From assembly GCA_009103225.1 (NCBI GenBank), contig RHPI01003508.1, positions 225,683 through 289,682 of the forward strand: a stretch of 64,000 nucleotides of DNA. The letters run 5' to 3'. The position numbers and the translations under genes are program-made. A model generated the notes under the pieces. It was given only the letters and a program-made list of their open reading frames with translations. It was not told the DNA's origin and searched no databases. Positions 1-64,000 of the stretch are shown piece after piece. How positions within the stretch are numbered: position 1 is the first letter of the stretch; each line of letters starts with the position of its first letter. Origin of the DNA: Chlorokybus atmophyticus (lineage: Eukaryota > Plantae > Mesostigma and Chlorokybus algae).

Positions 1-330
1 TCTCTCTCTCTCTCGCCCCCTCTCTCTCTCTCTCGCCCCCTCTCTCTCTCTCGCTCGCTCGCTCTCTCGCATCTGTTTGTACATGCTTGTGCGTGAGCGT
101 GTGCATGCAGGCAGGCGCGTGTACACGCGCATGTGGCCTTCTGGGCGTATGGGCGTGCATGCTCGTGTTTGTGGGGCCATCTAAGCGTGTAAGTGTGCAG
201 GTGTTTGTGTGTATAGCAACCATCTGCTCTTGTACCTCTATATTGCTGCAAGCAGTTGCCGTCTGCACCTGTCTTTGTGGCTTCTTGTTTGGTACTGCAT
301 GACCTATCCCTGACCTTCTGTTTGTGCACA

Positions 331-1158
331 GAGGAGACAGAGCTGCTGGAAGTGTACAGTCTACAGGCTGTACTACACCGCGGATGAAGAACGATGACAG
401 GGGTCCATTGCCTGCGCCTCAGCTTTGCCCGCAAGGTTGGTCCGTCAAACACCGTAAGCAGTGCGAAGGACCTGAAGCTTGAGAGGGGCAGTGCAAACCT
501 CAATTTCAGGCGCTATCTTCGCATCATCATGGCAGTCCAGCAGAAGCATCCTGGTGAGTTGTGACTGGCATATATTGGTTCTGGGTCTAGTTGAATGCAG
601 CACTGCTGAATTTTAGTTCTTAAATGCATCAGAATTGCGCCATTGAAGACTGGGGAGCGCATGCAGTTGCTGAGTACACGTCTATAATGCAGAATTGGCG
701 GTTCCTGTATGACGCTTGACATGGCTTGCCTTTCCCCACCAGCAGCTGGCTCAATCCTCTTCAGATGATTGTCTCCGCACCAACAGGTAGAGTGACTTGC
801 ACCGGCTTTGACTGTCTAGGCGGCTGGCATACGTATTGTGTTCGAGAAGCAACCGTGTCAGTCACCTGTTGCATCTCTACCAAACTGACTGCATGCAGAC
901 TACAAGCCGCGACGGCCGCATACGCCCGCTACACTTTTCACCTCACCAGGGTGGTTGGTCCAGTGGTGGGGGGGCCGCGTGTTCCAGCATAAAGCAAACA
1001 CAGAGCTCCAAGAGCAGTTAACCATTCTGCACCCCGGCTGGTGCACAAGATGTGTTGTGCCCACATACGCTGCACGCTACGGCGGCCGCCCAATGCAGCC
1101 TCCATCAGAAGATTACTTGGGCGAGTTTTATCCCTACTTGTCTGCACGTACAGGCTGA
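331..1158 (+). CDS. 3' exons of an uncharacterised spliced gene, with a probable 1-nt frameshift in a G7 run at ~968-974
   Basis: Acceptor CACAG at ~330 opens a frame (…MKNDDRVHCLRLSFARK…QQKHP) ending at donor G|GTGAGT (~553). Later exons join plausibly at CAG|ATGATT…CAACAG|GTAGAG and GCATGCAG|ACTACA. The last exon reads through to TGA at 1158 if one G is removed. No family recognised. Confidence 0.3.
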
Positions 1159-1400
1159 ATGTGCTCGCTAGTAGCGCGTTGAGTGGTGCAATTGACTGTC
1201 GCCCTGGATAGAGTGTAATATATAGGCACATTGGCTTATCTCATGTCATTTCTCAAGTCATTTGCATGGTGTTGCAGTCAGCACAAATCTAATGTGACGC
1301 GCATTTGTACAAGTAGCTAGTGCATGTTTGTATGTATACATTATACACTTGTCAACGTTTTTTGTACACAACGTCGGAGAATCTTGAACACTCAACATTC

Positions 1401-1990
1401 AAGACAAATCTCGACCGTCCAAAGCTCATCCCCATGTCATGCAACTGCTTAAAATATATACTGAATTATATATACTTTATCTATGATAATCTTAACAACT
1501 ATATGCAATGATGACTACATATAATAATATGCATTGTAATTAATAACAATTTGAATATATATGTATCATAAGTGCAAACTGTACATGATATATACCGTAT
1601 GTGCCCGATCACAGTCCCCCCCTTTTTACAATGTCCTCCCCCCCCCCCCCCNCCGGCACCCGCGACTGCCGGGCTGCGCGGTATGCGCGGCTCGCCTGCC
1701 TCTCATTGGCTAAGCGGCAATTATTAGCTATAGGCCGTCGATCTATCAAAACAAATCTCGACCGTCCTAAGCTTATCCCCATGTCATGCAACTGCTCAAA
1801 TATATGCGAATGATATATACTTTATTTCTGATAATCTTAATAACTGTATGCAATGATGACTACATATAATAATATGCATTGTAATTAATAACAATTTGAA
1901 TATATATGTATCATAAGTGCAAACTGTACATGATATATACCGTATGTGCCCGATCACAGTCCCCCCCTTTTTACAGTGTCCCCCCCCCCC
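1401..1990. repeat. Two direct copies (~245 bp) of an AT-rich unit at ~1401-1650 and ~1749-1990, each ending in a poly-C tract
   Basis: Both copies read aaatctcgaccgtcc…atgtcatgcaactgct…gtgcccgatcacagtcccccc with few mismatches. Confidence 0.85.
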
Positions 1991-2320
1991 CAATATGGGG
2001 GGGTATTGTATTCGGGGGGGGATATTATTACAAGGGGGGGACTATGTTTGGTAGCAGGGGTTGCCGCCTTTCCCGCCTTTCTCACGCAAATCTCATCCTT
2101 GGGGGCGACCAACTGCGTAGTTGGCGGCGGTGTGGTTGTGGAGGGCGGTGTGGCTGGCGGTGGCAAAATGGCTGGTCGGGCTGCTGCAAGGCAGGCCAGC
2201 ATGCGCCGGCTTGAGGAGGAAGCAGTGGCAGCAGCCGCTGCTGCTAAAGTGGCCTCAGCAGCGGCAGCGGCTGCAGTCGCCGTTGCTGCAGCAGCTGCTG
2301 CTAAGGCCAAGGCAGACCAA

Positions 2321-3708
2321 GGTGCTGGCAAGACGTTCCTCTACAACACTTTGCTTGCATATGTTTGGAGCAGACGACGTGTTGCAATTGCTGTTGCGTC
2401 ATCCGGCATTGCGGCATAGCTACTCGAAGGTAATCAATGCACACGTCGATGTACTTTTCGATGAAATCACACGTATGCATTCAGCAAAATGAGTACAAGC
2501 ATGCTCACGTAAGTTGTGGTTGTGCAGGTGGAAAAACAGCTCATTCGAGATTCAAAATCCCCATCACTGGGCTGAGTGCAACCTCAATTTGCAACATTTC
2601 TGGAGGCAGCTCCTTAACGAAGCTGATGATCGCCGCGGAGCTAATTGTTTAGGACGAAGCTCCAATAATGAAGCTTTGCTTTGAGGCGGTTAACGGTACA
2701 CTGCAAGACATTATGAGCTCGGCGTATCTAGAAGCAGCGGATCTGCTTTTTAGAGGCAAGGTTGTTCAGTTGAGCGGCGACTTCCGACAAATCTTACCCG
2801 TTGTGCCGCGCGGAACACGTTCGCAAATTGTGCACGCGAGTTTAAAGTACTCCACGATGTGCAGCCGGATCAAGGTGATGAAGCTGCACATCAACATGCA
2901 TGTGCAGACGCTACAAGCTGCAGGAGAATCCGGAGTAGAGCAGCAAGAGTTCAGCAATTTTCTGCAGCACATCGATGATGGTTGTGAGCATGTGTTTTCT
3001 GACATAGGCGAGGAAATGGTGCGCTTGGACGCCGACCTTTGCTGTCAAGCTGGCAGTTTTGAAGGTTTGATCGAAGACATGTACGGTGAATTGCGCAATG
3101 AGCCGACACCGGAAGCTTTGGCCGAGTACGTCATCAACAGAGCAATCATCACGCCGAAAAACGCGACCGTTGACGAGATCAACACGCTAATTATGGCGCG
3201 TTGCAGCGATGGTACGTGCCGGTGGGGATCTAGATATAAATGCAGCTGCATATAAACATCTTGCATAAATTTTAAACATGCCACTTACCCGCCGCACTGC
3301 GCAGATGAGGAGAGGGTATACCGCAGTGCTGAATCTGTGCCACCAGAGAAGTAAGTAAACCATTACCCCTTTGAATATCTCGACAGCATCATGGTGTCTA
3401 GCTTACCTCCGCATGAACTGCGTCTCAAGATAGGTAGCCCGATCGTATTGCTGCGAAATATGCCTGATGGGCTGGCGAACGGCACGCGTCTTATTTGCAA
3501 AGGCCTCATGCAGCATGTGATCTATGCTAAAGTGGCTACGGGACCGGCAAAAGGCAGAAGAGTCTTCATCCCTCGACTAATGATCACGCCCTCAAATGTG
3601 GAGGGGATGCCGTTTACGTTGAGGCGTAGACAATTCCCAATACGCGCAGCTTTCGCCATGACCATCAACAAGTCTCAAGGCCAGACCTTGCGCAAGGTGG
3701 GAGTCTAG
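2321..3708 (+). pseudogene. Helitron PIF1-family helicase, intron-containing and inactivated by stops
   Basis: Motifs GAGKTFLYN, AVASSGIAA, GGKTAHSRFKIP, (W)DEAP, GDFRQILPVV, PPHELRLKIGSPIVLLRN, NGTRL and FPIRAAFAMTINKSQGQTL. In-frame TAG at 2417 and 2650. Confidence 0.92.
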
Positions 3709-4104
3709 CAGCAAAAGAGAGGTGAGCCCGCAATGGTGTACACAAAAAATGTTGTGTATACAGAAGTTTTGTCTTGCGATGCTTTATGTGGATTCGTGTA
3801 TAGGTAACGCTGTAAATATGTAGCTATCTCAATGCACATTTGTGATACATGACGTATTCATGCTGTGATCAAATATAACTCTGTGTTGTTGAAATGACGT
3901 GTGAAACATTCAAAGCAGCCGAATGTACAAATAAGCAGCCTTAGATGTAATGATCCTCTTATCGCATATTGTATCCTTGCATATGATAATTATTTCACAT
4001 ATGATAACCCAAGAATGCGCAACAATTGACCACAAACGCGTACATTATACGTGGCAATATATATGCCCTGTCGCCCGTGGCTGTGCCACGGGTCAACGCA
4101 CTAG
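2321..4104 (+). mobile_element. 3' part of a Helitron, including the terminal hairpin and CTAG end
   Basis: Perfect 8-bp GC-rich stem cccgtggc-tgt-gccacggg (4074-4092) followed 8 nt later by CTAG (4101-4104), the canonical Helitron 3' terminus, downstream of the helicase. Confidence 0.8.
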
Positions 4105-5218
4105 GGTTAGGGTTAGGTCAACGCACTACGATATTGAAAGGTCGTTTTTGTCATGAGCAGGCGTCACGCCGCGCGAACGCGTGACGTCCTCAACGCGCAC
4201 GACAGCGCGCATGTCGCGACGACGGTCGCGGGCAAGCACTGTTGTTGTCATGAAAATAACGCAATTGAGCGTCTGAACCTGCTTTGTCGCGGCGGAAACG
4301 TACTCAACGCGTAGTTACGTCATAAAGTACTCAAGAGTGTGTAGTGCGCGTAATTTCAAGTGCTTTATGGTGATACGTGACGTACGTTCTGAATTTGCAA
4401 AAGGTACATACCGATGAAAATATTATATATTGCATAATGCGAAGAGATCAAAGCAAAGATGTGTGTAATGTAATGTATGCGTAATTAGCATATATATGTT
4501 AATACATATATGCTAATGCGTAATTAATATCTATATATTAACATCTATATATCTTAATATATATGCTAATTACGCATACACATGTGCCACACGCTGTGTG
4601 GCACATAATCAATGCAAGCTGGGATATTGTTTAAGCAGCATTAGCATTGAAGCAACCATTGATGGTAATTACATCAGCAAGCGGGCGCTGGCTTAAACCG
4701 TACGCCGCTTGCGCACATAGCTCACGCTCGCTTTAAATAACCTACACGCGCATTCATTAAACGATCACAGTCAATTACGCTCAAAAGTGAGCAGTGTGAA
4801 TGTAGCACAGCCAGGTCGGTGTTCAATGCTGTTGTTTGCCGCTTCAAACCATATTCACGTCATTCACAAACATCATATTCAGTACTGAAGTTTTTTAAAC
4901 ACTTGATAGCCTTATATGATATGCGCCTTATGGCAATATATCAGCATGCATAACAGGCGTATACAATGTGTAGCGAGCCATCATTATTATCGATTGTTAC
5001 ATTATAAAGGCAAAACCGCCTTCGCATTGCAAGCCTTTACTCGTTAATTGTTCGAGCCATAATCTTTGATTATCTACATGGCAAGATGCAAACAGCGTGG
5101 TAGCATGCAACGTGTTACAGTTTTTAGCAATGCATGTAGTGTCACAAGTTACCCCAGATCGTGATATTGTTAAAATTTGGGGATATATTATGACAGACCT
5201 CATTCATGGCAGCGTTTT

Positions 5219-5295
5219 GCTACCATAGCCTAGTGGTCAGAGCCCCACTTGTTACAGAGGTATTGGAAGCTTGAGGTCTCAAGTTCAAATAATGT
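5219..5295 (+). ncRNA. tRNA-like Pol III cassette (degenerate tRNA or SINE head)
   Basis: A-box TAGCCTAGTGG (5226-5236) and B-box-like GTTCAAAT (5283-5290). A full cloverleaf is not evident. Confidence 0.3.
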
Positions 5296-6549
5296 AGGGG
5301 ATTAAGGCAGATCCAAGGGCAAAACACTTCTGGGGCGGCTTGCCCTAGGATGGGCGCGCCAAGGCAGTTTTACCTTTGACCGCGTGACCTCCGCGGTCGC
5401 GGGGTGAGGATTGTTCGTGGCCCGGATTTAAAAAGCCGCGGGCAGACCGGTCGTGGTACGGCCGCAATCATGGCGACATGGGCTTGTAAGTCATTATGTG
5501 AAGTGCAAACAAGCAGGTGCAACTTGTGCCAAGAAGCAGGCAGACTCAAGATGCATCATGATTGCTTCGAGACATTGTTAACGATCGTGTGTATGCTAAG
5601 TTGTCGCAGTTGCATTTGAGCAATTAGCCAACCACACTCAGCAAAGCACACGCACACGCACAAAGCACATGATGAGAGCATCTGGCGAACAAGCACGCTA
5701 CATGCAAAAAGGGCCTAACCAGGATTCTTCCAACTCAGGTGTTTGATGTGTGTGCAATCATATGAGTTACACCACTTCCGATAAGCATCCCAATTAGGTT
5801 TGCAGTGTGTCATTGAAGCACACTTTATAATAATGTATATGAATGCAAAATCTGTAGCTCTGCAATCGGTGGTTATGATTCCTCTTGCATAATTGGTAAT
5901 TGAGGCAATGATTCGTAATATGACGAAGTTGATATATTTAAGGTCGCACAAATTCCTCACATTTGTTGTCATAATAACGATTATAACTCAAAAGATGATG
6001 AATGATTTAATCCATCAACACTTTTTTGTTTTTGTTTACCACCACAAAGGAAGACCTTGACATCGTAAACACAGTATGTTTGCATACATTCAACATGCTT
6101 GTACATACAACTCGTGCGTCCAACTAAACGCCAGGCTTGTCGGTTGTGGTGATGTAAGTGTATCCTTCATCATAACAATAACTGATATATGGACAATTAA
6201 AAAAAGTTGGCATTAAAATAAATGATTGAAACTTCACACGAGCGCAATGTTGCGATTGATATTCGCATACTTTGCAAACACCTGCACTTCATAACTATTG
6301 CTGTTGTGCACTGATTGAGAATTGTAGTTGGAACTGTAACATGAGAATAGGCACACGTGTTCACCCCGCTTAGCATGCAGTCAAGTACACATGACATGAC
6401 CATCAATCACACATTCGGTATTTCATTACATGTAACATGCAAAGTGTCAGCACCTATTTCCTTCACACACATCCATTCACCAAAACCCCACGTTCTTATC
6501 TGACTACCGCCCAACAAAACATGATGTCTCAGGTATGTCTGCCAGATCA

Positions 6550-8344
6550 CTAATGGAATATGTTATACACCCTACCCAACCCTACGGGAACATATTCAAA
6601 CATCGGGATACTATTGTCTGTAGTCAGGACATAACAACTTGCGGTGACAGCAGAGCTTGTGTTGGGAAGCTCGAAGCTGAAAAACTGGTTCGCTCCCAAC
6701 CTGGCCTCAGAACGGAACAACTCTCGATAGCGACGGGTAACAGGTATGGTAGCTGTAACACCTGCCAACCCAACGCCAACAGATAGCTCCGCCATTTCCA
6801 TGCGGTGTCCATAGTTGACATGCACCAGGATAGCGTTGTCGGTTGTCGATAAGTTCCAAAAGCCAACTGTCTTGTTCCTCTCCTTGCGTTGCGACTCATC
6901 TTCCTGAAGATGCACGATGTAGTCTGCAAAACAACAACTCTTTGCCACGAAAACAACTCAATACGGTGTCTATACCTTGAGCACATCTGACCGAGCAGGT
7001 ACAGCAGCCGTGACATTCTCCCACCTCTCCAACAATGTATAGTAACGTTGCAATAACTTTTGATATAAGTCAGAGTCCTTGTCAACCTGTAAGATATTGC
7101 GGGTTGTTATAAAAATTCTCACACATATAGGCGATATATAACATATAGTATCCTTACCTTCCCATGTTCAAGAGCAATGAACAGAAATTTGTACACTGGC
7201 CACAGCTCCATCTGTCCATCCACATTGTGCAAAAAGCGTTTGAGTGGTGTATGGGGCAACGTCAAGCTCTTCAGCCACTCCACTACACCGCTGTGTCCAT
7301 GCGTCAACATATGCATATTTCCACCTTCCACCTTGGTATGGAAGTTCTGTTTGTCAAGCGATTGCAAGTTGTCAACTGCATGCTCTCCATGAACCTGAAA
7401 CCCTGCTTCAGCGATGGCAGCTTCCATTTGCACCCTGCCTTCAGTTTGGAGCTCACGTTGACGTCTGCTCGAGTTGCTCAACTCTTCTGCAGCACCTGTT
7501 ACCTTGCCTCCGAGGTACACTGAGGATACAAAATACAGACCCGTCTGTGCCAGAAACCTGCGAGTCAAAACGAGCTGCTTAGAATCGTTTGGAGATCAAC
7601 AGGTGTCCGCATCAACGGTAAGAGATGATTCTCACCTTTTGATGGAATCATCTGCCTCATGTAGATTGTCAAGGTTGTCCGGTAAAAATCTGACAGCAGT
7701 GTCCAGAAACAAGTCATTGATAGGCAATTGTTCCTCTCGTAGCCGTAACTTAAGGGAATTAGCCTCAACATATAAGTTCTTGTCGCGAGTCCTGCTGGAA
7801 GATGACTTGAACGACTTCAAAACTGAGCCCAACTTGCCTCCGATAGGAACCACTGAACCAACTGTGGTAGCTGCCAGCTCACTTTGAGCTGTGCTGTTGC
7901 GCGTGCGACTCGAGACCGAGCTGCTGTCACCCTTCGTGCAGGTCACGTCACTGATGTTGCTCACAGTCAACCAATTGGGGTGCTTGAAACTGCCTCTGCC
8001 TTGGAAGGAAGTAATCTGCATTTCGTTTTGAGCTGCATGAAACGGAGCTGTTTTCACCCGTGGAATTGCCCCTTGCAGAGTAGCCTCAAACCCAGGGTAA
8101 AAGCTTGGGTCAAGTTCCTGAACCAGCAACAAACTTTAGGGGTAACACAAGTTCGACACACCTTTATAAGTGTGTACAGGCATACGTTCGGTATGTTGTT
8201 GTCGACTGGTAGAGGCTGGATTGTGTTTGCAGCCTGAATAAGCATCGGGGTTTCATTCTTTGGCCTACGAATCAGGTTCAGCACTCTACCCCAGCGTGTA
8301 CGTGGGTTGGGTGCGTCTGTCCGAGCTTGCTGTTGTTGTTGTTG

Positions 8345-8375
<31 letters not shown>

Positions 8376-8434
8376 TGTTGTTGTTGCTGTTCACGAGAAC
8401 CTTCTGCCTCAAGTCGACCTTGTTGCTCAGCCAT
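6550..8434 (-). CDS. MACPF/perforin-like protein with N-terminal polyQ and a separate C-terminal domain
   Basis: Exons 8434-8186, 8117-7636, 7557-7158 and 7086-6976 join in frame through canonical GT-AG sites. The joined sequence LPINDLFLDTAVRFLP…IKRFLAQTGLYFVSSVYLGGKV resembles the MACPF signature (Y/W-G-T-H-F/Y-x6-GG), and EGG…EWLKSL…P…LWPVYKFL matches the end of the domain. The phase of the last exon (to TAG at 6550) is unresolved. Confidence 0.72.
8325..8390 (-). repeat. (CAA/CAG)n tract encoding ~21 Gln in exon 1 of the MACPF-like gene
   Basis: Direct reading of the sequence. Confidence 0.95.
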
Positions 8435-9741
8435 TCTCCCACTGATCTGTGTAAAGTCCGACTGGACTCTCCCAGCTACAGGTCAGCGAAAACAGGGAGA
8501 CAATTATCGCCCCTCAAATTGTCTCCAAAATCCCGCCTACACACTCGCACACACAGATGCATACTGAGTCGCCAGCACAGCGTTTACACCACATGCGAAC
8601 ATGCTACCACTCCACAGCAACACTCACGCACACAGCTGCACATAAGCATCCAACACAGTCAAACAAACAACGGCACACGTGAGCACCCAGCACAGCCAGC
8701 GCCTGGTTACACTCAGGTTGGTTGAGTTCCTATAACCTATAGCCCGTCCTATATTCTATCCAACATACCAAGTTACACTTCGCGTTGGTCGTGTTCCACA
8801 CAACTGCACACTGAACCAACAAGCACGGCATCAGCCAGGACATGCAAACATGCCACTGCTGCCGCAGCAATACTGACGGATAGCGCGCGTGCGCACGCGC
8901 ACACACACATGACTAACACACAGCTGCACGCCTGAGCATTTAACACATGCGAACAATGCACAGCAACAACCACCCGCAACACTCACAGCAAGCGGACATG
9001 AGCACAGCGCAGCGTGCGCTGCGCTGTGCTGTGCTGGCTGCTGTAGTATTGCGCCTGTTTGAAGACGCCCCAGAAGCGACTAACAAAGCATGCGTCCCGC
9101 CGCCGCCGCTGGCCCGTCGTGCCTGAATGTCACCCGACAATAACACCACCCGATTACTGCCGTCACTTGTCTGAATGTCACTACTGCCGGCAATCGCCGT
9201 CGACGCACAGCGTCCCGACCAGCCCAACAAACCCCACGCGTCGACGGCGACCAGGCAGCCGACAGCCGTCACCTGTCATCGACCCAGCTGAGAGCCCGTG
9301 CAGCCATGACAAAGGCCAGTCAGGCTGAACTGAACGCATTCAGCCGAACTGAAGCCGCCACGATGGATTTTGTCAGCCGACTGTGTTCAGTCGGCACAGC
9401 CATGCCTCTCGCGGGTTCGCTGAACCAAAGGCGCGCGTGTAATTCAAATCTACAAAACCTAACTACACTTAAGACTTTCGCGCCTAGTCCTGGTTCTGGT
9501 TGTTGCTGGTGGCAGTGGCAGAGGCGTCGGTGGCGGCCGGCGGCGGCGGCGACCACGCTGGTCGTCAGCCTGCTTAGGTTAAGGTGTCAGCTACTACTCA
9601 CTTGCAAGTAGTAATTGGTAAAGACAAGCTGTATGTGGGTGTTGTATACATACAGGAGTGACTGACTCTGTTGCAACTAGTAACGTCTGGGTGCATGGCG
9701 TTGAGTGCGTGCGTTTCCTCAGATGCAATGTGCATTAGGAG

Positions 9742-10240
9742 ATGGCTGAAGACGATATGTATGAATTGCCCAAATGGTCTGATGATGAGGATGATGCGGA
9801 GGTAGGCTCAACCGTGGCAAGTCATGCCGTGCATGCATGCCTGCAATGCTTTGTAGTGCATTGTAGTGCATCTGTAGGTAGCAATTGCAACGCTTCTGCA
9901 GCAGTTCAGCCTTCGACTGGGTGTTGTGCATGCAGGACCGCCTGCGCGACAGCAACATTGATCAGCTGGACGACATGGGGACGCCAACTCAGCCTGCCAC
10001 ACCTCATGTGTTTGAAGTTGGTGGCATCCAGACCCCTGCCACAGCCTTGTCTCAGTCAGGGGTATGTTACGTGTGCATAACGTCCACAAGTGTCACACAT
10101 ACAGGATGAATGTTGCCAAGGCACAAATGCATAGTTGTGTGTGTATGCGTGTGTGCATGTGCGAGCGCGTGTGCGCACACGTGTGTGTGTGTGCGTGCGC
10201 GCGCGCGCGTGCTTGCGCGCACGCGCGTGCGTGTGCGTGA

Positions 10241-10284
<44 letters not shown>

Positions 10285-11902
10285 ACCTGATGGCATATGC
10301 ATGTGGACATACGACTGAGTAATGCTCGGCTATGTAGTAACTGAGTTGCAGCAATGTTGATTTGTTGTTGTTGGCTTGAGTGCAGGCAGCGTCCACCTTA
10401 TTCATGCCAGGCGTTCGGCCTGCAGTGCAGTTTCCTTTCAACATGCCACTCAACTTCGCACCACCAAATGTTCCATTGCTAGCTCCCGCACAGACGCCGC
10501 CAGCCCCACAAATGCCGTCTGTTTCACCACCGCCTATGCCTGCACAGGCTGCTCCGGCGCCACAAGCGACATCTGTTCCACAACCGCCTATGCATGCACA
10601 GGCTCCAGCGCCACAAGCGGCAGTGCAAACACAACCAGCACATGAAGTTGATGCAATGGAAGTAGAGGTGTGTAAGGTCGGAGGATCATGGGCTTGCAGC
10701 TGCTGATGCATGTATGAAAGTTAATGATTTGTAGTATGTCCTGTTTGTGCGCGGGTGGTGGGTCACTCTTGTTGTTGTTGTGCTATGCGTAACTGAAAAT
10801 GTGTTGATGTAAACTCAACACATGTTGCTTGCGCAGGAGTTGAGGAATGGCAGTGGCATAGTATGGACTGACGCGCTGGTCCGGAAGCTTTTTCTAGCAG
10901 AGAAGCAAGTCACGGCAGTTATTGCCGAGGCGAATGCACAGAGCAAGACCAAAACTGCTGGCAAGTGGGAGCAAATCTATGAGATGATGAAGCCCACACC
11001 CTACACAGTCAAACAATGGCTGAACGCATACGACTACTTAAAGAAGAAGTACACGGTATGTTTGTCTTGCCCTTGTTGATGATATATATGTGTGTGCATG
11101 GATGTTATTGGCTTGTGAGCTAATGCTGTGTTGCTATGCGCACAGAAGTACAACTCATCCGGGGGGCAAGCAAGTGGGCAAGGCCAAGAAGCTGGTCAAG
11201 TTCAACTTGACCAGCTTCTTGCGGTCCAGAAGTTCTCGCAAAACAGGCGCACCTCTCAAGAAGCCCAAATACTATGACATTGTCCATGAGATTATGAAGA
11301 CCAAGGCCTCAGCCAACCCAAGCTTCACTGTCTCTTCCATGCCATCAACAGATGGCAACTTCTATAGCAAGAGAGACATGGGCTCTGTGCCAGTTCCATC
11401 TCGCTCCAGCAGCAAGCGAGCTGCCACGCCCTCCAGCTCCTACATCGGTAGTGAAAGAGTTGACTTCACATAGGAAGATCCATTGGGCACGGAGGAGCAC
11501 TTGCCCACCTTTGACGCTATGGACAGTGAGGTTGAAGGGGAGGTGAAGAAAAAGGGTGTGAAGAAAGAGGACCCTTCAGAAGTGACTTCTCCATCCCGCC
11601 AACGAAGTCACAAGCGCAACCGTCCAACCGGCAGTGTAGCCTCTGAATTGAAAGAGCTGCGTGAGCGGACCGTGACCTTCATGGACGAGAGTCAGGTGCT
11701 GAATCAAACCATGTGCCAGGTGGCGGCTGATACAAAGACGCTTGTTGAGCACTCGAAGGCAATGGTAGAGGCGGTGGTCGCCAGCAATGACCATCACAAG
11801 GCAGTGAAGGCTAACCGTGATAAGCGCCATGCCGAGTCGCTAAGTGCAGCCAAGGACTTTAATGATCGCTTTCTAACAATCTTAAAACGCGGTTTTTATT
11901 AA
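9742..11902 (+). CDS. Harbinger Myb/SANT (trihelix-like) DNA-binding protein, multi-exon, probably damaged
   Basis: Acidic N-terminus, Pro/Ala-rich exon, then WTDALVRKL…KWEQIYEMM…TVKQWLNAYDYLKKKY, TGAPLKKPKYYDIVHEI and a coiled-coil-like C-terminus. In-frame TAG at 11471-11473 and a phase problem near 11150. Confidence 0.7.
10130..10285. repeat. (GT)n/(GC)n microsatellite within an intron
   Basis: Direct reading of the sequence. Confidence 0.95.
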
Positions 11903-12363
11903 CACATGGAAAGGGATTGTGTGCTGACACTCGTACTTGCAAGTGATCGGCTATTGTCAACAGCAATCGCTCTTAACTTACTTATTTGTGTGTCACGCAT
12001 ATATTGCTGGTCCTGGTGTGTGCTGCTTCATGCCTTGCGCATGCTCATTACCTTATGCACTTGATTGTGCTGGTCCATAGTCGGGCCTCCGTACACTTGT
12101 GTTCATGCCTCTCGTGCCGTTGCGCATGCGCGTGCGTGTATATAAGAGATAGTATGCTAGATTATGTGTGCGTGCTGCTCCATGCCTTGCGCATGCGCAC
12201 TTTTATTACCTTATGTAAACTGTTGGTCCATATGTGCTCTCTTGCGTGCATGGAGATGTGATGGCCTTGCACATGCACACTCGCTTATGCATGCTTTTCA
12301 TGCCGTTGCGCTGCCTCGTGCCTTGCGCATGTTCAATGCATGAGTAGCCAAGCTAAGCAATTC

Positions 12364-13925
12364 TTAACGGATCAAGTACTCAGCTATCAAGTCCCGTTTC
12401 AGTTTTGCACCACCAGCTGCCATGTTGGAGCCTAAGGGCACCCCGGTCTGTGCCTGCAAGTTCAGTAGGCGGATGCGCTTTGCTGCTCGCCGCCGTTCAC
12501 GCCGCGACACCACCACCTCGTGCCTCCTCTCATTGTGCAGTTGGACGACATTGTGCATTATGGCAGTAGCTGTAATGATGAGACATGCAAATCGAGTCTT
12601 CACCTGTGAATGCATGCGTCAGCTGCGCATGCACATGCACATGTATCACGTTCTTATTCATATTTGCAAGAGAAGTTGCTGCCAGCAATTATATGTTAAC
12701 TCACCTTGTAAAGCAGGACACGCCAGGTGTTCTTCCACAAGCCAATGGTTTGCTCGATAGCTATGCGTGTCGCCGACTGCATGTAGTTGTATACCTCTTG
12801 CTTAGGAGGTAAGTGGTTGCCGTCGTACGGAGTCATGATCTTGGTCGTCAAAGGGTAGGCAGCATCTCCAACCAAGTACCCCATTGAAGGACGTTCGTGA
12901 TCCAGCAAGTACTGGCTAACCGGTGCAAAGTTGAACACAGTAGAGTCGTGATTGCAACCAGCACAGCCGACGTGCAGATTCGTGATGTTGAATTTGTCAT
13001 TACAAATAACCAAGCAATTGGTGGAGTAAAACTTCTTATAATTGCGATAGCTCTCGTCTTTTTCTTGTATCTTCACATGGGTGCCATCCACCGATCCGAC
13101 GCAGCCCTTCATACCGTTAGTATGGGTTGTGTAGCCACGCATTTCAAAGCCAGACTGAATGGCCGCCACACCCCTTCGCCCAGCAGGACGTCCCAGTGCA
13201 GCAGGCCACACCGGCCCCTCTAGAAACCCAACAGGAGCAGCTTGATCAGCCATCCACACGCATATACAATTGCCTTAAACAACATGCATGAAAGCAGCAC
13301 ATCAACATTAATACCTAATAAAATGATCCATCACGAGCTGCACAATGGCGCCACATACGATGGGAACCTCCTGAGCAATGGTGGAGATGCCAAGATTGAA
13401 TAACTCACTAACTGCAGCGAAGTCAGCTCCAGTAGCTAGGTAATAAAGCACTGCAGCTACCCGGCGCTCAAGTGTGATGGCTTTGACCCAACGAGAATCC
13501 TCTACTTCTACATCAGCACGGATGGCCTCACACACAAGCTCATATACTGCGCGCTCCAACCTAAAGTGTTTTACAAACCTCTCCTCACTAAATTGAGGCA
13601 CCCAGTGATCCCACCAGAGCTTATGTCTAAGCAAGGACTGCACACGAAGACGCAAAGGATCAGCACCCACTGCCATCATGCACGTCTGACTGGATGATGA
13701 TAATTGCGTGAACAACATCAGCAACACCTGCACAACCACAACCAGAACACTACTAGCCATAGCGACAAGCATTCTATGCTGCTGCATAACTACATCATAT
13801 GTTGCATCGTCCAGCAACTCCTTCTTCTGACGCATTGTTAAGAGCATTGCATTATGCCGCTGCAACAGCATCTGGATCAGACGCATCTGTGCAAGTAGAG
13901 CACGCACACCTACACACAATGACAC
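12364..13925 (-). CDS. Harbinger DDE transposase (HARBI1/ALP1-like), spliced
   Basis: N-terminal HTH region (FVKHFRLERAVY…ITLERRVAAVLYYLATG…LFNLGIST) and catalytic residues in SVDGTH, HDSTVF, LVGDAAYP and RIAIEQTIGLWKNTWRVL. The AAG|GT…CAG|GTG junction is in frame. The first junction and the start codon are uncertain. Confidence 0.9.
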
Positions 13926-15616
13926 ACATCATCAACACACATAGATTGCTGGTTGTAGCTACAAAGCATACTGCTGTTTGATGTGTAATGTTCTGTATAC
14001 TTACCTTCTATGGATCCACTGTCGCTGCTCGAAGAGGCAGGAAGGCGATGGTGCTGCCATAGCCCCAACCAGCCTCAACCTACCCACCGCCGCACCAGAC
14101 AAGCCTGCTAGCGATGCCACTAGCTAAAGCACCAATGACCAACACATCACCAAGCCCCCACCGCCGCCGCCGTCGTCACCGTCATTGTCACCCTCCCCGC
14201 CTCCTCTGCCACTGCCCGCAGCCGCGAGACGGAGGCTGAAAATCTAGATTTACGGGGTTAGCCGCCATAACTGGCCCCTTACCTCGTATTACAGGGCTCA
14301 AAAGCCCTATAAAATTCGGCCTGAAGGCTGATGCCACATTGGCATCAACCGACGCCACGTAGGTGCCAACTGGATGGTTCAGACGGCGCAGAAAGCACAT
14401 GTCTGTGCCGATTGAACCTGAAGTTTTCGGTTAATTCGAGCCGCGGGGGGGCTTTTGGGTCAGGTGTACCGGGTCAGCCGGCTTCCCACGCCATGGCTGC
14501 ACGGGCTCTCAGTCAATACTGCCCGACGGAAGCTGCTCGGCCATCCGACCGTACGTGAGCCCCCATCACAAATCGGCGGCAGCAATCTCCCCAAATTTGC
14601 ATGCAGTGCCTTATGTGTGTTCAGACGGTGTGCATCGTAAAGCCCTAACCCTAGCCCTAATCCTTAGGTTAGGCCCTTATTGCTGCAACGAAAATTTGCA
14701 TCGTTAGGCCACCATTTGGTCACGCTTGAATTTAATCAAATACGATTGCAACGGTGACAACAACCGTTGCTCAAAAAAGCAGCGAATTGGCCAATCATTG
14801 CAGAGATGCATAAAAAATGCTGAAAACTATCTCCGCGGCAATTGCTTGCCAACGGTGACCCAAAATGGGTAGCGATTTTGTGCAATTGCAGCACAATAGT
14901 GGTTAAAACGGCCGCGCTTTCGGCGGTACGAGGTCGGGGCAGGCCTCATACCCCAAAGACATGCAGCCACTACTGACCCTCGTTCTAACTAATCCACTCT
15001 ACCATGTAACACTAATTGATTACATTCTATGGTTACTGCGTCATCAAACATGGTCAACAGCCGAACAATGACTCTCATCCATGGCTTGTGTCACTCAAGG
15101 GCGTCAATTGTCGACACGGTATTTGTAGCCCCACATGTGCGTCCACATCCTTACAGCAAGCGAGCAGTAATCACTACAGCACGGGCAGATCTCAGATAAG
15201 CTGACAGTTACAATTAGTGCGCTTTCACTGTGCACTCACTGTGCTGGCAGCAGCAGCAGCGGCGGCGGCGGCGGCGACGGCGTTAACGCTAATCAAGTCA
15301 AGACTAGATCAGGCCAGGGCTACGATAAGGCTACGACGCACTGGCAGGTGTGAATCATCAACGTCACTGCGCACTGCTAACAGCCTGCCTCACATGCTTG
15401 CTGCTCGCGTGCCTGCTTGCCTGCCTCGATTGTTGATTGCTGGCATGACTCACTGATTGCTTCAGTGTAGCTTATATCTGTGCTTATGTATGCCATGTGT
15501 TTTTTTGCAACAACATTCAACAAGCAAACTGTAACATGCAAACTACGCAAGCAAGTCAGCATTCTCATTGATGGTTGCGCATTGGTTTCTTGTTCTCTCT
15601 CCTGCGCAGTTCAGCT

Positions 15617-17762
15617 ATGAGGTCGCCTGGTAACGCTTGCAGCAGCATGCTGCCGCTGGCCTGCTCGTGCCTGCTGCTTTTCCTGCTGGCGGCGACGCTG
15701 CCAGGGGCATTGGCAGCCAGGCCGGTCTCCTTGTCGTCTTCCGGCGGACTGCATGGTATGGCCCCATGCTACATGAGCTGTTAGCATTGCATGATGTGAG
15801 TGAGTGCGTGGGAGAGCAAAACAGAGAGTTTGTGTGAATGCACACGCGCACGCGTGCATCACCATGCGCGAGCGTGCGTGCGTGCATGTGTGTGTGTGTG
15901 TGTGTGTGTGCGCGATGCTTACTTCAGAACGAAGACCATTGCATGTGCGTGTGGTGTGTGTAGGATAGAATGCTTGCTCATGCTTGCTTATGGTTGCGCA
16001 TGCCTGCTCATGCTTGCGGCTCTTGTGGTCGGAGCAGGAGACCAGTCAGTGCTGCAGTTGTTTGGGGATGATGACAAGAAGCACACCGTGTGCGAGACGG
16101 GAGACTGGCGCAAGTCATCTTTGAAGCTCATCAAGGAGGTGTGTTATATGCACCCTTTGTGTAGTCTTTTAACTTGGTACAAAAACAAGCTCGGCCATCA
16201 TGCCATGCGATCTGCTTCATCACCAGTATAAACCGTGTGCATGTGGCTTAAGGTGTTCACTGCCTTCTTGCTGCAGGGTCCGTTCATCGGCCTTTTTCGC
16301 GAACTGCACGAGCAGACCAAGTTTGAAGCTAGTGCTGTGACCATTGTGGATGAGAAGTACTATGTTGTCTTTGACAGGTGAACACACCCAGACATTCATA
16401 TTCACCCTCCACATCAAAGATTGCTGTGGCCACTAACACGTTGTTGTAACAGCATTCAAAGCATTGGATACATTGACCCAACGATGACAGCGTTGGCCGA
16501 AGACAACGTTCTCATTGGAGAGATTGGCGAGGAGTCGCAGTTTGAGGGGCTGGCATACAGGCCTGATACAGGCACCTTCTTTGCGCTTAAGGAGAGTCAT
16601 GAACACCAAGGTGTGTTTGTTGGTTGTGATGTGCTTTCATAAAGGATATACACCTATTAACGCCATTAACAACAGGCAAGTTGAAGCCTCAAGCCATTGA
16701 GATCAAGATATCGGATGACAAGTCCAAGTATGAGCTGCTGCGCAAGTGCGATGTAGAGTTTGAGCTCAGCAGCGCCAACAAGGGCTTTGAAGGCATCAGT
16801 TACCATGACAAGGGCGATGATGGTATGTACATGCGTGGATAAAAGTGTGCATGCGCGCATGTGCTGCAGTTTCTTCAAGTATGCAAGTGCAGTATGGGTA
16901 GTGCGCGCACATCATTTGCCACGCTCATCGGCTACACACATGCTTGCAGGTGCCTATCTGTGCGCATGCACGCGTGCACAGTGGTTTGCTCATTTAGCCG
17001 GATGACTGCCCACACAGGCAAGTTCCTGCTCGGACTGTGCGAAGGCAACTTTTGCGAAGGAGGCGCGAAAGGCCGAGAAGCTGGCAATGGGCGGGTTGTT
17101 GTGTCAAAGCTGGAGGAGTCCGACGGCAGTTGTCGGTAGGTGTATGCAAAGTCTCACTGCTCAAATCTCTATACCTCAAGGCGCATGGTGTATTCAATCA
17201 CGCTATCTGCAGGTTTGTGCCAGTGAAGACCATTGAGATTCCCGGCGCCGAGGGTCAAGCCAGATTCACGGACTATTCGGGTACAGCACTATATCTGCAA
17301 AGCAACACAGCAAACGCGACATGTCAGCGGCTTTGTTTTGTTGACCATCATTGAAAACATCTTAAATTGATGCATGCCAATGATACTGCGTTGCCTTCAG
17401 GTATGGCGTTCCGGGATGATCGAGTTGCAGTCATATCTCAAGTAAGAACCACCTCAAATTATCATCATGGATATAGCCATGACCGAGCTTATACATTTCT
17501 GCCTCTCTCGCAGGAGGATGCTGCTTTGTGGATCGGCAAGTTTAACTGGGATGACTTTAGCTTCGACACGAGCGACGCGGGCGGTCTGTACTACTTCCCA
17601 AAAGACCATGAGTGCAAGACCGTGTACTGCAATGTGGAGGGCATTGCTTGGATAGACGACCACCGCTTTGTAACCACCTCGGACTCCGCCAAGGCCGACC
17701 AGCCGTACACGTGCACCATCAAAGACCAGTCGCTGCACATCTTCGCACTGCCCATGCACTGA
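15617..17762 (+). CDS. Secreted Cys-containing beta-propeller-like protein of unknown function (~10 exons)
   Basis: Signal peptide (…CLLLFLLAATLPGALA-ARP). Exons join through GT-AG sites and carry repeated blade-like motifs KFEASAV, QFEGLAY, NKGFEGISY, FTDYSGMAF and YCNVEGIAWIDD…VTTSD…KDQSLHIFALP. TGA at 17760-17762. Confidence 0.75.
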
Positions 17763-18568
17763 GCAACGGGATGAGCCATCTGTGCTGTCCTGGTATCTCC
17801 TGCCTTCTGCATAGAACACTGCCGTGGATGCCGTTTGTGTAGACGGCAGAGCAGTGCTTATATGTGCAACGTTGCAATATGTACATAAACTAGCACATGC
17901 CTGGAGCGCTGTGCCGTGAATGCCATGTGCAGCAGTGTCTTGATCTTTTGCAAAGACTGGACCCAAAGGCATTACCACCAAATCTCGCCTCTGCCCTCTC
18001 AGATGAGCATGTATCACAAGGGAAAACACCATTGTCCACAATCAGAGGCTTGACTGTTATGCTTGCGATGATACTAAGGTCATGAAACACATACAAACGT
18101 TCAATAGCAATAGTGACGCCCAATAGCGTTTAACAACCGTACCATGGGACAATCACACAAATGCTGGCAAGCCGTCCTCTGTTCTGCGTGAAGAGAGAGT
18201 CAGCAGCTTCGCATCAGTAGAGGTTACAAAGCCGCTGTGGGGCAATGCACAGTTGTTTGTTGTGGAGTGTATGCGGGTGCTATGGCATGCGACTACCAGC
18301 CTGCCTACGTGCTCAGGCTTCACTGATTGTGCAGTAAACAGAGAGAGATGCACGGCTTATGCTGTTGTTGGGCAACTCTGCTACTCACATTGTAAGCACG
18401 CATGCAATTGCTGTACAGCATGCACAGTTGCACCGCCAAGTGACATGAGACTGCTCGAGGCTTGAAAACAGCACCTCAACCGCAAGTCAGCAAGTCACAA
18501 CACACGCACAACTTACATCTACGACTTCGGCAAGCACGCCATGTCACTACAGCAGCTGGGTCAAACCA

Positions 18569-18735
18569 TCAGCTGTTCAACGGTTTGTCCGTCCCTTCCA
18601 TGTCCTGTCCCTGTTTGCCCTCGCTAAAAGCGTCATTGCCACCCTCTTGTTGACCAGACTGTACTGCACGCACCTGCTCTGCCTGGTTCCAAATTGTCTT
18701 CAAAAAGGCAATTGGCCGATACCCATGCCTGCACA
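18569..18735 (-). pseudogene. RPN13: Orphan duplicate of the RPN13 last exon
   Basis: GYRPIAFLKTIWNQAEQVRAVQSGQQEGGNDAFSEGKQGQDMEGTDKP aligns with the intact last exon GYRLDAFLQAIQDQAEQARAGQSGQQESGNDASSEGRPGQDTEGADKP at 29250-29410. Confidence 0.85.
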
Positions 18736-19139
18736 AAAACCATCTTAATGGCGAACAGCAACTAATGCATGCATGCTCGCACATGCGCACGCATGTGTGT
18801 ACAGTCCTTATATGACGTGCTATTGTGCACACGCATGCAATATGCACATCACTCAAGCATTTCACTCACACTAGTATACATCACCGTTGTTACCACCGGG
18901 CTATGCCACTGCGCTACTCTACACCAACTAGCCTTCCTAGTTAGACATGCACATGCAAACTGTTGTCATTACCTGCCCACATGGGCTGCTGTGTCAGTGC
19001 AACCCTGCGCGCGTGCGTGTGTGTGACAAAGAGAGTGCAATGTTATGAACGCCCAAATTTCTCGTATTGTCAAGTAAGAGGCAGTGTCATTAGCCAATGA
19101 GACAAAGCAGCAACAGCTGTGTTGAAACATCATAACTGA

Positions 19140-20300
19140 AACACTATGATGCCGGCTTTGGCTGTGCTAAACAGACTTTTGCCATGACACGCAAGACCGC
19201 TGCCAAACTGGGAATGGCACTCAGCTCAACATGTTGTGTCAACCACTTGAGCATCCACTTCTTCACGGGAAGCGGTTGAGTCTTCAAGCATGCTTCCACT
19301 TGTGGGTGTTCCGGCATGTTCATAGGCTAGGTTGGTCTTTTCATAGCCTACTTCGCCTCTTGGGCTGCAAGAAAGTTGGCCTCAAGCTATGCTAAGCAAG
19401 CAGCTTTACGCTAGCATGAATGTCAAGCCCGCAGACTCTTGAGTCAAGCAAGCAAAGACCATTGTTGGAGAGTAATTTAGCATATAGGTAGCAGGTCACC
19501 ACCTAAAATCAAGACCACAATGGTTTACTCTCAACTGCTTTTAACGATACCCAACACTTGAAGATATTCACAAATTTGAACTTTGCGCTGCAATAAGCAA
19601 TATCGCTTGTTAAGTGCGCATGCGACTGGTCATGTTGAAAAGAATACAGCGCATATCTGGGTTGTTGAGAACAAACCCACCCATGCATATGACAATGGCC
19701 ACTATTTCATATGCTTGCGTGCACACTCATCATAGCAAGCACAACGGCAGGTTTGTCTTTGTCTCTGCGCTTACGTGACAGCTATTGCCAAATACACAAT
19801 CGCGCAGATTGTGTTAGCATAAGCATGTCTTGCACACCGTTCAGTCCAGTCAGCTTGTGAATTGGCTAAGGCATGAGCCTTAGGATTCTGCTACTAGTAT
19901 GAGCTGATATCGATCAGTCATGAGTTTGCAGCAGATATCGAGTCCACTACGCGGAGTATGACCAAGCAGGAGACTCTGGACTTGCTTATGAGGCTGGCGC
20001 AGCCTGACGCAGCCAACGCCTTGGGAGAACGGCGAGAACTCCGCGTATACTCAAACTTAGAAGGCGTGGCTTAGCTTGTTGGGAAGCTTTGGCTAGGGCC
20101 AGGGGTAAGCTAGACACTAAGCTTACATATTGGCAATCCGTTGAGTATAGCTCACGCGGTGCTTGCTAAAGTAGACATGTGTAGTCTGGCCGGTATAAAG
20201 GCCAACAAAAATAACAAGTTCTAGGTTCGAGCGAAACCCCTTTTGCAAGCCTTGTGTGCACGCCTCGTATTTATGTACTGGTGCATGTGCATGCTGTAGT
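19140..20300 (+). pseudogene. Decayed unidentified ORF(s), probably transposon-derived
   Basis: A frame of >150 codons (…AKYTIAQIVLA*ACLAHR…ELISISHEFAADIES…KQETLDLLMRLAQPDAANALGERRELRVYSNLEG…) is interrupted only by TAG/TAA/TGA stops that C-to-T changes would explain. Confidence 0.35.
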
Positions 20301-20943
20301 TGTGGCCAGCGCTAGCTCCGTGTTCAACAGAATTGACCGGTCTTGCAATAAAAGAATACTCATGGCACTTGCCTCCTGGTTGGTCTCTGTCACGATTTGG
20401 ACCCCTGCGCTGAACCTTGAGCATTAGCATGGTACTCGCTCAGTCACTCCGCAGCACAGCACAGCTAACAACTGAACTTCCTGCTGCAAAGCAACCAGGC
20501 GGAGCTGCTCCAACAACTCCTGGCCTCGGCCAATTGGTAGAGTTGCTGTTAATGAGGCAGACACGCCAGGCACATTGCTGCTCGCCCAATTCCACCGCAA
20601 AGCATGCTACGATCGCGGATGAAGCGCTGGCCGCTGATGATCCACCGTGGATCACCGTGACGGCACCGTGACGGCAATAGCCCCTCCTCACCAGCACGAA
20701 CGTCCCCGCCCACGTGCTGCACTGCTGTTAGGGGACATGGTAATCAGCACAGATTCGCGCACATCGAATCTGGTGCCCATACACATGCGTGCCACACGCA
20801 CATATCAATTCACAAGAACATGTAGCCTGATCAGTTGCGTAATTGATTGCTCAATGTGTTCTTGTGACTGCATCATGTCAACACCATTTGTTAAGCAAAA
20901 GAGAATAATAGTCATAGGCACGCAGCTTTCTCTCACTACCCGC

Positions 20944-21620
20944 CCACGGAGTGCTACCTCTATAGAGGTTATCCGCCCTTATTAAGGAATAAATAAGGGT
21001 CCCAACGGGTATATACAACCAATTGATCCGTATTAAGGCTGTTAACTTAATGTTAAGGTCTTAATGTGGTGTTACTTATCTGTAAGGCTGATATCGACAT
21101 GAGTCTCATGCCGATATCAGCTACGTAGCGGTGCTGCTAACGCAGCGGCCGCCATAGCCAGGGTGTAAGAAAGGGGGTGCTACCGCCCCCTTTGATCCCC
21201 TACCCCAACACCACCACCACAGCCACGTCGTCGCCGCCGCCGCCGCCGCCGCTGGCAGCTAGGGGATCGAAAAAGATCCCCTGGCTATGGCGGTCGCTGC
21301 TTTAACAGCGCGGCCATGCGGCTAATATTGACTTGAGACTCAAGTCTCAAGTCAATATCGGTGTTACATAACATAACACCTTATTAGGGCCTATAAAGGC
21401 CCTAATAAGGTGTTATGCTATATTCGACTTTAATGGCTGTGTTTATCCTGGACCCTTATTTCTTATTAAATAAGGGCGGGGAACCGCATAGCGGTAGCAC
21501 TCCGTTGCACACGGGAATTTCGACTCTGTCAATAACCCCAGGCGGCGGCGGTGTGGGCGACGTGGCTGGTGGCAATGTTGGGGTAGGGGATTAGAGGGGG
21601 CGGTAGCACCCCTCCTTACA
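20944..21620. repeat. Cluster of nested and interleaved inverted repeats
   Basis: Pairs: 20944-21002/21451-21507, 21164-21250/21541-21620 and 21142-21163/21278-21300. Hairpins: 21088-21120, 21325-21358 (16-bp perfect stem) and 21372-21417 (21-bp perfect stem). Confidence 0.85.
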
Positions 21621-22019
21621 TCGGTATCGGGGCAAGAACGGCACGCGCGCCTGCGAGAGGGTAGGCGACGTCGGCAAAGGGCAGGCGGCAGCGACTGCGG
21701 CAACGGCGGCGGCTACTAGCCACCTAGCTCCTAGCTAGGGTGGGTAGTGGTTGTTGTTGGTTGTTGTGTATTGTTGTATAGTTGTATAGCTGCTGCTTAA
21801 CCCTGCTAGCCTAGCCTAGCCTAGCCTAGCCTGCCTGGCCTAGTCTAGTTTGTTATTGTGAAGGGAAGCGGCCATCCAAGTCCCTCCCTGAAGCATTGCA
21901 TGTAAGCACATCACATAGTCAACACATATTGATTACAATCAACTGTGTGTGCTTACCACCACGTGGATTCGTGGTGGTGTAAGGGTTTTTTATCAATTGT
22001 TTTTGGATGAATCCCCTTA

Positions 22020-25000
22020 AAAGCAGTTCGGTGGCAACATCGATTGTCCCGTTACCGCCAGTTAGTGCGGTGAGGCCGCCAGAATTTTTTTGTATGGCTG
22101 ATATCAAACCTAAGACTCACAATTCGTCAATATTTGTCACAGCCCACTCGACCATAAGAGACTTAGTGCTTTCATAGTCGATTTGTGGTAATTCAATGTA
22201 CCTTCCCATCACATTTTCCCCCATTTAAGAACGCTGACGTCCTCGGCAGCTGGCTCCCATCAGCTGGGGAATCATCCCCAGGGGCCTGATTAGGGTCGGT
22301 CACCGGCCCTACCACCCAAGGAACGGCCAATTTTGGCCCATACCGGTAAACGCGCGCATGCGCACCGCTGCCGGCCCCACAGGTTGCATCGCGCCAGGCA
22401 GGTCGCGCCCTGCCGCGCCGACTGAACGCCGGCACGACTGCCATTAGGCAAGTCGCAACCCATTAATGATGGCACTTATGAAGTGACCATTGACGATGTT
22501 ACTGGATCGAGAAACAACCACCATGGAAGTCGTGTGCAAGGCAGGATTCGAACCGGGTCTCAAATTCCAATGACCAATGTCACAGCCCACTCAACCATAG
22601 AGACTTGGTGCTTTTATGGTCGATTTGTGTGATTTAATATACCTTCCCGTTACAATATTGGCTTGTGAGGACGATTTGACGAGATTTTGGCACTTCGTGT
22701 GTCAATTACAATTGGGAGTTGGGTCGGGTTGCACAAAGTAGACTTTGAGCAGCCATAGCTTGTGAACCGTCGCGTGCATTTGCCTGCGGCTTGTTCCAAA
22801 GTGATTGTCTAGTTGGGAGGTGTGTGGAGAGCTCTTTTTTGGGCTGTATACTCCGCGTCAACCCCTCGAAACTTGACGAGACAAAATTACTAGGATTTAG
22901 CAAGTTGCGACGGAATGGTCGGGCGGCTTCAGTTTATCTGCAGGAGTTTCAAGCATTGGTGGGTCGTCGCGCAAACAGTGGCCTCATGCCCATGAACAAG
23001 GCTGAGCGGTTTGAGTTGTACAAGCGCGGCTTGGATGCGCGTGTGCGCGATCAGCTGCAGTACAACACGTTAACGGGACTTCCTTGGGTTCCTGAGGACC
23101 TGGCCAAATGCAGAAGCTGAGTGTGTATCTGTACAATGATGACACAGCAGTGCAGGACAAGTCGCATGTGGCAGCTGCGGCCAAACCGTAGGGGGTGGGA
23201 GGAAAGCGTTACCCTCAACCGAGTGCGCACGCGGCAAAGAAGGCAAGACATTCACGCCTCCCACTGGTGGCACATCTGCTAGAAGTGCTACACCTGCTGC
23301 GGCTCGCACATGTTACGTCTGTCATTAGAAGGGTCACATTCCAAAGAACTGTTGTACAAAGGTGAAGGGCAAGGCTAAGAAGGTTGAATAGGATTACGCC
23401 GTGACTGGTGTAGGTTTGGTTGATAGCCAGTTGCTTGAGATGCATGTAGCAAATTGGTTTGATGATCTGTCCCAAGTGCATTCAATGACACATGCATGGC
23501 AAGCACATGACAAGTTGCCACCTTTTTATGTTGAAAAAGCGGAAGAGAACGCTTGTGTGCTGGTACATGTGGAATTCAACATGCTGTCCGATGTGTTGCA
23601 TGCATTGACTGAGTTGCAAATAAAGCATAACACTTTGAGTATGATGGTAATGGTGCCAAAGTATCATGGCCCATGGTTAAAGCATATTCGGGGGGGTACT
23701 GTGCTGAAAAAATTTAGCAATATTAGTTTCCCTCGCATTAGTCACGGACTCTTGGCTACATTTCAAGGACGGGTGGTACCCTCGTTGTGGACATTTAATG
23801 GCACAATGTAAGGTGTTATTACTTCGTTCTTGATTGACACTAATGCAACACACAACTTCGTTTAGGAACAACGGGTTGTGCGCAACAAGATAGCGTGAGA
23901 ACCCTTAGCATTTTCAGCTGCCGGTGCAGGGGGTGCGTTGCCAGTAAAAGGGGAATAAAAATGAAGGTGAAGAATGGTTATTATCAAGCCACTCTTCCTT
24001 TTATAGTGGTATCCATCAACATATCAGGTGTTGATGTGGTATTATATGACAGGAATGGTTGGAAAATGTCAAAATGACATTAGATACTGGCGCACGCCTG
24101 TGCATAGTAAAGAAAGGTCGTAAGCGTGTAACATTGTCTGTGAAAGTGTCACATAACTTGAAGCACAAGCAGCCCGACCTTGCGCTACTCACTGCACTGC
24201 AAGTGAAACGTGCGTTGCGCAAAAACACATCGGCTTTTCTGGTACACTTGACGTCGTCGGACGGCTTTGTGCCAAGTACTACAGAAGGTGTTGTAGACAT
24301 CATTAACAAGTATCAAGATGTGTTCTCAGATGAGTTGCCAGTCTTACCTCCTGATTGAGGTATCGGACAGATAATACCACTCATTACTGATAGTGAGCCT
24401 CCGCTTCGGCCTACATATAGGTTGAGCCCCCGAGAGAGGGGGGAAGTGGAAACTCAGATCAAGGAGTTACTGGAAAAAGGATTGATTGAAGCGAGTTCTT
24501 CACCCTTTGGCGCGCCCATCTTTTTGTTATGAAAAAGAATGGATAGCTGCATGTGTGTGTAGATTACCGTGCGTTAAACAAGATCAAAGTAAAGAGAATC
24601 GATACCCGTTACCCCGGATTGATGATGTATTTGATAAATTGTTGGGAAATGCGTACTTCAGGACTGAATTTTGTAAGTGGGTATTATCAAATCCAGATTC
24701 ATCGTTCTGGTGTTTACAAGACAGCATTAAGAACACCTTCAGGCCATCATTAGTACAAAGTGTCACCATTGGGATTGAGTAATGCGCCCACAGTGTTTCA
24801 GAAGGAAATAAATAAGATCTTTGGTGGCATACTTGGCAAGTATGTTATGGTATACTTGAATGACATCATTATATTTAGTAGAACCAAAGAAGAGCATAAG
24901 CAGCACTTGGAAGCGGTGTTTGCCTTACTGCGTACATACTGCTTGTTTGCCAATCTTGCAAAGTGTGACTTTCGCAAAGCGGAGTTGCCATTCTTGGGGC

Positions 25001-25098
25001 ACATTGTGAGCGGTGTGAGTGTCAAACCTGACCCTCGCAAAGTGCAAGTTGTAAGGGATTGGCCCCAACCCAAGAATATACATCAGCTGCGATCCTGA
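22020..25098 (+). mobile_element. Ty3/gypsy LTR retrotransposon remnant (gag, zinc knuckle, protease, RT), truncated before RNase H/integrase
   Basis: Gag (YLQEFQAL…FELYKRGLDARVR), CCHC knuckle CYVCH*KGHIPKNC, protease LIDTNATHNFV, and RT motifs SSSPFGAPI, CVDYRALNK, YPLPRIDD, GLSNAPTVFQ, VYLNDIII, KCDF…FLGHIVS and PDPRKV…DWPQPKN. Many stops and frameshifts. Confidence 0.93.
22135..22654 (-). mobile_element. TRIM-like miniature LTR element (520 bp) inserted in the gypsy gag region
   Basis: Two TG…CA repeats of 79 and 77 bp (22135-22213, 22578-22654), a 5-bp TSD ATATT on both sides (22130-22134, 22655-22659), a minus-strand polypurine tract TGGGGGAAAA abutting the left repeat, and a TGG-initiated PBS-like site next to the right repeat. 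Confidence 0.82.
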
Positions 25099-25099
25099 C

Positions 25100-27240
25100 G
25101 TGCTGCGCGCGCGACCTGTCACGCGGCGGGTAGGTCGCAGCAGCGCCGTGCGACCCACCTCACCTATTGGCACTGCAAGTAATAAAGCATCTGTTGAAAA
25201 AATGCTATGATGTTATGTAATAACATGTTATGCGGAAGCATTACCATTGATAATGACTTTGATCATATCATGTCATGGGTGGGATCAAACACTGTATGAT
25301 GATGCATTATAATGTACAATGAATTGCCCATCACTTGTTAGCACACATATCGCATCACAAATATTACCAATATTTATCAGTGGTACGCATGAACAAGATA
25401 TGAAATACGTACTCGCCAACGAACTCTGGAAAAAGTACGAAAAAACAAGCATACTTTGCATACCACGTAGTAGTATGCGTACTGCGTACATTGTAACTAT
25501 GGTTGCCACTGCCGCTGCCTTGTGGTTGCGGTTGCCGTCTGGGGCAGCCATCTCTTCTTCGCTGTCGGCATTGATGTTTAACGAGGGAAGGAAGATAGTA
25601 ACTCGCAGCAGCAAAGGGGTTGTCGATGCCCGCTTTGTCAGCTATTGGAAAGGAAGAGTCTGAGGCAACGTCTGCTAGGGATATAGCAGCCTTAGCCCAT
25701 CTTAAGCCTCTAAATGACCTTGTTTTGCGTGCTCCCCAGCTGAGTTCTTGACTCAAGTGAGGCATGCACACCGCACGCCAAGAGCGCAAGCATGGCAATG
25801 TGGAATGCACACCACAAAAGCAATGACTGAGCTCTCTAGAGTGAGCTGCAAGTCAACAAGCTCCTGAGCAAGGACACTTGGGGAATGCACACAGCAGTCA
25901 CGCAATGTATATGTGGGGAATGGATAGCTAAGTAAGACAAGATCACACACTACAAGCACCAAGTGTGCAAGTGAGCGGGCAAGCATGGTCACTACTGATC
26001 AGTGAGTGAAGTGCGAGCAAGCCCTGTAGTAGTGTAAGTATGGTGCAGTGTGCAGGTAGCAAATGCGAGGCCACAAGCATGAGAGCAAGAGTGCACACTT
26101 ACACGTGTACAGGCAAGGCGAGTCCGGGGATGAGCGACGGTCTGTCAGAGCAGCTGGTACGCCTTTTACAACACATACACAACTAACACTGAACTACTTG
26201 CATTGCGGGGGTCCTACTTCGCTGAGCGTCGGGCGCTCATCGGCCCCAAGGTGGGCCAACTGGTTTGTCTCGGGCAGTGACGCCGCCGCTTTTGCTCCAG
26301 TCTGTCTACTTGCAGCTCACTGCCGACACTTCCGGCGGGAGGTGCCTAAGTAGACTGTTATTAAGGCCCGCCGCTATAAAGACGGGACGATATGGGGACT
26401 CCCCATTGGTGGAGGCCAGTGCTGACAGCCGGCTGTCACGCGGCCCGCAGACGTAAGGACTGCGTCCGAATTGGCGGGACTTTGGGGCCAGTAGGTTGAA
26501 CATATATTGATCGATCCGGATGTCAACAAGGCAACACTGGTGTGTTATAGGATGCGAGAGGAAAGTGCGTGTCGAGGGTCACCACCGTGACAGTATTGAA
26601 GTATGCCTCAAATCTCTCAAAGTTAGCAGTAATGCATATCACCACTTGATATGGATGTAACGATCACCCTTGCCGATGAAAGTTTTAATTTGCAAAGCCA
26701 ACCACGACGATGCAATGACATCTTATGTTATTTTAGATGACTGCTCTGCCAATGATGGTTGAACCGCTTTCAAGCATGCTGCTTGAAATGTACTCGGGTA
26801 GTGGTAGTGATTGAGTCGGTCATTGAAGGTGAGCTTTGCAACACATCATTTGTAAACAGCTTGCTAATGACTCCACAAGCGTGGAAGCTCCCTTACCGAC
26901 GATTGAATATGTTTATTTAAGCATAAAGTCTTATTATGGACATTGAACATGCATAAATGTTATTACGGTGTATTACACATTGCATAATAGCATGCAATGT
27001 TAAGACATACTGAAATGCATATACTATACCAATAGGCATTGCCTGTTGAACCTTGCACATGAACACTTCTCCTGTTGTCAGCGACGACATGCTTGACAGG
27101 AATGTCGTGTTGTTTCTGTTGGCGGGTTTCTCAAAAGTTTTTCATGTTAACTCGTATGATCGCTGCCAACACGCACTAGGACGACACCTGACGTATCATG
27201 TTAACAAGCTTGAGACCAACTTAACAGTCATAATGTGATA
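25100..27240. mobile_element. Unclassified decayed repeat/TE sequence
   Basis: Stop-riddled ORF-like stretches on both strands between the truncated gypsy RT and the duplicated block. No family recognised. Confidence 0.3.
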
Positions 27241-27270
27241 TAGCACGGCCCACATATGATGTGCGCACAT

Positions 27271-28152
27271 TATGGGTAGTGCGCGCACATTATATGCCAC
27301 CCTCATCGACCACACATGCTTGCACGCTGCCTAGCAGTATGCATGCACGTGTGCACAATAACTTGATGCTTACGAAATGGGACCAGTATCCACATAGGCA
27401 AATTCCTGCTTGGGTAGTATGAAGGTAAAGGTTGCAAGGGAGCACGCAAGGTGGAGAAGCTGACAATGGGCGGGTTGTTGTGTTAAAAACAGACTCGGTC
27501 AACAACTGTTGGTAGGTGTGTATGCATAAACTCGCGTGCCTTATTTGCATGGTGTGTTCAATCACGATGTTTGCGGCTTTTTACAAGTGAAGACCATCGA
27601 CATCCCTGAGGACGAGGGTCAAGTCAGATCCAAGGACCATTCAAGTACTGAATCATCTGCAAAGCAACATAGGCTATGTCAGCGGCTTGGATTATTGACA
27701 GCTAAGTCTTTTGAAAACATGTTGCTAATTTGGTGCATGCCAATGATGCTATATTGCCGTTGGGTATGGCATTTTGGGACAATCGAGTTGCCGTCATATC
27801 TCAGGTAAGAAACACTTCAATGCATCACGGATGTACTATTCATGGTTTTTGTGACTAAGCTCTTACATGTTACCTCTTGCGCAGGAGGATGCCGCGTTGT
27901 GGATCGGTCAGATTAATTACGTGACGGCTTTATGACTGATCAACACGATTGACGCAGGGGCTTCTCAAAGTACTAGTAGTACTACTTTTTAAAAGACCAC
28001 GAGTGCAAGCCCATCTACTGCGATGTGGAGGGCATCGCGTGGATAAACCACCATCGGGCTGTGACCATCGCGCTGTTGGCCAAAGCCAACTAGCCATACA
28101 CTTGCAAAACAAAGACTAGTCGCTGCACATCTTTGGGCTACCGATGCATTGA
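27271..28152 (+). pseudogene. Degenerate duplicate of the 3' exons and introns of the beta-propeller gene
   Basis: Collinear with ~16893-17762 including introns (GCAAATTCCTGCTTGG, GTGAAGACCATCGACATCCC, GAGGATGCCGCGTTGTGGATCGG, TACTGCGATGTGGAGGGCAT). Contains stops and indels. Confidence 0.9.
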
Positions 28153-28952
28153 GAAAAGGGATGAGCAATATATGTTAGCTTGGCATCTCCTATTCAATTT
28201 GGCACAAAACACTGACGTGGATGATGTTTGAGTACAGTGGTATGCTAGTGCATATTGGTCCTAACTCTAAAGGTCAAATTGTACATGACCAACCATTTGC
28301 ATGGACTACAGTGCTGTGTAATGCCACGGCCGTCTATCGTGGTCTTTTGCAAATGCTAAACCCAGAACATCAAATAAGTCTGTCATCTGCCATCTCAAGT
28401 GAGCATGTTCCAAATTCAGAGCTCCACCAATATAGCTGCTATATCACTCTAGTCACGAACACATCACACATAACATTGAATAACACTACCCCGTTAGCGT
28501 TGAAATCATGACCGTACCGACATGCATGCTTATAACAGCCTCGTGCTGATCTTGTACAATCATGATACTCATGAGTGCTGGCAACACGTCGGCAAGCTGT
28601 CCTCTATATTGTGTGGGAAGGGAGAGATGGCAACTTGGCATCATCAGAGGTCACAAGCACTTGGGGCAATGCATAAATGTTTGGTGTGTAGGGAGTGTGC
28701 ACAGAACATGCGAGAGGGGTATGCTCGTTCAGACCACACCGCGTGCTAAATTGGCGACTGGTGCCCACGTCAGACAATACCTGATGTATCATCCAAAAGA
28801 GAGATGCATGCTATCCAGTCGGTACTGTATTCGTGCGCATACCGCCCGCCCCCCCCCCCCCCCCCCCCCCCCCCCCNNNNNNNNNNNNNNNNNNNNNNNN
28901 NNNNNNNNNNNNNNNNNNNNNNNNNNNNNNNNNNNNNNNNNNNNNNNNNNNN

Positions 28953-28985
<33 letters not shown>

Positions 28986-29246
28986 TTATTGGGGGTCGGT
29001 GGGTGGTCCATTCGCACAAATACGATATCTAAGTACGTGCGTTGTGTGCTGTTTGCGTGTCAAGCATGCATCCCAGTACAGTATGCACAGTTGCACCGCC
29101 GAGTGACATGAGACAGCTTGAGGCGGCACACAAAACTGCAGCTCAACTTTCCCAAAATCGCCAGCAAGTCACAACGCAAACAACTTACATCTGATATTTC
29201 GCCCTGCCAACATGCCATGTAACCACAGCAGGCGGGTCATACCACA

Positions 29247-32200
29247 TCAGCTGTTTGGCTTGTCCGCCCCTTCCGTGTCCTGTCCCGGTCTGCCCTCGCT
29301 GGAAGCGTCATTGCCACTCTCTTGTTGACCAGATTGTCCTGCACGCGCCTGCTCTGCCTGGTCCTGAATCGCTTGTAGGAAGGCGTCCAGCCGATACCCA
29401 TACCTACACAGAAACGACCATGATGAGTAATAGCAACTGATGTGTGAGTGTGGGGGCGTGCATGTGACTGAACTGAAAATTGGTATGCTGTGAGGGTGTG
29501 AGAAGGCATGCATGCGTACATGTGTGGGTGCATGGAAAATGCAATGCTGTCAAGGCCTAAAACCTGTTGTTGTCAAGCGGCAGTGTTTATAATTCAGTTG
29601 CGCTCACCTGTCAGGGTCGATGCCGAACTGAGTGAGGTCGAGACGGCCGCTCTGCAACACCTGAGTGAAGCTCTCCAGTTGCGAGCGAAACTGGGGGCTC
29701 TGCACGAGGTCTGCCATTGCCTGCGGGGAACGCATGCTGTCCGGCAGGTACGCCGCCAAGCGCTCGTGCATCTCGGGATCTTGAAGCATTGGAAGCACCA
29801 CTTCCGGAGTGAGCACATCAGCCAAGCTGGGTCCTGCAGGGGTCAGGAGAACAATGAGAACACTGACATGTGCAAGCTGCAAAGTAGCAGGGCCGTAGTG
29901 ACTGTGCAGACAGCCATCGCATGCACAGCGACAGCTTGAAGGTGTGAGAGCAAAACACGTAGAGCATCAGCAGGGTACCTGGTTGTTGTTGTTGATGACC
30001 GCCTGTTGCTTGGGCAGCAGCCGAAAGAGCTGCGGCTGCCTGGTCGGGATGGATGTTTTGAGGTTGATTATGCGCACCTGCATCAATATGCACAAACAAC
30101 TCAATGTCAAACACTACAGCACGCAGGCCCTGCTTTCTGCCTGGTATAAGGTTAGACCAACCAAAAGGCCCTACCTGACATTCCGCCCTGCTGCTGCTGC
30201 TGCTGAGCCACCTGCGCAAGGATGTTCTGCAGTTCCTCATAGCCAACCTGCGGCGGAGGCCGCCTCGGCGGCCGGTCTGGTTGCGCAGAGGAAGCTGGAG
30301 TTGAGTGCTGAGGCGTTGTGGTCGTCGCGCTGTCCTCCATGCTGTGAAAGACAGGCAGGAACGCAGCATGAGCGCACGCACACGACTGAGACGGGAGAAG
30401 CTGATGCTCGAAGCATTAGCAGTGCGACTTGTGTTAATGCGTTTCTCACGCAGTTGCTCTACACGGGTGACTTCCAGTACGATGCGACGATTGTCATGCT
30501 GTAGCAAAATAGTCTGTCTGTGAGACACAGCAGCGATGCTATTGGCTGTGCTCAGCATGCAGAGTCTGACCGTGTATCTGCCCCTTCATGCTGCACCTCG
30601 CTGCTCTGAAATGAGCCAGGCGTTTCCGCCTCCACATCTACATCCGAGCACAGCTTTAGATAAGCCAGTTAGACAAGGCAGCGACTGGTGTGTTGACTTG
30701 TTTCACACACCGAGAACTTGAACCTGCCTTGCATCGCCGAGATGGCTGCATTAACGGCTGTGCAAACATCCGCGTCCGCATCCGTGTTGGGCTCTTGCAT
30801 CCAGAACAGGACCTCCCTTCCTCCAGATGCAAAGCGCAGTTTGTACACGCGCTGATTTGTCTGCTCCACCTGCAGACGGCATCCAAACAATACTGAGCAT
30901 CAGTCCATGCACGCATAACCTTTCTCAACCAAACTATGACTGCAAGTCCTAACCTTGTTGAACTGCGCGTCACCGGGAAATAGAATGAAGTCCTGCATGG
31001 AAGAAATCAATCTGTCAACTAGCTTGCATCCATATTATACGAAAGCTAATCATGATGTGGTGCATTGTTGGCTCTGGCATGTCACGGATACAATGCAAAC
31101 CCCCAAAGCACACCATACGATGGTGCAACCCTTTACAAAGCCAACTTACATCTTCTACGGTGCCAGAAATCCGATCCTGCCACTGGAAGTACACCAGATC
31201 ATCATGCATCTGCCAGGGACAAAAGGTGTTCAGTCCATTGGCGTATTAGAAGTCAGCAGGCACCCCTGGCGCAACCACAGCATTTTGGCAACAAACCCGC
31301 GAGACAGGAATGTTGGCACAGATCTAAGGCACACCGCTTCCCATTTGCTAACCATCTTGCACGCACCAAGAAACGACAACAGCAAGCAAACCACACAAGA
31401 AGACCACAGTGCCACAGGCATTCCCTCCCTTGCCGCATGCATTGGGACTACGTGGTGTGGTTACTGCCAGGCTTACTCGCACGACGCGCACAAGTCCTCG
31501 GCGAGTGTCCGGCCGTGCTGTGCCCTCTTCAAGCTTCATCTTTCCCGCCTTGAACTGCACCAAAACCTGCACAATACTTATGTTACTGAACAGACAGTTG
31601 CTCCACTCTCTGAAGCAATGCACATGAGACACTCCGCTCTGAGACACTCCGCTACCATGACATGCACAATGTGCATATAACAATAGCTGAGTGCGCAATG
31701 AGTTGACGGCTCTACTAGTGTAGTGAACTCAATGCGAGTGATGATCTTTTGCTGGTGAGGTGACGACAGGTACAGCAGACATACAGCAGAAGCAGCGAAT
31801 AAGTGACGACTTTGCTAGTGTAATGAGCTCAGTGCGCAGCGTACTGATGGCGTTGCTACATCCATTTGCTGGACATTGCGCAAGGTCAAAGCCAATCCAC
31901 AGCTCAATCATAAGCCATGGACAGATTGCATTGCAAGTAGCATGGAGCATCCAAGCACGTATCCAAGTTGAAAGCTGTGCACAGACAGAAACAATCCGGC
32001 ATGGGTAAACTTTTGTAGCTACAAAAGCTGAGAGCTGTAAGCATGCTTGAGAGTGATGTCAAAATCTCGCTGGGATTGTAAGGTGAGAGGGCACGAAAGT
32101 GTGAGGAGCAAATGCAGCACGGGACAGTTCAGCCAACACGGGTTGCAGTCATCCTGCTAAGTAACACCGCTTCATGTTGCAGCTGTGCAACATGAAGCTA

Positions 32201-32540
32201 ACACTTGCTGCAGCGCGTGTGCATCCGCAACTCAACGATTGCAACTCAACAAACGCATGCATGGGTAATTTGCAGCTTCGTATGCGTACAGCTAGGCAAC
32301 TGCACTGTAGTGGGAAACAAAGTCGGTTGCGCTAACCAAACAACAGCGTGCCCTTGGGCATGAGAGCATGCAAACAAGCTGGGCAAGCCGCAATCGTCAA
32401 CAGCTGCTCAGCTGCATGTCAACAGCGGAGCAGCTGCTCCGCTGTTGACATGCACGAAGAGAGAGAGTAGCGACAAGTGTACCAGCCATTACAACGTTGG
32501 AGCTGACATCCCTTACCTCCTCGCCGCCTGGCGCCGCCAT
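29247..32540 (-). CDS. RPN13: 26S proteasome ubiquitin receptor RPN13/ADRM1
   Basis: MAAPGGEE|VLVQFKAGKM…PDTRRGLVRV, DDLVYFQWQDR, DFILFPGDAQF and RVYKLRF…LFWMQEP (Pru domain); SLADVLTPE…LPDS…SPQFRSQLESFTQVLQSG…QFGIDP (UCH37-binding domain). Canonical introns. Confidence 0.93.
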
Positions 32541-32653
32541 GTCGCTCCCCTCCGCTGCGCCCTTGCCGCTGCTCCTTCACCCGAACAGCGCCTGCAGCAG
32601 CACCAGTTTTGGCTGCTGCCGGCAGCTGTCAGCTGCCTGCTCCTAGCTGGCTC

Positions 32654-35600
32654 ATGCTGCCTCTAACGCTCCCCCACCACCGCCCGCAGCGCCGTCGCCG
32701 CCCCCGTACCACACAGGTACGACCACAAGCTCAAGCTCTTGTGCCAAAGCTCATGCTGCTGTTATGCGTATGGCAGAGCGCAGCGGGAGTAGCATGCGGC
32801 GGAGGCGGTGATGTCGGTGGCGGCATGGAGACGGTTGCTGGTAAGCACCTGCTGCTGCGGTGCTGAAGCGTGCTCCCCGTGTTGCTGTCATAAGCTGCAA
32901 AGCTACTCAGCAACACACACAGCAAGCTGCTGCGATCGTTGTGACTGCTTGCTTCTCATTGCTATGTTACGTTGTGTTGTTCACTTGCCTAGTGGGTGCT
33001 TCACACCCATAGGCTGCAGTGCACACATGCATTGGTATACAGAATGTCAACAGGCAGGCTTGTAGACTGCACCACGACCAGTATCGAGAAATATCAACAG
33101 TTGCCAGGATGACCACATAAACTCGTGTTTCAATCAACTGCAATGCATCGCGTGGCATTCTATGCCATTCGTCTACCCAGGTCGTAAGCAGAAATTGTTT
33201 GTAAGCCCAAACTGTCCTTTTCAATTAGTCACAAAGTCTGTACGTGACTTGCAACGAAAAGTAGGCATAACATTAATAAGCACACACAGCAATAGCTTGC
33301 TGAGCTTCAGTGCAGTTTGGGTACAGCCTTGTTGGTTGTGCATCGACATGGTAGTCGCAAACTTGCACACAGACACGCGCGCACACGCACACGCAGGTGC
33401 AGGCGCATATGCGCGCACGAGGATGCTGCCTCTCATGCATGTAGCACTGTGCCGGCTGGATCTTGACGCTTGTAAACCTTTCCTACAGAACTCAAGTGGT
33501 ACCTGCCACTGCAGGCATTGCTGTTGACTCTCTCTGCACAATGCTGCCCGGCCGGCGCCGCACTTGGAGACTGTGCCGTTGCGATGACTCAGGGCCGTCG
33601 CAGCAGCATGGAAGACCGCGCAGTGTGCGTGCCAGACCTGTTGTCTGCTTTAGGCAAGCAAACACATGCATGACAGCTGCACTGAACAACGTGTTGCTTA
33701 TGCGGCTAATTGCGTTATGACATGGTAGATGGTTCGGAAGTGCCGCTATTGGGGTATTATGCTGTCTTTGACGGCCACTACGGCAGCCGAGCGGCTGACT
33801 TTGCTGCTGACAAGCTCAAAGAGGTGCTGCGCGCTGCAATGCTGGATGGCAACCACACGCATGCGCTGCTGACTCGCCACTGCGATGCTTTGCTGCATGG
33901 CAACTTCACTGCTGCTGTGCTCAAGTCATTTGAGGTTGTTGATGAGGCCTTTTCAGAGGTACGAACTACCACAGAGTGATATGCAATGAATGTCTATCCA
34001 TCAACCCACAAGGTACTTCATTTCTGCTAGTTGAGTCCGTTAAGTTGTTCGCTTTTTGCATGCTTGCGCGCAGGTCGCTCTGAATACTGGCCTCCCAGAT
34101 GGCACAACAACTATTGTCGTACTATTGCTAGATGGTTGCCTGCTTGTGGCAAATCTCGGCGACTCGAGGGCGCTGCTATGCCAATCACCACGCAATGGAA
34201 CTGGTATGGTTACTACTAACCCAATGATATTTCATGCTGTCTGGTTACCCCACAGTTCACTGAGTGATTATGCATATGGAACCGCAGCTGTTTGTTCATT
34301 TCAGGAGACAGGCAGCTGAGTTTTGCGGAGGCAAGGAGGCTGCGACGGGAGGCTGCCAGGCACAGGCAACTTACCGCTGCAGGTTGGTGGCATGTCGCTC
34401 ACGGTGTTCACGGTGTCCTGTCCTTGCAACGGTCTGCATTGCAACTGGCAACAGAAGACCTTAGCTGCTGCTGTTGCTGTATGACGTATGCAGGCTCACT
34501 ACCCTTACCAGCAAGCTCAGTGGTTCCTGTGCCGCTGTCAATTGATCATGACCCGAACTGGCCAAGCGAGCGCTCGCGCATTGAAGCATCCGGTACAAGC
34601 CAGTATATGCTTACTTGTTTTTGTGTTTCCTACTAGCAATGCCTCTGCTTTGTGTGATAATTGTTTGTTTTTGTGCTTGGGATGTGCGTGCGCTCGTGTG
34701 GTTCCCTATATCAGTGCATGCATGCGTGAGTGCATGTACGTATGTGTATGATTATGGTTGGCCGATACCTGCCCCTGTGCCAGTGCAGGTGGGTTTGTCA
34801 CAAATATTGGAGGCATATGGCGCTTGATGGGTGAGTTGGCTGTTTCTCGGGCCTTTGGCGATATGCCGTTTCGCAGGTAATGTACCCCTTGCGTCATTGT
34901 TCCAGTCACCTCACCTTTTGACCACAACAAATATGCCTCGCACCGCAGCTCATTACATCATAGTACACTTCAGGTATGGTCTCATTGCAGAGCCTGAGGT
35001 CTCAGCCTGGCGCAACCTTTCACAGCACAACAATCTCCTAGTCATTGCATCCGACGGCCTTTTTGAAACCTTATCAGACCAGGAAGTATGCGACATAGTG
35101 GCACTCAATGAAGGTAGCTTACAGGTGAGCATAAACGCATCGCTATTCAGTTTGATCCAGTCAATTGTGCTGTAACACGCCGACGCACACATGGAGCACA
35201 CGATATTGGTTTGTTGTTTGAACTACACAACAAGGACGGTATTTATTTTCTTGCAGGATGCAGCGGAAAGGTTGCGCGAACAAGCGTATGAGAAGGCCAG
35301 CATGGACAACATTGCTGTAGTGCTGGTTGATGTCAACAGCTGGGAGAGGAGTGAAACACATCGGCAGGCACGAGGAAGACAGGATGACATAATCCCAACT
35401 GCAGAAGTCATGCTCTACAATTCGGCAGAAGGTGACAGTAGCTGCACTGTCTCATTGGATACCGCTGGGCTTGCTGTGGATTCGGCTTCCGGTGTTCTCG
35501 ATGCTTCAGTCTGGACGACGGTGCGCCAGTTGCTGCCGCCAGTATACAATGGCGGGCAAGGCAGCACATACCTTATGCCAGGAGCTGTGGTACATCCAAT

Positions 35601-38158
35601 ACTCGTAGCATGTGCATGTGCATGTGTATGCGCGCACGTGTATATGTGCATATGTGCTTGCATGCATCTGTGCATGTGTACTTGGTTTTGTGAACTACAG
35701 GATCAATGCTGACTTCTTGTGTTGCACACAGGTCGGTGGACATGGACTCGCATGGCAGTATCGCCTGCAGCTGCGGCTGACATTACTCCAGCCGCCTATG
35801 CAACATCTCTCTTTGCATGCATTGCCAGCCGAGGTGCACGATGATGCACAGCACGACTACATGTACGGCCGTCTGGAATGGTATCCAGAACAATACATCG
35901 CGAATCTGCCTTCGGGATTTGCCTCCTTCCTCAGCTCCATAGGCTCCATCAACCTTCAGCGCCGTCATGAGGTGTCCGGCTCTCCGGACTCGACATCACG
36001 ACATCACAGGTGCTATTCATGGCTACTGCGGTACATTTGTGTTCAAATTGTGCTGGTTAGTGCCATATAACCTGCTATACAACCTGTTTGTAACACCACT
36101 ATGCAGGTACACCTTGCATGATAATTTTGCAAGAGGTGCTTTCGGTGACATATGGCGTGCGACGCGCTGCGATGCAGAAGAGCCGTGCGCTGAGTACACA
36201 GAATGGACCAGTCCGAACAGCACGGGTGACGGCAGCGAGGAAGAGCAAACAAACAACAACAACAACAACAACAACAACGGCAGCGATGCGTCTTCAGCTT
36301 CCTATTCATACATTCTGAAGCGAATACTTGTGCGCGAAAGCCCCGCCAAGGCACTGTCAGCTTTGCGCGAGGCGTACTTTGGCCAACTCTTCAGAAACAT
36401 CACCTCAGCGGAAGTGGTGCTGCAAGAAGAGGATGTTGGCCACATTGTGGAGTTCCATGAGAGTTTTGAGCGCAACGGGGGCGCAGAACTATGGCTCGTG
36501 TTTGAAGATGCAGGTAATGTAACAATGGGTCATTACCTGGGTAACCAGCTTTGTTGGTTGCCACAAGTACTGTGTATACTTGCGTGGCAATGGGCGTATT
36601 ACTCAGTTGCGTCCGCTTGCAGGCACGGCTTTGGCAAGCATGCTGTATGCGCCAGTTGCAGACTTCACAGATCCTGACTCTTCTCTCGGTGGCATGCGCT
36701 TGGTTGAGCCGTCCTCTTATTGGCGCTGGTTGAAGACAACCGAAGCCGGGCAGTATGCAACTCGCAACCTGTTGCAGCAGCTACTGCAAGTAAGCGTGCG
36801 CATGTGACCTGTTATCAGCGCCTGCAAGCATATCAACCTCTATCGGTTGGCATGTTCAGGCATTGCGCTTCTGCCATGCGCATAACATAACGCATCGCGA
36901 TGTGAAACCGGAAAACATGGTGCTGATGGAAACCCCAGGGCTCAATGGGTTGGGCATGGGTTCGACACATGACCAAAATCACCTTCGCCTTGTGGACTTT
37001 GGCAGTGCGCTGGACAACAATACCATACAATTCCTGTATGGAAAGCAAGGTAGCCGACATGCATAGATGTGGCCGAATATATGCTCACAGAGGAACATGC
37101 TTTGAAGCGGTGGTGGTCTCTCAACGCGATTTGTCGCTTTGCATAGGTATCAATTCTGAACTTGTACTGCAGGTCCTACTATTGAGCAAGAGACGCCTGA
37201 TTATGCGCCGCCGGAGGCCCTGTTTGGGACTTATTGGACACGCGCTCCACCGCATCGCACCGCAAAGCAAGCATGACTTAGCACTGTCTTCGAATTATGT
37301 TGATGAACATAATTCCAGAAAACAACCTTAGGAATGTTGTCCTGTAGGTATGACATCTGGAGCGTGGGAGTGGTCATGCTCGAGCTTGCTCTCGGAACTC
37401 CACACGTGTTCAACATTGATGCAAGGACGCGCGCTTTGCTGGAGAGGAGACTGATGGGAGAAAACGAGCACAACCGCGACATGGCCTACAAGTACTGTTG
37501 ATCTCTAAGCTATCATTGTTTGCTGGACTGTTGCCTGTGGTGCGTCTGTACTTGTTAGCAATTTCATCCCAGCATGTGGTGCGACTCAGGCTAAGAGCAC
37601 TTCTGGAGATGTGCATCTTCCCACCAAGGCACACTGCCAGCTCTCCTGTCTCGTGGGCGTGCACTGAAGAGGCTTTGCAGACACACATTAAGATGCGAGA
37701 CCCCCTCAACATCGGTCAGTGTTGTCTGACAACTCAATATGCTTTGTTCCTAGTAATGTTGTCGTTTGCTGCATGCTTGCAACAACTGCCATGCTGTCAT
37801 AGCCAATGGCCTTGCATCCTTGGCATCCATACAGAGTGCTTTGACCATGGGCGGCTGACGTCTCACATACTCAGCTAGTTATTGCATGGAGCACATGCAG
37901 GGTGTCAACTGTTGGCACACTTCAAGAGGTAGCATGTCTTGACTGGCAGGTATGCCGGATGTGTGGTCACTGCGGCTGCTGCGCCGCTTGCTGCAGTGGA
38001 GTCCAGACGACCGCATCACCTCAGCCGAAGCTCTGGAGCACGCTTACTTCCATGCCAGCGCCACGGGTTTTCAGTGTTCGCAATGCCCGGCGGAGTTTGA
38101 GTTTGCGTGGCAGCTTGACAGGCACAGACAGACTGTGCATGAACTGCATACAGCTTAG
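32654..38158 (+). CDS. PP2C phosphatase + Ser/Thr kinase fusion (At3g63340-like architecture) with N-terminal hydrophobic segment and C-terminal C2H2 finger
   Basis: PP2C motifs QGRRSSMEDR, AVFDGHYG, VANLGDSRA, LSIDHDP, LAVSRAFGD, IASDGLFE and SMDNIAVV. Kinase motifs ARGAFGDIW, YILKR, THRDVKPEN, LVDFGS, YAPPE, YDIWSVGV and RLLQWSPDDRITSAEALEHAYF. Confidence 0.88.
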
Positions 38159-38651
38159 CGCAGTGCCAAGCATACTGTTTGAGGATTGGCGGGAAGCATT
38201 GGAAACACAACACTTGCGTTTACTACAAGCACAGGGCCGCAAGACAGGTTGATGTAGCACAATCTACAGGCCCACTGGACTGCGCTGATAACATGCAAAG
38301 GAGGAGGCAGTGGTTGTGGTAGCAGGATTTTGCTTCTGTTGATCCACTGAACCTCATGTACAGCATTTGATTGGTTTCAGCAACACTGCATCAAAACCAG
38401 TTATTTGATGTAAAAGCATACGTTGACAGCAAACTGTATGGCCAGTTCCCTTGTGCGCGACGAACATGCACTTTACTGTGTAATCTGCACTGTTGCAGTC
38501 GCGGCACATCACATGCCGCTGTGCACGAATGGTTTCATGGCACATTTGCGCAAGTCCACATTCAACAGTGTTGAAGTTAATGCTGCGCACTCACATTGCA
38601 ATATGAACCACGAGCGGGGGACGCGGCATGCACAGTACTCGCATTGCAGCG

Positions 38652-42175
<3,524 letters not shown>

Positions 42176-42849
42176 AAAAGTATGTTGCAAATATCACAGG
42201 AGCTCAAACAACTTCATTGGAACGTCAAGTAAACATCAAAGGGTTGATCGGAACAGCTTGAAGATTGTGAATGCAGCGCATGACCTGTCTATGGGTGCGA
42301 GCGTACGAACGAAAAAGAACCTGCCAGCTTGGCACACACAGTGCAAGCAAAGTGGATGTGACTACCACTGTCCATAGCGCAATGATGGAAAATTCACTTG
42401 AGCTTTACTCGCCGTGCAAGCAAATGTGCATACTGAACTGCAATCGTTGACACTTGACAACGAGAGTCAGCTGAATCAGCGTCTCCATCAGCGTCTAGTA
42501 ATCGCTTGCACACAGGTTACTTGCTGCTGCATTGTGCCAACATATTGTATTGCACATGCATGACCGAGTTAAGAATAAGTTCGCTTCAGGTTTTCAATCG
42601 TCTTCACAAGCGCTAGGCACCACGCGTGGAGGCAACAGGCACCCACAAATGCGCATCGCACAGCCTCAAACCACCAGCAAGAACCTCTGAAGCACACCAG
42701 ACCAGATCCCATTTTCTCCTCCGCACACGAGGACGCAATCAACAACGGCCATACATCCACAAACACACTCAAACCCACCTGCTGCGCCCGCCGCCGCTGC
42801 TGCCGCCGCCAACGCCATGCCTACCGCCACGCCTACCGCCGGCCACAAT

Positions 42850-42872
42850 CCTAACCCTAACCCTAACCCTAA
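42850..42872. repeat. Interstitial (CCCTAA)n telomere-type repeat in the divergent ftsH/EndoU intergenic region
   Basis: cctaaccctaaccctaaccctaa. Confidence 0.7.
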
Positions 42873-43215
42873 TTTTCATCCTCGTTGATATCAGCAGCAG
42901 TTGTTATCAGAGGCATACGGGGATATACGTTTTGTTTATGCAGCCGGATAACTTCCAAAGTCGAATGGACACCTTCCCTTCCATGCTGTGGAAGGCAGTG
43001 TGGCTGTTGCCAACAGGAACAACTTGTTGGGTCACGGCGGTGACGGCGATAGCGGGGTTGTGTGACAGGCTCAGGCCTAATGCTTTGCCGAGAAGCCGGA
43101 GCTGCTTTGCTCAAGCTGGAATTGCTCTGCATTGTGTTGCTGTGAACTGTTGGGTCGTTGAGACTTAACGCATTCCTGCTTGCCCCCAGCACACGCGCTA
43201 GCTAGCTAGGTGGCC

Positions 43216-45826
43216 ATGGCCTTCAGCATGGGCGGCCTGCTAAAGGCCATCCAGGGCGACGACGACAATGACGGTACCGGGCAAGGTACATGTGCACACA
43301 AGCCGAAGGTGTTCGTCACTTCAGCAGCATTGTTCGTCAAGTTATGCGTGCTAGGCATGCACTGTACACTGAGCGCTGACTCCGTCCGTCACGCCTGCGT
43401 TGACGGCCTTCATATGCTTGCAACTTGACTAGATTTGTCGCTGTGTGTGTTAAGCAGGCGACAGCAACCAGCAGAAACCCGGAGGGTTGCTTGGCAGCGC
43501 CCTGAACATGCTTAGCGACAAGTGTGAGTGCTTGCTTGCTTGCTTGTTTGTGGCACACTCAAGCATGCGTGTGTTTGTGCGCTTGGACCAAACACACAGC
43601 CTGACAGCTGTAAGCTGTCACGACAGTTGGTGAAGGGCACTCGCAAGCTGGCAGTGATGGCAAGCAGGGTGGCGGTTTCATGGGCGGGTTGCTAAACATG
43701 GCCCATTCTCACTTTCAAGGTGCGACACGTGAAAGCACAAGAACTGGTTGCTCATGTTACAGCTGTTGAGTTTCATCTTACCAAGAGTCGGTGTGTCAGG
43801 AAGTCAGTCACATCACACAGAGGGTTCATCCCATGTAGACAGCCAGAGCTATGCACAGGTATACACACTAGTATTGATGGCATGTTGATGTTATCAATGC
43901 CTGTCCACCGCATGTGGTGTCCTCTCATGGTTAGGTGTTCACTCATACGCGTGTTGTACACATCAGACAGCACAGCAGTCGTCTACCACACAAAGCGCTT
44001 GGTTGAAGCCGCAGCGCAATAATGATGATGGTGGCGAGGGGTTCCAACAACAACAGAGCCACACACAGACTTCTTCTTATCAAGCTTCTGCTAGTCAAGG
44101 AGCATGGGGCAAGCCTTTCACGCAATCACACGATGAATACACTGCACCCGTGCAAAGCCAACATTACCAGCCTTCATCACAAGCTGCTCTGCCGGACACG
44201 ACACCTACGGAAGAGGAGCTCAACAGCCTGTCTGCTGCGTGCACACGTCTGTGGGACCTCGACATGAACCGCTTGACGCCCAACAGAGACTATACCATCA
44301 ACGTCGGCGGCCAGCGTAGACGCATGGACACGGAGGACTACGCTGATGAGAAGCTGTTCGTGTCTGTTGAGCCCAGCGTCTTCCAGCGCCCAACATATCG
44401 CACTGTATGTTAGTGTTATGTTATCTGACTGTGATCGTCTTGCTTGCCTCAGGTGTTGATGACTCACACTTGTGCGTGCAGTTTTATGCGCTTTTGGACA
44501 ATTATGAGGCTGCAACGGGGAGGGAAGAGACTGTGAGCCAGCAGGAGCTGCATGAAGACAAGCAGTTTCTGGACGCAATCATGCAAACAGCTCCCATGCA
44601 GTACTGCCACAAGCTGCTGGCTCAGATGAACATATCCGACGCAGATTCTGAAGCATTCAAGCAGCAACTCAACGACATCTGGTGAGCAGCAGTGTACTTA
44701 TGGCTCACACATGGTGGGTCTGCAGCATGCATCGCGAAGTCACTGGACTTGCAATGAGTTGGCATGCGCACACATTGCATAGTCTGACAGGTTGCTTGGC
44801 ATATGCTAAGCGCACCAGCATGCCTCAAGCTATTGTTGAGAGTCGTGTGCATGCATTGCATGGTTGGTTGGTTCATTGGTGCGATCAACTGTGTGCACGC
44901 GCACACACACTTGCGCGCTGGCTCACTTGTGCACAAGTGCCGAGCTACCCCTACTCTCGTGAGAGAGATGTCTGCCCTGTGAGACTGACTGTAAGTTTGC
45001 CTGAACTGACCGCAGGTTCAAGATGTACCGCAGAGGCACGTGGAACGACTCGAGCGGGTTCGAGCACGTCTTCCTCGGCGAGCAGGACAGGGGAGAGGTG
45101 AAGGGCTGCCACAACTGGATTCAGATCTATCTGCTGGAGCAGAAGAATCTTCTCGACTACCGAGGGTGAGCAAGACACAGCTTGCAGGTTGATCATCGTC
45201 ATTATCATCACCGTCTGCTCGCTAGTGCATAACACTATACTGTCTGGCCATTGTATGTAAGCTGACAATGCCATTGTGACTTGGCAGGTATATTGTCCCA
45301 AACAAGCGGGGTGGTTCACGGGACGACCCACCTGATGGTGATGAACAGTTGTTGACCATCCAGTTCAGGTACGAGTCAGTGGTGTTTATCAAGTACTGGA
45401 CATCCAGAAGCAGGCTTGGCTTGTTGTCAGTGCTGTCATGAATGTTGTTGTCGTACTTGTGATGGCGGTGGTAGTTGGCTGCAATTCTTCTTGGAACAAG
45501 ACTGTCCGCACTTATTGCCCATTGCGGGAATTGTGGTGTACAGCTGGAACGGCCAGACCAAGGCCATCTCAACGAGTTTCATCGGTGTATCTCCCGAATT
45601 TGAGGTGAGCAGGGTTCAAGCAAGTTTATGTCGTTCTTTGTCCTGAAGAGGCTTTCTGTTCTCAAGCGTATCCTGTCTTGATCTCCTGCAGGTTGCCCTC
45701 TATACGTTGTGCTTCTTAGCTGGTCAAGAACAGAACTACGTGGACATCGGCCCGTATCAAGTCCAAGTCCGCTGCTACTCGATAGCCAAGGGACAAATTG
45801 GCACGGCGTTTGCGGAAGCAATGTAA
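43216..45826 (+). CDS. ENDOU: Poly(U)-specific endoribonuclease (EndoU/XendoU family) with a low-complexity N-terminal extension
   Basis: [62 protein letters not shown] and ALYTLCFL. The catalytic His/His/Lys positions are present. Confidence 0.93.
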
Positions 45827-46612
45827 ACGATGTGTTGCTTGTCTCAAGCGCTCATGTTGGGGCAGTTATTTTTTCACTTCCTTGTATCCATTGTTGAAGT
45901 TACATGTGTTCGAACAAGATGGTTTGCCTTGTGATGCGGCCAATTGGCGTTGTCATGCCAGTTGTTGCCGCATGGTTGCAGGACTGAGTGAGAAATGCAG
46001 CACAGCTGTCTCAAGTTTTAGAGCTGACTGCGTTATGTTTCATTTATTGATGGTTGTGGCCACTGCAGAGGTTGTAAGTAATTTAGTAAAATCTGCAGCA
46101 GGTTGTGGTGAAAGGTACCTTGCTTGTATACACATTCATTCATGCGTGTGATCAAAGGTGTTGCTGCTGCAAGTGTACACTTATCCATGGCGACGGCTGA
46201 ACAGCAAGTTTTGCTCATGTGTAAGTAGAAATACAGGCAATTACACTTCCGACACACCGAAGCTGCCGCAAAGTTGTTACAGAAGATTTGATAATCAAGC
46301 CTTTATAACTCAGCATTATCCGCTGCATGCAAACAACAGCAGACATTACGCCAGTGTCAATAGCATTCACTGGAATTGGCAAGTGTTGTTGGTTATTCCT
46401 CACTCGCACAAACTCCGCTAAACTGAGAAAGGATACTGGTTATACATCGACATCAGACGCAGATTTCACACTCACACACGCATAAAACTGCCAAAAGGTT
46501 ATTTATATAAACAGAAAGGAAAAAGTAGTTGCCAAAGGCAAGCAACAAGGGGTATACTAGGGTGTCCAACTCTACGCCGTTATTTGCAGCTAGTGCATGC
46601 AATGCAACCCTT

Positions 46613-48646
46613 CTACTTGGGGCTCTGGTTGAACAGACCCAGGGCAGAGCCCTTGTTGCTGGCGAAGAAGTCGGTGTAGTCCGCCACGGAGGTTCCGAAG
46701 GCAGCGGCCATGATATCAGCCGGGAAGGTTTTGGTCTTTTGGTAAATCTGTTGGTAAGACACAAACACAAACAACTTAGTTTGTGACATTACACTGGAGT
46801 GAGTTGACGAATGTTGGAGAGAGACACCCGTCACATGTACACGCATTCTCACGTGTATGCGCACGCACTGAGTGTATCAGTGGTGTTGGATGTATGAAAT
46901 CATGCCACACATCCAAAGCACCCGTGTTCAGTACTTACAGCAACAGCGGATGTGAAGAACACTGCGGGGATCTCGGGCGTGTTGAACCACGAGAGAAGCG
47001 TGAGTCCCTCGGTGCTGATGGCAACAGGCTGGTGGATGTAAGAGGGAGGAATGAGGGACGCGGCGCCCGCGGCTTCGATCTCGACACCGTTCTTGATAGC
47101 CTGAAACGTGATTAGGGAAAGCATGAGCATGCTATTGACACAACGCCGGGACACACACATTCACATACATCAACTTGCCTTTCCGTCAGGGCCAGCGAGG
47201 ATGGTGGTGCCCTTGCCCTTGAGAACATAGTTGATCTCCAGGGCGTCGTAGTGCTCGTGAGCAACCACACCAGCATTCTGCAAGGTGGGATGGGTGGGTG
47301 GGTGGGTGGGCGCTTTGTGTTGTGAAACACACCACATCACTGATAAGACGTTGACAGCATCATCGTTAGAGTCTTACTGGCTGAAGGGTGGGGAAGATGA
47401 GAGACGCGCCAATGAGGCCAGTCTCAGGAAAGTTTGGCAGACTGCAATCACGGGTGTAACCGACACCCGCAAACTGCACCAGCGCCAGAGCCCTATTCAG
47501 ACATCCTCATGAGTGACTTCTATTACACCACCACCCCAAACACACAAGCACACATACACACACAAGCATGAAGGCTTACGGGTTGCCACAATGAAGGATG
47601 AAGTCACCCTGGGGGGTTCCATCACGGCCATCGCCAACGAGACGAGGAGGCACGGGGTTGGCGGCGCAGACAGCAGTTGGAAGGTTCACCATGCCGCCAT
47701 GTCTCTGCTTGTTGAAGAAAGCCTTTGCCTGTTTGACATCAGACACTTAATGGTTCACTTGCAAGTGCGGACGCAAGCACACCTACACGTGCGTGTGTGT
47801 GATGCGTACCCGGGCCTTGGTGACGTTGTAGGTGGTGGCCACCTCCTTCAGAGGCTGGTAGTTGGGGAAGAAGGTCTTGCCAAAGACGTAGGTGAACTGC
47901 AGCTGCTGGTTCTGGGGGTTGATGGTAGAGAACTGCACGACACAACAACAAGAACAACAACAAACCCACATCAGTCACTGCACCCGCTCTCTCAGTACAC
48001 CCAGTCTGATCAATGCATCTGTCCTATCTAACTCACCTTGTGGTAGCCGATGATCTTGAGCTTGTCGCTGGTGGGGTTCATGATCCAGAAAGGCCAGGCG
48101 ATGGGGACGGCAAGAAGGTCCTCCTCATGCAGCTGAGTGGTGTTGGTGAGCTCAGGGTAGAAGGGAGTGAAGGCATTGGTCATGCCAATCTTGGCAGAAC
48201 CTACACAACAACCAATATGTTGGTTTGGGTCGTTGTTGTTGTTTGTCTGAACAGTGAAGTACACACTAACAATAGCTCACCTGAGGCGACGAAGAAGAGG
48301 GAGCCAGCATTGGGGATGAAGAGTGGACCCCAGATGGAGCATGGCTCAATCACCACTTCTGTCAACGCTACACCAAAGTCACCAATCAGCCCCTGGTCTT
48401 GCACGTGAATGTAGCCGCCCTGGTACCGCTGTGACACGAACAGGAGAGGTGAGTTAGCATGTGGTTGTACGGTTGTATGTGCGTGAGAGCGAGAGAGGGA
48501 GAGAGGTGTACCAGCTTGGGGGCTTCCTCCAAGACGAAGTCAATGGATTGCACGCCTGAAGTCTTGGCGTTGGTTTGGACCAGATCAGCATAGGTGGAGC
48601 TGGCAAAGAGGAGGACGCACAGAGCCAACAACGTCCTGGACGCCAT
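46613..48646 (-). CDS. Secreted bicupin (11S globulin/oxalate decarboxylase-like)
   Basis: Signal peptide MASRTLLALCVLLFASSTYA. N-cupin IEPCSIWGPLFIPNAGSLFFVASG…EDLLAVPIAWPFWIMN. C-cupin AHEHYDALEINYVLKGKG…GAASLIPPSYIH, and FPADIMAAAFG before TAG at 46613. Confidence 0.82.
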
Positions 48647-50182
48647 CTTTGCTGCTACACCTTAAGATACACAACTGGCTGTGAGTGCCCCGCTCTCTTA
48701 CACAACAGAAGCAACCATCTTGTATGTATACACATGTGTACACAATCACATGCACAAGGCCATGCATGAGAGAATGGCTGTACAAGCGCACCTGAAGGGA
48801 TAACAGGTGGAGGAACTGTATGGTTAACTGCAAGTGACTGGCAAGTGTCCTTTGAAACAGTCAGCTATGCCAGCATGCGGCTCCATGCTGGCTATTTATA
48901 CTCCTCGACAGGAATACGCAGCAATGCTGCGGCGACAGGGCTAGGCAAACGACGTCATCTGAGCAATTGCCGGGATGCAATAAGACCAAAAAAATCAATG
49001 TACGCAATCTGCCTGATCTGTACAATGCATTGATGACTGCTGCCTTCCAACCGGTCGACACTGTGGTGTCCTATTGTCTACCCAAGCCACTATTGTGACG
49101 CTCCATACTGGCGCTGCATGCAACGCCAGTATGGCAACAGTGTAAGGTCAGTTCGTGCATGGCTTGCGCATACATGTACCAAGACCAACTCTATCAGAAC
49201 ATCAGCATTGATATCAGTGTTGGTACGTGATAGATCGTGACTGATATGGATGCTACCTTGGAGTAGCAGCGATACTGTTTTGCTATGTATACAGGCCTAG
49301 CATTGTTTCTTGCCCGTCAGCACAGCAGCAATTCTCAACAAGCCTCGTGCTGCTGGACACAGCAGTTCATCACAGTCTAAAGGGTACATGCTTAGAATTC
49401 AAAGTGATCATGCATGCAACGATTAGATGAGTGTTATCCAATTCAGTTGCGTACCGGTATTGCACCGCACGTTTCGACCCGCAACTAGCCTTAGAGGGTA
49501 TCTTCGGTAACATTTTGTGCGGTTCCCTCAAGCAGGTACCCGTACGCATGCCACCGATGAACACGTCAACATCAGGGCAGGCGCCTGATGTTCATGTGTC
49601 AGATTCTGCATGCACAAAATGCGTTCAGCCTGGTTGGGGACTTGAAGGGGTCGCAGGCGCAGTCGCTGCATGCCGGAAAGGCGCCCCCAAACTGGCATTG
49701 ACTGTTTTTTTGCAGCAGTCGTATCAAGGCTGTGGAAGTCAGCCTGTCTCTTTAAGCCGTACGACCGCACGTGTCTCGTACATTATGTACGCGGTGTACC
49801 GTCAAGGGATCTCATGGGCCGCGATGCCGTCATGCATTGTCATACAGATACATGGCCCTTGGCCCATTGTGCGTGACGCGCAGTGTCTTTGTCCAACCGG
49901 GACCTGTACCAGTCCTTTGCCTCTGCACGCTCGTGTTGTACTTTTAAGCCAACAAAGACAGGAGTGTGCGTTGAATTATACATTGCATGTAACTTCTCCT
50001 CGTGCTGGAACTTTATACCAGGTGAGATCTGCCGTAATATATTACCGTGGGGAGAAACATGTAGTGTGAATTTGCAATGTTATACCCCCCCTCTTCTTCA
50101 ATGGGCAGCAAGTGTGCAATTGTAGATGATGAATTGCTGAAAGACGAATGATAGTTAACTACATATACTAGTGTTGCATGTT

Positions 50183-50294
50183 CATCCTTACAGCAGCATC
50201 ATTGCGCATAAGAATAATGCATACAATATAACATACCATCCTTACAGCAGCATCATTGCGCATAAGAATAATGCATACAATATAACATACCATC
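50183..50294. repeat. Tandem duplication of a 54-bp unit
   Basis: catccttacagcagcatcattgcgcataagaataatgcatacaatataacatac occurs twice in tandem. Confidence 0.95.
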
Positions 50295-52032
50295 AAAGTC
50301 ATAAATGTAAATTTCGTATTAAGCAGCAATTATGCCACATGGCACGTGCCGCATATAAGAGGACGACGATCAACTATGTGCATACAATATACAGCAGTAT
50401 ATCTTACACTGTATAAGTAATGATGCATGCGTATCTGTATAGCTGAATTGATTTGCATAACATTAACACAGTTATTATATGAGCATGAATGTGGCTATAA
50501 ATGTGAAGCTGCGATAGTAGTCTTTGTTACATGCATGCGAAAGAATCTCTCGCATGCATGTAACTACTTGTGTTATTGGTAGTCATTTGTGAAATTTTTA
50601 ATAGTACATCAAATACGCAATTGCTTACACAATTGTTTGCTGATTTATGTAGCTCACAATGCTTGGCCAACTTGTAGCTTAATATGACAAGTTCAATGCA
50701 CTTGATTGCCGTTCACTTCAACCCTTGAGGTTGAAGGCGCCTGCTGACATTCTTCTTGTGGAGTACCATTTACTATTATCAAACCAACAGTGCGAACAGC
50801 AGAAGTCTAATGAAAAACATCACACTTGCGGTGCTGCCAGGTTTCTTGATGACGACGCAGCCTTGGTTGCCTTGCGAACCGCATATGATAGGTGACCCCA
50901 TAGGCTGCGTCACTGGCAGTCGGTTCAGTCAAACCAAACGAGTGCGCCGGTCCAGGCCGCGTCATTTACACCCTGCACGCAGGCTGCAGCGTGGGCAGGA
51001 CACCGATTGGAGGGCGCCGTCCGGGACACCGTCTTACACGTGTCTTCACACGGTTTCTCACGTTTTGCAAACAGGCAGCATATACTTATTTCAGAATATA
51101 CATGCCTGTTTCGCTTCTTTGGAAAGGAAAGGGCCACCGCATACGGAAGCCCTCAACCGCTTTCTACCAGCATTCTGTAACTTAGCATGGGCGGCGAGGT
51201 TATTCTAGCAGCTTATGGAGCAGTAGCACGGCTTCGGTGCTGTACAGGTTTCTCATTAAGTCGGCTTGGGCGGCGAAAGTTGTTGGCAAATTGGGGTCAG
51301 TTCGAGATGTAGTGTGGCTGCTGTTTGGTTGGCAATGTATCATGCAAACGCGTGCATTAGCCCCACCCCAGGGCCCGCTCTGGGCACAACGGTGGTGGAA
51401 CCGCACGCTACTTGCATGCTTAGAAGGCGTTTGCAAGCGGTACAGCTCATCATGCGTTTTGTTTGAGGCTCTAGTTGGCTGTTTTAAGCTGTGGTATGTT
51501 GACAATGTGGAACATGCAGGACAACGTTATTCATTTTCACCGTCTTATTAACAATTGTACATTTGAATGGTTGTTGGGGCTTTACCATAATGTTTGCATG
51601 GCACATGTAGGCACATTTAGCAATGAATTCCGTTTCCGCATGGCGATGACTGCTATGTATATGGCAAGCCGCACCATAGCATTTCCGAGTTGCATAATAC
51701 TATCCAACTCGCCTTGACATTTCTAGTATTTCATCATGTCCCCTCCTTGGGGGTGATCGCGGCGGCCGGGTGAGGGGGGAGAGGAGGTGAGGGATGCTGC
51801 CGGGGCAGGTGGGGAGCAGAGGCGCCGCCTTTATGCTCTCCTCCTAGCTGCTGGCTTGCGAGCTTGTTGCAATTGTTGACTTTCGGCATCAGTTCTATCT
51901 TCAGAACATGGCCTCTCCGCCCAGCTTGGGCGAGGGGCCGCTAGCGGGCGAGAAGGAGATGACGGAATCAACCTCTCTGGTCGTCTCTGCTGACCCCCTC
52001 GACTGCGATCTGGCAAGCCCCCTGCTCGCTAG

Positions 52033-53859
52033 CTCAACCTAGCACATGGGGCTTGCAGCCTGTGCCAGTGTTGGCACAAACCGGTTGTGCTAGTACTGGC
52101 ACCTGCCTTTTGGGGCTAGACTCAAATAGCCCCGAAACTGGCACAAACCGGCTTGTGCCAGCAATGGATGCTGACTTACCTGCTGGTAAGTGGCACAAAC
52201 GGTTGTTTGCTAGTACTGGCATGCTAAACATCAAGTAGTCATTGCTGGCACAACAATGGATTTGTGCCATGCTTGGCAGGTAGCACTCGTGCCAGAACTA
52301 GCACATGCTAATCGTATGCCATGGGCAATGAAATGTAGTTTATGTGCCAGTACTTGCATAAGAAGTTGCGCATCGGTGCTGAATGGGCGGAGAAGGTTCT
52401 ACTGTCATGTGCCACCAATGAGGCTGCATAGTCAACGTGATGGTATCAATCTGACTGAATTGCTGCTGCACACAAGCATGAAATCACTGTTGTGCAAATG
52501 TAAACAAATATAGCGTTACAAAACTGTAACTTCTATTTCTACTGGTATTACTACTGCAACTACTTCTACAACTGCAGCTCTAGCTCTAGCCTTGTGATGT
52601 CGCAACCAATGGCGAGCAAAACCGCATCAGCTCAAGCTCTGCCGTACCACCATCGCAATCATCAGACGCACAGACCGAGCGCGCACCAACACTAAGCCAG
52701 ACCAATGCATTGTACACCAACTTAGAAGACCAGCAGACAAGCCAACAAGCATACCTACCAATTGAACCCGTCAGAGCAGACCAGTAGCTGATGCTCCGTT
52801 GTGGTGCTGCTTATGTGGACGGGAGCTGCCCACTTGCATTGTGCACAAACTTCAATTCCTGCAAATATGCGTAATGCGATGGAAAAGGGGACCTTTAGCA
52901 ATGTGGTAGTGTGCCCAAGTGATTTGCTGAGTGAGTTTACCTCACTGCTGCAGCATTGTGCTAAGACCAGGTCCAAGACCAGGTATAAAACCAAGTCAAA
53001 GACCCGGCCTAAGTCCAAGTCAAAGACCAGCCTAGGCTCCTCAACCTGAGATCCTCCAGGCCCGTGTGCGCAATCGCCGCGCGTATGCATTTGGTTGCCT
53101 GTTGCTCCTTGAGGAACTTACCTAGTTTGTGCCAAAGCATTCCAACGGCACCTGATAATAACATACCCCATCAGACACTTTGCACATCCAAGCAGCAACA
53201 ACTGCGCTCACTGCTCAAAACATGCATATGACAGTTGCAGGCAGCAATAGCAGTACTTGGCATGCAGTTTAATTGAGCGGAACAGCCACACAACAGATGC
53301 ACAAGTGTGCACGCACACACACACAGAAAGCAACGTACCAGCTGGTCACCAGCCACTCGTGTTGTTGCAAGGGCGTGCTGGACGACTGCGAGCTGGCGTG
53401 CTCGCTCAGCTGTCATGCTGCCGCTGACGCTGCAACGCCAGTGCAGAAGTTGTAAGTGGCAATGCATTGGACAAGAATAACTGTGCTGCAAACTCTTCAC
53501 GATGAAGACAAACAACACAGAGTATTGCCTACTAGCGCTGCCAACTTCCGGCGTTCCTCTTCACGTGGGTGAAAGCAAGCTGCAAGTGCCAGCCGCAGAA
53601 GTCTATAACATACAGTAGCATTACTCACTCTGAGAGGTTGCTTGCAAGTTATGGCCATGTGAAGGTATTGCACGCATAAGCACACCTATGCATAGGAGAG
53701 AGAGAGAGGGAGAGAGGGAGAGAGAGAGGGAGAGAGGGAGAGGGAGAGCGAGGGAGAGGGAGAGAGAGCGAGAGGGAGAGGGAGAGGGAGAGCGAGAGGG
53801 AGAGCGGGAGCGGGAGCGCGAGCGGGAGCGCGAGAGAGAGCGAGAGCGCGCGCGCGAGC

Positions 53860-53915
<56 letters not shown>

Positions 53916-54896
53916 AGCAGCAGCAGCAGCAGCAAGTAGAACGCAGCAAGCTGCCTACTTGCGTCCAGTCGCTGCTGGCATGCAGCCTGCAGCGGCTGGC
54001 ATGCTGCCTGCAACACACCGTCATAAACAACCATACGTACATAACATTAACCATTGCTTGCGTCAAGCTGCTCCGCGGAGCAGCTTGACGCAAGCACGCC
54101 AGCAGCGACTGGCATGCTGCCTGTTGCAACACACGGTCGTTGACAACAAACCATACATACACAATGTCAACCATCACCCGAGCTGCCCGCCCGCCCGCCC
54201 GCCCGCCCGCCCAGCCTGGTCTGGGCTGTATTGCCGCCAGCGTCTTGGGCTGGAACTCAGGCCTACAACTTATAAGCTTGTAAGTTACAAGCTTGTACCA
54301 GTTGCAAGATACTCTAAGTTTGTAACTTAAGTCTTCGGTAAGAATCGCTAAATATTTGTCTTAACCAATTCGCTCGACATGACTTGTCAGTTAAAAGTGC
54401 TATGATCGGTTAGTCAAATTTAAATTAAATTTAAAAAAACTGCCACTATGTAGGATAAGGACTGACTCACTCAGTCCTTATCCTACATAGTCCAATATCC
54501 TACATAGTCGGATAAGTGCTGAGACAGTCAGTATGTTATACGGGTCTTTCGGGTCTCGGAAGCTTCTGCCTGGTCTGCCGGATCTAAGCCCTACGGCTTC
54601 ATGCTAGGCTCAAGGTCCAAGGCCTTATATTGATACTGGCAGTGATTTATTCAATTGATTCAAATGACATAGACCACTTAAAGTATTCGTGGTCTAGGTT
54701 TGAGCCAGTAATGGAAAGCGTTGTCCCTCCCATGTCATAAACGGCACAGCGTTTGTGCCATTGCAGGTCTGTAATGGCCAGAGCTGTGATGGCACAGTTT
54801 ATGCCAGTATTGGCAGAAGTCTTTCATAGGTTGCCAGTATTAGCACAAAAAGTTTGCGCCAGTACTGGTACGGGTTTGTTCCAGCACTGGCACAAA
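52033..54896. mobile_element. Non-autonomous DNA transposon (hAT-like) with subterminal repeat arrays
   Basis: Arrays of tgccagtactggcacaaa-like motifs at 52060-52335 and 54760-54896 form imperfect inverted ends, and an 8-bp direct repeat CTCGCTAG flanks them (52025-52032, 54897-54904). No transposase seen. Confidence 0.45.
53690..53935. repeat. (GA)n/(GC)n/(AGC)n microsatellite
   Basis: Direct reading of the sequence. Confidence 0.95.
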
Positions 54897-56365
54897 CTCG
54901 CTAGACCTATGTGTAGGCCGCTGCGATCTCCTCCGGTAGCGGCCTGGCCCGTACGGCTAAAGATGTTAGGCGACCTACCTCTCTCCTTGTTCCAGCCTTC
55001 TGGGGCCACCTCCGGGGGCCCCTTGCCCACAGCTAAATGCTTGTCTTTTCTCACTGTCAATACATTCGCAAGTACTCTCACCCCTTCTATGGAGGGGCGC
55101 GATATTGTGAATGTGCTTATTGCGGCGTCAGCATATGCACCGTGGCATCAATGCCTTTGCACTTGTGCTCTTGTTTTCTCTCTTTCCCGTTTCCACCATC
55201 CCTAATATGCGCATTGGCTTAGCTTTATGCCAATGGCGTAGGCGCTGCTGGTAGTGTTGTTCTAGCTTCTGAGCACCCTCCTTCTGCTGGAGAAGTTCGT
55301 TGCATCTTCTCCACTGCAGCATGTGTGACACTTCTTTTCGTCGCAAATTTTACACGGTGAGTGACGAGAGACTGAGGAACTATTTGATGCCTGACCCTAT
55401 CTGACACTAACGGACCAAACGACTTGGGCCACAAAGGGACTGAATAAACTGCCGGTGCGCATTGTGGACAATAACTAATTGCCGACCGCCGATCGTACAG
55501 TACAGTGGACTATTGCCTACCGGTGATTACGTGACATCAACATATTTTGACGGCCGACCGCCGGTCTTACGGCTTCCGTAATGGCGACCTACATGTAATG
55601 GCAATTAAGTGTATATTCAAGCCCCTAATGGCGGTGGTGGATACCGGTGAGTCGGAGTTGACCCGCGGCCGGCCGTCGGCCGTACATAAGCCGCCGCGGT
55701 GATCAACCTACATTGGCAAGCAAGTGACCATTCAATCTCAACTAAGTCTCTCAAGAGGGACGAGCGATGGCGGCGAGTACCTGTCAGTCCGGTTAGTTAT
55801 ACTCGGCACACTTAATAGAACAATAGTACCATTGCGATGGTACAACAGTCCCATCAAAGTACCCTATACGGCACTCATCATTCAATGGTACAACGGTGCT
55901 GTCGTACCATTTTAGCGGTACGACTGTACTATTGAACTTGAAGACGTTGAGCGTTTAAAATGCATCAGCGTTTTAAACGCTGAACGGCTTCATTTACAAT
56001 GACAGTTGTGCGGCGGCGGCGGCGGCGGCGGCACGGTTGGTGAGTTTGTGTAAATGTGTGTACGCGGGGTGGTTGAGTTGCATGTGCATGATGGCGTTAT
56101 GTTAAGTGCAACAGCGCAACCCGCCCTTCTTGCAGGCCAGGACAGGCGGCGGCGGCGGCGGCGGCATGGTAGGTGAGTTTCTTTGTATGCGTGTGTATGC
56201 TGCCGTTGTGTTTACGCCCTTCTTGGCGACCAGGCCAAGCGGAGGAGGAGCGGCGAGGGCGGCGGAGGAGCGGCGGTGCAGGCGCGGAGGAGTGGAGAGT
56301 GGAGGAGCAGCGGCTGAGTATAAGGGTAGAGTATATAAAGTAGTAATAGTAGTAGCTCAATGTTA

Positions 56366-56401
<36 letters not shown>

Positions 56402-56949
56402 CTCAATGTAGCTTACATTGTAGCGTAGCAACATGTTACAATGTTATTGTTATTATATTATATTATATTATATATTTGTGAATCAGTCAAGTTATTATAT
56501 TATATTATATATTTGTGACTTGCCGTCTCTCACAGTTGACGACAATCACATGCAGTACCTGCTCGTGACTAAATGGTACCGATAGGTATTGGGGACAGTG
56601 ACGTCAGGTACCTTGAAGGTATCATAAGGTACTCCAAAGGTACCTGATAGTTGGGTACCTCCAAGGTACAGTCGCCGGTACCTTACTGTTGGGTACCGGT
56701 TAGTTAGGTCAAGTCCCCTTTGCTTGACTAATGGGTATTTAACAGGTACCCGTCAATCTAGGTCAGTCCCATTATTAAAACGGCCGCCGACTGATGGTGA
56801 CGGCTGTTATACTCAGGTCTCTGTATCGAGATTACATGTGGACTGAGGTACGACAGTCTAAATGAGTATCCTCAGGTGCACGGCTGTTGCAAATATTTCA
56901 TCGGCCGGCAGGGGAAACAATTTGCAAAGTTATAGCGTGCAAAGAAGCA

Positions 56950-58500
56950 CTTGCTCCGTCCCTGCTACGGACGCGAAGTGACGGCGATGCGATGGGAAGA
57001 AGCTGCAGCATTCCGCTATTGGATATCTTCTCTCGGCATGCGACCAGGACTTCTCCCTTTCGTCCGCGGAGGGGTTCGGAAGTATGGCGTGTTGGGTTCT
57101 GCAATTTCTTCTCCGTCCTCCTCTTCCTCTCCTCCTTTGGACACCTCCACCTCTCGGTTTCGCTTTCTCGCCTTCCCCGCGATGCAGCTTTCGAGCAAGC
57201 TCTCTCTTCGTGTCAAGCAACAAGGTTCGTGGCTTACATACACGGTGGATGTGGTTACCCCATCAACTTCAGCCACATGCCACTTGTGCAAAAAGCTCGG
57301 CCACACACGAGCAAGCTGCCTTATGCAATACCAACCGCAATAACAGGTCCCTCTCGCTGATGCCAGCTCCGCTTTCGTCTGTAGGCCTCGCTGGTCAGCA
57401 ATCTGCGTCTCCTCACGTTGCTGATCCGGGGGCTCTGGCCTCAGCAACTATTGTTTCAATGAGTAGCTCGGCTGGCGGCCTGCCACCTCCCTTAGCCTCG
57501 GCTAAAGATTGGCAGCTGGTTAGCAAGCCAAAACAATCCGCCTCTTTGCCTGCTTTAGCGATAGCTGCGACTGTTGCGGTGACCTCCGTTTCAGTTTCTG
57601 CCCCTCCTCCGCCGCAGCCAGCTGCTCCCATACAGTTGGTGCAGCCCTCACTGTCCAATTGGCTTCTTCAGCAGCCTGACCCCCTCACTTTTCCCAAGCC
57701 GTGGTGCAAGGAGGAAGAGGTGGATGAGGAGAAGGTTGTGCAGACGGCACCAGGTGATGTCATCATACTATCGTAGGAACCAGCTTCTGCTGCTTATCAC
57801 CCTACTCATGCATTGCGCAAGCTGCTGGAGGCGGAAGGTCTAAAGGTGGGCGACAAACCCTTTGACACCGTGTTTCTGGTCTCTTGATTGGAAACGGCTT
57901 ACAGCAACACCTCTCGACAGCTTAGCTCCTACTGTCTAACATTGGGCAAGCTTCTGGGATGAAGGTAACGCGTGTTCACCCTCGTTTACTCCTTCGTCTT
58001 CTTTGTCTACGTGGCTTCGTTCTCACTTACGAAAGAGCTTGCACTCGCTGGGCTACCCCCTCAACACGGTGACTGAAGAGCGAGACATGATTGCAGCGAT
58101 GTTCAACATCCTCATCACCCGCGTAGGCGGACGGCGCAAGCATCGGCTCTACTTGCTGCCCACAATCTTGGACATCTCATCCACACTTGTCCCTGTGCCC
58201 GGATTTACTCAGCGTTGGGATATGCTGACTGCGTGGACGGCGTATGTGACAGAGCGAGCAGCCGGCCGCACGAGCACTCTGGGACTGCTCATCTCGAAAG
58301 CCCTGCAGGCGTCGCGCGCTCCCGCTGCTACGCAACTCTCTCCCCCGGAGCAGCCAATGACGGCGCCATCTGCATCCCGCTCTGCAGTGGTAACGTCTCT
58401 TTGTTGTGAAATCGGCTGCGTAGGACTTGCTCTCCCCCCTGGCAGCCCTTCTCCCTCAGCTCGCCCCCCCCCGCTGCCATATTTGCGTCACCAATGAAGG
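56950..58500 (+). mobile_element. Decayed retroelement gag/ORF1-like sequence
   Basis: CCHC knuckle CHLCKKLGHTRASC (~57277-57320) followed by Pro/Ala/Ser-rich frames with stops and frameshifts. No RT visible. Confidence 0.5.
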
Positions 58501-60630
58501 CCAGGCCAGCGTCAGCGGTGTTATCGATCATGGTAGTGTTACACTACCAAGATGGCGAGTGGTGGCTGGGGATAGGCAGGTGTGGCGATGACTCGCCTTT
58601 TCTTTTCGCTCTCGCTACCTCAGCAGCACACACATCACAATTTTGCTAGGCGTTGAGGCACAATTTGCAGCTTTGATATTGTCAGCTGTTCTTGGACACC
58701 TCTCTACAGCTGTGTTGCTGGTCATGTCAATAAAATAGTTGTCAACCATTGTTTGCCAGCATACACAACACAGCGGTGCTACAGTCAGCTGCCTTTGACT
58801 CAACTGTAGTACAGTTTGGCAGCTTTTATGGCTGGCCAACTGTACTACACCTAGAGTGGCAGCTACCAGTAGCACCGCTGCTACGCAATAGCGGCCACAT
58901 CACAACTGCTGTTGGAATGAAGATTTGTGCATGCGAGACAGATTTGATGGGTGCGATACACACTGCGACTAAAACGGTAGCCGTACTGCGTTCAACGCAG
59001 TTGCACGCGCAAATTGCAGTGCAACGCTGCAGCGGGTTTATAACGAGGGGATTTCGCGGTTAACCGGGCACAGGCAAGCTACCCTCGTGTGCTGCTGCTA
59101 CCTTGGTGTCAAGGGCATGCTGGTGTTTGAAAAAACATGCAGCATGCCTGTCCGACGGTGACTAAGGCGGTCGGACACTAAGGCGCCGCCTCGGCGTACA
59201 TAAGCAGTATAGCTTAGTTTCAAGTACATAGGACGGAGACTAATGTGCACACAGTATAGCAGCCACTTACAACACCAATCAGCGGCAACAGTGTCTCAGC
59301 CCCAAGCATGCACACCCACAGGCATGCAGACACTACAAACCACCACCACGCTTGCAAGAGGCTGCTGAGAAACATGCCACGCTACGCTTAACCCAACAAG
59401 CCCAGTTATTGCAAGCAACGCCTCAACCTGTCCATGATATGTCCATGAGATGAAGACTGCTCCTCACCCAGCTGTGGCATGCTCACCGCAGCGGCACGTT
59501 GTCCACCCCGACTGCCCACGCTTGCTTGCTTCTGAGGCATGGCATGGCATGGTGCGGCCCAAGCTCGTGCGGAACAGACAAAAGCGACACACTAGCCAGC
59601 GACAAGTTACTAAGTTAGTGACTCATACCAACGCCACACGCACTGACGGCTTGCACAAACGCCGCAGCGCAGCGCTTTGTTGTCGCCTGATTATCAGTTT
59701 GGAGTTGTTAATCGTATTCCTATTTGGGACACATTCTACGTGCCCAATCAAGCAGCGCAGCAAACATAACGGCTGTAATCATTGCCCAACCGACAATCAT
59801 GATGCGATACACAGCCGTTTAAGGGACTTACGCCGCCATTGTATCATACAATTTGTATGTGGGACTTACAGCCATAATAGCGGGTTTGTTCCTCTGTTAT
59901 AAGAATAATGTTGCACTTGCAATATATCATTCCATCAATGGGTTTGTTCTCTTCGTGCTTATCGTCCACAAGTTTTCGTGCAATAAGAGAGGGTTTTACG
60001 TGTTGGTATGAAGCTTGCTAAAATGCCTATTAGAAGAAACATAAAACATTGCACTTTTAATTGTAAATTTATTTGACTTTTTTAGCTACTAACTCTTGGC
60101 CACAAAAGCGCTCCATTATCTTATTGTGTGTGACGTCAGCGGCTTGATTCTCAAGCATTAAATTTATGGATGAAGATAACCTGTACCTACGAGAAAGTGT
60201 ACCTTCATTGACATAAGACACTACTGATATCGAACATTTATATAACACGTGTTCTTGCAACCACACAGGTGGCAAGCATGACATCATTACTTGTACAATA
60301 TTGCATTGTAGCTACTACTAGTACTAGGATTACTGCTGAGAAGTGCTCTCCGCAGATAGCACGCGACCACATCATCATGCCTTTTATTTATTTATTGGCC
60401 ACGTTCATCATGATGATGGTAGCTGTGACGTTGAGGGCAAACCGCAGCACCTCGACAACCCTCCCCCACCCCTCTCTGCTGCCCAGACGCATACACATGC
60501 ATACGTGTGCACCCAGCTACCCACATATCCACATGACCCACGCGCCCACGCCTGCGCCTGTGCCAACGCCCCAATACGCGCACCTAGACCCAATACACGC
60601 ACGCACAACGGCTCGAGCACGCCCATCCCC

Positions 60631-61308
60631 NNNNNNNNNNNNNNNNNNNNNNNNNNNNNNNNNNNNNNNNNNNNNNNNNNNNNNNNNNNNNNNNNNNNNN
60701 NNNNNNNNNNNNNNNNNNNNNNNNNNNNNNNNNNNNNNNNNNNNNNNNNNNNNNNNNNNNNNNNNNNNNNNNNNNNNNNNNNNNNNNNNNNNNNNNNNNN
60801 NNNNNNNNNNNNNNNNNNNNNNNNNNNNNNNNNNNNNNNNNNNNNNNNNNNNNNNNNNNNNNNNNNNNNNNNNNNNNNNNNNNNNNNNNNNNNNNNNNNN
60901 NNNNNNNNNNNNNNNNNNNNNNNNNNNNNNNNNNNNNNNNNNNNNNNNNNNNNNNNNNNNNNNNNNNNNNNNNNNNNNNNNNNNNNNNNNNNNNNNNNNN
61001 NNNNNNNNNNNNNNNNNNNNNNNNNNNNNNNNNNNNNNNNNNNNNNNNNNNNNNNNNNNNNNNNNNNNNNNNNNNNNNNNNNNNNNNNNNNNNNNNNNNN
61101 NNNNNNNNNNNNNNNNNNNNNNNNNNNNNNNNNNNNNNNNNNNNNNNNNNNNNNNNNNNNNNNNNNNNNNNNNNNNNNNNNNNNNNNNNNNNNNNNNNNN
61201 NNNNNNNNNNNNNNNNNNNNNNNNNNNNNNNNNNNNNNNNNNNNNNNNNNNNNNNNNNNNNNNNNNNNNNNNNNNNNNNNNNNNNNNNNNNNNNNNNNNN
61301 NNNNNNNN
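60631..61308. other. Assembly gap (N run); smaller gaps at ~28877-28952 and ~62489-62557, all flanked by poly-C
   Basis: Direct reading of the sequence. Confidence 0.98.
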
Positions 61309-62849
61309 CCCCCACCCCCCGGCCGCGCCCACGCTTTTCTACACAGCTGCATACTTGCGCATGCGCATGCCCCCGCGCTCCTCCCTGGCATACACACACA
61401 GCCACACCGACAGACACGCACGCATCCCCCAATGTGATGCGTCTCTTTGGTACAGCCAGTATGTTCCTGCATGCGTGCGGGCATGGTGCGGCAAGAATAC
61501 ATGAACATTGCCGTTCCCTGCGGATCCCGGGATTACCTCACCGTGCAGGTGAGCGGTGGTGCGGTGGTGGCGAGCCATGCAATCCCTGTAGATTGCGCGT
61601 ATGCGCGGTGCGTGCGCGTGCACCAGATGCTGTGCACTCACCCCAGATGCCCAGGTGCGACCAGACACACAGTTGGCATGTACGCGTCCGTGCCACCCAC
61701 TGCAGCATGCGTGTCATAAGCAATAGTAAGGTGAGAACAGGTAGCCTGCACCGTCGCACCGTGCACAAGGCAGAACCAACAACAACGGCTGAGACCTCAG
61801 TCCCACTGATACAGTGACAGTATATCGTGGTTGATCACACTGACTCCAGATGCACGCATGCACACGCACCAGCAGTTGGAGCGAAACAATAGCAGGACGG
61901 CCATCAGCTTGCAGTCTGATGACGCAACGGCCTGGTAGCAGCTGCTCTTGCCTTCGCACTGTGTGCTATTGGCGCACGCTAAGCTGCGCCTCTCGTACGT
62001 GATGTTGCCTTTGGAACGGTTGCATTCGTCCATTGTAGGTCAACATGGCCATGGCGAGCTCAGGGTTTGTACCTCGCAGCACGCTTGCATGCATCCGCCT
62101 TGAGATGACAAAGCCGTGGCGGCAATGCCGTGTTGCAGTCGGCTGGGCCTCTTGTCTGCATGTGAGAGCGCCGCTCTTGGAGCTCAAAGCTCTTTACCCC
62201 TGCATGGATGTTGCACAAAACAATGCCATGATGAGAATGGAGGCCTCTCACCAGATGCTGTGGTACTAGTCGTAACACTGACTTATACTGCTGCTTGTAC
62301 CGTCCATCACTACTAGTAGTAACACTGGTAGTAGCGGTACTACTGTTACGACGAATAGTCCTGATCCTAGCAGTACTAGTTCTAGTATTACTAGCACTAC
62401 AACGAGCCAGCGGACGTGCCGTGTGTTCCCCGCACTTGCGGAAGAGCTTTACAAGTGCAACTGCGCTTGCACACATATAACTCCCCCCNNNNNNNNNNNN
62501 NNNNNNNNNNNNNNNNNNNNNNNNNNNNNNNNNNNNNNNNNNNNNNNNNNNNNNNNNCCCCCCCCCCCCCCCCCCCCCCATCCCCTCTTTCCCCCCAACC
62601 GAACCCACACACACACACATCCTCTCTCTTTCTCTCAAACTCTCTGTCTTGATGTGTGCGTTCGTGCGCGCGTGGCAACTGCAGCGCTACGGCTACTAGC
62701 ACTTCTCACAGATCTACTGCTAGTAGTAGCACCTGCACGCTTGCGAAGTGGCCAAGGCGAGCTGGTCCTCCAGGATTACGGCTGGATGGTGTCACAGAAT
62801 CGTTGCGCAACAGACGCCCCAGCGACTCCTCCATGCCAAGTGACCAGGA

Positions 62850-64000
62850 GCGCTTCTCATAAAGTTTGTGGGAAGACTTACTGCAGATGCGAACGATAGC
62901 AGAAAGGAACTGGCAGCCTGCATTTGGACGCTCTTTGCGTATGATGCGACTCGAGTCGACAAGCACCATGCAGCATTGCTGTATGGTAGCCAGGCACACT
63001 GTAGCACAAAGTAACGTAGCAGTATATTGGCAGTGTGCTGGGTTTTCTGCAAATGCAAAGCGCAGAAGCTTGTCACCTCACGTGATGCGTATTGGCCTTG
63101 CTGAACGCTCTGTCTGCGCCACTATCTGTCGCAAAGGCAATGGGTTTGGGGCGAACTACAAGTGCACGTGGCAGGGCCGCAAGAAGTGCATCAATACCAC
63201 ATCAGGAAGCTATCCAGTGGTGGTGTCTGCCACCCCTATCACTATGCAGTTGTTGAGTTCAGCGCCAGCCAGCAGCGTAAGCATTGACAAGGCTACACAA
63301 GGCTTCAAGCTATCAAAGTGATGTGGGCTCCTTGATGCATGGCGTGCATGCCATACCACAAGCACTTCAGTCAATCTGCCACAGCGGCACGCAAGACAGT
63401 TGGTACTTTGTCATCGCACACACGGAGTCATGCACGCAAGCACGGACTTACAGTATGCAGCGCATGCACGTGCGTACAAATACACACGCACGTGCGCGCA
63501 TGTACACGCGCACGCGTCCCACTAAGCATGCACATGCACGCGCACTGACAATAATGTGTGCTTGGCAATGATGCCTGGATGTGTTGCCAAAGAATCTTAC
63601 ATAATCTTCATCAATGGTGAGGTGGATGCCTTGTCCGTCGGACACGCCGATGACAACGCTATCGCCATCATAGGCAGACTGGACCCACCGCAGCTCATCA
63701 TCATCATTCAGTTGCGAAGCCACCAGACCCGAAGAGCGGATATCCTGCGACTGCGAGGCGCTTGATGAATCAGCTACAGACACCCCTATACAACGCATAC
63801 TGATATATGCATGCAGCGCACGCATGCACGCATTAACAAAAACGTACGAGCTCATAGCCATACCAACTTACAATACACAGCTAATCCAAGCCAGAAACAA
63901 CATGTCAATCTGCCTGGAGAAAACAGGTATACCAGAAGACGCGCACGAGGTCTTGAAGTCTGATGGCCATACAGGAAGTACACATAGCCCTTGTGTCTGC
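62850..64000 (-). pseudogene. gyrA: Degenerate DNA gyrase A C-terminal (beta-pinwheel) exons; the gene continues beyond the window
   Basis: IRSSGLVASQLNDDDELRWV…DSVVIGVSDGQGIH resembles cyanobacterial/plant GyrA CTD repeats. Neighbouring exons (KGYVYFL, …GDKLL, MVLVDSSRIIR) are weaker matches and carry stops or a frameshift. Confidence 0.55.

Follow-up and report, generated by a model that had tools for sequence, protein, structure and literature searches.

A spliced and expressed gene for a probable, very divergent MACPF/perforin-like protein in the streptophyte alga Chlorokybus atmophyticus

The MACPF fold consists of a bent beta-sheet of four strands with two helical clusters, TMH1 and TMH2, at its flanks. 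The Mpf2Ba1/GNIP1Aa-type bacterial toxins (PDB 8b6u, 8b6v, 8b6w) are proteins of about 450-480 aa in which an N-terminal MACPF domain is followed by a beta-rich C-terminal module, and Mpf2Ba1 carries the signature G-S-H-F-x6-G-G. Pleurotolysin B, a fungal two-component MACPF pore former (PDB 4oej, 4v2t, 9do9), is leaderless, has the non-canonical signature G-H-V-F-x6-G-G and a beta-rich C-terminal region, and requires its aegerolysin partner PlyA for membrane binding. Perforin-1 and the apicomplexan PLP1 (PDB 7pag, 5oup) are secreted and follow the overall logic of a MACPF domain joined to a C-terminal membrane-binding beta domain, with C2 or APC-beta domains. Many MACPF proteins are not lytic, proposed examples being CAD1, NSL1 and MACP2 of land plants and astrotactin and BRINP of animals.

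In land plants, the MACPF proteins (Arabidopsis CAD1, NSL1 and MACP2) possess a MACPF domain and no classical secretion signal, and roles in immunity and in the control of cell death have been proposed for them (PMC7460961, PMC9369274). Two surveys of the plant family, which drew on four chlorophyte genomes, reported no MACPF gene in algae and described the family as specific to land plants (PMC7460961, PMC10487776). No paper on MACPF genes of streptophyte algae, Chlorokybus included, emerged from full-text literature searches.

Chlorokybus atmophyticus (class Chlorokybophyceae, Streptophyta) belongs to the same lineage as the land plants. Within the window, i.e., the whole stretch of 64,000 nucleotides analysed here, a coding sequence on the minus strand (6550-8434) consists of five coding exons separated by four introns, every one of which is bounded by GT..AG. 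Three public runs from one organism and two studies contain this stretch, and their contigs were mapped to positions 5800-9200; X1 below is a run of study P1 (2021) and X2 a run of study P2 (2013). P0001 is the public protein model of the gene. The features are as follows.

8987-9133, minus strand: first exon of the 5′ UTR, from record 4 of the X1 contigs (joints 8535/8543>8986/8987; donor GTGAGT from 8986); its start lies possibly further upstream
8769-8810, minus strand: optional, alternatively spliced 5′ UTR exon, from X1 joints 8535>8768 and 8810>8987, in each of which the shorter side is only 26-29 nt
8186-8543, minus strand: remainder of the 5′ UTR and coding exon 1, with alternative acceptors at 8543 and 8536; coding part 8434-8186, 83 codons
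about 8327-8389, minus strand: CAG/CAA repeat read from the sequence, encoding a run of 21 Gln; transcript contigs break here and leave 8321-8395 uncovered
7636-8117, minus strand: coding exon 2, with 160 codons and a further 2 nt, for the N-terminal half of the MACPF-like core
7257-7781, minus strand: span of the match to Pfam PF01823 (P0001 133-281), placed through the exon map and taking in the intron 7558-7635
7158-7557, minus strand: coding exon 3, 1 nt followed by 133 codons; carries the signature, a TMH2-like stretch, the V-x-G-G of beta4 and the block EWLKSL...P
7506-7541, minus strand: degenerate MACPF signature G-L-Y-F-VSSVYL-G-G (P0001 G187-G198), aligned to the signatures of Mpf2Ba1 and pleurotolysin B
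6976-7086, minus strand: coding exon 4, 37 codons; helical linker with a conserved L-x-x-R-W-E/P
6550-6903, minus strand: coding exon 5, 117 codons and the stop codon; encodes the beta-rich C-terminal domain that family members have kept
6450-6549, minus strand: 3′ UTR, from contig ends at 6450 and 6457

The exon map is supported by transcript contigs. Contigs of both X1 and X2 skip exactly 6904-6975, 7087-7157 and 7558-7635, and those of X1 also skip 8118-8185; the first three joints are thus carried by independent contigs of X2. A contig of 1620 nt from X1 aligns in raw form to 6450-6902, 6975-7084, 7156-7555, 7634-8116 and 8185-8320, and its joints equal the four predicted introns once the shifts reported by the aligner are applied. 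The RNA label of the runs is a guess, and intron-less contigs with gaps bounded by GT..AG in two studies are what mRNA gives. Short X1 contigs extend the first 5′ UTR exon to at least 9133. The start codon is the ATG at 8434-8432, which is the first possible start since an in-frame stop (TGA, 8485-8483) is read upstream in the sequence. The codon of an Arg is split between exons 2 and 3. For exon 5, the acceptor lies at 6904/6903 and not at the nearer AG at 6924, because only the former closes the frame. The earlier note on this DNA had placed the gene correctly on the minus strand between 8434 and 6550, with four exons where there are in fact five coding exons and four introns; its 7636>7557 junction is borne out by the spliced contigs of both studies, and the exon 4-5 junction, for which it proposed a transcript check, is fixed at 6976>6903. 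This is an expressed and correctly spliced nuclear gene of Chlorokybus, transcribed in ordinary cultures in two studies.

From Met64 onwards, the exon translations equal, residue for residue to the stop, the 468-aa protein P0001 (eukprot jgi/Chlat1/8701/Chrsp88S08069, Chlorokybus atmophyticus), which has no precomputed Pfam domain. The product is about 531 aa if counted from Met1 and 468 aa if translation begins at Met64. Exons were searched one at a time, while full-length analyses were performed on P0001, which omits the first 63 residues; these residues, with the 21-Gln run, were examined only within the exon 1 piece. No signal peptide or transmembrane helix was found, the maximal Kyte-Doolittle mean over 19 residues being 1.46 (in the C-terminal domain) and, in exon 1, 0.23. 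The predicted layout comprises a polyQ N-terminus, a very divergent MACPF/perforin-type domain (P0001 about 20-315), a short linker of helical character and, as the tail, a beta-rich domain of about 117 aa. Public annotation already includes the gene, as a model without a name, and what is new is the MACPF assignment, the small family that shares an intron with it and the unmatched tail domain.

The MACPF assignment is derived from three independent methods that agree. When P0001 was compared to Pfam, MACPF was matched with 21.4 bits (E 3.1e-4; profile positions 21-181 of 214), which misses the gathering cut-off of 21.5 by 0.1 bit, and no family competed with it. Land-plant MACPFs pass the Pfam cut-off easily, whereas the Chlorokybus protein is sub-threshold. 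Exon 3, the best conserved exon among family members, also has MACPF as its top Pfam match when searched alone (E 0.033, 14.7 bits), which is the sole meaningful Pfam result of the exon-wise searches. Similarly, MACPF is the top and only Pfam match of the relative P0002 (E 0.05).

Comparison with solved structures points in the same direction. In a phmmer search of the PDB with P0001, Mpf2Ba1 ranked first with an E-value of 0.04. A family profile, A4, was constructed from P0001 1-320 together with the segments of four relatives that correspond to exons 2 and 3, and was run against 177,635 PDB sequences. The top 11 matches were all MACPF proteins and represent four subfamilies aligned in one register: Mpf2Ba1 (E 6.4e-5), pleurotolysin B (3.1e-4 to 9e-3), TgPLP1 (0.011) and perforin-1 (0.039). 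The alignments cover the helix that precedes the signature, the G-x-x-F-x6-G-G, the next 55 residues or so (TMH2) and the V-x-G-G (beta4). The best E-value against the PDB therefore improved a thousand-fold, from 0.04 with P0001 alone to 6e-5 with the family profile, and such a gain on adding relatives fits the expectation for true homology. Exon 3 alone gave no phmmer match in the PDB. A profile of exon 2, which encodes the N-terminal half of the core, matched nothing there either, so that it is the second half of the MACPF domain that carries the homology. The content of exon 2 includes a conserved PGF, a P-x-W-L-x-V-S, a Ser/Thr-rich TMH1-like stretch, a beta2-like strand and an amphipathic helix. 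The signature itself reads T-G-L-Y-F-x6-G-G, with L-Y replacing the T/S-H of the canonical Y/W-G-T/S-H-F/Y-x6-G-G.

The third method is the weakest. The ESM Atlas neighbours of P0001 (0.90) are all MACPF/CDC clusters: 38 of 100 are MACPF and 19 are cholesterol-dependent cytolysins, in addition to MACPF-D2 clusters, and the best ten all belong to one clan; a third of shuffled proteins can also give ten neighbours of the same clan. The ESM recognition value of 1990 is below the level reached by 91% of proteins of known families. P0001 has no Pfam match to Thiol_cytolysin (PF01289), the family of the cholesterol-dependent cytolysins, or to their C-terminal undecapeptide domain, and clusters of these cytolysins appear only as ESM-feature neighbours, as expected for a shared superfamily. 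Structure prediction by AlphaFold2 on the shallow alignments A1 and A4 (6 and 9 rows) gave pLDDT values of 37.1 and 38.4 and unusable models, and a Foldseek search of the PDB with the second, low-confidence model (38.4) returned noise only. These low values are explained by a family alignment that is too shallow, i.e., a technical failure and not evidence against the fold. In the second model, the elements follow one another as strands, a helix, a strand (140-146), helices (155-193), a strand (200-204), helices (212-249) and a strand (253-257). Amphipathicity averaged over the family is of the beta type at 105-113 (TMH1-like), 137-145 and 213-225 (TMH2-like), and of the alpha type at 157-185, the helix before the signature. 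The predicted order of elements and the amphipathicity fit the MACPF topology, which they support weakly. Taken together, the sequence comparisons make it very probable that the Chlorokybus protein is homologous to MACPF.

The comparison with the closest described systems also delimits the likeness. The best solved-structure match, Mpf2Ba1, is aligned through the pre-signature helix, the G-x-H/Y-F-x6-G-G, the TMH2 stretch and the V-x-G-G, and it resembles the Chlorokybus protein in size and in its order of domains. However, only about 110 residues align, and the tail has no similarity, including to the beta-tripod families of Pfam. In further contrast to the toxin, the Chlorokybus gene is eukaryotic and bears introns, and it is not known to have an insecticidal or other activity. 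Pleurotolysin B, the second-best match, is likewise leaderless, non-canonical in its signature and beta-rich in its C-terminal region, but identity to it is low and confined to the second half of the MACPF domain; moreover, no aegerolysin-like gene adjoins the Chlorokybus gene in the window. Perforin-1 and PLP1 are matched weakly, although in register, and they are secreted proteins, while the Chlorokybus protein has no signal peptide and its tail is unrelated to theirs. A close relationship to the land-plant MACPFs (CAD1/NSL1) emerged neither when exon 3 was run by phmmer against 1.84 billion representatives nor in word searches.

This exhaustive phmmer search retrieved six proteins, namely P0001 itself (100% identical) and five relatives, which are exon-sized ORFs of 74-190 aa with 30-44% identity to exon 3, located on intron-bearing contigs of ENA or Logan metagenome assemblies. 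Contigs of the family include ERZ24794442, ERZ22826843, ERZ26867466, ERZ22827497 and ERZ5252230. No recognised MACPF protein, including plant MACPFs, was retrieved among the 1.84 billion representatives, nor was any bacterial or fungal protein at E<=1e-3. By tblastn, equivalents of exons 2, 3 and 4, and of exon 5 where the contig reaches it, were located in the same order on three of these contigs (L001, L003/L004 and L005). All four genes agree in the codon position and the phase of the intron between exons 2 and 3 (…A(A/C)|GT … AG|G TT…). The G-x-x-F-x6-G-G and V-x-G-G motifs are conserved in the family, with the G, the F, the spacing and the G-G present in all intact members. The T/S-H of the signature is missing in four of the five family members, and the L001 relative keeps the H (G-H-H-F). 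A further contig of 3.8x, L007, holds a copy that is 82-91% identical to that of L003 and likewise has GH125 as its neighbour; its exon 2 is interrupted by an in-frame stop and it reads Y-L-G-S-S instead of Y-L-G-G, which represents either decay or sequencing error. Scans of JGI metagenomes with the alignment A6 and with a single L003 exon brought no further relatives, word searches that started from P0001 or from profile A4 retrieved nothing but P0001 itself and fragments the size of an exon, a word search with exon 3 alone was empty, its length filter leaving out the full protein, and tblastn of the exons found no paralogue within the 64-kb window. Judging from these sequences, the family is real, eukaryotic, in that it shares an intron, and very small in current databases.

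The C-terminal domain is part of what the family shares. It aligns over its full length in two relatives with 23-25% identity, with the common motifs T-V-x-F-x-N, A-R/T-L-G-x-x-Q-x-x-x-F-x-L/V-P, S-C and G-K/R-x-Y, a pattern that a functional targeting module would be expected to show. Searched by sequence only, the last 117-129 aa matched nothing in Pfam, NCBIfam, the PDB sequences or the ESM Atlas, a profile of the domain gave one chance-level match in the PDB (E 1), and a beta-tripod of the Mpf/GNIP1Aa type was not found in this segment by sequence. The earlier note had described a protein with a polyQ N-terminus, no signal peptide, a MACPF-like core with a variant signature and an unrecognised C-terminal domain, and this description holds: all the motifs that it quoted are present (FYPGFE, RFLAQTGLYFVSSVYLGGKV across a splice junction, EWLKSL and LWPVYKFL), exon 1 encodes the 21 Q and stays low in hydropathy, the core finds MACPF by Pfam, profile and Atlas neighbours alike, the G-L-Y-F-x6-G-G aligns with the signatures of Mpf2Ba1 and pleurotolysin B, and the tail is conserved in the family and otherwise unmatched.

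The best explanation appears to be a leaderless, very divergent MACPF protein with a pore-forming mechanism, to which we assign a probability of roughly 0.5. By analogy with known MACPF proteins, the C-terminal domain would dock the protein on a target membrane, a ligand or a receptor, after which the MACPF domains would oligomerise into a ring. Two stretches of about 55 residues beside the central sheet (TMH1, about P0001 78-138, and TMH2, about 203-255) would then refold into amphipathic beta-hairpins and insert as a beta-barrel pore. Since there is no secretion signal, the protein would act inside the cell or once the cell has lysed. The target could thus be an internal membrane, with a role in cell death or at an organelle, or an invader that the protein encounters in the cytosol or upon lysis; a function in cell death and a cytosolic location are what we infer here from analogy. 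Provided that the protein is a MACPF homologue, actual pore formation is slightly more probable than its absence.

A true MACPF homologue could also form no lytic pores and act as a membrane-associated regulator or signalling protein, with a repurposed domain and a relaxed or altered constraint on the signature. This is a serious possibility, at less than even odds. It draws on the same homology evidence as the pore former and accommodates the missing signal peptide and the loss of the T/S-H in most of the family; repurposed, non-lytic MACPFs are well documented, and expression in ordinary cultures of two studies is easier to reconcile with a non-toxic protein. Against it, both TMH-like stretches have the usual length and contain beta-amphipathic segments, the G-G hinge motifs are invariant, and pleurotolysin B, a proven pore former, also departs from the canonical T/S-H. 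Sequence by itself cannot separate the two readings.

It is improbable that the protein is not a MACPF at all, i.e., that it is a lineage-specific protein of another fold in which the G-x-x-F-x6-G-G and segments rich in Ser, Thr and Gln generate a chance similarity below threshold. The Pfam score under the cut-off, the exon 2 profile without a PDB match, the exon 3 search that retrieved no recognised MACPF among 1.84 billion representatives, the models with pLDDT of 37-38 and the shuffled proteins that in a third of cases can acquire ten Atlas neighbours of one clan would all be compatible with such a protein. However, Pfam, the PDB profile and the ESM Atlas point to one superfamily and to nothing else, the E-value fell from 0.04 to 6e-5 once relatives were added, and four distinct MACPF subfamilies were matched in the same register.

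The earlier note placed the gene among transposon relics, and a PIF1/Helitron-type helicase fragment (2668-3255, E 1.8e-21) and a DDE_Tnp_4 transposase (12696-13259, E 2.2e-26) do lie nearby; of its suggestion of a lineage-specific or acquired gene, the lineage restriction stands while acquisition is disfavoured by the shared intron position and phase and by the lack of a close bacterial or fungal relative among the 1.84 billion representatives. Horizontal transfer from a bacterium or a fungus would agree with the best PDB matches being bacterial Mpf2Ba1 and fungal pleurotolysin B, with the transposon-type neighbours and with a GC content marginally lower than that of the window (0.48 versus 0.50), but it is very unlikely given the four coding introns and the additional UTR introns, the three relatives on other eukaryote-like contigs with the same exon 2/3 intron position and phase and the later exons, the absence of any bacterial or fungal protein at E<=1e-3 in that search, and a PDB that holds no competing plant MACPF, so that the order of PDB matches says little about ancestry. 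The shared intron and C-terminal domain likewise argue against a recent transfer.

The gene thus represents an expressed, probable MACPF homologue in one of the earliest-branching streptophyte algae, which standard domain annotation missed by 0.1 bit and which carries no precomputed Pfam domain. As such a homologue, it would extend this pore-forming family to algae, which plant papers describe as devoid of MACPF. Its C-terminal domain would add to the range of MACPF targeting modules, and the gene does not amount to a new kind of system. A more speculative and rather doubtful proposal is that Chlorokybus and a few uncultured intron-bearing (probably algal) genomes possess a small and so far overlooked family of MACPF proteins that lack a leader and have a new targeting domain at the C-terminus, acting as intracellular pore-forming executioners of cell death or in defence against intracellular parasites or viruses. 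If true, the green lineage would have had perforin-type effectors of immunity or cell death before there were land plants, and these effectors would be independent of the CAD1/NSL1 clade. The gene offers a concrete candidate that can be cloned to find out whether perforin-type proteins serve algae in defence or cell death.

The open reading frame and the transcript contigs of the MACPF-like gene extend to the ATG at position 8434, upstream of the start of the public 468-aa JGI model P0001 (jgi/Chlat1/8701), whose first residue corresponds to Met64 (region 8243-8434). Initiation at this ATG would add 63 residues to the public model, including a run of 21 glutamines. The CAG/CAA repeat interrupts the transcriptome contigs, which may explain the shortness of P0001.

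Upstream of the coding sequence, alternative splicing was detected in the 5′ UTR (8536-9133, minus strand), with support limited to short contigs of a single public sequencing run (X1; study P1, 2021). These contigs define the following features:

8986, minus strand, single splice donor
8543 and 8536, minus strand, two alternative acceptors 8 nt apart
8769-8810, minus strand, optional small exon

The gene region is flanked by two transposon-derived elements, listed below with a long open reading frame located nearby:

2668-3255, plus strand, PIF1-like helicase fragment, a Helitron-type relic (E 1.8e-21)
12696-13925, minus strand, DDE_Tnp_4 (Harbinger/PIF-type) transposase ORF (E 2.2e-26)
10067-10711, minus strand, long ORF, largely translated simple repeat

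The last of these consists mainly of (CA/TG)n and GC-rich simple repeat in translation (THTHTH..., CGAGA...) and is probably not a gene. Elsewhere in the window, the GC content falls sharply to 0.35 at 60001-62000, the remainder ranging from 0.44 to 0.54.

A copy of the gene on the metagenome contig L007 (2961-5063) shares 82-91% identity with the relative on a second metagenome contig, L003. In the L007 copy, exon 2 is interrupted by an in-frame stop, and Y-L-G-S-S replaces the otherwise invariant Y-L-G-G. Because the coverage of this contig is 3.8x, the stop and the motif change may reflect either a pseudogene or an error. On both contigs, a GH125 gene lies downstream on the opposite strand, indicating conserved synteny.
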